Source of the DNA: an uncultured Alphaproteobacteria bacterium
GTDB lineage: Bacteria > Pseudomonadota > Alphaproteobacteria > Rhizobiales > Methyloligellaceae
Assembly (NCBI GenBank): GCA_963730335.1
Contig: CAVSRK010000002.1
Location: 1,730 to 65,729, forward strand
Reading direction: 5' to 3'
Length of the DNA stretch: 64,000 nucleotides
Below are positions 1 through 64,000 of the stretch, one piece after another; positions within the stretch are counted from its first letter, which is position 1; each line of letters begins with the position of its first letter. The notes beneath the pieces were generated by a model. It made no database searches and was not told the DNA's origin. It saw nothing but the letters and a program-made list of their open reading frames with translations. Both the position numbers and the translations under genes were made by a program.

Positions 1-346
1 CGGGCGCGAAGGCGGCTACGGCAATTACATCCGTCTCCGCCACGCCAACGGCTTCGCCACCGCCTATGGCCACATGTCGCGCTTCGCCGCCGGCGTCGAG
101 CCCGGCGTCACCGTCAAGCAGGGCCAGATCATCGGCTATGTCGGCTCGACCGGCATGTCGACCGGGCCGCATTGCCATTTCGAGGTGCTGGTCAACGCCA
201 AGTTCGTCAACCCGATGACCATCCAGGTGCCGCGCGGGCTGCAGCTCACCGGCCGCCAGCTCGCCGAGTTCCAACGCGAGCGCGGCCGCATCGAGACGCT
301 GATGCAAATGGACCCGGTCACCAGCCGCGTCGCCCAGGCCAACTGA
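1..346 (+). CDS. M23 family metallopeptidase, C-terminal part (5' end outside window)
   Basis: Frame 2 is open from base 2: GREGGYGNYIRLRHANGFATAYGHMSR...GSTGMSTGPHCHFEV, which carries the M23 HxH zinc motif. Confidence 0.92.
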   Translation, partial: GREGGYGNYIRLRHANGFATAYGHMSRFAAGVEPGVTVKQGQIIGYVGSTGMSTGPHCHFEVLVNAKFVNPMTIQVPRGLQLTGRQLAEFQRERGRIETLMQMDPVTSRVAQAN

Positions 347-363
347 CTTCGTCAGCCTTTTTT
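343..363 (+). terminator. Possible intrinsic terminator after the M23 gene
   Basis: CTGAC-TTC-GTCAG hairpin followed by CC and a T6 run; the stem is short (5 bp). Confidence 0.4.
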
Positions 364-427
364 CCTTCCCCTCTCCCAAGTCTCTCCACTCCCTCCCCTT
401 CTTTTTGCGCGTCGCACTTTTTCCTTC

Positions 428-457
428 GTCATAGCCGGGCTCGTCCCGGCCATCCAC
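428..457. repeat. REP-like palindromic element (half copy)
   Basis: GTCATAGCCGGGCTCGTCCCGGCCATCCAC contains a GCCGGG/CCCGGC stem. It closely resembles the GTCATGGCCGGGCTTGTCCCGGCCATCCAC intergenic repeat I recall from Rhizobiales. Confidence 0.7.
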
Positions 458-489
458 TTGTGACTCTCGACAAGACGTAGCGCTGCGAC

Positions 490-588
490 TCGGCGGGGTT
501 CTCGCCCTGGTCGAACAGCCAGGAATTGACCGCGTATTTCTGCCCGGTCTTGGTCTCCTTCAGCACCGCGGTGAAATGCGGCCAATAT
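490..588 (-). pseudogene. C-terminal fragment of a conserved alphaproteobacterial hypothetical (putative lipoprotein) gene
   Basis: YWPHFTAVLKETKTGQKYAVNSWLFDQGENPA resembles the recalled PHxTAVI.E..G..(Y/W)AVDSW...G..A tail of a conserved family. No N-terminal part is present. Confidence 0.55.
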
Positions 589-836
589 TTCACCCTATGC
601 AGAAGGGGGCGAGCACTCGGTTTCAAACGGGCTACTGTTGAGGCGCGACATACATTGCTTGTTCGACCTCGGCTATGTCACCGCGACACCCAAACACATT
701 TTTGAAGTCAGTCCGCGCATTAGGGAGGAATTTGAGAATGGGCGGGACTACTACGCATTGCAGGGGAGGTCACTGATACTCCCAGTTCGCAACGACCTGA
801 GGCCCGAACAAGCAGCCCTCGAATGGCACAACAACG
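578..836 (+). pseudogene. HNH endonuclease (HNH_2-type) C-terminal fragment
   Basis: Frame 2 reads AANISPYAEGGEHSVSNGLLLRRDIHCLFDLGYVT...ALEWHN, the HNH_2 core and tail. There is an in-frame TGA at 572-574, no start codon or N-terminus, and the first His of AAHI reads N. Confidence 0.8.
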
Positions 837-839
837 GGA

Positions 840-1485
840 CACAGGGTTCTGAAGTTCGTCACGCACAGCGCAACCGTACTCAAGATTGCGATTGCCCATG
901 GCTGGTTGCCTGGGGCGAGATACACCAATCTGCGCGACGTAAGGAGGTTTCCACAGCTGGGCTTTCTAGACATTGACTGGAGAAGATACGACTTCGCGCG
1001 TCACCTCGAAACAACGAGAATCACAAGACCGCTAATGACCGTCGCTCGGGATATCGAAAATCACCGGGACCTGCGTCGCACAATTGATCAAGCGTTTAGG
1101 CTGCTTGAGTTTGCCCGATATGTGGTCGTCGTACCCAAAGATCCGCTGCTTGAAAGCAGGCTGAATGAGGCGATACCCGCGGAGTTCTTGTTAGGTTTCA
1201 GTGTACCCACACGATATGGAGGTACCAAGCTCTCGCCAAGCGCATTTAGAGACCTGTTCACTTGCTGGGTGGGCGACCGGATGTGCAACGAAAGCTGGGG
1301 GATGCGATGCCGGTGTTCAGCATCGACGCCAACCGCTTCACCTTAGATGCCGCATTCGGAGACTACTTCGATGGCGAAATCTTTCGGCGGCACCCCGTCG
1401 GCGGCTTCAAACTTGTCTCTCGGATTCGGTAAAGAATATCACCTCTCTTTGGAACGGTTACAACAATGACCGACACATTCAGTAA
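840..1485 (+). pseudogene. DUF6610-like / TGT-fold-like protein with two -1 frameshifts
   Basis: Joined frames give HRVLKFVTHSATVLKIAIAHGWLPGARYTNLRDVRRFPQLGFLDIDWRRYDF...SPSAFR / PVHLLGGRPDVQRKLGDAMPVFSIDANRFTLDAAFGDYFDGEIFRRHPVGGFK / TCLSDSVKNITSLWNGY. Shifts are at about 1251 and 1410. Family name is from memory. Confidence 0.65.
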
Positions 1486-2106
1486 GGAGAAGGCCCGCTC
1501 CGAATTCCTGATTGCAATGTAGAATCAGATGATGAACGACATAAACCGGCACATTGTCGTTGTATGGCAGTCAGTCAGCGTTCTCGTCGGTGCGTTCGCA
1601 GCGTGGTCGCTTATTGAGAAAAAAATCATTTCACTCGACATAGCCGCCACGCTCATCGTCATTATCACGATCTGGGTGATTGCTCACGTTATGACGCTGC
1701 GTACTGGTACAATTGAAATTTGGTGATCATCGCGAACATCGAGCGTCAATTTCTTACAAAGAAGGACCTGAAAGAAATTCATTATTATTTCGGCGCGCAC
1801 AGAAGCAAAACGTCCATGCTAACGCATTTGCAGTTGCAGCTGTTTTTGGCAATAGGAGTTGCAGGCCTCGTCCTTGGCATTCAGTTCTTTGATCAAGTAT
1901 GGCCGGCGCTCCCCGACGTGTGCGCCATCCCGCCAGTGAGCTTAGTACCGTGGCTAACAGCGCTAATTGGTATCGGCATATGGTACTATCGACGCGGACT
2001 TGCTCAGCGAAAATACGCTGAGTTTCTCAAGAATTCTCCTGGCAAAAGCGTCGATGCCAGCGGCATTACTTTCGGCGTCGGTCACCCCACAGACGCCGCT
2101 AAGTAG
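1466..2106 (+). pseudogene. Four-TM membrane protein, disrupted
   Basis: ATG at 1466 gives MTDTFSKEKARSEFLIAM*NQMMNDINRHIVVVWQS, with TAG at 1520-1522. A -1 shift at about 1690 continues as YDAAYWYN*NLVIIANIERQFL, with TGA at 1714-1716. Four hydrophobic segments; stop at 2106. Confidence 0.7.
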
Positions 2107-2115
2107 CGCGTTCAG

Positions 2116-4719
<2,604 letters not shown>

Positions 4720-4800
4720 CGGTCTTTAGCCCCTCTGGTGGCCGGAGATCTGAGGGTGGTGGCGGGGTCGGCTGCTAATAGCGCACGCAGCTTAACGGAC

Positions 4801-4829
4801 ATATAGCGCCGCGTTTACCCCTGAAAAAG
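4801..4829 (-). promoter_or_regulatory. Candidate RpoH (sigma32) promoter of clpB
   Basis: Minus strand reads CTTTTT-N16-GCTATAT, versus the alphaproteobacterial RpoH consensus CTTGAA-N15/16-CCTATAT. The -35 match is weak. Confidence 0.4.
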
Positions 4830-5017
4830 GGGATCGAGATGTGGAGGGCCGTGTCACAGTTGCCGGCCTTCGCGGGCACAAAAATGTCCGGGAGGCCCCT
4901 CGGCTCACCGGGTCGGGAGTGGTCTCGTTGGGCTGATGGGACTAGGGCGGATCTGATCCGTTCTGCTCGCACCCGGCAGCGCGGCCTTGCCGCCGTGCCG
5001 CGCCTGGCCGGCGTCCG

Positions 5018-5401
5018 TTATTGCCCGCAGACGCTCGAGCCTGTGGTGCAGACGTAAGGCACGACGACGCCGGTGAAGCACGTGGTGTAGAAGCGCGAGG
5101 TGACGAGGTCCGGCTTCAGCTGCGCATAATCCGGAACGCCATCGGGACGCACCATCTTCCAGAACGGATCGCCCTTCACCTTGCGCGCGGTGAGGCTCAT
5201 CGAGCTCCAGCCATTGGCCTGCTTCAGCTCGCCGGCGCTCGCCAGCGCAAGGGCACGGGACATCTGCGCGGCTTCCGCCGGGGAGCCGGCGCTATGTGTG
5301 GCCTTGACCAATTGGCATGCCGCCAGAGCCGGCGATGCCAACGGCGACAGCAGCGCAACCCCGATCGCCGCCACACCCACCATTCTCGAAATTTGACGCA
5401 T
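5018..5401 (-). CDS. Hypothetical secreted protein
   Basis: MRQISRMVGVAAIGVALLSPLASPALAA signal peptide, GGAG RBS upstream, four Cys in the mature part. Confidence 0.7.
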   Translation of the reverse strand: MRQISRMVGVAAIGVALLSPLASPALAACQLVKATHSAGSPAEAAQMSRALALASAGELKQANGWSSMSLTARKVKGDPFWKMVRPDGVPDYAQLKPDLVTSRFYTTCFTGVVVPYVCTTGSSVCGQ

Positions 5402-5448
5402 GTCGCACTCTCCAACGAAAGACATGCGTCGAGACTGCGCCGATACGG

Positions 5449-5463
5449 CTAATTTGCGGTTAA
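5449..5463 (-). promoter_or_regulatory. CtrA-box-like site
   Basis: Minus strand TTAA-CCGCAAA-TTAG (7/8 match to TTAA-N7-TTAA), about 50 bp upstream of the 5401 start. Confidence 0.45.
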
Positions 5464-5555
5464 TCGGGCCCGGTTCGGGCCAAGCCGCACAGGCGCAGCC
5501 GGACCCGCGCCGTAAGAGCGACGAGGCAACAGGCTAGAGCTAGAGTACTGAGACC

Positions 5556-6140
5556 TCAGCTCACCGGGTCGGTAGAGGTCTCGTCGGTGGCTTGCGCTTC
5601 GGGCTGATCGGCGCCGTTCTGCTCGCGAGAGGCCTCGTGGCCATTGCCGCCATGGCGGTTCCGGTCGCGTCCGCCGGGATGGTGCTCGCGATTGCCGGCA
5701 TGACGCTCGCGGTCCTGACCCCCGCCCCCTTGGCGAAGGTGGTCGCCGCCGCCTTCGGCGCGGATCTCGCCACCGCCGCCTTCGTTGACATCGTCGTCGA
5801 TGCCTTCGTCGTCAGAGTTCCAGCGCGGGTTGCGATATGAGCCGCCGCCGTTAGGGCCTTCGCCCGCTTGAGAATTGGGCTGCCCGCTGAACTGGGTCTG
5901 CGCCGCCATGATGATGCGGTTATAATGCTCGGCGTGCTGGAGATAGCTCTCCGCCGAGACCATGTCGCCGGAGGCGAGCGAGTCGCGCGCGAGCGACATA
6001 TATTTCTCGGCGATATGCGCCGCGGTCCCGCGGATCTTCACGTCGGGGCCATTCGATTCGTAGTTCCGCGCTAACGGATTTTGGGGCTTACGGCCACTAC
6101 CGCGGCCGCGGCCCCTGCGATTCTGCTGTCCTTGCCTCAT
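5556..6140 (-). CDS. DUF4167 domain protein with disordered C-terminus
   Basis: MRQGQQNRRGRGRG...RNYESNGPDVKIRGTAAHIAEKYMSLARDS...YLQHAEHYNRI. Confidence 0.9.
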   Translation of the reverse strand: MRQGQQNRRGRGRGSGRKPQNPLARNYESNGPDVKIRGTAAHIAEKYMSLARDSLASGDMVSAESYLQHAEHYNRIIMAAQTQFSGQPNSQAGEGPNGGGSYRNPRWNSDDEGIDDDVNEGGGGEIRAEGGGDHLRQGGGGQDRERHAGNREHHPGGRDRNRHGGNGHEASREQNGADQPEAQATDETSTDPVS

Positions 6141-6562
6141 TTCCTTCTGTTCTCTTATAGGCGGGTCTGTCCCCGCGTCCTGCTCCCTGCTCACTCCCTG
6201 CCACGGCGGGTCTTAAGCCCCTACGCGCTCAGCGTCCGGAACGCCGGATCGGCCGTGCAGTCATCCTAGCCTGCGCTGTTCGTGCCTTGTTATGAGTCGA
6301 AACTCCGGCGCTAAGCGTCCTAGAGTCCTTCAGCTAGCGCCAGCCAACCTCAATCTGTTGGGCGGTTGAGCGTCTCCTGAACGTCCCGAGAGGCAGAGGC
6401 CTTTCAATCGAGGTTCACGAAAATCCGCTCTAGTTGCCGTTGCTACCGGCGGCGCCTCCCAAGCGCCAAATGGCCGATAGCCGTTCGCTGGCGACGAACC
6501 TAACCTGAACATAGGGGTTCTCCAAGCCTTTTTTTGGCCTTGCGACCCCGAGTCCACCCCGG

Positions 6563-7435
6563 TCACAAGCCGCAAGCAACCACGCGCGGCCGCCCGGCCA
6601 GGTCGCGGCTGATGGCTTGGGACGGGTCGAGTTTGAGCCCGGCCGCGCGAAAAATATCCGACACTTGGGCCGCTTGGCCGGCGCCGATTTCGACCAGCAG
6701 CCGGCCCCCCTCGGCCAGGACCGCCGGCGCGCCCGCGGCAATGCGGCGATAAGCGTCAAGCCCATCGGGGCCGCCATCAAGGGCGAGCATCGGGTCGTAA
6801 GCGGCGACCTCTGGGGCCAGACCGGAGATCTCGCCTGAGGCCAAATAAGGCGGGTTGGACAGAACCAAATCGAACTTGCCAGCGATGCCGTCGAGCCAAT
6901 CGGCGGCCATAAAGGCGGCGCGCGAGCCCACACCGAGGCGGACGGCATTGGCGGCGGCAAGCGCCAAAGCGCTCGGGCTGAGATCAGTGCCGAGCCCTTG
7001 CGCGCGCGGCAGCTCGGCCAGCAGGGTGACGAGGATGCAGCCGGTGCCGGTACCGAGATCGAGCAGGCTGAGCGTCCGGTCGCGCCAGCCGCGCCGCTCG
7101 ACTACAGCGAGCGCCGCCTCGATCAGGGTCTCGGTATCGGGGCGCGGGTCGAGCGCCGGTGGGGCGATGGTGAAGCCACGACCATAGAACTCGCGGGTGC
7201 CGGTGATCCTCGCCACCGGCTCGCGCTTGAGCCGCCGGTCGATGGCCGTGCCGAAGCGCGCCAACGTCGCGGGCTGAACAGGACCGCCGGCGCCGGCGAC
7301 ATAGGCCTCGTGGCTCAGGCCGGCGGCGTGGCAGAGCAGCAGCCGCGCGTCGAGCTCGGGCGTGGTGATCCCCGCTTCACGCAAAACGGCGGCCGCGCCG
7401 ACGAAGGCCTGGTTCAAGGTCACGGGCTCAGGCAT
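6563..7435 (-). CDS. prmC: Release factor glutamine methyltransferase PrmC/HemK
   Basis: [17 protein letters not shown] and SNPPY motifs; overlaps the prfA stop. Confidence 0.96.
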
Positions 7436-8522
7436 GACCCTCCTCCTGCATCGCCGAGAGCTGAGTGGTCTGATGCTCGGTGATCAGCGCATCGATGATC
7501 TCGTCGAGCGATTCGCCACCTTCCATCACGTAAGGCAGCTGATGCGTGGTGAAGCCGATGCGGTGGTCGGTGACGCGGCCTTGCGGATAATTATAGGTGC
7601 GGATGCGCTCGGAGCGGTCGCCCGAGCCGATCTGGCTCTTACGGTCCTTGGCTCGCTCGGCATCGAGCTTGGCGCGTTCGTGGTCGTAGAGGCGCGCGCG
7701 CAGCACCTTCATCGCCTTGGCCTTGTTCTTGTGCTGGGACTTCTCGTCCTGCTGGACCACCACGAGCCCCGATGGAAGATGGGTGATCCTGACCGCGCTG
7801 TCGGTGGTGTTGACCGACTGGCCGCCGGGGCCGCTCGCGCGGAACACGTCGATGCGCAGATCCTTGTCGTCGATCTTGATGTCGACCTCCTCGGCCTCGG
7901 GCAGCACCGCCACCGTCGCCGCCGAGGTATGGATGCGGCCTTGCGCCTCGGTCTCGGGCACGCGCTGCACGCGATGCACGCCGGATTCGAATTTAAGGCG
8001 GGCGAACACGCCCTTGCCGGTGATGTTGGCGATGACCTCCTTGTAGCCGCCGGTCGCCGACTCGCTGGCCGAGAGGATGGCGACCTTCCAGCCATGCCGG
8101 TCGGCGTAGCGCTGGTACATGCGGAACAGATCGCCGGCGAACAACGCCGCCTCCTCGCCGCCGGTGCCGGCGCGCAATTCGAGGATCGCGCTCTTGTCGT
8201 CGGCGGCGTCCTTGGGCAGAAGCTGAACTTTGAGCTGAAGCTCGAGCTCGTCGATCTTGGGGCCGAGCGTCTCAAGCTCGGTTTCCGCGAGCGAGGCCAT
8301 CTCGGGATCGGCGGCCGGGTCGTCGATCAGCTGCTGCAAGTCGTCGCGCTCGGCCTCGGCGCGCCTGAGCGCGGCGATGGTGGCGACGATCGGGTCGAGC
8401 TCGGAGAATTCGCGGGAGAGCCGCACATAGCTCTCCTGATCGGCGCCCGCGGCCAGCGTGGTTTGCACCGTCTGCCAACGGGCGACGAGCTTGTCGAGCT
8501 TATCGGCGGGAATCGTGGTCAT
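7428..8522 (-). CDS. prfA: Peptide chain release factor 1
   Basis: SGPGGQSVN (GGQ) and the RF1-type PET motif in RVQRVPETE. Confidence 0.97.
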
Positions 8523-8604
8523 GGGTTCGAGCTTGAGTGGATATTAGAAGGCGTTCGGCAGCCGGTCGCGATTCCGGACTACATGGCGCGCCTGACGTCA
8601 ATGA

Positions 8605-9630
8605 TCATTGGGCAGGCGGCGCAGGCTGAGAAGCATCAGGCAGCCGATCCGCCTTGCGGCTGCGCGGGTCGTCAGGGTCGGACGTGCCGCTGCCCGGAGA
8701 TTGCAGCCCCGACGTGCCGGGCGCATGGCTGAGCGCGAACCACAGGCCGAATGCCACCACGGCGGCGACCAGGGCGCCGAGAGCCCATTTCAACAGCGGC
8801 GGCCGGCGGCGCTTGGGCTTGGGCTCGGGTTCGGGCAACGCCGCCTCGGGGACGCCAAAGTCCGCATCGACCGGCATCGGCTCGGGCTGGGGCGGCGCGT
8901 GGAACTGGGGCTGAGGCTGAGGCTGGAACTGGGGCTGCGGCAGCGCCGGCCGCGACGGCGCCGGGCGCAGCTGAGGCGGGCGGCGATCACCACCTTGCTG
9001 CGGCGTCGCCGGCCGGCCGGCTTGAGAGGCGCCGGGTCGAGGAGCCTGAGGCTGCGGTTGCGCGGCGGGCCAGCCGTGCGGATGAGGCTGCCCAGGGTGC
9101 GCCTGGGGCCCGGCATTTTGCCGGTGAGGCTGATGGCCGGCATTCGGCCGCGGCGCTTGCGGCGCGGCGTGAGGCTGGGCGCCCGCATTCTGCCAGGGCT
9201 GAGGCGGCGGAGGCTGAGGCTGCTGGCGCTGCGGCATGTCCGGCGGCGGCCAGGGAATGTCGAGTGGATTTGGCCGCGCAGCCGCGCTGGCATTGCCGGA
9301 GGCGTAGCCGAAATCTCCGTTCTCCTGCGGCGTCATCACCGGCATGTCGGGCATCGCCTTCGGCTGAAGCTCGACGATGCCCGCTTCGAGCTGCGCATAG
9401 ATGCGGCGGAGCAGCGGACGGACGTCGAGATTGAGCAGCGCGCCATAGGCGTTCACCACCCGGCAAGTCTCGGCCCAAGGCGGCAGCGCATAGAGCGCGC
9501 CCTGCTCGAGCGCCTGCACCACGTCGGGCCGGGTGCCGAGCCGCGTGGCCAGGTCCATTTCGGTCAAAGCGGTTGCGGACCGGAGGTCCCGAAACAGCTC
9601 CGCCACCTCAGCGTCATAGCCGGCCGGCAT
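8605..9630 (-). CDS. Helix-turn-helix (RodZ-like HTH) membrane protein with Pro/Gln-rich linker
   Basis: N-terminal LFRDLRSATALTEMDLATRLGTRPDVVQALEQG, then a long P/Q/A-rich region and one TM near the C-terminus. AAGGA RBS precedes ATG 9630. Confidence 0.75.
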   Translation of the reverse strand: MPAGYDAEVAELFRDLRSATALTEMDLATRLGTRPDVVQALEQGALYALPPWAETCRVVNAYGALLNLDVRPLLRRIYAQLEAGIVELQPKAMPDMPVMTPQENGDFGYASGNASAAARPNPLDIPWPPPDMPQRQQPQPPPPQPWQNAGAQPHAAPQAPRPNAGHQPHRQNAGPQAHPGQPHPHGWPAAQPQPQAPRPGASQAGRPATPQQGGDRRPPQLRPAPSRPALPQPQFQPQPQPQFHAPPQPEPMPVDADFGVPEAALPEPEPKPKRRRPPLLKWALGALVAAVVAFGLWFALSHAPGTSGLQSPGSGTSDPDDPRSRKADRLPDASQPAPPAQ

Positions 9631-9839
9631 TTCCTTGATCCCGTGAATATGCAGGCGCCGTGCCGCGGCGTCCGGCTGTGGGCCTACCGGCACTTGGCGC
9701 GGTTCGGTCGGCATTGCGAAGCCGATCCCATCTCAAGCTTGTCTCCGCCAACACAAGCCCAACCGCGTTGGGATTGCAAGTCGGGCCGAGACTAGCATAT
9801 CGGGGCTGGTGGTGGAGACCTCTCATCACCTTCCAAACG

Positions 9840-12098
9840 TTAAATCTGCACGCCTTGTTCGGCGGCAAAGCGTTTTAAGTCTTCGCGCACGGAGGTATCC
9901 CTGCATTCGAGCAGCTGTTCAAGTTTTTCCCCAAGATTACCGGCATCGAGCGAAAGAATCATGGCCTTGACCGGGCCGACCGAGGCCGGCGCCATGGAGA
10001 TCGAGCGGAAGCCGAGGCCGATCAGCGCCATGGCCTCGATCGGCCGGCCGGCCATCTCGCCGCACAACGTGAGCGGAACATCATGTTTGTTGGCGGCGTC
10101 GACGATCAGCTTGAGCGCCTTGAGCCCGGCCGGATTGAGAGCATCGAAGCGTTCCGACACACGCATATTGCTGCGATCCGCCGCGAACAGGAATTGCATC
10201 AGATCGTTCGAGCCAACCGATGCGAAATCGGCCAAGGGCAGGATGCGGTCGAGCTGCCACAGCAGCGCCGGCACCTCGATCATGGCGCCGACCAGCAGCG
10301 TCTTCGGCTCCGGGCGCCCATGCCGTTTGAGGATCATCACCTCGCGGTCGATCAGCGCGCGGGCCGCTGCGAATTCCGACACGTCGGAGATCATCGGCAG
10401 CATGATCCTGAGCTCGCGCCCCGCCGACGCCCGGAGCAGCGCCCGGATTTGGGTGCGAAACAGAGCCGGGCGGTCGAGCGCCATGCGGATCGCGCGCCAG
10501 CCAATGGCTGGGTTCTCCTCGTGGCTGGAGCGGAAATAGGGCAGCACCTTATCGCCGCCGACATCGAGCGAGCGGAACACCACCGGCCGGTCGCCGGCAG
10601 CGTCGAGAATCGCCTTGTACAGCCGGGTTTGCTGCTCGAGCCGGGGGAAGGTCGCCGAGATCATGAATTGAAGCTCGGTGCGGAACAGGCCGATGCCGTC
10701 GGCGCCGGACTGATCGAGATGCGGCAAGTCGAACAAGAGGCCGGCATTGATCTGTATGGCCACCCGCGCGCCGTCGAGCGTGACCGACGGCACGGTGCGC
10801 AAGGCGGCATATTGGGCTTGGCGCCGCGCCCGGAAGCGGACCTTGTCGGCATAGGCCGACACCACCTCCTGCGTCGGCCTGATATGCAGCTCGCCGCCTT
10901 CGGCGTCGACGATGGCGGCATCGCCGGGCTCGACCGTTTCGAGCACGCCCTTGACCTGGGTCATCGCCGCGATGCCGAGCGCGCGGGCGACGATGGCGAC
11001 GTGGCTCGCCGCACCCCCCTCCTCCAGCACCAGCCCGCGCAGGCGCTGCCGGTCGTAATCGAGCAGCTCGGCGGGCCCCATGGTGCGGGCCACCACGATG
11101 GCGTCCTGGGGCAAGCTGCCGGTCGCCGCCGTGCCGACGCCGCCCGACAACAGCCGCAACAGCCGATTGGATAGATCGTCGATATCGTGCAGCCGGTCGC
11201 GCAGCCGCGGATCGGGCGAGCGCAGCATGCGCGCGCGCGTGTCGTTGCGCACGCGCTGCACCGCGGCCTCGGCGGTCAGGCCGGTGATGAGCGCCTCGTC
11301 GAGGCGCCGCCGCCAGCCGTGATCGTGAGCGAACATGCGGAACGCTTCCAGCACCTCGCGATGCTCGCCGGCGCGCGCCATGTCGCCGCGCTCCATCATC
11401 GAGTCGATCGCGCCGGTGAGATCCTCGATGGCCTGGCCGAGCCTGCGGCGCTCGAGCTCGACATCCTCGGCGATCAGGCGCGTGACCACGATGCGCGGCT
11501 CGTGCAGCACCACATGGCCGAGCGCCACGCCTTCCGAAATTGGCAGTCCGGTGAACCGTGCCGCGACTTCGCGTCGCCCCTCGGTGCTGACCTCGTCGCT
11601 CACGAGCCCGCCCGAGGCGATCATCTCGGCGAGCACCATGGCAGTGGTTTGCAGGGCCTCGATCTCCTCGTCGCTATATTGCCGCTTGGTGCGGTTCTGC
11701 ACCGTGAGCACGCCGATTGTGTGGCCGCCGCGCAGGATCGGCACGCCGACGAAGGAGTGATAGATCTCCTCGCCGGTCTCGGGACGGTAGGAGAAGGCCG
11801 GGTGGTGCTGGGCATCGGGGAACTGCATCGGCTCGGCCTGCTGCGCGATCAGACCCACTAGTCCTTCGCCGGATTTCAGATGGGTGTTATGGACCGCGCC
11901 GGGATTGAGGCCTTCAGTGGCGAACAGCTCGAGCGAACCGTCGCGGCGGCCCAGATAGAGCGAGCACACCTCGGCGACCATGTTCGAGGCGATCAGCACC
12001 ACCACCTTGTCGAGCCGCACCTGCGCGCTCTCGCGCTCGGCCATCACCTCGCGCAAGCGGCGCAATAATTGTCTCGGGGCGCCAACAGAGACAGGCAT
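9840..12098 (-). CDS. ptsP: Phosphoenolpyruvate-protein phosphotransferase PtsP (EI-Ntr, GAF domain)
   Basis: N-terminal GAF domain, GGAASHVAIVARALG phospho-His motif, GIGLFRTE, SVGSNDL. Confidence 0.96.
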   Translation of the reverse strand: MPVSVGAPRQLLRRLREVMAERESAQVRLDKVVVLIASNMVAEVCSLYLGRRDGSLELFATEGLNPGAVHNTHLKSGEGLVGLIAQQAEPMQFPDAQHHPAFSYRPETGEEIYHSFVGVPILRGGHTIGVLTVQNRTKRQYSDEEIEALQTTAMVLAEMIASGGLVSDEVSTEGRREVAARFTGLPISEGVALGHVVLHEPRIVVTRLIAEDVELERRRLGQAIEDLTGAIDSMMERGDMARAGEHREVLEAFRMFAHDHGWRRRLDEALITGLTAEAAVQRVRNDTRARMLRSPDPRLRDRLHDIDDLSNRLLRLLSGGVGTAATGSLPQDAIVVARTMGPAELLDYDRQRLRGLVLEEGGAASHVAIVARALGIAAMTQVKGVLETVEPGDAAIVDAEGGELHIRPTQEVVSAYADKVRFRARRQAQYAALRTVPSVTLDGARVAIQINAGLLFDLPHLDQSGADGIGLFRTELQFMISATFPRLEQQTRLYKAILDAAGDRPVVFRSLDVGGDKVLPYFRSSHEENPAIGWRAIRMALDRPALFRTQIRALLRASAGRELRIMLPMISDVSEFAAARALIDREVMILKRHGRPEPKTLLVGAMIEVPALLWQLDRILPLADFASVGSNDLMQFLFAADRSNMRVSERFDALNPAGLKALKLIVDAANKHDVPLTLCGEMAGRPIEAMALIGLGFRSISMAPASVGPVKAMILSLDAGNLGEKLEQLLECRDTSVREDLKRFAAEQGVQI

Positions 12099-12276
12099 CG
12101 CTAATAGTCCTCGCCGGGCGGCGGAGCGGCGAACCAGGCAGAGTAAGAAGGCTGTAGGTTAGCCGCCAAAACCCCCTGGAGCGTAATCAGCGGAGCTTCA
12201 ATCGCGACAACGCTCCAGGGTCTGTTTTACGCATGATCTTATCGGAAAACCGGGTCCCACTTTTCCGGATCATGCT

Positions 12277-13575
12277 CTAGCGGCTGTCCAATCCGAACAA
12301 GGAATGCAAGGTCCGCACCGCAAGCTCGGCGTAGGCCGCGTCGATCAATACGCTGATTTTGATCTCGGATGTGGAGATCGCCTCGATATTGATGCCTTTT
12401 TCGGCAAGGGCGCTGAACATTTGCGCGGCAACCCCGGCGTGGCTCCGCATGCCGACACCTATCGCCGATACCTTGGCTATGTCGGTGGAACCACGCAAGT
12501 CCAAATAACCGATGTTTTCCTTGGCGTTACGCAAGACTTCGAGGGCCCGGTCGAGATCGGCGCTCTGCACGGTGAAGGTCAGGTCGGTAAAGCGGCCGTC
12601 TTCCGACACGTTCTGCACGATCATATCGACATTGATATTGGCCTCGGCCAGCGGGCCGAACACCTGGGCCGCCACTCCCGGCTTGTCGGCGACCTTGAGC
12701 AAGGTCACCTTGGCCTCATCCCGGGCATAGGCAATTCCACTGACGACGTTCTGCTCCACGATCTCATCCTCATGGCAAACCAGCGTTCCAAGTCCGCCCG
12801 CAGGCTCGACCTTCGTCCTGCCGCCAAGGTCGGGGGGCTCGAAGCTCGACCGCACCAGGACGCGGACGCCCTTCTGCATGGCAAGCTCGACCGAGCGGGT
12901 CTGTAGCACCTTGGCGCCTTGCGAGGCCATTTCTAGCATTTCTTCGTAAGAAATGCGGTCGAGCCGGTGGGCCTTGGGCACCACCCGCGGGTCGGTGGTG
13001 TAGACCCCGTCGACGTCGGTATAGATATCGCAACGATCCGCCGCGAGCGCGGCCGCCAACGCCACGGCGCTGGTATCGGAGCCGCCGCGGCCGAGCGTCG
13101 AGATGCGGTTGCCGGGCGCAATCCCCTGGAAGCCTGCAACGACCGCCACTTCGCCGTCCATCATGCGCGCCTTGATCTCGTCGACCGTGACCCCGGTGAT
13201 GCGGGCGGCGCGGTGGGCGCCGTCGGTCTGAAGCGGGATCTGCCAGCCCTGCCAAGATCGCGCCCGCAAGCCCAGCGATTGCAGCACGAGCGCCAACAGC
13301 CCCGAGGTGACCTGCTCGCCGGACGACACCACGGCATCGTATTCGCGCCCGTCATATTGGGCGGACGCCTCGGCGCCGTTTTGCTTCCGCTCCTTGAAGC
13401 CCCAAGCCTTCTCGACCAGGGCGACGAGCTGGTTGGTCTGGCCGGCCATGGCCGAAACCACCACCGCGCAAGCGTGCCCGGCGTCGGCCTCGCGCTTGAC
13501 ATGAGCGGCGACGTTGCGGATCCGATCGATATCGGCGACGGAGGTCCCGCCGAATTTCAGCACCAACAGGGCCAT
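12277..13575 (-). CDS. lysC: Aspartate kinase
   Basis: VLKFGGTSV, TLGRGGSDTSAVA and two ACT domains. Confidence 0.97.
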   Translation of the reverse strand: MALLVLKFGGTSVADIDRIRNVAAHVKREADAGHACAVVVSAMAGQTNQLVALVEKAWGFKERKQNGAEASAQYDGREYDAVVSSGEQVTSGLLALVLQSLGLRARSWQGWQIPLQTDGAHRAARITGVTVDEIKARMMDGEVAVVAGFQGIAPGNRISTLGRGGSDTSAVALAAALAADRCDIYTDVDGVYTTDPRVVPKAHRLDRISYEEMLEMASQGAKVLQTRSVELAMQKGVRVLVRSSFEPPDLGGRTKVEPAGGLGTLVCHEDEIVEQNVVSGIAYARDEAKVTLLKVADKPGVAAQVFGPLAEANINVDMIVQNVSEDGRFTDLTFTVQSADLDRALEVLRNAKENIGYLDLRGSTDIAKVSAIGVGMRSHAGVAAQMFSALAEKGINIEAISTSEIKISVLIDAAYAELAVRTLHSLFGLDSR

Positions 13576-13736
13576 GGCCTCGTTCCGGGCGTGGGCGCCC
13601 TCGGGCGTCCCACAATAAGAGGGCCGGCCCTTTAAGGGACCGGCCGGACATGCTGGCCTTTCATACTGATTGCAGCCCGCGCCTGCAACCTGGCTGTGGC
13701 TTGACAGGGAGCCGCCTGGCTGGGCCTTTGCTTGCT

Positions 13737-14477
13737 ATGGCCGAGGCTCAACAGACGCTCGATGCGGACGAGGTCGCCCGCTTCGCCAAGTTGGCCCACG
13801 ACTGGTGGGACGCCAACGGCCCGTTCAAGCCGCTGCATCGCATCAATCCCACCCGCCTCACTTATATCCGCGACCGGCTCTGCCAGAAATTCGGGCGCGA
13901 CAAGAAGGCGGCGTCGAGCCTCGCCGGACTAAGCGTGCTCGATATCGGCTGCGGCGGCGGGCTGGTGGCCGAGCCGTTGACAAGGCTCGGCGCCGAGGTG
14001 ACCGGCATCGACCCGGCGGCAGAGACGATCGCCGCCGCCAAGGCCCATGCCAAAGGCGCGCGGCTCGACATTACCTATCGCGCCGCCACCGCCGAGGACT
14101 TGGCGGCCGAGGGCGCTGCGTTCGATGCCGTGCTCCTGCTCGAAGTTGTCGAGCACGTGCCGGATGTACCCCAGTTCCTGAAGCAGGTGTCGCCGCTGGT
14201 GAAGCCGGGCGGCATGATGATCCTGTCGACCATCAACCGCACGTACAAAGCCTATGCGCTGGTGATCATCGGCGCCGAGCTGATCCTGCGCTGGCTGCCG
14301 GCCGGCACTCATAACTGGGCCCGCTTCGTCACGCCCGAGGAGCTGAGACGTGCGCTCAAGGGCGCGGGCCTGAACCCGGCCGACGTGACCGGCATGGTCT
14401 ATGACCCGCTCGCCGACGAGTGGCGGCTTTCGTGCGACAGCGATGTCAATTATTTCGCGACGGCCGAGCGGCGCTGA
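13737..14477 (+). CDS. ubiG: UbiG O-methyltransferase
   Basis: EVARFAKLAHDWWDANGPFKPLHRINP, VLDIGCGGG, EVVEHV. Confidence 0.95.
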   Translation: MAEAQQTLDADEVARFAKLAHDWWDANGPFKPLHRINPTRLTYIRDRLCQKFGRDKKAASSLAGLSVLDIGCGGGLVAEPLTRLGAEVTGIDPAAETIAAAKAHAKGARLDITYRAATAEDLAAEGAAFDAVLLLEVVEHVPDVPQFLKQVSPLVKPGGMMILSTINRTYKAYALVIIGAELILRWLPAGTHNWARFVTPEELRRALKGAGLNPADVTGMVYDPLADEWRLSCDSDVNYFATAERR

Positions 14478-14489
14478 CAGGCAGTCCGC

Positions 14490-14696
14490 TTAATCCGCCA
14501 GCATGGCCAATGCCGCGCGGCGATCTCCGGGTTTCAATCTCAGGAACAGCGTGCGGGCATTCTTGATGTCACGCTCCGAACCACTCTCGGCGGCCGCCTT
14601 GAGGGCAACCGTCGTCGGATGGTCCGGGCCGCAAATGAACACCAAGGCTTTCGCCAAGCGCCCCATGGCCGCCTGGTCGATCGCCTTCTCGTCCAT
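14490..14696 (-). CDS. Small hypothetical protein (68 aa)
   Basis: Natural-looking sequence and codon use, filling the gap between ubiG and the L,D-transpeptidase gene. Confidence 0.65.
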   Translation of the reverse strand: MDEKAIDQAAMGRLAKALVFICGPDHPTTVALKAAAESGSERDIKNARTLFLRLKPGDRRAALAMLAD

Positions 14697-14708
14697 CGAG
14701 ATTGACGC

Positions 14709-15596
14709 TCAGTAGCCGCGTGGGCCGAGGCCGCGATAGTAATTGCCTCGCGGCACGTAATAGCCCTGAGGACCGTCGTCCTGGAACCAGCGCCGGCCGA
14801 ACAGGCCGCGCCGCTTCTTCCGCTGCTGCTGCTGGTAATTGTCGCCACGCTCGAACCAAGGCGGGTAAATATCGCCATCTCGGCCCGACGGGCTCGCTAC
14901 TTTCGGACCCTCGCCGCCCTTAGTGTCGCCGGTGAGCACCACTTGGGTATTCTCCAAGCCGGTCGCCTTCACCAGCGTGTACAGCGTTTTGGCATTCTCT
15001 CGGGACAGCCGCACGCAGCCATGAGAAGCGGCGTTGCCGAGCCGCTTCTCATCCAAGGTGCCGTGTATGGCATGGCCCTTCTTGGTGAAGAAGACGGCGT
15101 GGGGCATCGGCGCGTTGTCCCACTGCTTGCTGTACCAAATCTCGTTCATGGACGTGGCGGTGTAGGTGCCGGACGGGGTGGAATAACCGCGCATGCCGGT
15201 CGACACCGGCCAGGAATATTGCTGCACGCCGTCGACGAAGACGGTCATCTCCTGGGTCGATTTGTCGATATCGATAAGGACCGTTGATTTGGGCTGCTCG
15301 GGCGCCGCCGGCGCGGTGGCCGCGTCGCCATTGTCGGGCGCGCCCTCGGGCGTACCGTCGGTGTCGTCGGTTGCAGCGTCGGGCTCCTCAACTGCGTCCT
15401 GACTGTCCTGGGTCACGGCGTGGGGCGGCGGGGCGCCATCGGTGCCGGTCCCCGCGTTCGGCGCGCTCGGTTCGGCCTGTTGGGCCGGCGCGGCGTCAGG
15501 CGTGGGCTCGGCATAGGCCGGAAAAGCCAGCATCACCGCTAAAAACGGAACGGCGAGCAGAGTCCGGAAGTGCGAGAAAGAGGCTGTGAGGGGCAT
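14709..15596 (-). CDS. L,D-transpeptidase (YkuD/ErfK family)
   Basis: Signal peptide, acidic linker, WPVSTG and AIHGT...ASHGCVRL catalytic motif. Confidence 0.92.
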   Translation of the reverse strand: MPLTASFSHFRTLLAVPFLAVMLAFPAYAEPTPDAAPAQQAEPSAPNAGTGTDGAPPPHAVTQDSQDAVEEPDAATDDTDGTPEGAPDNGDAATAPAAPEQPKSTVLIDIDKSTQEMTVFVDGVQQYSWPVSTGMRGYSTPSGTYTATSMNEIWYSKQWDNAPMPHAVFFTKKGHAIHGTLDEKRLGNAASHGCVRLSRENAKTLYTLVKATGLENTQVVLTGDTKGGEGPKVASPSGRDGDIYPPWFERGDNYQQQQRKKRRGLFGRRWFQDDGPQGYYVPRGNYYRGLGPRGY

Positions 15597-15800
15597 CTCT
15601 AAATCCTGGTTGCGCAGAAACCAACGCCCGGCAGCTTCATAGATAGGTCCCGTTGAAGGCTTTACCAGGGCACTAGACACAATTTGTACCGCGAGGAGCC
15701 AAACAAGAAGTTACCCGCGAGCCTGTAACGCTCATATGTCAGTTGTGATCCTTGGGCGGCGCGGAAAGCGCAAATTCCCGCCTGCTGCGGCATTTTTGCA

Positions 15801-16679
15801 TCATGGGGCCGATTTCCGCGCCTGAGCGGGGGCGGCTTGGACGATCTCGACCTCGAAATCCCGGTCATGTTTGAGCGCTGGGATGCGGGCGCGGGCTTCC
15901 GCCGACGCGGCAAGATCGATATCGGCGAAGATCACGCCCGGCTCCTCGCCGCCCTCGGCCAGCACCTCGCCCCAGGGCGACACGATCAGGCTATGACCGA
16001 AGGTGGACCGTCTATTCTCGTGCAGGCCGCCTTGGGTGGCGGCCAGTACGAAGGCGCCGGTCTCGATGGCGCGGGCGCGGATCAGCACGTGCCAATGCGC
16101 CTCGCCGGTCTGCTTGGTGAAGGCGGCGGGCACGGCGATGAATTCGGCACCCGCGCCGGCGAGCGCGCGGTAGAGCTGCGGGAAGCGGAGGTCGTAGCAG
16201 ATCGAGAGCCCAAGCCGGCCGAACGGCAGGTCGACCAGCACCGCCTTGCCGCCCGGCCGCGCGTGGTGCGATTCGCGATAGCTCTCGCCGCCGGCGAGGT
16301 CGACGTCGAACAGATGCAGCTTGTCGTACTGCGCGGCGATGCCGCCTTGCGGATCGATCAGATAAGAGCGGTTGGCGACGCGCGTGCCGTCGAGCTTGAT
16401 GGCGAGCGAGCCGATATGGAGATGGATGCCGAGTTCGGCGGCGAGCGCGCGCAGCCGCTTGAGCGGAACGCTCGTCTCCTCGGGCTCGGCTGCGGCGAGG
16501 ACCAGCTTCGGCTCGAGCTCCATGAAGGCGGTGTTCTCCGGCGTCTGCACGTAGAGGGCGCCACCTTGGGCGGCGCGCCGGATCAGGGCCTCGGCCCGGT
16601 CGAGATTGCCGGCGACGGAGCGGCCCGAGCGGAGCTGCACCAGCGCGGCGCGGAAGCGTCGGTGCGAAGGTTTGCTCAT
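15801..16679 (-). CDS. Carbon-nitrogen hydrolase (nitrilase/Nit family)
   Basis: TPEN, YDKLHLFDV and SICYDLRFP give the E-K-C triad. Confidence 0.95.
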   Translation of the reverse strand: MSKPSHRRFRAALVQLRSGRSVAGNLDRAEALIRRAAQGGALYVQTPENTAFMELEPKLVLAAAEPEETSVPLKRLRALAAELGIHLHIGSLAIKLDGTRVANRSYLIDPQGGIAAQYDKLHLFDVDLAGGESYRESHHARPGGKAVLVDLPFGRLGLSICYDLRFPQLYRALAGAGAEFIAVPAAFTKQTGEAHWHVLIRARAIETGAFVLAATQGGLHENRRSTFGHSLIVSPWGEVLAEGGEEPGVIFADIDLAASAEARARIPALKHDRDFEVEIVQAAPAQARKSAP

Positions 16680-16981
16680 GTCTCGTTCGCGTCCGCGAGC
16701 GTCTCGGACGCGGGCGTCTCGGACGGGTTGGCCAGCCAGTCGTCGAGCTTGCCCTCGCGCTCGAGCATGGCAAGCTCGTCATAGCCGCCGACATGGCGGC
16801 CGTGGATGAAGATCTGCGGCACGGTGCGTTGCCCGTTCGCCCGGTCGAGCATCTCGGCGCGCTTGTCGCGATCGAAGGACACATCGATCTCCTCGAAGTC
16901 GAGCGTCTTCTCGGCGAGAAGCCGCTTGGCCGCGCGGCAATAACCGCAGAACGGCGTGGTGTAGAGCAGGATGCGGCTCAT
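16676..16981 (-). CDS. grxC: Glutaredoxin 3
   Basis: CGYC active site, TVPQIFI, GGYDEL. Confidence 0.95.
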   Translation of the reverse strand: MSRILLYTTPFCGYCRAAKRLLAEKTLDFEEIDVSFDRDKRAEMLDRANGQRTVPQIFIHGRHVGGYDELAMLEREGKLDDWLANPSETPASETLADANET

Positions 16982-17018
16982 GCCAGATAACTGGGCTGAG
17001 ACCGCGACTTGCGCAAGA

Positions 17019-17838
17019 CTAAAGCACGAATGCGGTGGGCTCGACGGCGCGCGCCAGCGCCAGGATATCGACCCGCGCGGCCTTCGCCCGCTTCAGCGCC
17101 CGCGCGCACGCCTCGGCGGTCGCGCCCGTAGTGATGACGTCGTCGACCACCACGAGCTTCTTGCCCCTGACGCGGGCGGCGTGCGCCTTATCGACCCTGA
17201 ACGCGCCTCTGACGTTGCGCCGGCGCTGCTCGGCGCTGAGCCCGACCTGGCTGGCGGTCCGCTTGACCCGCCTCAGCACCGCGCAATCGACTGGCACGCC
17301 GGCGAGCCGGCCGACCGCCAAGGCCAGCATGGCCGCCTGGTTGAAGCGCCGCCACCACAGCCGCGAGGGGTAGAGCGGCACCGGCACGATGAGATCGGCG
17401 TCGGCGAGCAGCTCGGCTCCCGCCTTGTTGAGCCAGCGGGCGAACAAGGGCAGTCCCTCATGCCGATCGCGATATTTGAAGCCCTGGATAAGCTCGCGCA
17501 TGGTGTCCGAATAGCGCGCCGCGGCCCGCGCGCGGTCGTAGACTGGCGGGGAGGCAATTGCCGCCGCCGACAACCGCGGCTCGCCCGCCTCGTAGGGCAG
17601 CGGGACGCCGAGCCTGGCGCAGATCGGAGGCGCAATGAAGTCGATGCTGGCGAAGCAGGCGCCGCAGAGCAGCCCGTGGCTGACGATGCCGCCGCCGGCA
17701 AGAGATGCAAACCGGCGGCAGCAGGAGATCGGCGAGACGGAGGAGCATCGGCCGCAGCAAGGCGGCACCGGCGCCTCCCGTCGCGGTGGCGGGGGAAGCG
17801 GGCGGCTCAAGACCAAGCTCGGCCTCGCCGGTCAGCAT
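17019..17838 (-). pseudogene. comF: ComF family protein with +1 frameshift (or sequence error)
   Basis: The N-terminus MLTGEAELG...LADLLLPPVCISCRRR is in one frame. IVSHGLLCGAC...CARLG...VVVDDVITTGAT (PRTase motif) is in another. The switch is at about 17688. Confidence 0.8.
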
Positions 17839-17894
17839 GGCGCTATGATAGAGCCCGCAAGCCCCAAGCTCAAACAGCGGAGCGACAGCGTCCC

Positions 17895-18827
17895 ATGACC
17901 GACGAACGGCTGCTGTTCGACCGCAAGCTGCTGCGTGAGCGCCGCGCCCGCTTCGCCCACGAGATCGCGGCGCGCGAGTTCGTGCTGGCCCATGTCGCGC
18001 GGGAGATCGCCGAGCGCGTCGAGCTGATGCTTCGGCCGTTTCCGTTGGCGCTCGATTTGGGCGCCTATCACGGGCTGCTCGGGCGCAAGGTCGCCGAGTT
18101 GCCCTCGGTCGGGGCAATGATCTATGCCGAGAGCGCGCTCGCCTTTGCCGCGCTGTGCCCGCGCCCGGCGCTGGTGTGCGACGAGGATTTGTTGCCGTTC
18201 AAGGATGCGAGCCTCAATCTGATCGTGTCGGGGCTGGCGCTCCACCGAGTGAACGACCTTCCCGGCGCGCTCATCCAGATCAGGCGCGCGCTCGCCCCTG
18301 ACGGCTTGTTCATGGCGGCGCTGCTCGGCGCCGGAGCCCTGTCGGAATTGAGAGAAGCGCTGATCGAGGCCGAGGCCGAGACCGAAGGTGGGGCAAGCCC
18401 GCGGGTCGCCCCGTTCGGCGACGTGCGCGCCTATGGCGCGTTGTTGCAGCGCGCCGGCTTCGCGCTGCCGGTGGCCGATGCCGAAACGCTGACGGTGCAC
18501 TATGCGAACCCAGGCGAAGTGATGCACGAAATCCGCGCGCTCGGCGGGGGCAACGTGCTGCTCGCCCGCAGCCGGAGGCCGCTCGCGCGCCGCACGCTGC
18601 AGCGCGCCGAAGAGATCTATCGCGCGCGCCACACCACGCCGGACGGCAAGGTGAGTGCGAGTTTCGAGATCGTCTATCTGAGCGGCTGGAGTCCCGACCC
18701 GAGCCAGCAAAAGCCGCTGAAGCCCGGCAGCGCCGCGCGGCGGCTCGCCGACGCGCTCGGCACCACCGAGCGGCCCGCCGGCGACAAGGCGGCATTCCCC
18801 GTCAAGCCACGCGATAAGAAGAGTTAG
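17895..18827 (+). CDS. SAM-dependent methyltransferase (BioC/NDUFAF5-like)
   Basis: MTDERLLFDR..., ALDLGAYHG, LHRVNDLPG, GGASPRVAPF; divergent from comF as usual. Confidence 0.9.
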   Translation: MTDERLLFDRKLLRERRARFAHEIAAREFVLAHVAREIAERVELMLRPFPLALDLGAYHGLLGRKVAELPSVGAMIYAESALAFAALCPRPALVCDEDLLPFKDASLNLIVSGLALHRVNDLPGALIQIRRALAPDGLFMAALLGAGALSELREALIEAEAETEGGASPRVAPFGDVRAYGALLQRAGFALPVADAETLTVHYANPGEVMHEIRALGGGNVLLARSRRPLARRTLQRAEEIYRARHTTPDGKVSASFEIVYLSGWSPDPSQQKPLKPGSAARRLADALGTTERPAGDKAAFPVKPRDKKS

Positions 18828-19030
18828 TTGCCGTAGATGCCTGCGGCTTTTTCAAACATGCCCCTCACGCTGTCGCCGATCTCAAAGACCAAGGCAACAA
18901 TGGCGAGAGCGATGGCGGCAACTAACAGGCCATATTCCACCGCCGTCGCGCCTGAGCTGTCGGCGGCAAACCGACGCGCGGTCAGCGCCAGGCTTTGCAA
19001 ACGATGGGTCTCCGTCCTGCTCCGCATCAT
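18824..19030 (-). CDS. Flp family type IVb pilin
   Basis: DSSGATAVEYGL cleavage motif followed by a hydrophobic helix. Confidence 0.9.
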   Translation of the reverse strand: MMRSRTETHRLQSLALTARRFAADSSGATAVEYGLLVAAIALAIVALVFEIGDSVRGMFEKAAGIYGN

Positions 19031-19464
19031 CGTCTCCCCATCCTCAACAATTCGGGCAATGCAGTCTTGAGCGGCTCATCGGCCGGCGGCATGGCGTAAT
19101 GGTGCAGCGCGTCGGGCCTCGCCCATGACAGCTCCTGGCCTTCGTGCGCGGCCACGCTGCCCCGCCAACGCCGGCAGAGATAAACCGGCATCAGCAGATG
19201 GAAGTCGGGATATGCGTGGCTCGCGAACGTGAGCGGCGTGAGATCGCTCGCGGCGATCTCGATACCAAGCTCCTCGCGTAGCTCGCGGATCAACGCGTCC
19301 TCCGGCCTCTCTCCCGCCTCGACCTTGCCGCCGGGGAATTCCCAAAGGCCGGCCAGCGGTCGCCCCGCGGGGCGTTTGGCGATCAGCACCGCACCCTCGG
19401 AATCGAGGAGCGCGCAGGCCGCGACGATGACGATCGGGCGCTTCAAGCCCTCGCTCATACTCAC
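19027..19464 (-). CDS. mutT: 8-oxo-dGTP diphosphatase MutT (Nudix)
   Basis: WEFPGGKVEAGERPEDALIRELREELG Nudix box. Confidence 0.93.
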   Translation of the reverse strand: MSMSEGLKRPIVIVAACALLDSEGAVLIAKRPAGRPLAGLWEFPGGKVEAGERPEDALIRELREELGIEIAASDLTPLTFASHAYPDFHLLMPVYLCRRWRGSVAAHEGQELSWARPDALHHYAMPPADEPLKTALPELLRMGRR

Positions 19465-19501
19465 ATCCGAAAGTTAATGCAGTTTTGGCTAAATACCCGA
19501 C

Positions 19502-20740
19502 TCACGACCGGTAATCGGCGTTGATGGCGATATAGTCGTGGGTGAGATCGCAGGTCCATATGGTTGCCGCTTCCTTACCCACGCCGACATCCACGGTGAT
19601 GGCGATCTCAAGCCCCTTCATATAGGCGGCGCCGTGCTGCTCGCGGTAGGAGGGAGCGACCTCGCCGTCCGAGGCCACGAGAATGTCGCCCAGCCAGATG
19701 GCGAGCTTGTCGCGGTCGGCCGTCTCGCCCGCTTTGCCTACTGCCGCCACGATCCGCCCCCAATTGGGATCCTCGCCGGCGATCGCCGTTTTCACCAGCG
19801 GTGAATTGGCGATCGATTTGGCGATGGCGCGCGCGGCCTTCTTCGTCTTGGCCCCGGTCACTTTCACGGTGACGAATTTGGTCAGCCCCTCGCCGTCCTT
19901 GACTACCTGAAGAGCGAGATCGTGCATCACTTCGGCGAGCGCCAAGCGGAAGCCGGCGAGCCTCAGGTCGTTGCCGTCGGCGATCCGCGGGGCGCCGCGC
20001 GAGACCGACCGCCCGGTGGCGAAGACCAGCAGCGTATCGCTGGTCGAGGTATCGCCGTCGATGGTGATGGCGTTGAAGGTTTCGTCGACCGCCGGGTCGA
20101 GCGAGGCGCGCAGCGCCTGCGGCTCGATGGCCGCGTCGGTGAACACAAAGGCGAGCAGAGTCGCCATGTCGGGCGCGATCATGCCGGCGCCCTTGGCGAT
20201 GCCGTTGATGGTGACCTCGACACCGTCGATCTCGGCCTTGCGCGTGGCGAGCTTGGGATAGGTGTCGGTGGTCATGATGGCGCGCGCGGCCGCGGCGAAG
20301 GCGTCGGGCTTGGCGGCTTGCGCGAGCGTGGCGAGGTGCAAGGCGATCTTGCTGGCATCGAGCGGTTCGCCGATCACGCCGGTCGAGGCGAGGTAGACAT
20401 CGGCTTCCTGGCAGTCGACCGCCTCGGACGCCGCCTCGGCGGTGCGGTTGACCGCGTCCACCCCGCGCTTGCCGGTAAAGGCATTGGCGTTGCCGGAATT
20501 GACCACTAGTGCGCGGGCCATGCCGTGGGCGAGATGCTTGCGGCACCAATCGACCGGCGCGGACGCCGTCTTCGACTGGGTCAGCACGCCGGCCACGGTC
20601 GTGCCCGGGTCGAACAAAACAAGCAACAGATCGCTGCGGCCCGGATAGCGGATGCCGGCCGCGGCAGTAGCCAGGCGCACCCCGTCGATGGCCGGTATAT
20701 GCGGCGCGTGCTTCGGCGCAAACGGCGAGATCTTGCCCAA
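19502..20740 (-). CDS. argJ: Bifunctional ornithine acetyltransferase ArgJ
   Basis: [43 protein letters not shown]. Confidence 0.97.
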
Positions 20741-20760
20741 GAGCCCCCTATGCCGAACGG

Positions 20761-21675
20761 TCAGTTATTGCCGTCGACATCCTCTGACGCATCGCCCTCC
20801 CCTGACGCATTGTCCGGCGCCGCGCCGGGCGCTGCACCGGATCTGGCCAGGGCGGCGTCCATCGACTTCTTAAGCTCGGGATCGATCACCTCGATCTTGG
20901 CGGAGTCGCGCAAGCCGCTCACCACCTGCTGCGCCTTGGCCTGCACCAACTGGGCGACGATCGCCCCCTTGACCTGGTCGAAGGTCGGCAACGGCCGATT
21001 GCGCTTTTCCTCGACCTTGAAGATGTGCCAGCCGAATTGCGTCTGGACCGGACCCGAGATCTGGCCGACCTCGAGCGCGAAGGCGGCGTCCTCGGCCGGC
21101 TTCAGCATCTCGCCGGGGCCGACGAAGCCGAGATCGCCGCCGGGATCCTTCGACTTCTCCTTGGCAACGGCCGCAAAGTCCTCGCCCTTGTTCAGCCGTT
21201 CGGCGATTTCCTTGGCCTCGGCCTCGGTCTCGACCAGGATATGGCGGACATGCATCTCCTGCTCGGGCTTCACTTCGCCGATCTGGGCATCGTAGATTTT
21301 CTTGGCGTCGGCTTCGCTCACCGCGCCGGTGATCTTGGCGTCGAAGAAGGCGTCGCGCAGCGCACGGCGCTCGTGATATTTCACGCGGGCCTGGAAGCCG
21401 TCGGCCTTATCGAGACTGTCGGTCTGGCCGGCGCCGGCCATCAGCTCGCTCTCGATGACATATTGCAGCAGCACGCGCTTGCGGTCCTCGACCGGGAGGT
21501 TGGCGAGCCGCGCGCCGACGTCGGAGGCGGCAAAATCGAGATCGGACTGCTTGATGTCGACGCCGTTGACCCGCGCGACAACCACGTCGTCAGCGACGGC
21601 AGGCAACGGCACAAAGCCGATGACGGCCGCGACGAGCAGCCAGGCTGACCAGATTTTCACGAGAATAGTCCTCAT
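20761..21675 (-). CDS. Parvulin-type peptidyl-prolyl isomerase (PrsA-like), exported
   Basis: Signal peptide, [29 protein letters not shown]. Confidence 0.92.
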
Positions 21676-21791
21676 CTTCGGCTCGCCTGAAGCTGCTCCG
21701 GCGCAGCAGGCGAGCGGGTTGGGTCGCTTCCCCGGCGCGGGTTTTAGACCCTCGGCCGGGTCATTGCCAAGCGACGAAGCGGGGCGCGGGA

Positions 21792-21824
21792 TTGACAGTG
21801 CAAGATAATTTCGATATTTCTGGA
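21792..21824 (+). promoter_or_regulatory. arsR promoter/operator region
   Basis: TTGACA at 21792-21797 and an imperfect palindrome TCGATATTTCTGGA just before the arsR ATG. Confidence 0.45.
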
Positions 21825-21827
21825 CGC

Positions 21828-22190
21828 ATGGAAATCTCAACCGCGGTCGGCGCTCTCAGCGCCCTTGCCCAAGAGAGCCGGCTCAAGGTGTTTCGTTTGC
21901 TGGTTCGCCAGGGGCAAGCCGGCATGGCGGCGGGCGACATCGCCCGCGCCCTCTCCGTGCCCAACAACACCATGTCCTCGCATCTTGCGACGCTCTCCCG
22001 TGCGGGGCTGATCAGCTCGCGCAAGGAAAGCCGCTCGGTGATCTATGCAGTCGATCTCGAGGGCACGCGCGCGCTGCTGTCTTACCTGCTCGAGGATTGC
22101 TGCCGCGGCAAGCCTGACCTGTGCGCGCCGCTGGTCGAGGCGACGCTATCGAGCTGCTGCCCGGCACCGGAAGAGTGCTGCCAACCATAG
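21828..22190 (+). CDS. arsR: ArsR family As(III)-responsive repressor
   Basis: LSALAQESRLKVFRLL, HTH, and LLEDCCRGKPDLC C-terminal Cys site; adjacent to arsC. Confidence 0.92.
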   Translation: MEISTAVGALSALAQESRLKVFRLLVRQGQAGMAAGDIARALSVPNNTMSSHLATLSRAGLISSRKESRSVIYAVDLEGTRALLSYLLEDCCRGKPDLCAPLVEATLSSCCPAPEECCQP

Positions 22191-22206
22191 CAACGAGGAA
22201 ACTCCC

Positions 22207-22743
22207 ATGACGTCGGTACAACGTCCCGAACCTCTCAACGTCCTGTTTCTGTGCACCGGCAATTCGGCGCGCTCGATCATGGCCGAATGCGTTTTGAACC
22301 GGTTGGGCGGCGGCAAGTTTCGCGCCTATAGCGCCGGCAGCTACCCGGCCGGCGCGGTCAATCCGCTGGCTCTAAACCTGCTGCGCAAGACCAATTACGA
22401 CGTGTCCAAGTTGCGCTCGAAGTCGTGGGACGAGTTCGCCACGCCGGAGGCGCCTCCGCTCGATTTCGTGTTCACGGTGTGCGACGACGCGGCCAACGAG
22501 GTCTGCCCGATCTGGTCCGGCCAACCGATGTGCGCCCATTGGGGCCTGCCCGACCCCGCCAAGGCGCAAGGTACCGACGCCGAGAAGGCGTTCGCCTTCG
22601 ACGACTGCTTCCGCATGCTCCATCAGCGCATCTCGATCTTCGTCAACCTGCCGATCGAAAGCTTGAGCAAGCTGTCGCTGCAAAAGCATCTCGACGAGAT
22701 CGGCAAATTGCGGCGGGAAGCGCCCTCAAAGGAACCTGCCTAG
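22207..22743 (+). CDS. arsC: Arsenate reductase, LMW-PTP family
   Basis: LFLCTGNSARS P-loop, TVCDDAANEVCP, HWGLPDP. Confidence 0.93.
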   Translation: MTSVQRPEPLNVLFLCTGNSARSIMAECVLNRLGGGKFRAYSAGSYPAGAVNPLALNLLRKTNYDVSKLRSKSWDEFATPEAPPLDFVFTVCDDAANEVCPIWSGQPMCAHWGLPDPAKAQGTDAEKAFAFDDCFRMLHQRISIFVNLPIESLSKLSLQKHLDEIGKLRREAPSKEPA

Positions 22744-22849
22744 CCGGCTCTCCGAAACGTCTTGCCGCCGCCGGCATCAGGCTTGGCTTCCGCCAAACTT
22801 GCGGGCATGATTTGCCGAACCCGGTGGCTCGCTCAGGTCGACCCCAAAG

Positions 22850-23247
22850 ATGCCGGATCACTCCGCTTATTCACTGCCTCGGAAGGTCGGCGCGTTGACG
22901 TCGGTTGCGATCATTGGCGTGATGGCCTGGCACGCGGCTCCAACTTCGCCATGTCGGCCGATGCATCGGCGTGGGTTGGGCGATGGGCCATCGACGCCGA
23001 GACATGCCAGAATGATGGCTACGACATGCTGATCGAGCCGGATCATTTCGAGATCTGGGAGCAAGCCTGCGACATAAAAAAATGGAGCATTAACGGCAGT
23101 CTCGCGACCCTCACGATGCGATGCTTCAATGAGGGCACCTCCGCCACGCAAGAGCGTGTACAGCTCTTGCTGCGCGGAGACGTTATCGAGATCAATCCCG
23201 CCGGGGGCCCTAACTTCACGCATCGAACAATGGTCCGGTGTGGCTGA
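22850..23247 (+). pseudogene. Small secreted hypothetical protein with an apparent frameshift after the signal peptide
   Basis: A signal-like segment RKVGALTSVAIIGVMAWHAAPTS is in frame 2. The mature-like part MSADASAWVGRWAIDAETCQ...VRCG is in frame 1. The switch is at about 22948. Confidence 0.5.
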
Positions 23248-23291
23248 GACATTCTAGGCACTTGGCGTCTGGGCAGCGCGGCAGCGTCGCG

Positions 23292-23320
23292 TTGACAAGG
23301 TTGGACGGCACACTTATGTC
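23292..23320 (+). promoter_or_regulatory. sigma70-type promoter of secA
   Basis: TTGACA-N17-TATGTC about 100 bp upstream of ATG 23423. Confidence 0.55.
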
Positions 23321-23422
23321 TCACAAGCGTTTGCTCCCCGGCATTTTTTGGTCGCTTTCCTAGGGCTTTGGTGGGGATCGGGCACGGAAAAGCGCCTGCG
23401 CTTGTTGAGGCTTAACAACCCA

Positions 23423-26203
<2,781 letters not shown>

Positions 26204-26235
26204 GCCGGGCGCGGGCGGGATTAAACGCGCCTCCG

Positions 26236-26523
26236 CTAGTGGCCGCCCTCATCGTCCATGTCGTATTCGCCGCTGACGGGCCCGTGCTGGTCCCGTGCGC
26301 TGCCGTAGCTCTCCGGCTGATTTTGGCTCTGCTGCTGGAGCCATGGCAGGGCTTGGTAGGCATCCGGCGCGGACTCTGCTTGGCCGGGATCGGCGCCAGT
26401 CTCCTGGGTGGCGGGCTCGCTCGAGCTCGGCCCGAAACCGCCATAGGGATCGGCGCCATAGGCGGTCCCGGCGGCCAAGGTTGCAAACGCCAACGCGCAA
26501 CCGAGCGCTGTCCGAAGCGTCAT
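26236..26523 (-). CDS. Small secreted low-complexity hypothetical protein
   Basis: MTLRTALGCALAFATLAAGTAYGA signal peptide, GGGGG RBS upstream. Confidence 0.65.
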   Translation of the reverse strand: MTLRTALGCALAFATLAAGTAYGADPYGGFGPSSSEPATQETGADPGQAESAPDAYQALPWLQQQSQNQPESYGSARDQHGPVSGEYDMDDEGGH

Positions 26524-26548
26524 GAAATTCCCCCCCTGAACTCAACGC

Positions 26549-26599
26549 AAACCAAGCGACGTCATCTTATACGAATTGTACGAAACCAAGCGGCGTCAT
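26549..26599. repeat. 17-bp direct repeat pair (16/17 identical, 34-bp period)
   Basis: AAACCAAGCGACGTCAT at 26549-26565 and AAACCAAGCGGCGTCAT at 26583-26599. Confidence 0.8.
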
Positions 26600-26735
26600 G
26601 CCACCGCCTCGGACGGCTTCCTGGCTGCGACATGGCGCGACAGGGCACCCTCTGGATGCGAGGAACAAGCGGCCCGGTTCGCGACTTTCTTTGGCACTTC
26701 ACGCCAAATTCCGTGTGCCTGGACACTAGGGGACA

Positions 26736-28515
26736 ATGACGCTCGACCAAGGACTCGCCTTCGCCATCGTCATCGGCATGATGGCGATGTTCGTATGGGG
26801 GCGTTTCCGCTACGACCTGGTCGCGGTGCTCGCTTTGCTGGCGGCGATCGCCGCCGGCATCGTCCCGGCCAATAAGGCCTTTACTGGCTTCAGCGACGAC
26901 ATCGTCATCATCGTGGCCAGCGCGCTGGTGGTCAGCGCCGCCGTGGCTCGCTCGGGCGTGGTCGAGCGCGCGGTCCGCATGCTGGGGCCCTATCTCACCA
27001 CCCTCACCAGACAGATCGTCGCTCTGGTCGGCTCGGTGACCTTGCTCTCGGGCTTCGTCAAGAATATCGGGGCGTTGGCGATGCTGATGCCGATCGCCTT
27101 CCAGCTGGCGCGGCGGACCGGAACCTCGCCGTCATCTTTGCTGATGCCGATGTCGTTCGGCGCGCTGCTGGGCGGCATCGTCACGCTGGTCGGCACCTCG
27201 CCCAACATCATCGTGTCGCGGGTGCGCGAGCAAATCCTGGGCGAGCCGTTCCACATGTTCGACTTCACCCCGGTCGGGGCTGGCATCGCCATCGTCGGCG
27301 TTATGTTCCTCACCTTCGGCTGGCGGTTGTTGCCGCAGGACCGCAAAGGCGCGGTCTCGATGGACGCCGCCTTCAATCTCGAAGGCTACACCACCGAGGT
27401 GACCGTGCCCGAGGACTCGCCCGCCGCCGGCATTACGGTGAAAGCGCTCGAAGACCTCGGCGAAGATGAGGTCGAGGTCATCACCCTGCTGAGAGGCCGC
27501 AGCCGCCGGTATGAGCCGGCTGGGAACGTGGTGATCAAGCCCGGCGACATTCTGATTCTGCAAGGCGAGCCGGCGGCGCTCGAACGCATCGTCGCTCTGG
27601 AGAAGCTGCAGCTTACTCGCGAGGGCAAAAGCCACGAGATCGATATGCCGAGGGACGAGATCGGTGTCACCGAGGCGGTCATCACGCCAGATTCTCCCCT
27701 GGTCGGCGGCTCGGTCGGTCAGCTCAAATTGTTCGACCGCTACGCGGTCAATCTGCTCGCGGTGAGCCGCCGGGGCCGGCGCATCACGCATCGCTTACGC
27801 TCGGCAAAGCTCAGGGCCGGCGATGTGGTGGTGCTCAGGGGCAATCTTGCCGCAATGCCGGAGACGCTGGGCGAGCTGCATTGCCTGCCGCTGGCTGAGC
27901 GCGACCTCAATATCGGCAGAAAAGGGAGTCTTCATCCCGGTCGGCGTGCTGGCGGCCGCCATGGCGCTGGTCGCCTTCAACCTGGTGCCGGTGGCAATCG
28001 CCTTTTTCGGCGCCGCCGTGGTGCTGCTGTTCGCCGGCTCGCTATCCTTGCGCGACGCCTATGACGCGGTCGAATGGCCGATCCTGGTCATGCTCGGCGC
28101 GTTGATCCCGGTGAGCGAGGCGTTGCGCACCACCGGCGGCACCGAGATGATCGCCTCCTGGCTGTCGAGCACGGCGGCCCCGCTGCCGGCCATGGGGGCG
28201 CTCGCGCTGCTGCTGGCCGCGGCCATGGCGGTGACGCCGTTCCTCAACAATGCCGCCACCGTGCTGGTCATGGCGCCGATCGCGGCGAGCTTCGCCGCAC
28301 GGCTCGGCTACAACCCCGATCCGTTTCTGATGGCGGTCGCCATCGGCGCGGCGTGCGATTTCCTTACGCCGATCGGGCATCAGTGCAACACGCTGGTGAT
28401 GGGGCCCGGCGGCTACCGGTTCGGCGATTATTGGCGGCTCGGCCTGCCGCTGTCGCTGATCGTGCTCGGCGTGGGCGTGCCGCTGATTGCCTTCTTCTGG
28501 CCGGTCTCGCCTTAA
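26736..28515 (+). pseudogene. SLC13/CitMHS-type permease with TrkA-C domains, frameshifted
   Basis: N-half (GTSPNII motif, two TrkA-C domains) and C-half (NNAAT, TPIGHQCN) are in different frames. Removing one A from AGAAAAGGG at 27918-27926 restores GRKGVFIPVG. Confidence 0.85.
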
Positions 28516-29345
28516 GGTGTCTCGGCGACTTCAGGCGGGCAGCGCTCCTCGACCAGACCATTCGCCGTCGCGACGGTGCCGGCCTCGAACACGTAATGGC
28601 CTTTGCACACGCTCACCGCGGGCGGCACGTGGCTCGGCTCGAACAGATCGTAGCCTTGCTTCAGCTCGGACCAGAAGCTCTCCCATTTCGAGCCCTGCCG
28701 CAGCTTGAGGTTGCGATCCGTCATGCGGAACGGGAAGGCATGGACCGCGAACCGCGGCTGACCTTTGTCGAGCGCCGCCGTGACCAGACGCCAGATCTCG
28801 TCGACCACGGGATGAGTGACGGCGTAACAGCCCACCGAGGCGCAGCCGCCATGCACCATGAGGAAAGACCCGGTGCGCCCGTGCGCTTGGTCGTACAGAT
28901 TGGGGAAGCCGAGATTGAACGAACGATGCATGACACTGTTCGGATTAAGCCACTCGGCGTCGACCGTGTAGAAGCCCTCCGGCGCCTGCCGGTCGCCTTC
29001 GCGCAGCTTCGGTCCAAGGCGACCCGACCACAGGCAGATCGGATAGGTGGCGAAGCGGACAAAGCGCCCGTCCTTCTCGACCCACAGCTCAAGCTCCGAC
29101 TCGAGCTTGAAGATGCGGATATAGACCGGCACGCCCATGCCGACGCCGACGGCCGCAAGCCGGTCGTCGATGCGATCGAGGTCGGGCGTGCCGGGCAATT
29201 TCTCGCCGGCGCGGAAGCGGGCCTGATAGTCTTTGCGCGTCAAGTTGACGGTCACGCGATCGACGAACTCGCGCCCCTGCGGCGTCAGCAGGTAGTAGCC
29301 GGCGCCGAGCAGCGCGATCACGGCAAGGACGGTAAGTGCTCGCAT
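28512..29345 (-). CDS. Murein L,D-transpeptidase, YafK family
   Basis: IRIFKLESELELW, GDRQAPEGFY, MVHGGCASVGCYA. Confidence 0.92.
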   Translation of the reverse strand: MRALTVLAVIALLGAGYYLLTPQGREFVDRVTVNLTRKDYQARFRAGEKLPGTPDLDRIDDRLAAVGVGMGVPVYIRIFKLESELELWVEKDGRFVRFATYPICLWSGRLGPKLREGDRQAPEGFYTVDAEWLNPNSVMHRSFNLGFPNLYDQAHGRTGSFLMVHGGCASVGCYAVTHPVVDEIWRLVTAALDKGQPRFAVHAFPFRMTDRNLKLRQGSKWESFWSELKQGYDLFEPSHVPPAVSVCKGHYVFEAGTVATANGLVEERCPPEVAETP

Positions 29346-29409
29346 CAGGAACGGAGTATAGGTCCGCCGCGTCAGAATTCTGACGTCGGATTTCGAAGGT
29401 CAGGCGCGG

Positions 29410-30348
29410 CTAGCGGTCGGGCGTGGCCGGCCCGAGCGTGAAGGCGCTGTAGGGCGGCCTGGACGGTCCGAACCTCAGGCCGAGCACACTGCCGAGCGGC
29501 TTGGTCAGGGCGGCCTGGCTCTTGGACGGTTTGGGCTTGGCCGCGGCTTCCTGCATGACGGGCGCACGCGGGGTCGGCAGCCGCTGAAAGGCGGGGCAAG
29601 CGCCGGTGGGGCTAGGCCTGGCGTCGCCGTTGAATGCGACGTTGATCAAATAGCGCTTCTCGCACACGGCGATCTTGGGCGGCAGGCGGCTGATGTCGAA
29701 ATAGTCGTAGCCCTCCTTCAGGTTCCTCCAGAAGTCGTACCACTTGTCGTCCTTATGGGCGGCCATGTTGGCGGCCGTCATGCGGAACGGAAAGGCTTGG
29801 ATCTGGAACGACGGCTGTCCGCCTTGCAGCGCCTCGCGGGCGAGGGTGAAGATCTCCTCGACCACGGCATCGGTCATGGCGTAGCAGCCGGACGAGGTGC
29901 AATCGCCATGCACCATGATGTTCTGACCGGTGCGGCCATAGGCGCGATCGTAAGCGTTGGGGAAGCCCACATCGAAAGACAGGTGGTACTTGCTTCTCGG
30001 GTTCATCTGATCGAGCGAAACGAGATAGAACCCTTCCGGCGCTTGCCGGTCGCCCTGCTGGATCTTCGGCCCGAGTCCGCCCGAATAGCTGCAAATCGGG
30101 TAGGTCTTGAAATGATAGAAGCGGCCGTCGTCCTTGGCCTTCCAAATCTCAAGCTCGGATTCGGCCTTGAAGATGCGGATCAGCACCGGCGACTGCTCGC
30201 TCATGCCCTTCTCGGCGAGCAGCGCGCGGGTCTGCGGGGACAGCGGCTTGAGATAGGTCGGCGTCAACTGGCCGCAGCCGCCCAGCGCGGCGGCCAAAGC
30301 CACCACGCACGCCGCTGCTACGGCCGTGACAAAACTTGAGCGAAGCAT
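29410..30348 (-). CDS. Murein L,D-transpeptidase, YafK family, lipoprotein
   Basis: Lipobox LGGC, IRIFKAESELEIW, GDRQAPEGFY, MVHGDCTSSGCYA. Confidence 0.93.
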   Translation of the reverse strand: MLRSSFVTAVAAACVVALAAALGGCGQLTPTYLKPLSPQTRALLAEKGMSEQSPVLIRIFKAESELEIWKAKDDGRFYHFKTYPICSYSGGLGPKIQQGDRQAPEGFYLVSLDQMNPRSKYHLSFDVGFPNAYDRAYGRTGQNIMVHGDCTSSGCYAMTDAVVEEIFTLAREALQGGQPSFQIQAFPFRMTAANMAAHKDDKWYDFWRNLKEGYDYFDISRLPPKIAVCEKRYLINVAFNGDARPSPTGACPAFQRLPTPRAPVMQEAAAKPKPSKSQAALTKPLGSVLGLRFGPSRPPYSAFTLGPATPDR

Positions 30349-30393
30349 ACGCAGTGCCCCTTGCGCATTTCGGCCAAGATCGACGGTGAGAGG

Positions 30394-30408
30394 TTAAATC
30401 GAAGTTAG
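30394..30408. promoter_or_regulatory. CtrA-box-like site upstream of the L,D-transpeptidase pair
   Basis: TTAA-ATCGAAG-TTAG (7/8 match to TTAA-N7-TTAA), about 45 bp upstream of the 30348 start. Confidence 0.5.
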
Positions 30409-30520
30409 CGCCTGTTTGCGGCGCCGGCCCCGCGGCTCCCCCCGATTTGGCCTGCAGTATAAGCCTGCTCAGCCAGCAGTAGGACTAAAAAGATGGCGCT
30501 TTTTTGGGCGCCTTGGGGCG

Positions 30521-31474
30521 TCAGGCCGACCGGCCCATGGACAGGAATTTTTCGCGCCTTTCCTTGCGAATCTCGGCAGGGCCCAGGTCGTCATAGGCCG
30601 AAAGGGCCTGGATGATGGTCTCGCCCGCGGCGCGCACCACTTCCAGCCCGTCCCGATGAGCGCCCCCGATCGGCTCGGCGATGATGCCGTCGATGATGCC
30701 GAGCCGCAAAAGGTCCTGGGCGGTGATCTTCATATTGGTGGCGGCGTCCTGCGCGCGGGCCGAATCGCGCCACAAGATCGACGCCGCGGCCTCCGGCGAG
30801 GCCACGGTGTAGATGGCATGCTCAAGCATATAGATCCGATTGGCCGTGGCGATGGCGACCGCGCCGCCCGAGCCGCCTTCGCCGATAATGACCGAGACAA
30901 TCGGCACGCCAAGACCAAGGCAGCAATCGGTGGAGCGGGCGATGGCCTCGGCCTGGCCGCGCTCCTCGGCGCCGATGCCGGGATAGGCGCCGGCCGTGTC
31001 CACCAGGCTCACCACCGGCAACTGGAAGCGGTCGGCCATCTCCATCAGGCGCACCGCCTTGCGGTAGCCTTCGGGGCGGGCCATGCCGAAATTGTGCTTG
31101 ATGCGGCCTTCGGTGTCGGAGCCCTTCTCGTGGCCGATGACCATTACCGAGCGGCCGGAGAGACGGCCGATGCCGCCAATGATGGCCTGGTCCTCGGCGA
31201 AGGAGCGGTCGCCGGCGAGCGGCGTGAAGTCCTGTACCAGCGAATCGACATAGTGCCGGAAATGCGGGCGCTCGGGATGGCGGGCGACTTGGGTCTTCTG
31301 CCAGGGCGTGAGTTCGGAATAGGTTTCGACCAAGGCCTCTCTTGCCTTGTTCTCGAGCTTGGCAAGCTCCTCCTCGATGGGGACGGAGGGCTGGCTCGTG
31401 GCGAGCGCCTTCAGCTCGGCGACTTTGCTTTCGAGCTCGGCAATCGGCTTTTCGAAATCGAGATAGGTACGCAT
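30521..31474 (-). CDS. accA: Acetyl-CoA carboxylase carboxyltransferase alpha
   Basis: [37 protein letters not shown]. Confidence 0.97.
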
Positions 31475-31598
31475 CAGGCCTTGGCTATGCCCTTGGACCA
31501 GAGTCCGGCAGGTTCACTACGACAAATAAGGCAACGGGAATGTGGTTGTAAGTGGCCTTGGCGCGGCAGCCTGTCAACCAGTCATCCGCCGGGCAACT

Positions 31599-32570
31599 CT
31601 AGCTGCGCTTGGTTAAATGAACCTGAGCTAGCGGATGATGCTGCTCGACCAGCCGCCGCAGTCGCTCCTCGATGACATGGGTGTAGATCTGCGTGGTCGA
31701 GATATCGGCATGGCCGAGCAGCTGCTGGACCGTGCGCAAATCGGCGCCCCGCTCCAACAGATGGCTGGCAAAAGCGTGACGCAGCACATGCGGCGAGACG
31801 CGGGCGGGCTCGAGGCCCGCGGCCGAGGCCAGCCCCTTCAACTCCTGGCCGAAGCGCTGGCGGGTAAGATGCTGACCCCCGGCTGACGGGAACAGCCAAG
31901 GCGAGGCTCCCCTCCCCTTGGCCTCGCCCTCGCTCACCGCTTCGAGATGGGCTTGCAGCGCCTCGCGCGCCGTCTCGTTCAACGGGACCAGCCGCTCACG
32001 GCCGCCTTTGCCCTTGATGGTGAGCACCCGGTCGTCGGCGATAAGCACGTTGCGCGGCAGCGCGATCAGTTCGGACACGCGCAAGCCGGTGGCATAAAGC
32101 GTCTCGAGCGCCGCGTAGAGTCTGAGCGCGCGGCGCTTGGCGGTGCCGTCGGCAGCCTGCTCGCTCGCCTGTTTGGCCGTGTCGAGCAGGGTCTCGACCT
32201 CGGCGAGCGACAGGATCTTGGGCAGCGGACGTCCGAGCCTGGGACTGTCGATGGCCGAGCAAGGATCGTCGCCGCGGATGCCTTCGGCGAGGAGAAAGCG
32301 GAAGAACTGGCGGATGGCCGAGAGCTTTCGTGCCCGAGACGTCGGCGCCAGCCCCTTGCGCGCAAGCCCGGCGAGAAAGGCGCGGAGATGATCGCCCGAA
32401 GCGGTCTTCGCCTTTTGCCCTTTAGCGGCAAGGAAGGCCAGGAACTCGGACAGGTCGCGCGTATAGGCCTCGATGGTATGGGCCGCCGCGCCGCGCTCGG
32501 CGCTCAGCATGTCGAGAAAGAGCGCCAGCTCCGAGCCGTCCTTGTCGCGCGATCGTTTGGCGGCGGCCAA
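31599..32570 (-). CDS. xerD: Tyrosine recombinase XerD
   Basis: YATGLRVSEL, KGKGGRER, SPHVLRHAFASHLL, LLGHADISTTQIYTHV; standard position beside accA. Confidence 0.93.
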   Translation of the reverse strand: MAAAKRSRDKDGSELALFLDMLSAERGAAAHTIEAYTRDLSEFLAFLAAKGQKAKTASGDHLRAFLAGLARKGLAPTSRARKLSAIRQFFRFLLAEGIRGDDPCSAIDSPRLGRPLPKILSLAEVETLLDTAKQASEQAADGTAKRRALRLYAALETLYATGLRVSELIALPRNVLIADDRVLTIKGKGGRERLVPLNETAREALQAHLEAVSEGEAKGRGASPWLFPSAGGQHLTRQRFGQELKGLASAAGLEPARVSPHVLRHAFASHLLERGADLRTVQQLLGHADISTTQIYTHVIEERLRRLVEQHHPLAQVHLTKRS

Positions 32571-32573
32571 GGC

Positions 32574-34214
32574 TCACGCCTTTCCGCGCGAGGGCCAATG
32601 CGCGTAGAGCGCCTCGAGGCCGAGACGGCGCGCCTCGGCATCGAGCCCGACCCGCTTCAGCGCCCTTAAGCTGTCGCCGAGCGCGATGAGATGGGCGCCC
32701 TTGGCGCCGTTCCTGCCGAGCACGGCGGCGGCAATCAATACGGTGCGGCCGATCTCGCCGGCATCGGAGGCCTCCTTCAGACCGGTCAGCGCGCCGGTCG
32801 GGGGCAGATCGCCGTCATTGGGCTGCGGCGTCTTGCTTGCTTCGTCCCATAGCGGAATCGGCACCTCGTAGTTAAGGGCGTCGAGCACGGTGACCAGGCG
32901 ATGCAGCAAAGGCGGCGGGAGACCGCCTTTGAGGGCGAGGTCGACCCCCTCGGCAAGTGCGGCCTCGGCGCGCGGGCTTTGCGGATCGCTCGCGGCAAGC
33001 AAGAGCTGCCAGTTCGCCACGCGCTCGCCGCCGGCATCGACCCAGGCCCAGGCGCTCTCCTCGTCGCCGGCCAGGGCGGCGACCCTGATGCCGGTCTCGG
33101 CGAAGGCGGCGGCTTGCGGGTCTTGCACCAGTCCGGCGCTCGCCTTGGCCAGAGCTTCGGCGATCGGCACTTCGATGTCCTGATCGCGCGCGGATGCCAG
33201 CAGGGCTGCGATCGACTCGGCGCGAATCTTGACCGACGGCGCGCTTTCGAAGGCGGCGAACAGGCGCGCCCGTAACGCCGGACCCGACTGCGCGGTGTTC
33301 GGCAGCGCCTGCGCGGCCTCGCGATAGGCGCGCGCGAGATCTTCGCCGCCGATGATGTTGAGCGATGCAGCCCGCTCGGCGGAGGCGACGCGGAGCTCGA
33401 CCGGCGTCGACGGGTCGTGAGCGAGCATGAACAGCAGCTCGGGCTCGGCCTTGGCGGCGAGGCCGGCGGCCGGGCGTGGGGCACCGAGGGTGAGGAACAG
33501 ATAGTCGAGGACGCCAATTTGCTTGGGACTGGACGGCGATGGCGTTGAGATCTTGCTCAAGCGGGAGATCGCGGCGGCGGCCAGCCCCACCTGCGCGCCG
33601 CCGTCACGCGCAAGCTGAAGCGCAAGCTTCGCACCCGGCAAGTCGCCCCGCGCCGCGGCACAATAGACCGGGACGAGCAGCGCCTCCTCGCCCGGCGCTC
33701 CGCCGAGGCGAACCTCGCACGCATCGTCCTCGCGCCCCGATGCCAAAAGTGCCAGCGCATAGCGGCCGAGAGCGCCGGGGTCGTTGGCCGCCACGGCGCG
33801 GTCGAGCAGCTCGACCTCCTCGGCCACGCGACCGGCACGCTGCAAGGCGGCGATGCGCAGCGCGAGGCCCTGTCCGCTCGCCGGATCGCCGGTCGCCAAC
33901 GCGCGCGCGATCAACGTGGCAAGCGCCGGCGACGGGGACGGCAGCGGGGACGCAGCGAGCAGCCGCTCGAGCGCGGCCGCATCGACCCCCCGCCACACAT
34001 CGTAAGGCAACGGGCTCGCCACGGACGCCGGCCCGCTCGCCGGTGGGGCAAAGGCAGGCGGCGCCGGAAAGCCCGGGATGGGCGGCGGCGGTCTTGCTTG
34101 GTCTAGGTCAGGCGCAGCGGCGCCCGGCAAGGGCGGCAGCTCACTGCGCTCGACGTCCTGAGGAGCCGCCGTTGTCGACGGGAGCAGCAGCAGGAGCAGC
34201 AGCGTCGCCAGCAT
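32574..34214 (-). CDS. Conserved hypothetical exported helical protein
   Basis: Signal peptide MLATLLLLLLLPS, Pro-rich linker, LPYDVWRG; the position between xerD and aroK is typical of Hyphomicrobiales. Confidence 0.75.
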   Translation of the reverse strand: MLATLLLLLLLPSTTAAPQDVERSELPPLPGAAAPDLDQARPPPPIPGFPAPPAFAPPASGPASVASPLPYDVWRGVDAAALERLLAASPLPSPSPALATLIARALATGDPASGQGLALRIAALQRAGRVAEEVELLDRAVAANDPGALGRYALALLASGREDDACEVRLGGAPGEEALLVPVYCAAARGDLPGAKLALQLARDGGAQVGLAAAAISRLSKISTPSPSSPKQIGVLDYLFLTLGAPRPAAGLAAKAEPELLFMLAHDPSTPVELRVASAERAASLNIIGGEDLARAYREAAQALPNTAQSGPALRARLFAAFESAPSVKIRAESIAALLASARDQDIEVPIAEALAKASAGLVQDPQAAAFAETGIRVAALAGDEESAWAWVDAGGERVANWQLLLAASDPQSPRAEAALAEGVDLALKGGLPPPLLHRLVTVLDALNYEVPIPLWDEASKTPQPNDGDLPPTGALTGLKEASDAGEIGRTVLIAAAVLGRNGAKGAHLIALGDSLRALKRVGLDAEARRLGLEALYAHWPSRGKA

Positions 34215-34386
34215 CGGCGCTCGGCGTAGACGCCGTGGTTTCCTCGATCCGGCCCTTGACGTTGCGCAAAGCCTTGGAGATTTCTTTAGGCTCAGGCTGA
34301 AAATATTCCGCGAGCACATAGAGGCTTCCCGCGATGACACCGCCGATCACCCCCAGAACCATCAGGAAACGAAACAGTGTTGGCAT
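34141..34386 (-). CDS. Small membrane protein
   Basis: MPTLFRFLMVLGVIGGVIAGSLYVLAEYFQPEPKEI resembles a small protein commonly found upstream of aroK. Confidence 0.7.
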   Translation of the reverse strand: MPTLFRFLMVLGVIGGVIAGSLYVLAEYFQPEPKEISKALRNVKGRIEETTASTPSADAGDAAAPAAAPVDNGGSSGRRAQ

Positions 34387-34577
34387 CGAGGCGCTCCTGT
34401 TCCTACCGGTCTTTTAGCCGCGAACAGGGCGTCATTATGACTCAAAAAATGCCAAGCGCCTTATCCTCGTTGACATCATGGACGATTCGACAGGGGGCTG
34501 CCAGCATGGGAAATTCCCGCCTTCCGCGAGTCGCTTAAAGCCGACGCGGCGGCAAACCTCCACTTTCAGACCAATGG

Positions 34578-35210
34578 ATGAGTTTAGGACTGACCGACCA
34601 TAACAAAGACGACCGGCAGGAGCGGCTGGCGCAGATTCGCGAGGCGCTAGGGCAGCGCAGCGTCGTGCTGATCGGGCTGATGGGCGCCGGCAAGACCGCC
34701 GTGGGCCGGCGGCTGGCAAACCGGATCGAGCTCCCCTTCATCGACGCCGACACCGAAATCGAATTGGCCGCCGGCGCCAGCATCAGCGAAATCTTCGCCG
34801 AGCACGGTGAAAGCTATTTCCGTGAGGGCGAGCGCAAGGTGATAAAGCGCCTGCTGGACGCCGGTCCGCAGGTACTCGCCACCGGCGGCGGCGCTTATAT
34901 GACCCCCGAGACGCGGGCCACCATCAAGGCGCGCGGCCTGTCGGTTTGGCTCAAGGCGGAGCTCAAAGTGCTGCTCAAGCGGGTCGGCCGGCGCGATAAC
35001 CGGCCGTTGCTGGCCGGCGGCGACCCCGAAAAAGTGATGAAGAAGCTGATCGAAGAGCGCTATCCCATCTATGCCGAGGCCGACGTGACGGTGGAGAGCC
35101 GCGATGTGCCCCATGATGTGATCGTGGGCGCGGTGATCGATGCGCTGGCCGTCAAGCTCGGCTGCACGGCAAAGGCGGACCAGGCTCATGGCCGCAAGAA
35201 GGTGACATGA
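34578..35210 (+). CDS. aroK: Shikimate kinase
   Basis: GLMGAGKT, FIDADTEIE, ATGGG. Confidence 0.95.
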   Translation: MSLGLTDHNKDDRQERLAQIREALGQRSVVLIGLMGAGKTAVGRRLANRIELPFIDADTEIELAAGASISEIFAEHGESYFREGERKVIKRLLDAGPQVLATGGGAYMTPETRATIKARGLSVWLKAELKVLLKRVGRRDNRPLLAGGDPEKVMKKLIEERYPIYAEADVTVESRDVPHDVIVGAVIDALAVKLGCTAKADQAHGRKKVT

Positions 35211-36361
35211 TGCGCGACGGCGCGACCGCGTTGGCGTCCGGCCAAAGCGAGACCATCATCGACGTCAAGCTTCCAGGACGGAGCTATCCCATCGTCATCG
35301 GCGAAGGGCTGGTCGCCTCGGCCGGACGCCGGATCGCGGCGGCGCTACCGGCAGCGCGCTGCGCGGTGGTGAGCGACCGCAACGTGGCGGCGCTCTATCT
35401 TGGTCCGCTCAAGGCAAGCCTCGACCAGCACGGGCTCTTTCTCGGCGAGGCGATCGTGAGCCCCGGTGAGGCGAGCAAGAGCTTTCCCGTACTCACTCCG
35501 CTCTGCGAGAGCCTGCTCGAGCTTGGCGTCGAGCGGGGCGATTGCATCATCGCCCTTGGCGGCGGCGTGGTCGGCGACCTGGCGGGATTTGCCGCCAGCA
35601 TCTTGCGGCGCGGCGTGCGCGTGGTGCAGATGCCGACCTCGCTCCTGGCCCAGGTCGACTCGTCGGTCGGCGGCAAGACCGGCATCGACACCAGGCAAGG
35701 CAAAAATCTGATCGGCACGTTCCATCAGCCGAGCCTGGTGCTGGCCGACATTTCGGTTTTGTCGACCTTGAGCCCGCGCGAGTTCCGGGCGGGCTATGCC
35801 GAAGTGGCGAAATACGGGCTGATCGGCGATGCGCCGTTCTTCGCCTGGCTCGAACAGACTTGGGGCGAGATCTTCTCGGCGTCAGGCGGGGCGCGCCGGC
35901 GCGCGGTGGAAACCAGCGTGCGCGCCAAAGCGGCCATCGTCGCGGCCGACGAGCGGGAGGAGTCCGGCACCCGGGCGCTGCTCAATCTCGGCCATACCTT
36001 CGGCCATGCGCTCGAGGCGTTCGCCGGCTATTCCGACCGGCTGCTGCATGGCGAAGCGATTGCCATCGGCATGCGGCTGGCGTTCGCCTATTCGGTCGAG
36101 CGTGGGCTATGCCCGCCGGGCGATGCCGTCAAAGTCGAACACCATTTCGAGGCGGTCGGCCTGCCGGTCAAGATCGCGGCGATGCCCGGCACCAAGCCCT
36201 CGCCTGACGAGCTTCTGCGGCTCATGGCCCAGGACAAGAAGGTCAAAGGCGGCAAGCTCGCGCTGGTGCTGGTGCGCGGCATCGGCCAGGCTTTCGTCGA
36301 GCACGACGTGCCCGTGCCCCAGCTGACAGCGTTTCTCACACGGGAGTGCGCTACAAGATGA
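35207..36361 (+). CDS. aroB: 3-dehydroquinate synthase
   Basis: GGGVVGDLAGFAA, PTSLLAQVDSSVGGKT, LNLGHTFGHALE. Confidence 0.97.
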   Translation: MMRDGATALASGQSETIIDVKLPGRSYPIVIGEGLVASAGRRIAAALPAARCAVVSDRNVAALYLGPLKASLDQHGLFLGEAIVSPGEASKSFPVLTPLCESLLELGVERGDCIIALGGGVVGDLAGFAASILRRGVRVVQMPTSLLAQVDSSVGGKTGIDTRQGKNLIGTFHQPSLVLADISVLSTLSPREFRAGYAEVAKYGLIGDAPFFAWLEQTWGEIFSASGGARRRAVETSVRAKAAIVAADEREESGTRALLNLGHTFGHALEAFAGYSDRLLHGEAIAIGMRLAFAYSVERGLCPPGDAVKVEHHFEAVGLPVKIAAMPGTKPSPDELLRLMAQDKKVKGGKLALVLVRGIGQAFVEHDVPVPQLTAFLTRECATR

Positions 36362-37668
36362 CGCTCAGCCTGGGCATTACGCTTGGCGCGATCTTCGGCC
36401 TCCTGCTCGCCTCGGCCTTCTTCTCGGGCTCGGAGACGGCGCTGACCGCGGCCTCGCGCGCCAAAATGCATGCGCTCGAGGAGGGTGGGAATCGCCACGC
36501 GCGCGTGGTCAATTACCTGCTTGCCATCCGCGAGCGTTTCATCGGCGCGATCCTGCTCGGCAACAACCTTGCCAACATCGCCGCCTCGGCGCTGGCCACC
36601 AGCATGTTCTTGCATCTGTTCGGCGAGGCCGGCGTGGTCTACGCCACCATCGTGATGACGGTGATCGTGGTGCTGTTCGCCGAGGTGCTGCCCAAGACCT
36701 ACGCCATTCTCAACGCCGACCGCATGGCGCTCGCGGTCGCCCCGCTGGTTCGTTTGCTCGTGGCGGTGCTGGCGCCGGTGACGGCTACCATACAGTGGAT
36801 CGTCCGACACACGCTTCGCCTGTTCGGCCTGTCGATCAGCGACGACGCCGAGGTGCTGTCCGCGCATGAGGAGATCAGGGGGGCCATCGCGCTGCACCAC
36901 AAGGAAGGCGGCGTGGTCAAGCTCACCCGCGACATGCTGGGCGGCGTGCTCGACCTGCGCGAGCTGACCGTGTCCGACATCATGGTGCACCGGACCAGCA
37001 TGGACGCGATCGACGCCGAGCTGCCGGCCGACAAGATCGTGGACCTAGCCCTGAAGAGCTCTCACACCCGCGTGCCGTTGTGGCGCGGCGAGCGCGAGGA
37101 GATCGTCGGCATCCTGCACGCCAAGACGCTGCTCAAGGCGTTACGGGACTCAAAGGGCGATCCTGCCAAGATCGACATCATGGCGCTGGCCACCCCGCCC
37201 TGGTTCGTGCCCGACACCACCACACTCAAGGACCAGCTCAACGCCTTTCTGAAGCGCAAGGCCCATTTCGCCGTCGTGGTCGACGAGTACGGCGAGGTCA
37301 TGGGCCTGGTCACGCTCGAGGACATCATCGAGGAGATCGTCGGCGACATCACCGACGAGACCGACATCGCCGGGGCGCTGGCCAAGCCTCAACCCGACGG
37401 CTCGCTGGTGGTCGACGGCGGGGTGCCGATCCGCGACGTCAACCGGCTGATGGAGTGGGACCTGCCCGACGAGGAGGCGACCACCATCGCGGGCCTGGTG
37501 ATCCACGAGGCGCAGACCATCCCCAATCCCGGCCAGGCCTTCACCTTTCACGATTATCGCTTCGAGGTCCTGAGCCGCCGGCGGAACCGCATCACCTCGT
37601 TGCGGGTGACGCCGGTTCAGGCCAAGGCCGAGGCCGAGGCCAAGAGCAAGGCGAGCAAGGCCTCATAG
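36358..37668 (+). CDS. HlyC/CorC family transporter (DUF21-CBS-CorC)
   Basis: SAFFSGSETALT, FAEVLPKT, CBS pair, VVDEYG...TLEDIIEEIVG. Confidence 0.93.
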   Translation: MTLSLGITLGAIFGLLLASAFFSGSETALTAASRAKMHALEEGGNRHARVVNYLLAIRERFIGAILLGNNLANIAASALATSMFLHLFGEAGVVYATIVMTVIVVLFAEVLPKTYAILNADRMALAVAPLVRLLVAVLAPVTATIQWIVRHTLRLFGLSISDDAEVLSAHEEIRGAIALHHKEGGVVKLTRDMLGGVLDLRELTVSDIMVHRTSMDAIDAELPADKIVDLALKSSHTRVPLWRGEREEIVGILHAKTLLKALRDSKGDPAKIDIMALATPPWFVPDTTTLKDQLNAFLKRKAHFAVVVDEYGEVMGLVTLEDIIEEIVGDITDETDIAGALAKPQPDGSLVVDGGVPIRDVNRLMEWDLPDEEATTIAGLVIHEAQTIPNPGQAFTFHDYRFEVLSRRRNRITSLRVTPVQAKAEAEAKSKASKAS

Positions 37669-37965
37669 CGGGCGGGAGCGCTCTTCCGGCGCCAGCGCGC
37701 TGATGGCAAGCGCGTGGACCGGGCCCTTCAGCTCCTCGGCCAGCACATCGTTGACCATGCGGTGGCGCTCGAGTCGCGACTTGCCGGCGAAGCTCGCCGA
37801 CACCACTTTGATGGTGAAATGGCTTTCGGCCGTTCCGGGCGAGCCCGCGTGGCCCCGGTGGCGGTCGGAGTCGTTAACGACTTCGAGGGACACCGGCGCG
37901 AAGGCTTGTCGCAACTTATTTGTGATCTGCTGCTCGACGCGCATGGCCGCCGGCTCCAAGTCCAT
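37663..37965 (-). CDS. bolA: BolA family protein
   Basis: NDSDRHRGH, ESHF, SRLERHRMVN, HALAI. Confidence 0.92.
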   Translation of the reverse strand: MDLEPAAMRVEQQITNKLRQAFAPVSLEVVNDSDRHRGHAGSPGTAESHFTIKVVSASFAGKSRLERHRMVNDVLAEELKGPVHALAISALAPEERSRPL

Positions 37966-38044
37966 AACCTACCATCATAGCCTAGTCGCTACCTGAAGAG
38001 CCATTCTTGTTGTGCCGACCGCCGCTTCCCATAATGCCGATGCC

Positions 38045-38665
38045 ATGAAGCTCGACTCGAAATTCTTCGACCGCTTGCGGGTCAAGCCGGACCAGAGCCG
38101 CCTGCTGCGCGAGTCCTGTCCTTCTTGCGAGTGGAAGGGCTGCAAGGAGCCGGGACTTTATCCCGCGCCCAAGGGGCGTGGCCAGGAAGGCAAGTATCAT
38201 CGCTTCTGTCTCGACCATGTGCGGGAATACAACAAGTCTTATAACTACTTCGCCGGCCTGCCCGACGAGGATGTGATCCAGCATCAGAAGGATGACACCG
38301 TGGGGCACCGGCCGACCTGGTCGCTCGGCGTCAATTCCTGGGCGCGCAATCGGCGTTCGCGCAACGGCGCCCGGCCCGGCGGATTCGCCCATAGTTTCAC
38401 CACCCAAGACCCGTTCGGCCTGTTCGCCGAGCGGACGGTAAAGCCGAAGAACGAGCCCGAGCGACCGCTCAAACGCCTGGAACGGAAGTGCCTGCGCCAG
38501 CTCAATCTCGAGGACTCGGCCACCAAGGCCGACGTCAAGGCGCGCTTCAAGGAACTGGTTAAGCGGCTCCACCCCGACCATAACCAGGGCAACCGGGGCT
38601 CAGAGGACAAGTTGCGCGAAGTGATCCAAGCCTATAACTATTTGAGACAGGCAGGGCTTGCGTGA
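38045..38665 (+). CDS. DnaJ-domain protein (C-terminal J domain)
   Basis: FCLDHVREYNKSYNYF and VKRLHPDHN (HPD motif); upstream of cobS as usual. Confidence 0.92.
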   Translation: MKLDSKFFDRLRVKPDQSRLLRESCPSCEWKGCKEPGLYPAPKGRGQEGKYHRFCLDHVREYNKSYNYFAGLPDEDVIQHQKDDTVGHRPTWSLGVNSWARNRRSRNGARPGGFAHSFTTQDPFGLFAERTVKPKNEPERPLKRLERKCLRQLNLEDSATKADVKARFKELVKRLHPDHNQGNRGSEDKLREVIQAYNYLRQAGLA

Positions 38666-38749
38666 CGTCGTGGGCAGTCTTTATCCCCCCTATCGTGGCT
38701 TTGCTTCGGCAAGCCCCCAAGACATGCGACCAATAGGCCTCCACCGACC

Positions 38750-39739
38750 ATGACACTTGAAACTGCCCGCAATGGCGCCGGCTTGCCGGACATGTCCGTT
38801 TCCGTGCGCCAGGTCTTCGGCATCGATACCGATCTCGAAGTGCCGGCCTACTCCCGTCCCGATGAGCACGTGCCGGACGTCGATCCCGATTATTTGTTCA
38901 ACCGGGAGGTGACGCTCGCCATCCTGGCCGGCTTCAAACATAACCGGCGGGTGATGATCCAGGGCTATCACGGCACCGGCAAATCGACCCATATCGAACA
39001 GGTGGCGGCCAAGCTGAACTGGCCGTGCATGCGCATCAATCTCGACAGCCATGTGAGCCGTATCGATCTGGTCGGCAAGGACGCCATCGTCATCAAGGAC
39101 GGCATGCAGGTGACCGAGTTCCGCGAGGGCATTTTGCCCTACGCGCTCCAGTCCAACACCGCTTTGTGCTTCGATGAATACGACGCCGGGCGGCCCGACG
39201 TGATGTTCGTGATCCAGCGGGTGCTCGAAGTCTCGGGCAAGCTCACGCTGCTCGATCAGTCGAAGGTGATCAGGCCACACCCCTCCTTCCGCCTGTTCTC
39301 GACCACCAACACGATCGGGCTCGGCGACACGAGCGGCCTCTATCACGGCACCCAGCAGATCAACCAGGGCCAGATGGACCGCTGGAATATCGTCGTCACG
39401 CTCAACTATCTGCCGCATGACGACGAGGTGGCCATCGTGCTGGCCAAGGCCAAGAGCTGGAACACCGAGGCTGGACGCAAGGTCATCGGCAATATGGTGC
39501 GCGTGGCCGAGCTGACCCGCAACGCCTTCATGAACGGCGATCTGTCGACGGTGATGAGCCCGCGCACGGTGATCACCTGGGCCGAGAACGCCGAGATCTT
39601 CGGCGATGTCGGCCTCGCTTTTGCGCTGTCCTTCCTCAACAAATGCGACGAGCTCGAGCGCGGGCTGATCGCCGAGTTCTATCAACGCTGTTTCGGCGAG
39701 GACCTGCCGCAGTCGACCGCCAACGTAGCCTTGAGCTAA
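38750..39739 (+). CDS. cobS: Cobaltochelatase subunit CobS
   Basis: [25 protein letters not shown]. Confidence 0.96.
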
Positions 39740-39742
39740 TCC

Positions 39743-41641
39743 ATGACGCTGACCCGGCGTAAAGAAGCGCCGCTCGACCCGTTCAAACGCGCCGTCACCC
39801 AGACCACGCGCTCGATCGCCGCCGACAGCGCGATGGAGGTGATCTTCACGAGCGAGCCCCCAGGGCTTGCCGGCAAGATCGCTCGACTGCCGGAGCCGTC
39901 GCGCGTCCCGACCAAGACCGAGATTGCGGTGATCCGCGGCCATGCCGATGCCGCCGCGCTGTCGGTCGCGTGCCACGATCCCTCCTTGCACGAGGCTTTG
40001 GCGCCGCCGGGCGGCGAGGCGCGCGACGTGTTCGAGGCGATCGAGCAGGCCCGCGTCGAGGCGATCGGCGCCAAGCGGATGGAAGGCGTGGCGGCCAACC
40101 TCGCCGCCCGTATGGAGCAGCGCTACGAACGGAGCCGCTTCTCTGAAGTGACCGACCGCGCCGAGGCGCCGCTGCCCGATGCGCTGGGCTTGCTGGTGCG
40201 CCAGACGCTCACCGGCCAGGCGCCCCCGGCCAAGGCTCGCGCTCTGGTCGATCTGTGGCGGCCGTGGGTCGAAGGCCGGGCCCGCACCGTGCTCGACCGC
40301 ATGCCGGCCATGCTATTCGACCAGGAGGCGTTCGGCCGGCTGACCAGGGACCTGCTCGCGGCGCTGAACCTCGCCGAGCAGCTCGACCAGCGCGAAGACG
40401 AAACTTCGCCGAACGAGAGCGAGGCCGACGCCGACGCCTCGAATGCCGAGGAGGACAAGGCCGACGGCGAGCAGCGCGCCGATCTCGCCGCCGATTCCCG
40501 TGCCGATCAGGACTCGATGAGCGAGGAATCGATCGAGGACCGCGACGACGGCTCGACCGACCGGCTCGACCGCGACGTCGATGCGTCCGAACTGCCGCGC
40601 CGCTCGGAGCCGTGGCGCCCCAATCAGTCGGTGCTCGATGACCCGGAAGCCTTCGGCTACAAGGTGTTCACCCGCGCCTTCGACGAGATCGTCAATGCCG
40701 AGGAGCTGTGCGACACCGACGAGATCGACCGCTTGCGGGCCTTTCTCGACAAGCAGCTCCAGGCGCTACACGGCGCGGTGGCCAGGCTCGCCAACCGGCT
40801 CCAGCGCCGCCTGCTGGCCCAGCAGAACCGCGGCTGGGACTTCGACCTCGACGAAGGCGCGATCGACGCGGCGCGGCTCGCTCGCGTGATCGTCGATCCC
40901 ATGCATCCACTCACCTTCAAGCAGGAGCGCGACACCGAGTTCCGCGATACCGTGGTCACGCTGCTGATCGACAATTCCGGCTCGATGCGCGGCCGGCCCA
41001 TCATGGTGGCGGCCTGTTGCGCCGATATTCTCGCCCGCACGCTGGAACGCTGCGGCGTCAAGGTCGAGATCCTCGGCTTCACCACGAGGGCATGGAAGGG
41101 CGGGCATGCGCGCGAGTCATGGCTCAACGCGCTGAAGCCGCCGCTGCCCGGACGGCTCAACGACCTCCGCCACATCGTCTACAAATCGGCCGACGCGCCG
41201 TGGCGCCGGTCGCGCCGCAATCTCGGGCTGATGATGCGCGAGGGCCTGCTCAAGGAGAATATCGACGGCGAGGCGCTGGCTTGGGCGCATAGCCGGCTGC
41301 TGGCGCGGCCCGAGCAGCGGCGCATCCTGATGATGATCTCCGACGGCGCCCCGGTCGACAATTCCACGCTGTCGGTCAACTCCGGGTCATATTTGGAGCG
41401 TCATCTCCGCCAGGTGATCGAAGAGATCGAGACCCGCTCCCCGGTGGAGCTTTTGGCCATCGGCATCGGCCATGACGTCACCCGCTACTATCGGCGCGCC
41501 GTTACCGTGACCGACGCCGAGGAGCTTGCCGGCGTCATGACCGAGAAGCTTGCCGAGCTGTTCGACGAGGACCATGCGTGGCGGCAACTGCATCGCACGG
41601 TGCCGTCGGCGGCGCGGTCCAAGCGCCGGAGCCTTCATTAG
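39743..41641 (+). CDS. cobT: Cobaltochelatase subunit CobT
   Basis: Acidic linker and vWA domain [22 protein letters not shown]. Confidence 0.96.
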
Positions 41642-41642
41642 C

Positions 41643-42725
41643 GTGAGCCTCCTCCCCCGCACCTCCTGGCGCGGCCAGGCGGCTTCTGTCCTCGTGGCGG
41701 CGGCTTTTCTCCTCGCGGTCGCGCCGGCGCTCGCCGACAAGCCGCTGACGGTGCTGGCCGGGCCGACGCCGACCACCATCACCGCCATTGCCATCGACTT
41801 CGACCGCGAGCATCCGAGCCGCAAGGAGTTCGGCAAGCTCATCTTCAGGGCTGGGCTCAATCTCTACGCCAAGAGCAGCCATTTCGGCGGCTATTCGGCG
41901 GTCGCGCTCGACCCCTCCGGCCGCACGCTGCTGGCGATCTCCGACGGCGGCTCCTGGCTCAGGGCCACGCTCGATTATGACGGGCGGAGGCTCAAAGGCC
42001 TCAGCGAGGCGGTGCTCGGCCCGGTGCTCGGCGCCGACGGCAAGCCGCTGCGCGACGATGCGATGCGCGACTCCGAAGGCATGACCCTGGTCGACGGCGA
42101 CACAAGGCAAGGCACCGCCTATGTGTCATTCGAGCGCAAGCACAGAATCGCGCGCTATCCCTTCACCGCGGACCGGTTCGGACCGCCGACCGGCACGGTG
42201 CCGCTGCCCGCCGCGGCCAAAGCGATGGTCGCCAATCGCGGCATCGAGGCGATGGCCCTGATCAAAACGGGCAAGCTCGAGGGAACGCTGCTGGCGTTCG
42301 CCGAGGGCCGCGCCGACAAGAACGGCAATCTGATGGGCTGGCTGATCGGGGGCCCCACCCCAGGTCCGATCCTCCTGAAGCGGATCCGCGGCTTCGACAT
42401 CACCGACGCCGCTTCGCTGCCCGACGGGGGCGTTGTGCTCCTGGAGCGAAGATTCCGCTTCAGCGAGGGCATCAAGATGCGCCTCCGCCGCGTCGCCGCC
42501 GGCGAGATCAAACGCGGCGCTCTGATCGAAGGCGAGGTGCTGCTCGATGCCGACGACAGCCTCAACATCGACAATATGGAAGCGATCGCCGCCCACCGCG
42601 CGGCATCGGGCGAGACCGTGCTGACGCTGATGTCGGACGACAATTTCAGCGCGCTCCAACGCACGCTGATCATGCAGTTCACGTTGCCTGAGACAAAGCC
42701 GGTGCTCGCCGGCCCACGCGGCTAG
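41643..42725 (+). CDS. Esterase-like activity of phytase family exported protein
   Basis: Signal peptide, FGGYSAV, DSEG, SFER, IDNMEA, MSDDNFS; GTG start at 41643. Confidence 0.85.
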
Positions 42726-43024
42726 GAAGCGGCTTCGACCTGAGCGTCCTGCTTCTTGGCGATGTCGCGCTTGAGCCGGCGCGCCTTCAAGGACAGTTCG
42801 TCGTCGTCCGCCTTCATAAGAAAGGCGTCGAGCCCGCCGCGATGTTCGACCGAGCGCAAGGCATGGGCGCTGATGGTCATCCGCACGCGCTTCTTCAGCG
42901 CCTCGCTTTCCAGCGTGACGTTGCAAAGATTCGGCAGAAACCGGCGCTTGGTCCGGCGCTTGGCGTGGCTCACATTGTTGCCGGTGAGCACGGCTTTACC
43001 GGTGAGCTCGCAGCGACGGGCCAT
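42722..43024 (-). CDS. rpmB: 50S ribosomal protein L28
   Basis: [33 protein letters not shown]. Confidence 0.97.
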
Positions 43025-43243
43025 AGTCCTTGATCCTTCTGTCGAAATGCACGGAACCCGATGTGGCTCGTAGCGGTTGTCGCCACCAGCAGTGCCACCG
43101 GTGGCGGGACATATACGGGGACGGCAGTTGGGGGTCAAGGCGCTGCCACAAAGCTCGGCCAAGCTCCAATTGACGAAACCCGCAAATACCTCGACATTCC
43201 CGCGGGGTTCTAGCAGGCGGGGTCTTGCTAGGGGGTTGGAGCC

Positions 43244-44113
43244 ATGCAACGAGCGCGCCATTGCTTGAGTCTTGCCGCCGTTGCCGCGCTGACCTGCGGG
43301 CTTGGCGGCAATTTGCCCGCCGATACGGCTTATGCCGAGAGTGGCTTGTCGACCGCAAACCGGATCGTGGCCGTCTATCGGGTCGATATCGGCAGCTTTA
43401 ATCTCGGCGAATTCAAGCTCACCACGACTTTTCGCGGCGACGATTACGAGATGCGCGGCGAAGGCCGGTTCAAGGTCCTGGAAGGGCTCATCTATGAGTG
43501 GCGCGGGGTGACGGCCAGCGCCGGCCGGGTAACCGACACCGGGCCCGAGCCCACCATGTATGCGTTCAACTTTGCCGACAGCGCCAAAGCGGGCGAACGG
43601 CTGCGCATGACCTTCGACGGACGGGCGGTCACCGATGTGTCGATCATCCCCAAAAACCGGCCACTGCCGCGCACCATTCCAGTGACCAAGGAACAGCTCG
43701 AAGGCGTGCTCGATCCCATGAGCGGCGCGTTTCTGACCGCACAGTCCGACAATCCCAACGGCGACCTGTCGGTCTGCAACAAGACTTTGCCGGTGTTCGA
43801 CGGCAGGCAGCGCTACGACCTGGTGGTCAGCCCTAAGCGAGCGGTGACCGTGAAGCGGACGACGCCAACGGGCTATGGCGGACCGGCGGTGATCTGCCGG
43901 GTGAAGTTCATCCCGATCGCAGGATACCAGCCCGACAACGCGGCCATCAGGCTGATGCAGCAAAGCAACGAGATCGAGGTGTGGCTGATCCCGGTGCGGG
44001 CCAGCACTATGTACGTGCCCTATCGGATTGTGTTGCCGACGCCGGTGGGCTATGGCTCGGCGGTCGTGACCTCGATCCAAGTCGGAACGCGTCGCGCCAG
44101 CGCCGAGCCCTGA
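43244..44113 (+). CDS. DUF3108 domain exported protein
   Basis: Signal peptide, [30 protein letters not shown]. Confidence 0.88.
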
Positions 44114-44428
44114 TCGTTCGCGGCGGCTCGCGCCGAAGATTAACGTCGAGAGCCCGAATCCCAACATGTAGTAGGGAACAGATGCCGAAGATTAACACTC
44201 CCCTGATTCGTGCGTGCTCCGTTCCCGTTGCCTTCTTTGGCGCTTAAGGACGATCCGAGATCGGTTGTCAGGACGAGCGCTTTGAGTTCACCGAGACACC
44301 GGTCAAGGGGCAAACTGTCCCAATTCTGGAAAGAACGAAATCCGAATGGGCGGTGTCAGCGATTCGGACGAGATTCGTTCCCCCCTCGTTCCGAGTTTTC
44401 GTGCTGAGAGAGTTTTAGGACGTCAAGC

Positions 44429-47179
44429 ATGAGCCGGTCTTTTTCCCCGCATTCCACAAACCTCCAACGCGGGCGCGGCGTCACCGCGGTGCTTGGTCCG
44501 ACCAATACCGGCAAGACCCATCTCGCCATCGAGCGCATGCTGGCCCACGACATCGGCATTATCGGGCTCCCGCTCCGGCTGCTCGCGCGCGAGGTCTACG
44601 ACAAGATCGCCGCCCGCGTGCCCGCCGGCCAGGTGGCGCTCATCACCGGCGAGGAAAAGATCAAGCCCCCCTCCCCGCGCTTTTATGTCTGCACGGTGGA
44701 GGCCATGCCGCTCGAGCTCGAAGCGGACTTCGTCGCCATCGACGAGATTCAGCTCGCCGCCGATGGCGAGCGCGGCCATGTGTTCACCGACCGCTTGTTC
44801 CATGCGCGGGGCTTGAACGAGACGTTGCTGCTAGGCGCCGCCACCATGCGGGACGCGATCCGCGAACTGCTGCCCGGCGCCAATCTGGTGTCGCGGCCCC
44901 GACTGTCGCGACTGACCTATGCCGGCGACAAGAAGATCACGCGCCTGCCGCGCCGCTCGGCCATTGTCGGCTTCTCGGTCAACGACGTTTATGTCATCGC
45001 CGAGCTGGTGCGGCGCCAGCGGGGCGGGGCCGCCGTGGTGCTGGGCGCGCTCTCCCCGCGCACGCGCAACGCCCAAGTGGACCTCTACCAGAACGGCGAT
45101 GTCGACTTCCTGGTGGCGACCGACGCCATCGGCATGGGGCTCAATCTCGATCTCGACCATGTCGCCTTCGCCGGCATCCGCAAATTCGACGGGCAAAGCC
45201 ATCGCAACCTCACGCCGGTCGAGCTTGGCCAAATCGCCGGCCGCGCCGGGCGCCACATGAATGACGGCACCTTCGGGGTGACCGGCAATGTGCCGCCGTT
45301 CGAGGGCGACCTGGTGGACCGGCTGGAGAATCATTCGTTCGACCAGGTCGGCGTGCTGCAATGGCGGAACCGCAAGCTCGATTTCAGCTCGATCGAGCGG
45401 CTGAAGGACTCCTTGCGCGACGCCCCCGACCATCGGCGGCTAGCCCGCTCCCGCATGGTCGACGACGTGATCGCGCTCGAGAATGTGAGCCACGACCCGG
45501 CCGCGCGTGACATGGCGAAGGGGCCGGCGGCGGTGGCGCTGTTATGGGAGATGTGCCAGATTCCCGACTATCGGAAAATCTCGGCGGCAAGCCATGCCGA
45601 GCTGGTCGCCACCCTCTATCGCTTCGTCATCAGCGACGAGGGCAAGATCCCGGCCGACTGGTTCGCCAACCAAGTGGCGCTGGCCGACCGCACCGACGGC
45701 GACCTCGACACGCTGTCCAACCGCCTGGCGCAGATCCGCACCTGGACTTTCGTGTCGCATCACGCCCAGTGGCTCGACGATCCGGAACATTGGCAAGGCC
45801 GCACCAAGGCCATCGAAGACAATTTGTCCGATGCGCTGCACGAGCGCCTGACCCAGCGCTTCGTCGACCGGCGGACCAGCGTGCTGATGCGCCGCCTGCG
45901 CGACAAGGAGGAGATCGCCGCCGAGATCGCGCCTGACGGCAATATCTTGGTCGAGAACCATTATGTCGGCCGGCTCGACGGCTTCCGCTTCACGCCCGAA
46001 ACCGCGGGCGAGGGCATTCACGGGCGGGCGACCCGCCACGCGGCGGCCCAAGTGCTGGCGCTTGAGCTGTCGACCCGCGCGGACGCGCTGCATGGGGCGC
46101 CCGACGAGGCGATCGCGCTCAATCCCAACGGCCGGATGATGTGGGCGGGATCGGAGATCGCCCGGCTCGAACGCGGCGAGACGGCGCTCACGCCGCGCAT
46201 TCAACTCTTGGCCGACGAGCACCTCTCGGCATCGGACCGCGAGCGCGTGCTGAAGCGGCTCGAAGCCTGGTTCGAGGCCGAGCTTCACGCCAAGCTCAAG
46301 CCGCTGGTTCTGCTCGCCGAGGCCGATAATTTGTCGGGCCTGGCCCGCGGGTTGGCTTACCAATTGACGGAAAATCTCGGCGTGCTGCGCCGCGAGGCGG
46401 CCTCGGCCGAGATCAAGGCGCTCGATCAGGCGGCGCGCGCCCAGCTTCGCCAATACGGTGTCCGGTTCGGCGCCTTCAACGTCTATATCCCGGCGCTGCT
46501 CAAGCCGGCGGCGGCCGATTTGGTACTGCTGCTGTGGGCGCTCCATGCCGGCCGGGATCACGGCCTCGATCCCGAGACCCTACCGGCCCGACCGCAGCAA
46601 GGCCTGACCTCGGTCGAGGCGGGACCGCTGAAACCAGAATCTTATTGGCGGGCCGCCGGCTTCCATGTCGCGGGCGCCCGTGCGGTCCGCATCGACATGC
46701 TTGAGCGGCTGTCCGACCTGATTCGCGGGCGCATCGCCTTCCGGGCGGCCGAGGGCGGCGTGGCGGCCCCGCCGGGGGCGACCGGGGACGGCGGCTTCCG
46801 GGTGGTGCCCGAACTCATGTCGGTGGTCGGCTGCTCGGGGGAAGAGTTCGCCTCGATCCTGAAAGCGCTCGGCTTCAGGCTGGAGCGGCGGAGGCTAGCG
46901 CCTCGGTCCGAGACGCGGCCGCAAGTGCCGGATGCGCCCCCTCAGGCTGAGATGTTCGACGAGATTTGGCGCCCGGGGAAGCGCAAGGAAGCGCGCTACG
47001 ACAAGCGCGCGAGCCACAAGCCTCAACGTGAGAAGCACGCGAGGCCGCACCGCGGCGAGCGGCAACAGCCGCAGACCCCTAACGCGCCGCCGGAGCGCAA
47101 GAAGGTCGATCACTCGCCTTTCGCCGCGCTCGAGGCGCTGAGAGGGCGGCTCGCCGCGCGCCAGCCGGAAGGAAGCTGA
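44429..47179 (+). CDS. SUV3/MgpS-like SF2 helicase
   Basis: LGPTNTGKT, DEIQ, VATDAIGMGLN, QIAGRAGR. Confidence 0.93.
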   Translation: MSRSFSPHSTNLQRGRGVTAVLGPTNTGKTHLAIERMLAHDIGIIGLPLRLLAREVYDKIAARVPAGQVALITGEEKIKPPSPRFYVCTVEAMPLELEADFVAIDEIQLAADGERGHVFTDRLFHARGLNETLLLGAATMRDAIRELLPGANLVSRPRLSRLTYAGDKKITRLPRRSAIVGFSVNDVYVIAELVRRQRGGAAVVLGALSPRTRNAQVDLYQNGDVDFLVATDAIGMGLNLDLDHVAFAGIRKFDGQSHRNLTPVELGQIAGRAGRHMNDGTFGVTGNVPPFEGDLVDRLENHSFDQVGVLQWRNRKLDFSSIERLKDSLRDAPDHRRLARSRMVDDVIALENVSHDPAARDMAKGPAAVALLWEMCQIPDYRKISAASHAELVATLYRFVISDEGKIPADWFANQVALADRTDGDLDTLSNRLAQIRTWTFVSHHAQWLDDPEHWQGRTKAIEDNLSDALHERLTQRFVDRRTSVLMRRLRDKEEIAAEIAPDGNILVENHYVGRLDGFRFTPETAGEGIHGRATRHAAAQVLALELSTRADALHGAPDEAIALNPNGRMMWAGSEIARLERGETALTPRIQLLADEHLSASDRERVLKRLEAWFEAELHAKLKPLVLLAEADNLSGLARGLAYQLTENLGVLRREAASAEIKALDQAARAQLRQYGVRFGAFNVYIPALLKPAAADLVLLLWALHAGRDHGLDPETLPARPQQGLTSVEAGPLKPESYWRAAGFHVAGARAVRIDMLERLSDLIRGRIAFRAAEGGVAAPPGATGDGGFRVVPELMSVVGCSGEEFASILKALGFRLERRRLAPRSETRPQVPDAPPQAEMFDEIWRPGKRKEARYDKRASHKPQREKHARPHRGERQQPQTPNAPPERKKVDHSPFAALEALRGRLAARQPEGS

Positions 47180-47189
47180 GCCCAAGGCC

Positions 47190-47555
47190 ATGGACGCGCA
47201 GCGCCTCGACAAGTGGCTGTGGTGCGCGAGGCTCACCCGGACGCGATCGGGCGCGGCGCGGCTGATCGAAGCCGGCAAGGTCCGCGTCAACGGCGCCCGC
47301 GCGCTGAAACCAAGCCGCCTCGTTCAGGCCGGCGACGTGGTGACCGCGAGTTGGCTCGGCAAGCTGACCGTGGTCCGCGTGCTGGGGTCCGCCGAGCGGC
47401 GCGGGCCGGCGAGCCTGGCGCGCGCACTTTATGAGGATCTGACCCCGCCAACGCCAGCGCCGGAGCCCGGGCTTGACGGCAGCTTGCGTCAAGGTCCGCG
47501 GCCGACCAAGCGCAACCGCCGGCGCCTCGATGCCCTGCGCGGGAGCGACCTCTGA
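47190..47555 (+). CDS. S4-domain RNA-binding protein (Hsp15-like)
   Basis: QRLDKWLWCAR, GKVRVNG, GPRPTKRNRR. Confidence 0.92.
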   Translation: MDAQRLDKWLWCARLTRTRSGAARLIEAGKVRVNGARALKPSRLVQAGDVVTASWLGKLTVVRVLGSAERRGPASLARALYEDLTPPTPAPEPGLDGSLRQGPRPTKRNRRRLDALRGSDL

Positions 47556-47581
47556 ATTCGGTGTGATGGGCTGAAGCGCGG

Positions 47582-50020
47582 CTACGCCGCCGAGGTGAGC
47601 CGCCGCAACGGACCCGTTTGCGGCTCGATCCGCCCGACCCGCAGCAATTCCGCGACTTGGGCGGCCGGCACCGGCCGGCTGAAATAGTAGCCTTGCGCCT
47701 GCTCGCAGCCAGCGCCCATCAGGAAGCGCGCTTGCGCCTCGGTCTCCACGCCTTCGGCGATGACCTCGAGGCCAAGCTCGTTAGCGAGGCGGATAGCGGC
47801 TCTGACCACGGCGGCGTTGCGATAGTCGACCGTCACTCGGAACACGAATTCCTGCGCCAGCTTGAGCCGGTTGACCCGGTATTGGGTCAAATATTTGAGC
47901 GACGAATAGCCGGTGCCAAAATCGTCGATCGAGAGCTTGGTGCCGAGTTGGCGTAGCCTCTCGAGCGTGTTGGAATGCCGCTGGGTCGCTTCCATCAGCA
48001 CCAATTCGGTCAGCTCCAGCTCGAGATGGGACGGGTCGATGTCCCATCGCGTCAGGCTTGCCTCGATCTCGCGATCGAGTTCGGAAGCGCCTTTGAATTG
48101 AACGCCCGACACGTTGACTGACATCACTTGCGGGGCGATACCCTCGGTCCGCCAGCGTTTGAGCTGGCTGCACGCCACTTCGAATACCCATTGGCCGATC
48201 GCCAGTATGAGGCCGGTCCGTTCGGCGATGGCGATGAAGGAACCGGGAGTGAGCAGGCCGCGCGTCGGGTGGTTCCACCGGATCAACGCCTCGAGCCCGA
48301 TAATGCGCCCGGTGGCGAGCTCGACCTGCGGCTGGTAGTAGAGCTCGAGCTCGCCGCGGTCCAGCGCCGCCCTCAGCTCCTCGGCGACCCGCACGCGCTC
48401 ATGAACTTCACGGTCGAGGTCGTGGCTGTGGAAGCGGAAGCAGTCGCGGCCCTCGTCCTTGGCGCCGTAAAGCGCCAGATCGGCTTGCATCATGATCGCC
48501 TCGGGACTGGCGGTTTCGGGCGAGAACAGGGCGATGCCGATGCTCGAGGTGATGCGGACCTTGTGGCCCTTGATGCTGAACGGCACGGCCAGAAGCTTGC
48601 CGATCCTGGCGGCAAGTTCCCCGGCGGTCTCCGGATCGGTGACTGCCGGCAACAGAATGGCGAACTCGTCGCCGCCGAACCGCGCCACCAGGTCCCCTGT
48701 CCTGACCGCAGCTTGCAGCCTGCCAACGACCTCCCTCAACAGCAGGTCGCCCATGGCGTGGCCGAGCGTGTCGTTCACATCCTTGAAGTTGTCGATGTCG
48801 AGATAGAGCACAGCGAAGGGCGGCGCGCCGCGCAAGCTCGCGGCGAAGGCCATGGTGAGCCTCTTGAGGAAGGCGCGGCGATTGGCCAGGCTGGTCAAAA
48901 GATCGGTCTGGGCCAGTTCCAGCACCCTGGTATTGGCGGCCTCGAGCCGAAGGGCATGGCGCATCGAAGCCCACATATAGGCGAGCAACGCGCCAAACAC
49001 CAAAAGGACGGCCGCAAGCACGAGCCAGGCCCGGTAGTAGCTGATCAACCCGCTTTTCTCTGGCACGACGACCAGGTTCCACCTGGCATCGCCGGCTCTC
49101 AGCACAGTGGTCCAGAACGGCAAACCGGCCAGAGCCTGCTGCGGCTCCCCTTGAAGCGGCTGCTCGCGACTAGCCGCCCCGCGCACATAGACCGGCATCG
49201 CGTCGGGGCCCGAATGGGCCGGATAGAGGTAAAGGTCGACGTCTTGCGGCAGCGTCGTGCGCGCGAGGATACCGTCGAGCACCGCTGCGATCTGGAACGC
49301 ACCGACGATCACGCCCCGCGTATTTTGGCGTCGCTCGTCGACGCTGTTCAGCTCGGCATCATGGCGATAGATCGGAATCAGGGCGATGAAGCCCTCGCGC
49401 TGCCCACTGATCGGATTGCGAAGCTGAATGCCCTGGGCCGTCGCCATGATATTGCCCTCGCGCGCGCGGCGGATCGCCTCGGTGCGGACGGGCTCGGAAT
49501 TGAGATCGGTTCCCAACGTGGCCGCCCGTTTGGAGGCGATGGTCGAATAGAGAATGGGAAAGTACTCATCGCGCTCGGGCGACACCGCCATCGGATTTGA
49601 AAGCGACCACGTCCTGATCGAAAAATCGGGATGTCCCCGTTCCCTCTGCTTGCGCTCGAACTCGGCGCGCTCGGAACTGGTAACGCGCGGCGCCCAGACG
49701 AGCCGCATGGCGTCGTCGTACCCGGCCGTGATCTGGCTGGTGAAGAGATCGAACTCGTCGGCATCGACCTCGACGGACGCATCGTAGAAGGCGCGCACGG
49801 CAAGGAGCTTGCCGAGATACTGATCGAGCCCGTTTTGAAGGATCGTCGCGTAGTCTCCGGCGACGTTGGTGAACTTCGTTTTGGCGAGGCGCTCCTCCCA
49901 CACCGAGACGGCCAACCACGCGGAGGCCGCGACGATCACCCCAAGGCAGGCTGCGCCAACAATGGGCCAGAGATGGCCGGTAGGCGTCCACCTCCGGTTG
50001 ACAGGCGTGAGCTCCGTCAT
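47582..50020 (-). CDS. CHASE-GGDEF-EAL c-di-GMP signalling protein
   Basis: Two TMs flank a CHASE domain; ARFGGDEF, YYQPQ...EAL and DDFGTGYSSL are intact. Confidence 0.93.
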   Translation of the reverse strand: MTELTPVNRRWTPTGHLWPIVGAACLGVIVAASAWLAVSVWEERLAKTKFTNVAGDYATILQNGLDQYLGKLLAVRAFYDASVEVDADEFDLFTSQITAGYDDAMRLVWAPRVTSSERAEFERKQRERGHPDFSIRTWSLSNPMAVSPERDEYFPILYSTIASKRAATLGTDLNSEPVRTEAIRRAREGNIMATAQGIQLRNPISGQREGFIALIPIYRHDAELNSVDERRQNTRGVIVGAFQIAAVLDGILARTTLPQDVDLYLYPAHSGPDAMPVYVRGAASREQPLQGEPQQALAGLPFWTTVLRAGDARWNLVVVPEKSGLISYYRAWLVLAAVLLVFGALLAYMWASMRHALRLEAANTRVLELAQTDLLTSLANRRAFLKRLTMAFAASLRGAPPFAVLYLDIDNFKDVNDTLGHAMGDLLLREVVGRLQAAVRTGDLVARFGGDEFAILLPAVTDPETAGELAARIGKLLAVPFSIKGHKVRITSSIGIALFSPETASPEAIMMQADLALYGAKDEGRDCFRFHSHDLDREVHERVRVAEELRAALDRGELELYYQPQVELATGRIIGLEALIRWNHPTRGLLTPGSFIAIAERTGLILAIGQWVFEVACSQLKRWRTEGIAPQVMSVNVSGVQFKGASELDREIEASLTRWDIDPSHLELELTELVLMEATQRHSNTLERLRQLGTKLSIDDFGTGYSSLKYLTQYRVNRLKLAQEFVFRVTVDYRNAAVVRAAIRLANELGLEVIAEGVETEAQARFLMGAGCEQAQGYYFSRPVPAAQVAELLRVGRIEPQTGPLRRLTSAA

Positions 50021-50358
50021 GCGCGCATCGGGCTCCTTACGGCCCCAACAGTGGCCACTGGCAGCGTTCGATCGGCAAAAAAACTGGGACCCGAGGCGAC
50101 GACCAAGGGGAGGCGCTTTTCCTTTAACCCCGCGAAATGCCCATAAATTGATTGACGCCGGATTAGTATGCAGCGGGAAAATCAACCTAAGGGGCAGGGG
50201 AAAAAAGGATTTTCCTCCCGGCGTCGCCGCCTTTGCCGCCCCATGCGTCGCCTTGTGCTGGTGACGCGATTGTTATAGGCAAGCGCTTCCTCAGGCGACT
50301 ATGAGGGCCCTAAGGGGCTAGACTGCGGGCCGATCAGGCCCCGAAAGCGTGTGGACCG

Positions 50359-50697
50359 ATGACTTACGTCGTCACCGAAGTTTGCATCAAGTGCAAGTAT
50401 ATGGATTGCGTCGAGGTCTGCCCCGTGGACTGCTTCTACGAGGGCGCCAATATGCTGGTGATTCACCCTGACGAATGCATCGATTGCGGGGTGTGCGAGC
50501 CGGAATGCCCGGTCGATGCCATCAAGCCTGACACCGAGCCGGAACTCGACCGGTGGCTGGAGATCAACCGGCAATATTCGGAAACCTGGCCGAATATCAC
50601 GATCAAAAGGCCGGCCCCGCCAGATGCCGACGCCTTTGTGTCCGAACCGGACAAATTCGCCAAATACTTCACCCCCGACCCCGGTGAAGGGGACTAG
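50359..50697 (+). CDS. fdxA: 7Fe/8Fe ferredoxin FdxA
   Basis: [25 protein letters not shown]...[12 protein letters not shown]. Confidence 0.96.
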
Positions 50698-51053
50698 AGA
50701 GATCAAAGGGTTAAGCGTTAACCCTATGGTCAAAATGCCGCATGTTGCGGCGCAAAAAGGGCGGTGCTGCGATACCGGATGACTTTCGGATTCACTAAAA
50801 TTGTGTTATTGTAACGGCGAAATGGCGCGGACTGTCGGCGCATTAAGCACCAAGAGAGGCGTCCCTGTTTGGGCGCACTTTTTTTTCTCAACTGAGGGAG
50901 GTGGCGCGATCAGGCCTCTGATCGGCGGCTCATTTTGTGCCCACGGCTCCGTCCGGCATGGCGGAGGCCAGAACCGATCCTGGCAAGGCCTGGGCACGCT
51001 GGTGGCGCCAAGCATAGTCGCTCGCAAAACATTTTAGAGAGTGAGACGAGAGT

Positions 51054-51620
51054 ATGGCTGAAAAGAAGAAACCACAGCAAAGACACGGCTTTCGCACCGG
51101 CGAGTATATCGTCTATCCGGCGCACGGCGTCGGCCGGATCGTGAGCATCGACGAGCAAGAGATTGCCGGCGCAAAGCTCGAGCTGTTCGTCATCAATTTC
51201 GAAAAAGACAAGATGACGCTCAGGGTGCCGACCGCCAAGCTTGCCAGCGTCGGCATGCGCAAGCTGTCCGAAGAGAAGACCGTGAAGAAGGCGCTCGGCA
51301 CGCTCAAGGGCAAGGCGCGCGTCAAGCGCACCATGTGGTCCAGGCGCGCCCAGGAATACGAGGCGAAGATCAATTCCGGCGATCTCGTCTCCATCGCTGA
51401 GGTGGTGCGCGACCTCTATCGCTCCGAGGCACAGCCCGAGCAGTCCTATTCCGAGCGACAGCTCTACGAGGCCGCGCTCGACCGCATGGCGCGGGAGATC
51501 GCCGCCGTCGAGCGGATGGACGAGGCTAGCGCCATCGCCAAGATCGACGACGTGCTCGCCAAGACGGCGCGGCATGCCAAGATTGCCGCCGAAGCGGAGT
51601 CGCGTACTCGCGCGGCCTAA
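51054..51620 (+). CDS. carD: CarD/CdnL transcriptional regulator
   Basis: GEYIVYPAHGVG, WSRRAQEYEAKINSGD. Confidence 0.95.
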   Translation: MAEKKKPQQRHGFRTGEYIVYPAHGVGRIVSIDEQEIAGAKLELFVINFEKDKMTLRVPTAKLASVGMRKLSEEKTVKKALGTLKGKARVKRTMWSRRAQEYEAKINSGDLVSIAEVVRDLYRSEAQPEQSYSERQLYEAALDRMAREIAAVERMDEASAIAKIDDVLAKTARHAKIAAEAESRTRAA

Positions 51621-51630
51621 GTTCAGCCGT

Positions 51631-51681
51631 TAGCGAAGGTTCACCGTCGAGCAGCCAAGAGTTGCTCGACGCCCTTCGCTA
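51631..51681. terminator. Long bulged hairpin between convergent carD and TPR genes
   Basis: TAGCGAAGG/CCTTCGCTA outer stem and CGTCGAGCAG/TTGCTCGACG inner stem; no clear U-run. Confidence 0.5.
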
Positions 51682-53310
51682 TAGGCAGCCGATTTGTCCC
51701 ATCAACACCTTGAGCTCCAGCGCCTCGGTGCGGGCATCGATCTCCATGCAAAGTTCGAGCGACTGACGCAGCTTGCGGCAGGCGTCCTCGGTCTGCCCGC
51801 GCATATGCGAAAGCACGGCCAGGTTCCGCATCTGCATGGCGATGCCGCGCCCCTCGCCGGCATCGCGTGCGGCATCCAAGGCGACGTTGAACTCCTCCTC
51901 GGCCTCGGCCAGACGGCCGCTGTCGAGATAGACGGCGCCGAGATTGCCCGCAGCCTTGGCCACGCCGGAGGCATCGTTCGCGCCCATGAACAGATCGATG
52001 GCCCGCCGATAGGAGCCTTCGGCGTCGGCAACCTGTTTCAAGGCGCGGTGCGCATTGCCGAGATTGAAGACGGCGTTGGCGGCATGGTCGGGCAGCCCAA
52101 GCTCGAGGTAGAGGCGCAGGCTCTCCCTGAAATGGGCGGCCGCTTCGTCGACGCGGGCCTTCTCGAACAGGATCGTGCCGAGATTGAGATTGGCCCGCGC
52201 CACTCCATCCTTGTGCTTGAGCCGCTCTTCCAGCTGCAAGGCTTGGCGCACCATCTCCTCGGCACGGTCGAGGTCCTGGGTCTCGCGATAGAGCAAGCCA
52301 AGATTGCCGGCGGCAACCGAGGCGATGCCGATTTCCTCCAACTTCTCGGCCACAGTGAAGCTCTTCAGCAGCATCTGCTCGGCCTCCGCGAACTGGCCGA
52401 GGCCTTGCAGCAACAGGCCGAGATCGGCGTAAAGCTGGGCCAGGCCAAGCTCATAATTGAACTTGGTGCAGAGCGTGGCCGCCTTGTTGTAATTGGCCAG
52501 CGCGCTATCGAGCTGGCCCGCCTTCATTTGCGTGCTGGCCAGCGCCATCATGGCATCGACCAGCGATTTAGGGTCTTCCCGCGCTTCGAAGATGCGGGCG
52601 GCCGTCTCGAACTTCTCGGTCGCTTCCGTGAGGCGCCCGCGCCGGAGATGCAGGACGCCGGCGAACATGTCGATCATGGCGGCGATGTCCTCGCGGCCCC
52701 CCTCCCCGGCGCCGCCGCGCGCCTTTTCCATCAAGGCTTCCATGCTGGGGAGATCGCCGAGCCTGAACTGAACGAGGGCGAGCGCGAGAAGATTTTCCGG
52801 GTTGGCGGGATCGACTTCGAAGGCGCGCTGAAACAGGTCAAGCGCCTGGTGCGGGTCCTGGGGCAAAGCCAGCGCGCCCTGATGGCGCAACGCCGCAGCG
52901 GCCTGCCGCGCGGCGCGCCCGGCCTCGGCCTCTTTGGCGCGCGCCAGCTCGGCGAAGATCTCGGTGGCGGGCGCGCTGTTCCCCGCTTTGAGCCGCCTGA
53001 CCGCCCGCCGAGCCTGCCGCGTATCCTCGCTATTGAGCGCCAGCACCGCGTCGGTAATCAGGGTGGCGATGCTGTTGCCTTCCTTGAGCGAGAAGCGGTC
53101 GCCGTTCTCCTGCGACCGGGCCATCATCTCGCCGGCCGTGGCGACGGCAATTTGTTCGGCGATGGTCCGGTTCTGCTGGTCGCGTTGGCGCCGGGACCTC
53201 CGCAGCAGAAAGGCGAGCAGGCAGAGGACGACAACGAGGACCCCGACGACGGCCGAGACGTACTCGACCGTGGTCCAGTCGAGCGGAAAGACGCGCGAGA
53301 ACGACTCCAT
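51679..53310 (-). CDS. Membrane-anchored tetratricopeptide repeat protein
   Basis: N-terminal TM (VVGVLVVVLCLLAFLL) followed by repeated TPR units (AAGNLGLLY, ANLNLGTIL, AVFNLGNAH, AAGNLGAVY). Confidence 0.88.
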   Translation of the reverse strand: MESFSRVFPLDWTTVEYVSAVVGVLVVVLCLLAFLLRRSRRQRDQQNRTIAEQIAVATAGEMMARSQENGDRFSLKEGNSIATLITDAVLALNSEDTRQARRAVRRLKAGNSAPATEIFAELARAKEAEAGRAARQAAAALRHQGALALPQDPHQALDLFQRAFEVDPANPENLLALALVQFRLGDLPSMEALMEKARGGAGEGGREDIAAMIDMFAGVLHLRRGRLTEATEKFETAARIFEAREDPKSLVDAMMALASTQMKAGQLDSALANYNKAATLCTKFNYELGLAQLYADLGLLLQGLGQFAEAEQMLLKSFTVAEKLEEIGIASVAAGNLGLLYRETQDLDRAEEMVRQALQLEERLKHKDGVARANLNLGTILFEKARVDEAAAHFRESLRLYLELGLPDHAANAVFNLGNAHRALKQVADAEGSYRRAIDLFMGANDASGVAKAAGNLGAVYLDSGRLAEAEEEFNVALDAARDAGEGRGIAMQMRNLAVLSHMRGQTEDACRKLRQSLELCMEIDARTEALELKVLMGQIGCL

Positions 53311-53375
53311 GGCGCTGGTTGGACACTCCCCCTTGGCCTAGCTCAGCACGCGCGGCGACTATGACACCCCTCCGG

Positions 53376-54245
53376 CTATAGAGCGATAGCCGGTCCTGTT
53401 TGCCGCTCGGGGGACTTTGCGTTTTCCTCATGCGGGTTATCCGGCAGCAGCTCGATCTGCTCCGGATGGGTCGCTTCGATGGTGGGCCCGTTGCGCCAAG
53501 CCAGGAAGCCGCGGGCGCGCAGGCGCCTTCCAATTAGGCCCTTGAGGTCGATGCCGGCGGCAGCGAAGGCGCTCGCGTTCTTACGGTCGACGCTGACGGT
53601 GAAGTCGCTCCGCCAGTCCTTGGTGAAATTGAGATAGAGGCGCCCGCCCCCCTCGCCGACCGCCACCACGGTGCCCTCGACCAACTGGTAGGAATGGATG
53701 AGGCGGCCCAGGCGCTTCACATCGAGCGCCGGCTCGATGCGATAGACATAGGACGCCCACACGCCGAGCCACTTCGCCCGCGCCTCCTTTTCGCGCGCCA
53801 AGAGCTCGGCGACGCAGGCCCGGTTGTCGGAGAACGAGTAGACGCGGGCGAGGCCCCTGGCGACCAGGGCCTCCTGGAGCCAGAGGCGGTTCTCGCCGTC
53901 GACCACGAACCCCTGAGCCAGAACATGACCGTGCCGGTCCTGGCGTAGCCCGCCAAATCTGAGCTCGACCGTCTTGCCGGCGGCGGCAAGAGCCGACAGC
54001 GCGTGCTTGGCCTCGTCGACCAGGGGCCACGGATCGTCCCCCCGCCAGCCGAGCGGCGACATCGAGGCCTTGGCGCCGATCAGCCTGACGGTCCTGCCGT
54101 CGGTGAGCTTGAGCGTCTCGCCGTCGAGCACGGCGGCCACCGTGGCGGCCTCCGGCGGCGACAAATCGCAGGCCCAGGCCGGCAGGCCTAGGCCTGCCGG
54201 CAAAGCCGCAAACGCTACGATGACACCGGTCACCCCCCTGACCAT
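53376..54245 (-). CDS. Thermonuclease (SNase)-like exported protein
   Basis: Signal peptide, VLDGETLKL, GLARVYSFSDN, and C-terminal YQLVEGTV...LYLNF...DFTV extension. Confidence 0.85.
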   Translation of the reverse strand: MVRGVTGVIVAFAALPAGLGLPAWACDLSPPEAATVAAVLDGETLKLTDGRTVRLIGAKASMSPLGWRGDDPWPLVDEAKHALSALAAAGKTVELRFGGLRQDRHGHVLAQGFVVDGENRLWLQEALVARGLARVYSFSDNRACVAELLAREKEARAKWLGVWASYVYRIEPALDVKRLGRLIHSYQLVEGTVVAVGEGGGRLYLNFTKDWRSDFTVSVDRKNASAFAAAGIDLKGLIGRRLRARGFLAWRNGPTIEATHPEQIELLPDNPHEENAKSPERQTGPAIAL

Positions 54246-54304
54246 GATGCATCTTAAGGATGTAGGCCCACGATTCACAAGCGCCCCCATGAGGCAGAGC
54301 GCGG

Positions 54305-55872
54305 TCAGATGAGGAAGATTGTGCCGATGATCACGATCAGGCACAGAACCACTTACCAGAAGAACGGCTTGGCCCGCAACGACCCGGCCGTGGTCTTGAG
54401 CTCGCGCAGGATCAGATAGCCGCCCACCAGCCAGTGGCCTCGCCGTCTTGGTCCATATGTTTCGGCACGCGCTTCCAGCCGGCGAACAGATTGCCGATCA
54501 GGCCGAGCATGGAGCGGAAATCAACCGCCATGAGCCCGGTCCTGTCCTGGAAGATGACGTCCTCGCCGGCGATGAAGCCTGGGCCCACCCGGCCGATGGC
54601 CTTGCCGTCGAGCCGTACCGGCCGGCCGCGGACCGGAGACGCGCTGGGGTCACCCATCAGCGCCATGACCGTGGCCGGCTGCGGCGTGCGGAACGGATAG
54701 CGCAGCGGCAGCGTCGCCAGCACGCCCACGGCGATGGCCACCGGCGCCAAATGCCAGGCGCCGCCGAGGCCGACCACCAGCCCGAACAGGAGCGGGGCCA
54801 TGAGCAGCAGCAGCTCGCCAAGGAACTGACCCCAGAGTTTGCCGCGGCTGAGATTGACCCGCGCGGCCGCGGCCGCGACATCGTAATCGGCGAAGGCTTG
54901 ACCCTTGGCGCGCGCGATCTCGCCGAGATGAGCCACCCGCCGCCCGGTCAGAGGGTGGGTGGAATTGAGCTGAACCAGCGCGGCCCAAGGGTTGTAGGTG
55001 TCGAACAGCATGGCCTCGGCGGCGGCGCCGGGCTGGCTGGCGGCGCTTTCGGCCATTAGGCCGGTATAGCGCGCATTCTTCACGTCGATCACGCCGAGAT
55101 GGCGCGTCGACCTGAGCAGGCTCTGGGTGGCTTCGGTGTCCTCGATGGCGACGATGCCGTAAGCGATCTTGATCAGCGCGCTGGCGAGATGGCGCGGCTC
55201 GACCCGATTGGCGGAGAAGGCGTCGGCCAGATACTCGCGGGTGCGGCTGAGATACAGCAGCAGGTAGATGCCGATATAGTAGCCGACCAGCGCGACGATC
55301 CCGACGAGCGCTCCATAACCCTTGCGGTCGCTGCCGCTCGTGCGCGTGCGCACCAGCGCGGCGTAGATCTGGTAGAGGATCTGCACCAGCATGCCGGCCA
55401 TGGTCATCAAGATGAAATCGCGATTGACGATATGGCCGAGTTCGTGCGCGAACACGGCGCGCTGCTCGTCGGGGCTCAAGAAATCGAAGATGCCCTGGGT
55501 GACCACGATGCGGGCGTTCCCGCGCAGCAGCCCGTAGGTGAAGGCGGTCGGGTTGCGGTCGGGGATGAAGCCGATCTTCGGCGCCTTGAAGCGGTAGTCG
55601 TCGGCTACTTGATGGATGAGCTGGTGGATGCCGGGATAGCGCTCCTTGACGGCGGCATCGTCGAGGAATTCGAGCTGGTTGAACCAGCGCAGCGTGAGGT
55701 CGGAGAGCCACGGGCTGATCAGCCAGATGACGAGATTGATGATCACGGTCAGGGCGATGGCGAGGGTGAGATTGACCTCTCCCGAAGCCACCAGGGCGGC
55801 AAGCACCAGGCCGGCCACCATGCCCACAAGAATGCCGAACGTAATCAGCGAGGCGGAGACGAGACGAGCCAC
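54305..55872 (-). pseudogene. htpX: M48 (HtpX-like) zinc metalloprotease with damaged C-terminus
   Basis: PNPTAFTYG, AHELGH, SRTREYLAD and THP motifs are present. The annotated ORF stops at 54412, but another frame continues GYLILRELKTTAGSLRAKPFFW*VVLCLIVIIGTIFLI* to 54305. Confidence 0.7.
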
Positions 55873-55954
55873 GGCGGATTTCCCCCCAAGAAACGAAAGC
55901 AGGAGAGATTAACGTCAGCGGGGCGTCGGCGCCGCTAGATTCGCAAAGCTTCTT

Positions 55955-55976
55955 GTCATTCCCGCGCAAGCGGGAA
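55955..55976. repeat. REP-like palindrome (truncated)
   Basis: GTCATTCCCGCGCAAGCGGGAA, stem TTCCCGC/GCGGGAA. It resembles the recalled GTCATTCCCGCGAAAGCGGGAATCC alphaproteobacterial repeat. Confidence 0.65.
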
Positions 55977-55986
55977 GGCGGACGGC

Positions 55987-56475
55987 TCACTCCTTCGGTG
56001 CCCCCTCCTCCGGGAGAAGGCTCACGTGCTCCTGCTCCTCGGGATCGTTGCGCGCCACGATGGCGATGGCGGGCTTGGTGGCGCTGAGATTGACGGGCTG
56101 GTGCGGCACGTCCGGAGGGATGAAGATAAAGTCGCCGGCCTCGTTCACTACGCTCTTCTTCAGGCCCTCCCCGTAGCGGGTCTCGACCCGGCCTTGGATG
56201 AGATAGATGGCCGACTCGAAGCCTTTGTGCGCGTGCGGCTCGGCCGAGCCGCCGGGGGGAATGACGACCTTCAACAAAGAGAGGCCCTTGGCCCCGGCGG
56301 TTTTGCCGGAAATGCCGGGAAAGATGGGCAGCGCCTGTTTGGATTCACCGACTTCGACCCCGCGCACGGTGACGACGTCCTGGTAGTCACGGTCCCCGAT
56401 GATGGTCGGCTCGGCGGAGGCTTGGCCCAAGAGCGCGCAGCAGGCAGCAAACGCGATCAGTGCCGTGGGTCGCAT
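55987..56475 (-). CDS. Cupin (RmlC-like) protein with N-terminal signal peptide
   Basis: HAHKGFESAIY and FIFIPPDVPHQP cupin motifs; MRPTALIAFAACCALLGQASA leader; AAGGAG RBS. Confidence 0.88.
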   Translation of the reverse strand: MRPTALIAFAACCALLGQASAEPTIIGDRDYQDVVTVRGVEVGESKQALPIFPGISGKTAGAKGLSLLKVVIPPGGSAEPHAHKGFESAIYLIQGRVETRYGEGLKKSVVNEAGDFIFIPPDVPHQPVNLSATKPAIAIVARNDPEEQEHVSLLPEEGAPKE

Positions 56476-56528
56476 GGGTCTCTCCTTTCGGGCAGGCGAG
56501 CTACGGCGCGTCGTCGCGGTGCTCCGTT

Positions 56529-56921
56529 TCACCGTTGCTCGGCGCGGACGAACTGGGCGAGCTTGTCGCCCGAGGCATCGAACAGGATCAGGGTAGTGTC
56601 GGTCTGCGCGAAGCTGCTGGCCGCCTGGAGCGTGGCGAAAAACGTGGCTTCCAGCTTGATCAGCCCAGGACAGCCTTTCCGGGTCGAGGCCAGCGGGCCG
56701 ATCTTGATGTGGTTGCCGGAGACGGTATAGCCGCCGAAGAAGCGGTTGCAGCCGCCACTGCCGGTGATTCTGCCGTCGGGCTTGAACTCGACCTCGATCT
56801 TGACGCCGGCGGGGAGCTCTGCCGCGCTCATGAAGCTCGGCCGCCACTCGCTGCCGGCGAGGTCGACGCCCATGGTCAGGCCGGCCGTGCCGACCGCCAA
56901 CACCAAGCCGAACAGCGTCAT
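56529..56921 (-). CDS. META (HslJ-like) domain protein
   Basis: LAGSEW, ITGSGGCNRFFG, IGPLASTRKGC. The start could be 56972. Confidence 0.88.
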   Translation of the reverse strand: MTLFGLVLAVGTAGLTMGVDLAGSEWRPSFMSAAELPAGVKIEVEFKPDGRITGSGGCNRFFGGYTVSGNHIKIGPLASTRKGCPGLIKLEATFFATLQAASSFAQTDTTLILFDASGDKLAQFVRAEQR

Positions 56922-57106
56922 GTCATCCTCGTTGCGCGCGCCTAAAGGCCCGGTTTCATTGGCGCGCAGCATATCGGCAGGCGGCCGGCGCCTGCATTAA
57001 ATCTTTGCAACGCCCGGGCATGGCCGCCGTTACAATCGGGGGAGGCGCGGAACGAAACAGAAGCGCTTAACAAAAAGAGCCTATATAAGCCGGAACAAAG
57101 CTTCAG

Positions 57107-57183
57107 GACCCCGTAGCTCAGTCGGATAGAGCACCAGATTCCTAATCTGGGGGTCGCGCGTTCGAATCGCGCCGGGGTCGCCA
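57107..57183 (+). tRNA. tRNA-Arg (anticodon CCT)
   Basis: Acceptor GACCCCG/CGGGGTC, D-arm, anticodon stem CCAGA/TCTGG with loop TTCCTAA, TTCGAAT T-loop, encoded CCA; 77 nt. Confidence 0.97.
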
Positions 57184-57320
57184 CTCACTCCCTCCCTTTG
57201 GCCGTCCATCCGCCTGTTGATTGGGCGAGTTAGCGGCTAGCGCCATTGACCCGGCTGGGCTAAGTCAGACTGTGGGCCATGCGCGACAGGCGCATGGGCT
57301 CGATCTAATGGGGGGAAACC

Positions 57321-57584
57321 ATGGATATCGTCGGAATCATCGTAGCCTTGGTGATCGGCGCGATCGCCGGCTGGCTGGCAGGCGTCATCGTCGAAGGCGG
57401 CGGATTCGGCCTGCTCGTCAACATGCTGCTCGGCATCGTCGGCGCCTTCATCGCGGCGCTGCTGTTCCCGAGGCTCGGTCTTGGCTTGACGCTCGGCGGA
57501 GGGGTCGTTGGCGCGATCGTGGCCTCCACGCTCGGCGCAGTGGTGCTGCTGCTTATCGTCAATCTGATACAGCGCCTGATGTAG
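57321..57584 (+). CDS. GlsB/YeaQ/YmgE family stress membrane protein
   Basis: IGAIAGWLAG...NMLLGIVGAFIA...STLGAVVLL. Confidence 0.9.
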   Translation: MDIVGIIVALVIGAIAGWLAGVIVEGGGFGLLVNMLLGIVGAFIAALLFPRLGLGLTLGGGVVGAIVASTLGAVVLLLIVNLIQRLM

Positions 57585-57682
57585 TCCGGCAGCCGCGAGC
57601 GCGGCGCCTCACCTGCACGATAGCGGGTCAAGCAGCGTTGGCAGTCTTATGCCGACGTTGATGGGGTAGTTGTGCGCGCAGC

Positions 57683-58561
57683 CTAGCGGGTGGGCATCGG
57701 CTTCTCGCCGCGATAGTCGTAGAAGCCGCGCTTGGACTTGCGTCCGAGCCAGCCGGCCTCGACATATTTCACCAGCAGCGGACAGGGCCGATATTTTGAG
57801 TCGGCCAGCCCCTCATACAGCACCTGCATGATCGACAGGCAGGTATCGAGCCCGATGAAATCGGCGAGCTGGAGCGGCCCCATCGGATGATGGGCGCCGA
57901 GCCGCATGGCGGTGTCGATGGCGTCGACCGAGCCCACGCCCTCATAGAGCGTGTACACCGCCTCGTTGATCATCGGCAGCAGGATGCGGTTGACCATGAA
58001 GGCTGGGAAATCCTCCGACACGGCGACCGTCTTGCCGAGCGTCTCGACGAATTCCCGGGTGCGGCCGAAAGTGGCGTCCTCGGTGGCGATACCGCGGATC
58101 ATCTCGACCAGCTCCATGACCGGCGCCGGGTTCATGAAATGCAGCCCGATGAAGTGCTCGGGCCGGTCGGTCGAGGCGGCGAGGCGCGTGATCGAAATGG
58201 ACGAGGTGTTGGTGGCGACGATGGCGTCCGGCTTGATGAACGGACACAGCGACACGAAGATCTTGCGCTTCACCGTCTCGTCCTCGGTGGCGGCTTCGAT
58301 CACCAGATCGGCGTCCCCCAGCCCCTGCATGGTCTCGGCATAGGTGATGCGGCCGAGCGCCTTGTTCTTCTCGTCTTCGCTGATCTTGCCGGATGCGACC
58401 TGGCGGGTGAGGTTCTTGTCGATGGTGGCGATCGCCTGCTCGACCCGCTCCTTGGCGATGTCGTGCAGCACCACGTCGTAGCCCGACAGCGCGACGACGT
58501 GGGCGATGCCGCTGCCCATTTGGCCTGCGCCGATGATGCCGATCTTGCTGATGGGAGCCAT
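57683..58561 (-). CDS. hbd: 3-hydroxybutyryl-CoA dehydrogenase
   Basis: GIIGAGQMGSGIA, TNTSSISIT, GLHFMNP, HPMGPL. Confidence 0.94.
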   Translation of the reverse strand: MAPISKIGIIGAGQMGSGIAHVVALSGYDVVLHDIAKERVEQAIATIDKNLTRQVASGKISEDEKNKALGRITYAETMQGLGDADLVIEAATEDETVKRKIFVSLCPFIKPDAIVATNTSSISITRLAASTDRPEHFIGLHFMNPAPVMELVEMIRGIATEDATFGRTREFVETLGKTVAVSEDFPAFMVNRILLPMINEAVYTLYEGVGSVDAIDTAMRLGAHHPMGPLQLADFIGLDTCLSIMQVLYEGLADSKYRPCPLLVKYVEAGWLGRKSKRGFYDYRGEKPMPTR

Positions 58562-58649
58562 GTCAGATTCGCCTTTCGCGGCCGGATCGGCCCGGAGGCT
58601 TGAGCCTTGCACTATGTCGTCCATGGTCATTCCTCTGAACCTGCCTACG

Positions 58650-59594
58650 CTAATAGCCTGCCTTTTTGAGCTCGGCGTCGAGCTCGGGCAGGACGGTGAA
58701 CAGGTCGCCGACGAGGCCATAGTCGGCAACCTGGAAGATGGGGGCGTCGGCGTCCTTGTTGATGGCGACGATCACCTTGGAATCCTTCATGCCGGCCAAG
58801 TGCTGGATGGCGCCTGAGATGCCGATGGCGATATAGAGCTCGGGCGCGACCACCTTGCCGGTCTGCCCGACCTGATGGTCGTTCGGCATGTAGCCGGCGT
58901 CGACCGCGGCGCGGCTGGCGCCCACCGCGGCGCCGAGGCGGTCGGCCAACGGCTCGATCAGTTTCTTGAAGTTGTCGCCGGACTGCATGCCGCGGCCACC
59001 GGAGATGACGATGCGGGCGGCGGTCAGCTCGGGCCGCTCGCTAACGCTGATTTCCGAGCCCTCGAAGCTCGACAGCGAAACCGGGGCGGCGGGCTTGACC
59101 TCCTCGATCGGGGCCGAGCCGCCCTCGCCCGCACCGGCAAAGGCGGTGGTGCGCACCGTGGCGACAATGATCTTGTCGGATGTCTCGACCGTCTGGAGCG
59201 CGTTGCCGGCGTAGATCGGGCGCACGAAGGTGGTGGGCGACTTCACCTCGATGATGTCGGAAATCTGGGCCACGTCGAGCATGGCGGCGACCCGCGGCAG
59301 GACATTCTTGCCCATGGTGGTGGCCGGCGCGAGCAGCACGGTATAATTCGCCATCTGCGGCAGGACGGCAGCCGCCGTCTCCTCGGCGAGGCGTTGCGAC
59401 AGATGCGGGCCTTCCGCGATGAGAACCTTGCGCACGCCGGTTAGCTTGGCGGCTTGATCCGCGACGGGCCGGCACTCCTGGCCGACCACGAGGATATCGA
59501 CCTCGCCGCCGAACGCTTGCGCGGCGGTTAGCGCCTTGGCGGTCGCCGGCGCGAGAGTTTTGTTGTCGTGCTCTGCCAGCAGGAGGATCGCCAT
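58650..59594 (-). CDS. etfA: Electron transfer flavoprotein alpha
   Basis: [35 protein letters not shown]. Confidence 0.97.
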
Positions 59595-60344
59595 CTAGAG
59601 GACTCCCGCCTCGTTCTTCAACTTGTCGACCAGCGCAGCAACGCTATCGACCTTGATGCCCGCCTCGCGGCCCTTCGGCTCGGCGATGGACAACACCTTG
59701 AGGCGCGGCGCGATATCGACGCCGAGCGCTTCGGGCGTGGTCTCGTCGATCGGCTTCTTCTTGGCCTTCATGATGTTGGGCAGCGAGGCGTAGCGCGGCT
59801 CGTTGAGCCTGAGATCGGTGGTGACCACGGCGGGCTTGCTGATGGTGATGGTCTCGAGCCCGCCATCGACCTCGCGCACCACTTTGAACTTGGCGCCGTT
59901 GAGCTCGATCTTGGAGGCGAAGGTGCCTTGCGGCCAGCCGAGCAGCCCGGCGAGCATCTGGCCGGCCTGATTGCAGTCGTCGTCGATCGCCTGCTTGCCC
60001 ATGATGATGAGGTCGGGTTTCTCGTTCTCGGTCACCCGCTGCAACAGCTTGGCGACGGCGAGCGGCTCGACGGTCTGGTCGGTCTTGACCAGAATGGCGC
60101 GGTCGGCGCCCATGGCGAGCGCGGTGCGCAAAATATCCTGAGATTTGACGCTGCCGATCGACACCGCGACGATTTCGGTCGCCTCGCCGCGCTCCTTGAT
60201 GCGGACGGCTTCCTCGACGGCGATTTCGTCGAACGGATTCATCGACATCTTGACGTTGGCGAGGTCGACCCCGCTCCCATCCGACTTGACGCGGACCTTA
60301 ACGTTGAAATCGACAACCCGCTTTACGGGAACGAGAATCTTCAT
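59595..60344 (-). CDS. etfB: Electron transfer flavoprotein beta
   Basis: [29 protein letters not shown]; TAG-ATG junction with etfA. Confidence 0.97.
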
Positions 60345-60472
60345 GCGGCCATTGTTCCCCGCACGCTATGACCGGCCCCCCTAGCCCAGTCATCTCGCAA
60401 CTGCGAAATGGCGGCGACCGTACTGCCGGGCCTAGCCCAAGTCAATGGTTTCCGGGCATTTAAGGCGGGGAT

Positions 60473-61183
60473 TTACGCGCCGCCCCGGGTGCGGTCGAAC
60501 AGCACTACACCGCGCCGCCGCATGAACAGGATCAGGGTCGCCCCTGCCAGAAGTCCGCCGATATGGGCCCACCAGGCGACGTTCTCCTCGCTCTCGAATA
60601 GGAGATTGCCGAACTGCGCGGCGATCCAGATGCCGAGCGCCCAGACCGCGGTAATCCGGATCGGAATGCGCCACAGCGCCAGCACCCAGACCTTCACCTT
60701 AGGATGCAGGATGATATAGGCGGCGATCACGCCGGCCACCGCGCCGGACGCCCCGATCAACGGCAACTCCGAGGTCGGATTCATCCAGGAATGCAGCACC
60801 GCGGCGAAGACTCCGCACATCAGATAGAACATGACGAAGCGCATGTGTCCCATGGCGTCTTCGATATTGTCGCCGAACACCCATAGGAACAGCATATTGC
60901 CGAGCAGGTGGATCCAGCCCCCGTGCAGGAACATGTAGCTGATGAGCGTGAAGCGCTCCGGCATGAACGCGCCGCTCGCGAACATGGTCCCCGGGTCGGT
61001 CCCGCCCGACATGAGCTTGGCCGGGATGACGGCGAAGGCCGCGGCGTTTTCCTCATCGAGCGGAATGAACCAGCCGCTCTCGAACATCGCGTAGATGGCG
61101 ACGTTGAGCGCGATCAGCGCCACCGTCACATATTGAAAGTGGATGCGCTTCAGCGGGTTGGTGTCATGAAGGGGTATGAACAC
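60473..61183 (-). CDS. Rhomboid family intramembrane serine protease
   Basis: MFLHGGWIHLLGNM, GASGAVAG, WWAHIGG. Confidence 0.94.
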   Translation of the reverse strand: MFIPLHDTNPLKRIHFQYVTVALIALNVAIYAMFESGWFIPLDEENAAAFAVIPAKLMSGGTDPGTMFASGAFMPERFTLISYMFLHGGWIHLLGNMLFLWVFGDNIEDAMGHMRFVMFYLMCGVFAAVLHSWMNPTSELPLIGASGAVAGVIAAYIILHPKVKVWVLALWRIPIRITAVWALGIWIAAQFGNLLFESEENVAWWAHIGGLLAGATLILFMRRRGVVLFDRTRGGA

Positions 61184-61202
61184 GGTTACACCGTTGGCCG
61201 CA

Positions 61203-61781
61203 TCAGCGGTTCTTGCCCGGCACCCAGGTCACGTCGAGCTTGCCCTTGTCGTTGGCAGAACGGGCCGCGACGAACAGAAAATCCGAGAGCCGGTTGATAT
61301 AGCGAAGAGCGGCTTCGCCGACCGTCTCGCCCTTCCGTGCGGCGAGCGCCACCATGAGACGCTCGGCCCGGCGCGAGATGGTCCGGGCCAGGTGCAGATA
61401 ACTCGCGGCCGGCGAGCCGCCCGGCAGCACGAACGAGCGGAGCGGCTGAAGCTCATGGTTGAGCGCATCGATCTCGCCTTCCAGCCGCGCCACCTGGGCG
61501 TCGGTCACTTGCAAACGCCCGCGCGCGTCCTTGGTTTCGTCGGGGAAGCAGAGATCGGCGCCGAGATCGAACAAATCGTTCTGGATGCGGGCGAGCATGG
61601 CGTCGAGCACGGGCAGGCGGTCTCTGGTGTGCAGGCGCGCCAGGCCGATGGCGGCGTTAGCCTCGTCGAGCGTGCCATAAGCCTCGACCCGGAGATCGTA
61701 TTTGGCGACGCGCCGGCCCGAGCCAAGCGCAGTGGTGCCGTCGTCGCCGGTGCGCGTGTAAATCTTATTGAGAACTACCAT
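61203..61781 (-). CDS. Cob(I)alamin adenosyltransferase (PduO/MMAB type)
   Basis: KIYTRTGDDG, QNDLFDLGA, FVLPGG, RRAER, YINRLSDFLF. Confidence 0.95.
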   Translation of the reverse strand: MVVLNKIYTRTGDDGTTALGSGRRVAKYDLRVEAYGTLDEANAAIGLARLHTRDRLPVLDAMLARIQNDLFDLGADLCFPDETKDARGRLQVTDAQVARLEGEIDALNHELQPLRSFVLPGGSPAASYLHLARTISRRAERLMVALAARKGETVGEAALRYINRLSDFLFVAARSANDKGKLDVTWVPGKNR

Positions 61782-61872
61782 TGTGCCCGCCTTGGGAAGC
61801 CAGAGTTCCGCGGGTCGTGCCGACCTGGTTACAGCTTAGCGCAGCTTGGCGCCGAAGGCGATCAAGCCTTCG

Positions 61873-62070
61873 TTAGGGGCCTTTGCCGGCCAGGTAGATT
61901 GCGGCCATCACTAGGCAAAGGGCGATGAACTGCAACACCACGCGCCAGCGCATCAGGAGCTGGCTGGTATTGGGATTGCCGCCGCGCAGCATGTTCCACA
62001 GCCCGAGCAGCAGCACGGTGGCGACCGCGGCCAGAGCGAACGGAATGGCGTAGTTCCTGAGTATTTCCAT
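61873..62070 (-). CDS. Twin-TM small protein (HIG1-like)
   Basis: LLLGLWNMLRGGNPNTSQLLMRWRVVLQF; usual neighbour of the PduO-type gene. Confidence 0.88.
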   Translation of the reverse strand: MEILRNYAIPFALAAVATVLLLGLWNMLRGGNPNTSQLLMRWRVVLQFIALCLVMAAIYLAGKGP

Positions 62071-62110
62071 GATTGCGACCCGTCGGGCCTCGGCCGGTTT
62101 GACCCGCACT

Positions 62111-62770
62111 CTAGTTGCGGGCGGCACCGGCGTCGAGCGCGCTCATTGGGCGAAGGCTGCTAGGGCTGGGCGGCGGCGGCCGTGGCCAGGGCGCATGCGC
62201 GAAACTATCCTGCGAAAGCCGCCAGATGGCGAAGCTGCCGAGCGCGAGTGCAACGAGGAGCGCGGCGGAGATGCCAGCGAGCGCAACGGGCGAGCGCTCG
62301 ATCCCTTTGCCTTTCAGGATGCTGTCGGTCTCGCGGATCAGACGATCGACGTGGTGGTCGAAATCCTGGCCGGTATCGACGCGGACCGCGTTGCGGTAGG
62401 AAAACTGCTTGAGGCTGTCCGGCAGCTGCGCGGGGGACGGAATTTCGCCGCGGCCGACCAGGACCGGAATGACGGGGATGCCTTTCTTGAGCGCCGTCTC
62501 GACCTCGATGCGGACCTGATCGTTGTCCTCGTCGATCCGGGCGCCTCCCTCAGGGGTCGAGCCGCGCCAATTCGGCCCCACCACCGCGAGCAGGACATCG
62601 CTCTGCTGCAACACGTCTTGAATGTGGGAGCTGAAATCGACGCCGACGGGGACGTTGTCGACGTCTCTGAACACCGACTTCCGGCCGTAATGGCGGATCA
62701 GCCGGTCGAAAATGCGCCCGGTGATGGCCTCGGAATCGGAGCGCCGATAAGAAATCGAGAGTCTCGGCAT
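62111..62770 (-). CDS. TIR-domain protein with one TM helix
   Basis: ISYRRSDS, VFRDVD, VRIEVETAL (Glu retained), IPVIPVLV, then TM ALAGISAALLVALALGSFAIW and a short tail. Confidence 0.9.
   Translation of the reverse strand: MPRLSISYRRSDSEAITGRIFDRLIRHYGRKSVFRDVDNVPVGVDFSSHIQDVLQQSDVLLAVVGPNWRGSTPEGGARIDEDNDQVRIEVETALKKGIPVIPVLVGRGEIPSPAQLPDSLKQFSYRNAVRVDTGQDFDHHVDRLIRETDSILKGKGIERSPVALAGISAALLVALALGSFAIWRLSQDSFAHAPWPRPPPPSPSSLRPMSALDAGAARN
62113..62140. repeat. Imperfect direct repeat copy (matches the SDR gene 3' end at 62872-62899)
   Basis: AGTTGCGGGCGGCAccGGCGTCGAGCgC versus AGTTGCGGGCGGCAatGGCGTCGAGCaC, 25/28 identical, copies 759 bp apart. Confidence 0.85.
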
Positions 62771-62816
62771 CAGGTCGCCACGGGGAAGGTAGCCTCCTTA
62801 TCGTGCCGCAAGCGCA

Positions 62817-62844
62817 ATTCTAGATGAGACGGGGCGAAGCGCAA
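62817..62844 (-). promoter_or_regulatory. sigma70-type promoter of the TIR gene
   Basis: Minus strand TTGCGC-N16-TAGAAT, about 47 bp upstream of ATG 62770. Confidence 0.5.
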
Positions 62845-62869
62845 CGTATGACGGAGGGCATTTTCAGGC

Positions 62870-63697
62870 TCAGTTGCGGGCGGCAATGGCGTCGAGCACC
62901 GAGGTGGGCAGGAAGCGGCGGAATAGCGCCGCCGCGTAGGTTGGCACGGTCACGTAATAGCGGCGTTTTGGGCTCCGGCTTTCCAGCGCGTGGGCGAGCT
63001 TAAGCGCGACCGCCTCAGGGCCGAGCTTGAAGGTCTGATCGCCGCCCTCCTCGAGCCGGGCGATGCGGGTGCGATAGATTTCGCTATGATGCGAGGCGTC
63101 GAGATCGATATGGCGGCGATAAGCTTCCAGTGCGTGCTCAAGGAAGCGAGAGGCGATCGGACCCGGCTCGATCAGCACGATCTTGATGCGGGTCGCAGAG
63201 AGCTCGAGGCGGAGCGCGTCGGCAAGCGCTTCCACGGCGAATTTGCTGGCGCAATAGGCACCCCGATAGGGAGCCGAGACGAGGCCAAGCACGGAGGAAC
63301 AGAACACGATACGTCCCTCCCCTTGCTTTCGCATGGCGGGGATGACGCGGGCAGTGAGATCGTGCCAGCCGAAAAAGCCCACCTCGAACTGAGCGCGCAG
63401 CACTTCGCGCTTCAAGTCTTCGACCGCGCCGGGCTGGCCATAAGCACCGTTGTTGAACAGCGCGGTGAGCTTACCTCCCGTCGCTTCGAGCACCTGCGCG
63501 ACAGCCGTCACGATGGACTCGGGCTCGGCGTAATCGAGATAAAGGCTCTCGAGGCCCTCCTCGTCTTCGAGCCGCGCAAGATCTTCAGCCTTGCGCGCCG
63601 TAGCGAACACGCGCCAGCCGCGCGATTTCATTTCGCGCGCGGACGCGAGCCCGATGCCTGACGAGCAGCCGGTGATGAGAACGCTCCGCTCGCTCAT
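62870..63697 (-). CDS. Short-chain dehydrogenase/reductase (YbbO-like)
   Basis: TGCSSGIG, NNGAYG, YCASK (YxxxK). Confidence 0.94.
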   Translation of the reverse strand: MSERSVLITGCSSGIGLASAREMKSRGWRVFATARKAEDLARLEDEEGLESLYLDYAEPESIVTAVAQVLEATGGKLTALFNNGAYGQPGAVEDLKREVLRAQFEVGFFGWHDLTARVIPAMRKQGEGRIVFCSSVLGLVSAPYRGAYCASKFAVEALADALRLELSATRIKIVLIEPGPIASRFLEHALEAYRRHIDLDASHHSEIYRTRIARLEEGGDQTFKLGPEAVALKLAHALESRSPKRRYYVTVPTYAAALFRRFLPTSVLDAIAARN

Positions 63698-64000
63698 CAG
63701 CTATTGAGGAACCAAATCGCGAAATTGAGCCCGGTGGCGAAGCAAACCCAGAGCGCGAGCGGGATTAGCAACAGGGAGGCGCTACGGCTCACGCGGTCGA
63801 ACAACACGATAGTAATGACGATGACGATCAGGAAGGCCATGATCACGGCCAGGCCGAGCGCGGGACTGTGCAGCCAGAAGAAGGCGACCGACCACAAGAC
63901 GCCCACGGCGAGCTGGATGAAGAACCAGATCATCGCCAGTCTTTGATCTGACTCCTTGCCGGGCGAGTGCCAGACAAGCCACGCGGCGACCGCGCTCAGC
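63697..64000 (-). CDS. tspO: TspO/MBR family protein (5' end outside window)
   Basis: The frame is open to the window edge: LSAVAAWLVW...FFIQLAVGVLWSVAFF...LLIPLALWVCFATGLN. Confidence 0.85.
   Translation of the reverse strand, partial: LSAVAAWLVWHSPGKESDQRLAMIWFFIQLAVGVLWSVAFFWLHSPALGLAVIMAFLIVIVITIVLFDRVSRSASLLLIPLALWVCFATGLNFAIWFLNS

What the first reader, a model, noticed from the sequence alone, without database searches (positions are those of the whole stretch)
578..2106. Eroded lower-GC cassette: HNH nuclease + TGT-like (DUF6610-like) protein + 4-TM effector, a candidate undescribed defence module
Seen in sequence: three co-directional, closely packed reading frames lie between M23 and clpB. 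The TGT-like stop overlaps the TM start (1466-1485). GC is visibly lower: sampled 60-nt lines gave 40% and 53%, versus 67% in a sampled clpB line. The ORF track shows only fragments, and the genes appear only after repairing 3 frameshifts and 2 premature stops. Established knowledge: HNH_2 nucleases and small multi-TM proteins are common effectors of restriction and abortive-infection systems. Inference: the intact ancestor was an anti-phage or base-modification-linked module, possibly a base-exchange/sensing enzyme coupled to a membrane effector, now decaying. I know of no named system with this combination.
Basis: partly seen in the sequence, partly recalled or inferred. Interest (0 to 1): 0.75.

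Follow-up and report, generated by a model that had tools for sequence, protein, structure and literature searches.

The report
Dead DpdA-like enzyme plus membrane partner
The region is a decayed foreign insert holding a nuclease remnant and a broken copy of an undescribed two-gene unit, a relative of viral enzymes that swap modified bases into DNA plus a membrane protein, which is always paired in bacteria from at least ten phyla.

Summary
Window 576-2106 has low GC (0.43-0.58, against 0.60-0.70 in the flanks) and lies between an M23 peptidase gene and clpB. It carries three same-strand pseudogenes: a 5'-truncated HNH_2 nuclease, a DUF6610 gene and a 4-TM gene. I count three frameshifts and two nonsense codons, plus a deleted HNH/DUF6610 junction.

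- DUF6610 and the 4-TM gene form a real, obligate pair. All 57 informative genome loci, from at least 10 phyla, have a TM-family gene beside DUF6610. It usually overlaps the DUF6610 stop. The pair has lower GC than its flanks in 41 of 42 loci.
- DUF6610 is the Pfam family that matches DpdA4, the DNA 7-deazaguanine transglycosylase predicted in haloarchaeal viruses. A mycobacteriophage fuses the domain to ParB at the head of a preQ0 gene cluster.
- The HNH is not part of the module. It is adjacent only in this window's lineage and two related contigs.
- Defence is unproven. PADLOC gives no hit for either pair protein, and neighbourhoods are mostly housekeeping.

My best reading is a dead copy of a mobile, membrane-anchored nucleic-acid base-exchange module. 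The TM partner has no Pfam family and no structural relative. The held literature does not describe the bacterial pair.

The parts
491..575 (-). Short high-GC relic of an unrelated minus-strand gene (about 33 codons, ...YWPHFTAVLKETKTGQKYAVNSWLFDQGENP). It lies between two junctions and is not part of the module.
   Evidence: Six-frame translation. No Pfam or plasmid match. L069 has 150 extra bases exactly at 490/491, and identity changes there from 93% to 99.4%.
576..835 (+). HNH_2 nuclease pseudogene. Only the C-terminal roughly 87 codons of a 308-aa type IV-like restriction endonuclease gene remain.
   Evidence: PF13391 at 28.2 bits, profile 39-63 of 66. 75-82% identical to 'putative restriction endonuclease' proteins. 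The full-length orthologue is L079:741-1664, and tblastn with it matches residues 209-300 in L066 and 211-300 in L069, the near-identical copies of this locus; blastn aligns window 576-831 to L079 1381-1636 at 74% nt identity.
822..1485 (+). DUF6610 (DpdA4-like TIM-barrel transglycosylase homologue) pseudogene. The start region is destroyed, and there are frameshifts at 1250/1251 and 1406/1407.
   Evidence: PF20314 profile 1-198 of 198, E 2.7e-50. 84-87% identical to intact P0001/P0002. Nucleotide alignment to intact L078. L069 lacks the 1406/1407 lesion.
1466..2106 (+). Pseudogene of the obligate 4-TM partner of DUF6610. It has TAG at 1520-1522, a frameshift at 1689/1690 and TGA at 1714-1716.
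   Evidence: 88% identical to intact P0121. Lesions mapped. The start overlaps the DUF6610 stop by 20 nt.

Best explanation
Shown. Window 576-2106 is a pseudogenised, horizontally acquired mini-island inserted next to clpB. It holds two independent things.
- A relic of a reader-HNH (type IV-like) restriction endonuclease gene.
- A dead copy of a conserved, translationally coupled two-gene operon: DUF6610 plus a 4-TM protein. The operon is scattered by horizontal transfer through at least 10 bacterial phyla.

Inferred. When intact, DUF6610 is a minimal, strongly basic TIM-barrel enzyme of the TGT/DpdA superfamily, closest to viral DpdA4.
- It exchanges a base in nucleic acid, most likely guanine in DNA for a 7-deazaguanine-type base taken from the host queuosine pathway.
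- Aspartates at the C-terminal ends or in the post-strand loops of barrel strands (D47, D74, D166) would act as acid/base, base recognition and nucleophile.
- The 4-TM protein is its obligate partner. Its conserved N-terminal helix, TM2-TM3 loop and C-terminal NSPGK...GHP tail all face the cytoplasm. I take them as a docking or regulatory platform that holds the enzyme at the inner face of the membrane.
- TM3 and TM4 would be mere anchors.

In this window the system is non-functional, and relatives show that the decay happened stepwise.
For: Pairing.
- A TM-family gene is adjacent in all 57 loci that have an intact DUF6610 and enough flanking sequence.
- In 43 of them it is a full-length gene directly downstream on the same strand.
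- No other neighbour family is conserved.
- Pairwise identities of the two proteins correlate (r = 0.82).

Horizontal transfer.
- The pair has lower GC than its flanks in 41 of 42 loci, by 7.8 points on average, p = 1e-12.
- It sits in unrelated contexts.

Enzyme family.
- The Pfam DUF6610 match covers the full profile.
- PMC10516641 reports that halovirus HVTV-1 DpdA4 matches DUF6610 at 100% HHpred probability and TGT (PF01702) at 92.5%. It also reports that this genome has 30% of its G replaced.
- tblastn gives about 30% identity to halovirus proteins, E 1e-12 to 1e-14.
- Mycobacteriophage Rinkes gp1 is a ParB-DUF6610 fusion (hhalign 99.4%). It heads a folE-dpdA-queC-queD-queE cluster. This parallels DpdA with the ParB-like DpdB (PMC10164549).
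- The AF2 model has pLDDT 91.6 and is an alpha/beta barrel.
- Foldseek against BFVD puts a ParB fusion first and a halovirus protein second, followed by phage DpdA proteins annotated 'queuine tRNA-ribosyltransferase' and a Cellulophaga phage phiST protein, the phage in which PMC10516641 identified DpdA3.
- Foldseek against PDB finds TGT at TMq 0.57-0.59.
- Median pI is 9.95 and net charge +12. Many of the invariant residues, among them the proposed catalytic Asp, sit at strand C-termini or in the loops after them.

TM partner.
- 25 of 44 residues in the cytoplasmic loop are invariant, while TM3, TM4 and the outer loop are poorly conserved.
- The family is compact: 455 representatives, nearly all 190-250 aa, without recurrent fusions.

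Decay.
- L079 keeps the HNH and DUF6610 intact but has a broken TM gene.
- L069 lacks one of the window's frameshifts, and P0366, a cluster relative, reads through both DUF6610 frameshift sites.
Against: - No biochemical data exist for any bacterial DUF6610.
- The authors could not get DpdA4 to work in E. coli.
- My own profile comparisons with DpdA and Tgt were not significant (probability 2%). HMM searches found no TGT hit.
- PDB Foldseek ranks generic TIM barrels above TGT.
- No 7-deazaguanine synthesis gene and no preQ1 riboswitch accompanies the bacterial pair.
- There is no precedent for a membrane-tethered DNA transglycosylase.
- Physical interaction between the two proteins was not modelled.
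Confidence: 0.45

Rival explanations
1. Abortive-infection or defence pair. DUF6610 senses or attacks incoming phage DNA, for example by excising or swapping out 7-deazaguanine or another base. The 4-TM protein is the effector that collapses the membrane. In this lineage the adjacent HNH adds a restriction layer.
For: - Small, low-GC, horizontally mobile and easily lost module.
- Some neighbours are defence proteins: QatA, SIR2-pAgo, AbiEii x2, KAP NTPase x2, PDC-S28, PDC-S02.
- It sits next to a type IV-like HNH in this lineage.
- Glycosylases that target modified phage DNA are a known defence principle (10.1101/2025.10.29.685425).
Against: - PADLOC gives no hit for either protein.
- All five Pfam-annotated neighbourhoods are housekeeping or metabolic.
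- Several Acidoferrales species representatives share the same flanking genes, which suggests vertical inheritance.
- The TM protein's conservation lies in cytoplasmic polar motifs. Its membrane helices 3 and 4 are variable, unlike a pore.
Confidence: 0.2
2. Enzyme plus transporter. The 4-TM protein imports the base substrate (preQ0, preQ1, queuine or another nucleobase) that DUF6610 inserts. The module is then self-sufficient in any host.
For: - Precedent: in Streptococcus phage MS1 a Vut_1 (YhhQ-like) membrane protein gene overlaps the start of dpdA.
- The bacterial pair carries no base-synthesis genes.
- The two genes are translationally coupled.
Against: - No similarity to Vut_1, QueT or any other Pfam transporter.
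- No structural match to any transporter; the best PDB E-value is 0.2.
- Only four helices. TM3, TM4 and the outer loop are poorly conserved, while the invariant residues face the cytoplasm.
Confidence: 0.12
3. The enzyme acts on RNA (tRNA or rRNA) or on a nucleotide or small molecule rather than DNA. The module is an accessory RNA-modification or metabolic function.
For: - The TGT superfamily is mostly tRNA-directed (established knowledge).
- Housekeeping-type neighbourhoods and the shared Acidoferrales flanks.
- Variant operons add a CxxCxxCC (PF03692) protein or a GNAT acetyltransferase.
Against: - The closest characterised relatives are associated with DNA modification: DpdA4, and the ParB fusion in a phage dpdA/preQ0 cluster.
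- The protein lacks the extra tRNA-binding and Zn subdomains of TGT. It is 216 aa, with a single invariant Cys.
Confidence: 0.12
4. Addiction (toxin-antitoxin-like) module. The membrane protein is toxic, DUF6610 neutralises it, and this explains the spread as a selfish two-gene unit.
For: - Strict pairing, overlapping genes and mobility.
- In L079 the TM gene died first while DUF6610 stayed intact.
Against: - Both proteins are far more conserved (46-80% and 35-75% identity across phyla) than typical TA pairs.
- DUF6610 keeps a full enzyme-like set of invariant residues.
- No TA family matched.
Confidence: 0.05

Closest known systems
DpdA4 of haloarchaeal viruses (HVTV-1 gp69; PMC10516641)
   Same: - Same Pfam family (DUF6610).
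- About 30% identity over 92% of the protein to the HF1/HF2/HRTV homologues.
- Same fold class.
- A halovirus protein is the second-best structural match in BFVD.
   Different: - The bacterial subfamily is much more conserved and shorter (about 216 aa).
- It is chromosomal and always paired with a 4-TM protein.
- It is never next to preQ synthesis genes.
- DpdA4 was described as specific to archaeal viruses, and its activity is inferred, not reconstituted.
Bacterial Dpd system: DpdA with the ParB-like DpdB (PMC10164549)
   Same: - TGT-superfamily DNA base exchange with catalytic aspartates.
- A ParB-DUF6610 fusion in phage Rinkes mirrors the DpdA-DpdB partnership.
   Different: - No ParB, DpdC or DpdD-K genes beside the bacterial pair.
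- No significant sequence-profile match to DpdA.
- The partner is a membrane protein.
Vut_1 (YhhQ-like) membrane protein plus DpdA in Streptococcus phage MS1
   Same: A membrane protein gene overlapping a DNA transglycosylase gene.
   Different: - The MS1 partner is a 6-TM Vut_1 transporter.
- The partner here has 4 TM helices, no Pfam family, no transporter-like fold and cytoplasm-facing conservation.
Reader-HNH type IV restriction endonucleases (e.g. NCBIfam NF045808, phosphorothioated-DNA-binding restriction endonuclease)
   Same: - The C-terminal HNH_2 nuclease domain of the full-length orthologue aligns to the C-terminal part of that model, positions 164-283 of 284.
- The architecture is an N-terminal domain of about 180 aa followed by HNH.
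   Different: - Score 54 bits against a cut-off of 180.
- The N-terminal domain has no match, so specificity is unknown.
- In the window only the last roughly 87 codons survive.

Membership tests
Pfam PF20314 (DUF6610) | Full-length match to the family profile above the gathering score | tested here: met
   171.2 bits against a cut-off of 27, profile 1-198 of 198, on the frame-repaired window protein. All close homologues carry PF20314.
TGT/DpdA superfamily | (beta/alpha) barrel fold resembling TGT/DpdA | tested here: met
   AF2 pLDDT 91.6. BFVD Foldseek finds phage DpdA proteins annotated 'queuine tRNA-ribosyltransferase' at E 1.5e-5 to 1e-4, after two DUF6610-type proteins. PDB TGT 2pwu and 1p0e score TMq 0.57-0.59, but generic TIM barrels rank higher.
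TGT/DpdA superfamily | Detectable sequence-profile homology to TGT (PF01702) or DpdA | tested here: inconclusive
   No TGT hit in Pfam at E <= 1. No PDB sequence hit. hhalign against 7 phage DpdA plus E. coli Tgt gives probability 2%. The literature reports 92.5% HHpred probability for DpdA4 against PF01702.
TGT/DpdA superfamily | Three invariant active-site aspartates: acid/base, base recognition and nucleophile (PMC10164549) | tested here: inconclusive
   D47, D74 and D166 are invariant and lie at or just after strand ends, in the expected order. The only, non-significant, hhalign alignment pairs VFSID(166) with the DpdA motif PWxSxDSSSW. No structural superposition was available.
tRNA-guanine transglycosylase (bacterial Tgt) | Cys3His zinc site and C-terminal subdomain (from established knowledge) | tested here: not met
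   The protein is 216 aa with only one invariant Cys (C196) and no CxCxxC motif.
7-deazaguanine DNA modification clusters (dpd or phage) | Genomic linkage to folE/queC/queD/queE or other dpd genes | tested here: not met
   No recurrent neighbour family other than the TM gene within 6 kb on either side in 60 loci. No que genes in the annotated contexts. The feature is met only for the phage ParB-DUF6610 relative.
Known anti-phage defence systems (PADLOC-DB 2.0) | HMM match of the component proteins | tested here: not met
   No hit for DUF6610 or for either TM type. Only the HNH matches generic HNH models.
Defence-island gene | Consistent enrichment of defence genes in the neighbourhood | tested here: inconclusive
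   Of 134 neighbour ORFs, some are QatA, SIR2-pAgo, AbiEii, KAP NTPase or PDC-S28/S02. Five fully annotated contexts are housekeeping. No genome-wide background was computed.
Pfam PF13391 (HNH_2) | Match above the gathering score | tested here: met
   Window relic: 28.2 bits against a cut-off of 21, C-terminal part of the profile only. Full-length orthologue in L079: 43.2 bits, profile 1-65 of 66.
NCBIfam NF045808 (phosphorothioated-DNA-binding restriction endonuclease) | Whole-protein score above the curated cut-off (180 bits) | tested here: not met
   32.8 bits for the relic and 54.2 bits for the full-length orthologue, C-terminal nuclease domain only.

The most novel reading that the evidence does not exclude
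The intact DUF6610/4-TM operon is a new class of bacterial nucleic-acid base-exchange system that works at the cytoplasmic membrane. It would either mark DNA with a deazapurine-type base, or act on DNA as it enters the cell, for example by stripping or replacing protective 7-deazaguanines in phage DNA. Its membrane subunit belongs to a protein family with no known relatives. It spreads as a self-contained two-gene cassette across bacterial phyla.
Probability: 0.3. Interest if true: 0.8.

Novelty: new variant of a known kind. Interest (0 to 1): 0.55.

Why it matters
- DpdA4/DUF6610 was described as specific to archaeal viruses. This work shows a tightly conserved bacterial branch, found in at least 10 phyla, that is always coupled to an unknown membrane protein.
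- If it modifies DNA, many soil and water bacteria carry an unrecognised epigenetic or anti-restriction mark. It would be made by a roughly 1.3-kb cassette, the smallest such system known.
- It would also link nucleic-acid base exchange to the membrane, which has no precedent.
- Several cultured strains carry intact copies: Bradyrhizobium sp. Tv2a-2, Stutzerimonas nosocomialis A31/70, Rheinheimera aquimaris KCTC 12840, Gulbenkiania mobilis DSM 18507 and Legionella maceachernii ATCC 35300. The question is therefore directly testable.
- The copy in this window is dead and of little functional consequence for its host.

Tried and rejected
- HMM search of the PDB with the DUF6610 profile gave only chance hits.
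- hhalign of DUF6610 against Rinkes DpdA, E. coli Tgt and a 7-8 sequence DpdA/Tgt alignment was not significant.
- Foldseek of the TM model against the PDB found nothing better than E 0.2, and the top hits were designed helical bundles.
- Pfam, NCBIfam, PHROGs and PADLOC gave no meaningful match for the TM protein; the only hits were two weak PHROG matches (E 0.021, 'endolysin'; E 0.12) that I take as chance.
- Rfam found no riboswitch or other RNA in window 1-6000 or in 11 intact loci; the only hits were two tRNAs at least 2.5 kb from the pair.
- No flanking direct repeats, promoter or terminator define cassette ends. Only the M23 gene terminator at 343-355 was found.
- The 33-codon minus-strand relic at 491-575 could not be identified.
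- 'HNH is part of the system' is rejected, because the HNH is absent from all 60 genome loci and from the other metagenome loci.
- 'The module is plasmid- or phage-borne' is rejected. tblastn found only haloarchaeal plasmids, plus haloviruses and a few Mycobacterium and Erwinia phages, all below 60% identity.
- The organism of the window could not be named. The ClpB cluster has a single unnamed member.
Full report
1. WHAT IS IN THE WINDOW

GC drops from 0.60-0.70 to 0.43-0.58 between about 500 and 2100. The region lies between the 3' end of an M23 peptidase gene and clpB. The M23 gene stops at 346 and has a terminator-like hairpin at 343-355. clpB runs 2116-4719 on the minus strand.

The mechanical ORF list shows only fragments. 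Six-frame translation shows three same-strand coding remnants.
- 576-835 encodes the C-terminal part of an HNH_2 nuclease. It scores 28.2 bits on PF13391 (cut-off 21), covering profile positions 39-63 of 66.
- About 846-1485 encodes a DUF6610 protein once two frameshifts are bridged. It matches PF20314 over profile 1-198 of 198, E 2.7e-50.
- 1466-2106 encodes a roughly 213-aa protein with four hydrophobic helices. It has no meaningful hit in Pfam, NCBIfam, PADLOC or PHROGs.

I aligned the DNA to an intact relative, L078, which is about 80% identical at nucleotide level and 84% at protein level. This places the lesions exactly:
- 1-nt deletions at 1250/1251, 1406/1407 and 1689/1690;
- TAC to TAG at 1520-1522;
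- AGA to TGA at 1714-1716.

Two larger defects add to these.
- The HNH lacks about 210 N-terminal codons.
- The HNH 3' end, the intergenic spacer and the first DUF6610 codons have been deleted. HNH '...EWHNN' now abuts DUF6610 '...VLKFV' in a different frame, and the only ATG (822) is out of frame.

The DUF6610 stop overlaps the TM start by 20 nt, as in intact relatives.

2. THE DECAY IS RECENT AND STEPWISE

- A JGI contig (L066) with an identical ClpB carries the same pseudogenes at 99.8% identity.
- Another contig (L069) is 99.4% identical over 491-1609 but only 93% identical in the M23 gene. It has 150 extra bases exactly at 490/491, and it lacks the 1406/1407 frameshift.
- An ENA contig (L079) is the orthologous clpB-adjacent locus, 88% identical over 847-2236. 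It has an intact 308-aa HNH and an intact 218-aa DUF6610, but its TM gene is broken independently by a stop after codon 141 and further lesions.
- Members of the 90% cluster include a 218-aa intact DUF6610 and a 196-aa variant that reads through both DUF6610 frameshift sites.
- The segment 491-575 is a roughly 33-codon relic of some unrelated minus-strand gene that I could not identify.

3. THE DUF6610/TM PAIR IS A CONSERVED UNIT AND THE HNH IS NOT PART OF IT

A search of 5.8 billion proteins gave 1218 DUF6610 relatives, typically about 216 aa and very conserved. It gave 942 relatives of the TM protein, about 210 aa, none with a Pfam domain.

A scan of one genome per species returned 60 loci. 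They come from:
- Alpha-, Beta- and Gammaproteobacteria;
- Acidobacteriota, Planctomycetota, Verrucomicrobiota and Gemmatimonadota;
- Chlamydiota, Chloroflexota, Deinococcota and Omnitrophota;
- a clostridial MAG.

tblastn with the repaired TM protein found a homologue in 57 of these loci. The other three are uninformative: two have the contig ending at or inside DUF6610, and one is itself a 65-codon DUF6610 fragment.

In 43 loci the TM gene is a full-length gene directly downstream on the same strand. Others are cut by contig ends or frameshifted.

Seven loci show a second architecture:
- a diverged, roughly 275-aa, 5-TM homologue is transcribed divergently upstream;
- a CxxCxxCC (PF03692) protein follows DUF6610.

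Two loci insert a GNAT acetyltransferase between the genes.

Clustering all neighbouring ORFs showed that no other family recurs beyond close relatives.

Three further measures fit a co-inherited, horizontally moving unit.
- Pairwise identities of the two proteins correlate, Pearson 0.82.
- The pair has lower GC than its flanks in 41 of 42 loci, by 7.8 points on average, Wilcoxon p = 1e-12.
- An exhaustive HMM search found only 455 TM-family representatives among 1.84 billion. Nearly all are 190-250 aa, without recurrent fusions.

The HNH behaves differently.
- Neither the relic nor the full-length orthologue matches any of the 60 genome loci or the other metagenome loci.
- It accompanies the pair only in this window's lineage (L066, L069, L079) and in two JGI contigs that hold the closest intact pair. 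There a TetR gene lies downstream rather than clpB.
- HNH homologues occur elsewhere without DUF6610.
- Even a close relative, L078, has no HNH upstream.
- Between the window and L079 the HNH is 74% identical at nucleotide level, against 88% for the pair.

The full-length HNH is an N-terminal domain of about 180 aa with no family match, followed by a C-terminal HNH_2 domain. That C-terminal domain resembles the nuclease end of the NCBIfam phosphorothioated-DNA-binding restriction endonuclease model. The score is 54 bits against a cut-off of 180, so it is not a member. It is best described as an independent type IV-like restriction gene that happens to sit beside the pair.

4. WHAT DUF6610 IS

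Only one work in the held library mentions DUF6610. PMC10516641 (also held as its bioRxiv preprint) shows that the predicted DNA transglycosylase of halovirus HVTV-1 (DpdA4) matches PF20314 at 100% HHpred probability and TGT (PF01702) at 92.5%. It reports that the HVTV-1 genome has 30% of its G replaced by a 7-deazaguanine. It calls the subfamily specific to archaeal viruses, and it reports that attempts to test DpdA4 in E. coli failed.

My own evidence is as follows.
- tblastn of an intact bacterial protein against 50,697 phage genomes hits haloviruses at about 30% identity over 73-92% of the protein, E 1e-11 to 1e-14. It also hits gene 1 of three mycobacteriophages.
- In phage Rinkes, gene 1 is a ParB-like domain fused to a DUF6610 domain (hhalign 99.4%, E 7e-22).
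- That gene is followed directly by folE, a dpdA-like gene, queC, queD and queE.
- The fusion mirrors the partnership of DpdA with the ParB-like ATPase DpdB in the bacterial Dpd system (PMC10164549).
- The AF2 model (pLDDT 91.6) is an alpha/beta barrel.
- In BFVD its best matches are a ParB fusion (TMq 0.79, E 2e-15) and a halovirus protein. Next come phage DpdA proteins annotated 'queuine tRNA-ribosyltransferase' and a Cellulophaga phage phiST protein, the phage in which PMC10516641 identified DpdA3.
- In the PDB, TGT appears at TMq 0.57-0.59 among generic TIM barrels.
- The protein is strongly basic, with median pI 9.95 and net charge +12.
- Many invariant residues lie at the C-terminal ends of the barrel strands or in the loops after them. 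They include D47, D74 and D166, in the order expected for the three catalytic aspartates of TGT and DpdA.

Sequence-profile tests of my own against DpdA and Tgt were not significant. The only alignment produced pairs VFSID with the DpdA nucleophile motif. Superfamily membership therefore rests on fold and on the literature, and the catalytic mapping is an inference.

The protein lacks the zinc site and extra subdomains of Tgt. No que genes or preQ1 riboswitch accompany the bacterial pair.

5. WHAT THE TM PARTNER IS

The AF2 model (pLDDT 80) shows four long helices. It has no structural relative in the PDB; the best E-value is 0.2.

Conservation is uneven.
- The TM2-TM3 loop (YWYNRNLVIIANIERQFL...HYYFGxHR) has 25 invariant residues out of 44.
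- TM1 has 11 invariant residues.
- The C-terminal tail (NSPGK...GxGHP) has 9.
- TM3, TM4 and the loop between them are poorly conserved.

The distribution of Lys and Arg puts the N-terminus, the central loop and the tail in the cytoplasm. This looks like a membrane anchor that presents a conserved cytoplasmic surface. It does not look like a pore or a transporter.

6. GENOMIC CONTEXT

Among 134 ORFs within two genes of the pair, some are defence proteins: QatA, SIR2-pAgo, AbiEii x2, KAP NTPase x2, YobI ATPase, PDC-S28 and PDC-S02. Integrases or transposases flank some loci. Many other neighbours are housekeeping genes.

Five neighbourhoods with precomputed Pfam annotation are all housekeeping or metabolic. 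Examples are ychF/pth, beta-oxidation genes and formate dehydrogenase-like genes.

Several Acidoferrales species share the same flanking genes, which indicates vertical retention.

The bacterial pair is absent from 72,556 plasmids and 50,697 phage genomes; all matches there are below 60% identity. Defence-island association is therefore at best partial.

7. EXPLANATION

Shown.
- The region is a dead, foreign mini-island.
- It contains an HNH relic plus a broken copy of a conserved bicistronic DUF6610/TM operon.

Inferred.
- The intact operon encodes a DpdA4-like base-exchange enzyme that acts on nucleic acid, most likely DNA, using a host-supplied 7-deazaguanine-type base.
- The enzyme is held or regulated at the inner face of the membrane by its obligate partner.

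Confidence is about 0.45. The rivals are:
- a defence pair with a membrane effector (0.2);
- an enzyme plus base importer, as in phage MS1, where a Vut_1 membrane protein gene overlaps dpdA (0.12);
- an RNA or small-molecule substrate (0.12);
- an addiction module (0.05).

8. NOVELTY AND VERDICT

The enzyme family is known by name and has one predicted function, in archaeal viruses. Three things are not described in the held literature or in the Pfam, PADLOC, PHROGs or NCBIfam libraries:
- the bacterial branch;
- its invariable membrane partner, a family with no Pfam model and no structural relative;
- its variant architectures.

I rate it a new variant of a known kind. The window's own copy is non-functional. 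Its value is as a pointer to the intact module, which several cultured strains carry.

Noticed in passing
L076 (Mycobacterium phage Rinkes) 1-4143: Gene 1, annotated 'ParB-like nuclease domain protein', is a ParB + DUF6610 fusion (hhalign 99.4% over residues 192-410). It heads a folE / dpdA-like / queC / queD / queE cluster, so this phage carries two transglycosylase-type proteins.
   Followed up: partly
L085 (Streptococcus virus MS1) 1-1474: A 6-TM Vut_1 (YhhQ-like vitamin/preQ uptake) membrane protein gene overlaps the start of the phage dpdA ('queuine tRNA-ribosyltransferase'). This is a precedent for a membrane protein coupled to a DNA transglycosylase.
   Followed up: no
L015, L021, L026, L029, L040, L047, L089 (about 5000-7300 in each locus): Second architecture of the module. 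A divergently transcribed 5-TM homologue of about 275 aa lies upstream, then DUF6610, then a roughly 210-aa CxxCxxCC (PF03692, YkgJ-like) Cys-cluster protein. L042 and L052 instead have a GNAT acetyltransferase or a spacer between DUF6610 and a TM-like gene.
   Followed up: partly
L005 1126-2829 (minus strand): The TM-family ORF runs on for 567 aa. It continues through an extra hydrophobic segment into a domain with an HxHxDH (HAHGDH) metallo-beta-lactamase-like motif. This is either a real fusion or a lost stop codon.
   Followed up: no
window 490/491; L069 567-716: A related contig is 93% identical to the window in the M23 gene but 99.4% identical from 491 onwards. It has 150 extra bases exactly at that junction. 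This suggests recent recombinational exchange of the already-decayed cassette between strains.
   Followed up: partly
L079 2420-3060: In the orthologous clpB-adjacent locus of a relative, the HNH and DUF6610 are intact but the TM gene carries its own, different stop and frameshifts. The membrane partner was therefore lost independently, and there it was lost first.
   Followed up: partly
window 425-455: A GC-rich hairpin-forming element (GCCGGGCTCGTCCCGGC) lies in the spacer after the M23 gene. It looks like a REP-type intergenic repeat. I did not check whether it recurs elsewhere in the window.
   Followed up: no
L075 (Halorubrum trapanicum plasmid pCBA1232-02) 3947-6388: A 333-aa haloarchaeal DUF6610 protein lies two genes upstream of an ArdC-like (anti-restriction type) ssDNA-binding protein on a plasmid. 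No 4-TM partner is annotated beside it.
   Followed up: no

Follow-up and report, generated by a model that had tools for sequence, protein, structure and literature searches.

The TIR gene found between a short-chain dehydrogenase (SDR) gene and a HIG1-domain gene, within the window of 64,000 nucleotides analyzed here, appears to derive from an ancient insertion that duplicated the end of the SDR gene and was followed by co-divergence with the flanks, by decay and by a 400-nt deletion, a history that we regard, taken as a whole, as reasonably probable. An ancestor received, exactly at the SDR stop codon, a unit of ~1.1 kb that comprises one gene together with ~100 nt of upstream sequence belonging to it, and with this insertion the final ~120 nt of the SDR gene were directly duplicated. 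The upstream copy keeps the SDR intact, and the downstream copy is the old end with its native HIG1 junction. In the lineage of the window, 400 nt were later deleted at a microhomology of 3 nt, and the encoded protein thereby lost a presumably periplasmic TIGR02594/NlpC-P60-like domain. The features of the locus are as follows.

62870..63697, minus strand: SDR gene, 275 aa (PF00106, E=2.4e-39), whose last codons and TGA form the upstream repeat copy.
62872..62897, minus strand: upstream 26-nt repeat copy, the functional 3' end in use by the SDR gene; cassette DNA comes directly after it, and not the native TAG-AGTGC junction.
62771..62869, minus strand: 5' region of the cassette, with the upstream/regulatory block that belongs to it, in which TCTAGAATTG lies at 62815-62824; conserved with L002, L082 and L089.
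62111..62770, minus strand: truncated TIR-TM ORF, 219 aa, with residues 1-195 native and the last 24 out of frame, resulting from readthrough.
62339..62755, minus strand: TIR domain, residues 6-144 (Pfam TIR_2, E=8e-12).
62204..62290, minus strand: predicted transmembrane (TM) helix, about residues 161-189, according to the AlphaFold model of a full-length homologue and the hydrophobic PVALAGISAALLVALALGSFAIW.
62187..62188, minus strand: junction of the 400-nt deletion, where L084 1291-1690 is missing; frame shift of +1.
62160..62162, minus strand: TAG that used to terminate the full-length cassette gene and that the ORF, being in another frame, now reads through; compare L084, ...GTCCAGCCCTAG (AVQP*).
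62111..62159, minus strand: what remains of the original SDR 3' end, now displaced, with the downstream repeat copy (62113-62138) and TAG (62111-62113).
62109..62137, minus strand: candidate HIG1 promoter within the old SDR end, CTCGAC (62132-62137), 17 nt, CTAGAG (62109-62114), proposed from conservation.
61873..62070, minus strand: HIG1-domain gene, the native downstream neighbour of the SDR gene (PF04588, E=3.5e-13).

The duplicated SDR 3' end was revealed by a repeat search of the window as a 26-nt direct repeat (62113-62138 and 62872-62897), with 24 out of 26 nt identical and a spacing of 759 nt. Both copies lie in the same register relative to the two stop codons, the minus-strand SDR ORF (62870-63697) ending in ...VLDAIAARN-TGA and the minus-strand TIR ORF (62111-62770) in ...ALDAGAARN-TAG. 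When the first codon and both stop codons are included, 25/30 nt are identical, close enough to the 25/28 nt counted originally, and the duplication is confirmed. A degenerate pattern of the 26-mer, with up to three mismatches, matched these two sites alone in the 64 kb (0 expected in 100 shuffles), and the whole window contained three pairs of at least 24/26 within 1.5 kb, whereas no such pair appeared in any of 10 Markov-1 simulations. One of the two other such pairs sits in tandem paralogous genes. Between the copies, Pfam recognized TIR_2 only and no ORF for an integrase or transposase is present, in agreement with the original prediction. The sigma70-like promoter that it also placed there was not recovered, since a scan of 61700-63000 with sigma-70 promoter and terminator consensus sequences, which are those of E. 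coli, returned nothing.

The comparison with relatives supports an insertion at this point. The host clade is a group of soil Hyphomicrobiales, and the relatives are labelled Methyloceanibacter or uncultured Alphaproteobacteria. SDR orthologues were found in 80 genome loci, and in most relatives (more than 20) HIG1 follows the SDR gene within ~50 nt. Empty sites, with HIG1 directly after a single SDR end, were observed in L001, L003-L014, L037 and L090, and the expectation that relatives without the TIR gene would have one SDR end upstream of HIG1 is thus borne out (L001, L003-L014, L037). A gene, either the cassette or its remnant, lies between SDR and HIG1 in five related lineages (L002; L082; L081/L084/L085/L087; L088; L095/L096), and in all filled loci the neighbours are housekeeping genes. 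The LDAxAARN tail, expected to be absent from TIR homologues in unrelated loci, was indeed displayed by just 2 of 120 homologues, the deletion allele P0001 and the frameshifted P0021, both from this same locus; intact TIR homologues end in ...YRLP...QP. As for other cargo at the SDR-HIG1 junction, Rhodobium orientis (L027) carries three unrelated reverse-strand ORFs with no duplication of the SDR end, and the suggestion that other elements use this end as an attB found no evidence of recurrent use. The scan of metagenome contigs yielded five loci, and no empty-site or circle joint was present in the contigs of four runs, from which assemblers drop rare forms. A 'skips 479' joint of depth 2, with 20-nt anchors, was also seen in metagenome contigs and was judged spurious.

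In L002, the duplication of the SDR 3' end that flanks the cassette reaches 120 nt, with the downstream copy at L002 6938-7057 and 108/120 nt identical between copies (83/85 in the first part, then 25/35). The duplicate begins at the same point in L002 and L082, 10-12 nt past the cassette stop. All downstream copies and all empty-site ends have AAC-TAG/TAA-AGTGC in common, and cassette DNA follows the upstream copies. Because the stop (TAG in the window) and the AGTGC... of the downstream copies match those of the empty-site SDR ends, these copies are the displaced old end, as originally proposed. Over their last 35 nt, the empty sites L001 and L090 agree with the downstream copy of L002 at 30-31/35 positions and with the upstream copy at 25/35, and the differences between the upstream tail and that of the downstream copies and empty sites are mostly synonymous. 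Substitutions that distinguish L002 from L001 occur in both of the L002 copies, and therefore the copies recombine. The upstream copy of the window shows three changes when compared to L081, L082 and L088, all three shared with the downstream copy, and a short patch of gene conversion is thus suggested for the upstream copy of the window lineage.

The DNA of the cassette that belongs neither to the gene nor to its upstream block amounts to ~26 nt (~14 after the SDR stop and ~12 after the cassette stop), which argues against a larger element since deleted. Of the integrase-less or since-deleted delivery put forward originally, the core is supported, namely an insertion at the SDR end, and an att/integrase route seems unlikely. 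No flanking direct repeats were found around the homologous TIR-TM-CHAP genes elsewhere (L086, L089, L090, L091 and L093), thus the gene-end duplication is not general to this gene family.

The conservation of the downstream copies suggests why the displaced end has been kept. In seven downstream copies and empty-site ends, both hexamers of the candidate HIG1 promoter are invariant at 6/6 positions and the spacer at just 5/17, and in five upstream copies, which are only coding, the second hexamer is invariant at 1/6 positions. The displaced SDR end probably persists for holding the HIG1 promoter, although the scan with E. coli consensus sequences did not call this candidate.

The divergence of the cassette contradicts a recent delivery. 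The nucleotide identities of the cassette (0.80, 0.82 and 0.87; 0.74-0.76 for L095) track those of the flanks (0.84, 0.86 and 0.88; 0.81-0.83 for L095), and the insertion is old, vertically inherited and co-diverging with its flanks. In bootstrapped NJ trees, built on 2.3-3.4 kb of gap-free columns, L001 and L090, both of them empty, are nested among the filled loci at a support of 100%; the deeper nodes around L003/L005/L095 are weak (42-50%). The cassette was cleanly removed in at least L001 and L090, and these nested clean empty sites could alternatively reflect replacement by the empty allele of relatives, or several gains. The repeats were retained and homogenised in L002 and eroded in L082, L088, L095 and the window lineage. 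In L088 the cassette gene is gutted, and it is frameshifted in L081, L095 and possibly L002, frameshifts that occur in loci from error-prone long-read metagenome assemblies, as several of the comparison loci are.

The in-frame fusion of the TIR gene to the SDR duplicate does exist, but according to the alignments it did not arise with the insertion and is secondary to the later 400-nt deletion. The window and L084 are identical at 708/713 and 127/128 positions on either side of one 400-nt gap, and the truncated ORF is 98% identical to the 336-aa protein P0002, over residues 1-195 only. The deletion shifts the frame by +1, so that the ORF no longer ends at the old TAG, continues through what is left of the SDR end and acquires the ...ALDAGAARN* tail; in this remnant, the +1 frame happens to coincide with the SDR's own frame. 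The same joint ('skips 400', with 3 nt of microhomology) was present in contigs of four soil metagenome runs from four studies, given which an assembly artefact is unlikely. In the clusters of the protein collection, the full-length form has 69 member sequences and the deletion allele 12. Metatranscriptome contigs, at a depth of 2-3, overlapped in part with the TIR ORF and with HIG1, leaving the deletion joint uncovered and the alleles undistinguished, a signal too thin to indicate expression of the truncated allele. The window allele keeps just the TIR domain and the TM helix and may be inactive or deregulated, and annotators should be warned that truncation and fusion gave rise to the 219-aa "TIR-TM" protein.

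The original cassette gene had its own stop and encoded a product of 336 aa, in which a SARM1-like TIR domain is followed by a TM helix and then by a TIGR02594/NlpC-P60-like domain. The TIR domain scored 46.2 bits with TIR_2 (Pfam PF13676, cut-off 28), among solved structures the TIR of SARM1 matches it best, both in sequence and in fold (TM 0.81), and E89 aligns with the catalytic Glu of SARM1 in HKEIVTAL. Judging from the domain score and the aligned Glu, the TIR domain would be of the NADase type, and it would act as a NAD+-consuming effector or signal generator. The full-length homologue scored 100.5 bits with TIGR02594 (cut-off 70.55), the fold of its C-terminal domain matches MepS/NlpC-P60, and its AlphaFold model has a single long helix at the TM position. 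The canonical motif of the TIGR02594 family is PWC[SA][AS]F, and the TIR-linked members have DWASAF with the conserved His kept. The Cys-His catalytic pair is absent, since Ala replaces Cys in all TIR-linked members seen, and in the window allele the domain is deleted. The ancestral topology would be Toll-like-receptor-like, with the NlpC/P60-like domain outside, the TM helix and the SARM1-like TIR inside, and we hypothesize that the Cys-less domain serves for binding or sensing. Should it sense fragments of the cell wall, the protein would be an interesting candidate for an envelope-damage sensor. A literature search found no paper on TIR-TIGR02594 fusions or this architecture, and PADLOC returned weak TIR-like matches only. 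Members of the same gene family also stand singly among conserved neighbours elsewhere, and the upstream block ~50-100 nt before the ATG is conserved both at the same site (L002, L082) and at an unrelated site (L089). The gene upstream in L089 was considered as a donor 'SDR-cassette' arrangement and rejected, since it encodes a FAD-dependent oxidoreductase-like protein and not an SDR.

With respect to the origin of the insertion, we hypothesize that it was recombinase-independent, that is, illegitimate and duplicative, and that the duplicative outcome was fixed because the last ~30 nt of the SDR gene, including its stop, hold the HIG1 promoter, a proposal to which we give roughly an even chance. 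In this view, a simple insertion between the two genes could not have spared both the SDR C-terminus and HIG1 expression. An att-type integration, as that of phage 21/e14 at icd, in which a small element carried the SDR 3' end as attP, recombined with the chromosomal end and gave the SDR gene an element-borne tail while displacing that of the host, and in which its integrase was later lost or acted in trans, is in our opinion unlikely. Its geometry and scale are those observed here (120 nt and 108/120 in L002; 165 nt and 153/165 in icd/e14), the empty sites are clean, and the upstream copy stops exactly at the stop codon with foreign DNA next, as an element-borne gene end of the e14/icd type predicts, a point against the recombinase-independent route. 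Nevertheless, the TIR gene is the sole real ORF between the repeats, with no integrase, excisionase or other ORF, and the ~14 nt and ~12 nt of spare DNA mean that a larger element would need near-perfect trimming. Moreover, the mostly synonymous differences between the upstream and downstream tails require no foreign origin, and the homologous genes elsewhere lack flanking repeats. Neither the plasmids searched nor the viral contigs scanned contained a full-length homologue, the viral contigs contained no relative, and no vehicle was identified.

A Campbell-type, RecA-dependent single crossover of a circle or tandem carrying the SDR end and the cassette, or a prior tandem duplication of the SDR end or whole SDR gene in which the cassette landed later, is likewise of low probability. 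A single crossover with a circle gives the exact structure, including the abrupt start of the duplicate; the recombining copies of L002 and the short conversion patch of the window lineage are also consistent with this origin, and the distant relative L029 has tandem SDR paralogues. However, an earlier donor arrangement or two events would be needed, the paralogues of L029 are old (67% nt identity) and unrelated to this clade, there is no trace of a second SDR copy after the upstream stop, and the contigs of the four runs, which cannot show rare forms, contained no circle or empty-site joint. It is quite improbable, on our estimate, that the ~120-nt repeats make the TIR gene a reversible cassette that works with no recombinase of its own, popping out through RecA as a 1.2-kb circle with one SDR end and re-entering relatives, as a circle or taken-up linear DNA, by Campbell-type crossover at the conserved SDR end, with the nested empty sites as traces; if true, it would mean that immune-type genes move among related bacteria with no element-encoded enzyme. 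Finally, a chance match or an assembly or chimera artefact, with the TIR ORF as a short native gene, could be invoked for a repeat of only 26 nt in coding DNA of a genome of ~64% GC, but this explanation is refuted by the absence of expected matches in shuffles, the empty-site comparison, the 120-nt version in L002, the homologous remnants that four other lineages have at this position, the native junction at the downstream copies, and the identical structure and deletion joint in independent assemblies and four metagenome studies.

Among known systems, icd/icdC at prophage e14 comes nearest in geometry. As expected of a gene-end attB, it has direct repeats of the target end with an intact gene (26 nt in the window, 120 nt in L002) and single-copy empty sites, but between the repeats there is no element-encoded tyrosine or serine recombinase. 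In E. coli, the DNA of e14/phage 21 inserted in icd likewise starts within or at the end of a protein gene and leaves the target 3' end present twice, with the gene intact and the displaced copy, the icdC pseudogene, on the far side. In strain K-12, e14 contains the final 165 nt of icd and the 165 nt of icdC are 93% identical to them, compared to 120 nt and 90% here. However, e14 has ~15 kb with intE/xisE, and here there is one 1.1-kb gene with neither recombinase nor spare DNA. Also unlike e14, the cassette is ancient and vertically inherited, and its displaced end has apparently been retained because it serves the host as the HIG1 promoter. An integron gene cassette is similarly a single-ORF insert of ~1 kb, but here there are no attC-like palindrome in the 10-12 nt after the stop, no array and no integron integrase, and the gene has its own upstream block. 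Regarding IS, transposons and MITEs, the cassette ends have no terminal inverted repeats, there is no transposase, and the duplication is of ~120 nt, not 2-15 nt.

Illegitimate insertions usually delete or minimally duplicate the target, and a target duplication of 120 nt is unusual for such an insertion in bacteria, a point against this origin. Both illegitimate and homology-facilitated illegitimate insertion of single foreign genes between conserved ones were reportedly described by de Vries and Wackernagel in 2002. Like an illegitimate single-gene insertion, the locus has just one gene together with the upstream region belonging to it, no element signatures, and a family of singletons in unrelated contexts; unlike the typical case, its cassette has a 120-nt duplication ending at the stop codon. 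With bacterial TIR NADases (Thoeris ThsB, AbTir) and SARM1, the cassette TIR has TIR_2 and the catalytic Glu in common, but unlike in ThsB and AbTir, in the ancestral protein a TM helix connects it to a presumably periplasmic NlpC/P60-like domain. Its scores with ThsB/ThcB4 were 36-38 bits versus a cut-off of 220, the PADLOC match to ThsB was weak, and the neighbours are SDR and HIG1, with no ThsA or other partner. As in the TIGR02594/CHAP/NlpC-P60 amidases of phage lysins, T6SS effectors and MepS, the C-terminal domain passes the model, with a similar fold and the His kept, but Ala replaces the nucleophile Cys.

Taken together, the locus illustrates genome archaeology rather than a new type of mobile element. 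It records the stepwise embedding and later decay of a lone immune-type gene between two housekeeping genes, through a duplicative insertion that spared the SDR C-terminus and probably the HIG1 promoter, conversion between the copies, clean loss, and deletions that removed a domain or gutted the gene. It can be seen as a recombinase-free counterpart of the classic icd/e14 geometry.

The end of the SDR gene at this locus occurs twice, on either side of a TIR gene, and comparison with relatives supports the central interpretation of the original prediction, namely that a cassette entered at the SDR 3' end and displaced the old end. The features concerned are the following.

63697-64000, minus strand: TspO gene, cut by the window end
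62870-63697, minus strand: SDR gene
62111-62770, minus strand: TIR_2 plus TM ORF, 219 aa
62187/62188: junction of a 400-nt deletion (L084 1291-1690 missing), placed by direct alignment
62109-62137, minus strand: candidate HIG1 promoter CTCGAC-N17-CTAGAG, proposed from its conservation pattern
61873-62070, minus strand: HIG1 gene
After HIG1 in minus-strand order: PduO-type adenosyltransferase gene, then rhomboid protease gene

The TspO stop overlaps the SDR start (TGATG), and the TspO frame stays open as far as the end of the window; the 78-aa ORF listed is only the C-terminal half of a TspO of about 163 aa. The SDR ends in ...VLDAIAARN-TGA and the TIR ORF in ...ALDAGAARN-TAG; a repeat finder returned a single 26-nt direct repeat here (62113-62138 and 62872-62897), identical at 24/26 positions with a spacing of 759 nt. 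A degenerate 26-mer with up to three mismatches matched at both repeat sites only, with 0 matches expected from 100 shuffles, and direct-repeat pairs of at least 24/26 within 1.5 kb numbered three in the 64 kb against 0 in 10 simulated sequences. Therefore, the match is not due to chance, and the duplicated SDR end is real. Of the two other such pairs in the window, one belongs to tandem paralogous genes (28512-29345 and 29410-30348, minus strand) with a common ...AFPFRMT... motif, and in the remaining one (4903-4928 and 5559-5584) the first copy falls between clpB (2116-4719) and an Arg/Gly-rich ORF (5556-6194), with the second copy at the 3' end of that ORF. No GC-content break was observed across the cassette.

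One genome per species was searched with the SDR protein and six neighbouring genes were located by tblastn; contig look-ups, together with a metagenome scan, yielded additional filled loci. Relatives without the TIR gene (L001, L003-L014 and L037) have one SDR end, with HIG1 within about 50 nt. In the filled locus L002, the order is SDR, TIR-TM-CHAP gene, a second SDR fragment (residues 237-275) and HIG1, and its 120-nt SDR-end copies (5706-5825 and 6938-7057) are identical at 108/120 positions, with 83/85 matches in the first part and 25/35 in the last. The cassette is also present, with its gene intact or frameshifted, in loci of the window's own lineage (L081, L084, L085, L087), and the other filled loci are L082 and L083, L088, and L095 and L096. 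L082 and L002 share the start point of the duplicate, 10-12 nt past the cassette stop, but in L082 an internal deletion has eroded it; only its last 30-80 nt persist in L088, in L095 and in the window lineage. All empty-site SDR ends and all downstream copies read AAC-TAG (or TAA) followed by AGTGC/AGTCG..., while the stop contexts of the upstream, functional ends of filled loci differ (TGA-G, TAA-T, TAG-G) and are followed, about 14-25 nt past the stop, by the conserved upstream block of the cassette (GTTGCG...TCTAGAATTG...). Moreover, the L001 and L090 tails agree with the L002 downstream copy at 30-31/35 positions and with the upstream copy at only 25/35. These junction contexts and identities indicate that the downstream copy is the displaced original SDR end, which supplies the TIR tail and stop as had been proposed, and the LDAxAARN tail was found in 0/118 other TIR homologues. 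Different cargo is present at this junction in the distant relative Rhodobium orientis (L027 5830-7820), with three unrelated reverse-strand ORFs of 126, 195 and 210 aa, but an SDR-end duplication was not found there. In another distant relative (L029 163-1812), HIG1 is preceded by a tandem pair of full-length SDR paralogues with 67% nt identity.

The in-frame fusion, first attributed to the insertion itself, is instead secondary to a domain deletion. The closest homologues, P0002 (98% identical) and P0003-P0012, have about 335 aa and match only residues 1-195 of the window TIR protein; past ...SFAHAPW they carry a domain above the TIGR02594 model cut-off (100.5 bits vs 70.55), with weak matches to CHAP and NlpC/P60, and end in ...YRLP....QP. 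The tail ...PPPSPSSLRPMSALDAVAARN of the window protein is also present in P0021, a frameshifted copy from another assembly, so that it represents an alternative-frame reading of the gene 3' end and the DNA behind it. Compared with the metagenome contig L084, the window is identical at 708/713 and 127/128 positions flanking a single 400-nt gap in the window. Since 400 equals 3 x 133 + 1, the reading frame was shifted, and the ORF crosses the old TAG (62160-62162) and ends at the next stop, giving an allele composed of TIR, TM and a 24-residue nonsense tail. The joint that skips 400 nt, with 3 nt of microhomology, occurs in contigs of four soil metagenome runs from four different studies, showing that the deletion allele is real and widespread; the protein-collection clusters of the full-length form and of the deletion allele comprise 69 and 12 member sequences, respectively. 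Metatranscriptome contigs reach the TIR ORF at a depth of 2-3.

Regarding the protein, the best solved match of the TIR domain is the SARM1 TIR, in sequence (E=1e-3) as well as in fold (TM 0.81), and E89 in RIEVETAL aligns with the SARM1 catalytic Glu in HKEIVTAL. AlphaFold models the full-length homologue (mean pLDDT 81) as the TIR, a single long helix spanning residues 161-189 and, at the C terminus, a domain of pLDDT >90 matching MepS/NlpC-P60 peptidases. The motif PWC[SA][AS]F of canonical TIGR02594 proteins is replaced in every TIR-linked member by DWASAF or a similar sequence, which leaves no Cys (P0002 residues 237-241, in the region deleted in the window), and the His of GHVGF is invariant in the TIR-linked domains. 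With the catalytic Cys lost and the His retained, the domain is probably a pseudo-enzyme or serves in binding; we infer a non-catalytic outer domain that binds wall fragments and is coupled across the membrane to a cytoplasmic NAD+-cleaving TIR. A Thoeris partner was not found at the locus, and scores against Thoeris models lie far below the cut-off.

Members of the TIR-TM-CHAP gene family are also found singly in other conserved settings, listed here, and no flanking repeats were found around them.

L086 2689-4415 and L090 3428-5905: divergent TIR-TM-CHAP allele between TspO and SDR, close relatives
L093: member between pepA and holC
L091: member near flhA
L089: member adjoining a PAS-SpoIIE gene

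The L086/L090 allele, whose SDR|HIG1 site is empty, is just 66% identical in nucleotides to the main cassette, which indicates independent acquisition in the same neighbourhood.

A bootstrapped NJ tree of 3,415 gap-free flank columns grouped {L088, window} with (L082, (L090, (L001, L002))), with 100% support at the inner nodes. When added, L095, a further filled lineage, fell outside this clade and close to the empty L003/L005, with the empty L006 between, at deeper nodes of weak support (42-50%). Cassette identities (L084-L002 0.80, L084-L082 0.82, L002-L082 0.87, L095 vs others 0.74-0.76) run parallel to those of the flanks (0.84, 0.86, 0.88 and 0.81-0.83, respectively), cassette differences being consistently about 1.1-1.4-fold those of the flanks. 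Given this congruence, the insertion is old and decaying rather than a fresh delivery, and the simplest reading is a single old insertion, vertical inheritance and subsequent lineage-specific events. The cassette was cleanly lost in at least L001 and L090, an outcome that would be expected from recombination between 120-nt repeats and that would be indistinguishable from replacement by a relative's empty allele. Two large deletions left about 340 nt in L088 (2997-3340, between SDR and HIG1), where the TIR 5' part and promoter are missing, the stretch between TIR residue ~106 and CHAP residue ~292 is internally deleted, and a remnant of the SDR end survives. The gene is frameshifted in L081 and L095 and possibly L002, and as these are long-read assemblies some frameshifts may be errors; in L002 (5918-5945), one extra T soon after the cassette ATG (GAGACTTCTCG vs GAGACTCTCG) breaks the frame and could be a genuine frameshift or an assembly error. 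In L097 (492-835; P0156, P0157), a deletion joins the TspO N-terminal part (...ITIVL), in frame, to the final ~38 codons of the cassette gene and removes the TspO C-terminus, the whole SDR and most of the TIR gene, while the SDR-end remnant and HIG1 stay; this fusion allele was found in two separate contigs. Judged from sequence, the SDR-end copies interact: both L002 copies carry L002-specific substitutions relative to the sister L001, and three substitutions separate the SDR tail of window/L084/L085 (ATTGCCGCCCGCAAC) from its L081/L082/L088 counterpart (ATCGCCGCCAGGAA-), with the former agreeing with the downstream copy in each case (window 62875-62889, minus strand, vs L081 3703-3729). The pattern resembles a short tract of gene conversion from the pseudogene remnant to the live SDR in the window/L084/L085 lineage, which would explain why the window repeat is as good as 24/26.

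As for the route of insertion, no integrase, transposase or any further ORF was found between the repeats, as originally stated, nor were terminal inverted repeats found at the cassette, and the DNA outside the gene, conserved upstream block and repeat leaves room for about 26 nt only. No full-length homologue was found on plasmids and no relative in the viral contigs scanned. The sigma70-like promoter claimed between the copies was not recovered by a scan with an E. coli-type consensus. We propose, from the conservation pattern, that the SDR coding end itself contains a candidate HIG1 promoter. CTCGAC and CTAGAG, the latter spanning the SDR stop codon, are each invariant at 6/6 positions in seven downstream copies and empty-site ends, compared with 5/17 positions of their 17-nt spacer, and the second hexamer is invariant at 1/6 in five upstream, coding-only copies. 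In L088 the first hexamer of the coding copy is even altered by synonymous substitutions (CTTGAT), and the non-coding remnant still reads CTCGAC. The site, which received no call in the E. coli-type scan, resembles CTTGAC-N17-CTATAT, the sigma-70 consensus of Alphaproteobacteria. If the HIG1 promoter does lie there, a simple insertion at SDR|HIG1 could not leave the SDR C-terminus and HIG1 expression both unharmed, and selection would let only a duplicative insertion survive. A recombinase-independent duplicative insertion, fixed because both were needed, would account for the locus, and we give this origin about an even chance. A true att/integrase event at the SDR end, in which the left junction would coincide exactly with the SDR stop codon, as observed, and which has a close parallel in icd/icdC at e14, seems unlikely given that an element remnant of any kind is absent. 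Of the element-type delivery first envisaged, insertion at the SDR end is supported and a recombinase-based route is not demonstrated. A Campbell-type or two-step origin we likewise consider improbable.

The locus thus varies an already known geometry, gene-end duplication around inserted DNA, as in icd/icdC at e14, where the icd copies extend over 165 nt and are identical at 153/165 positions.
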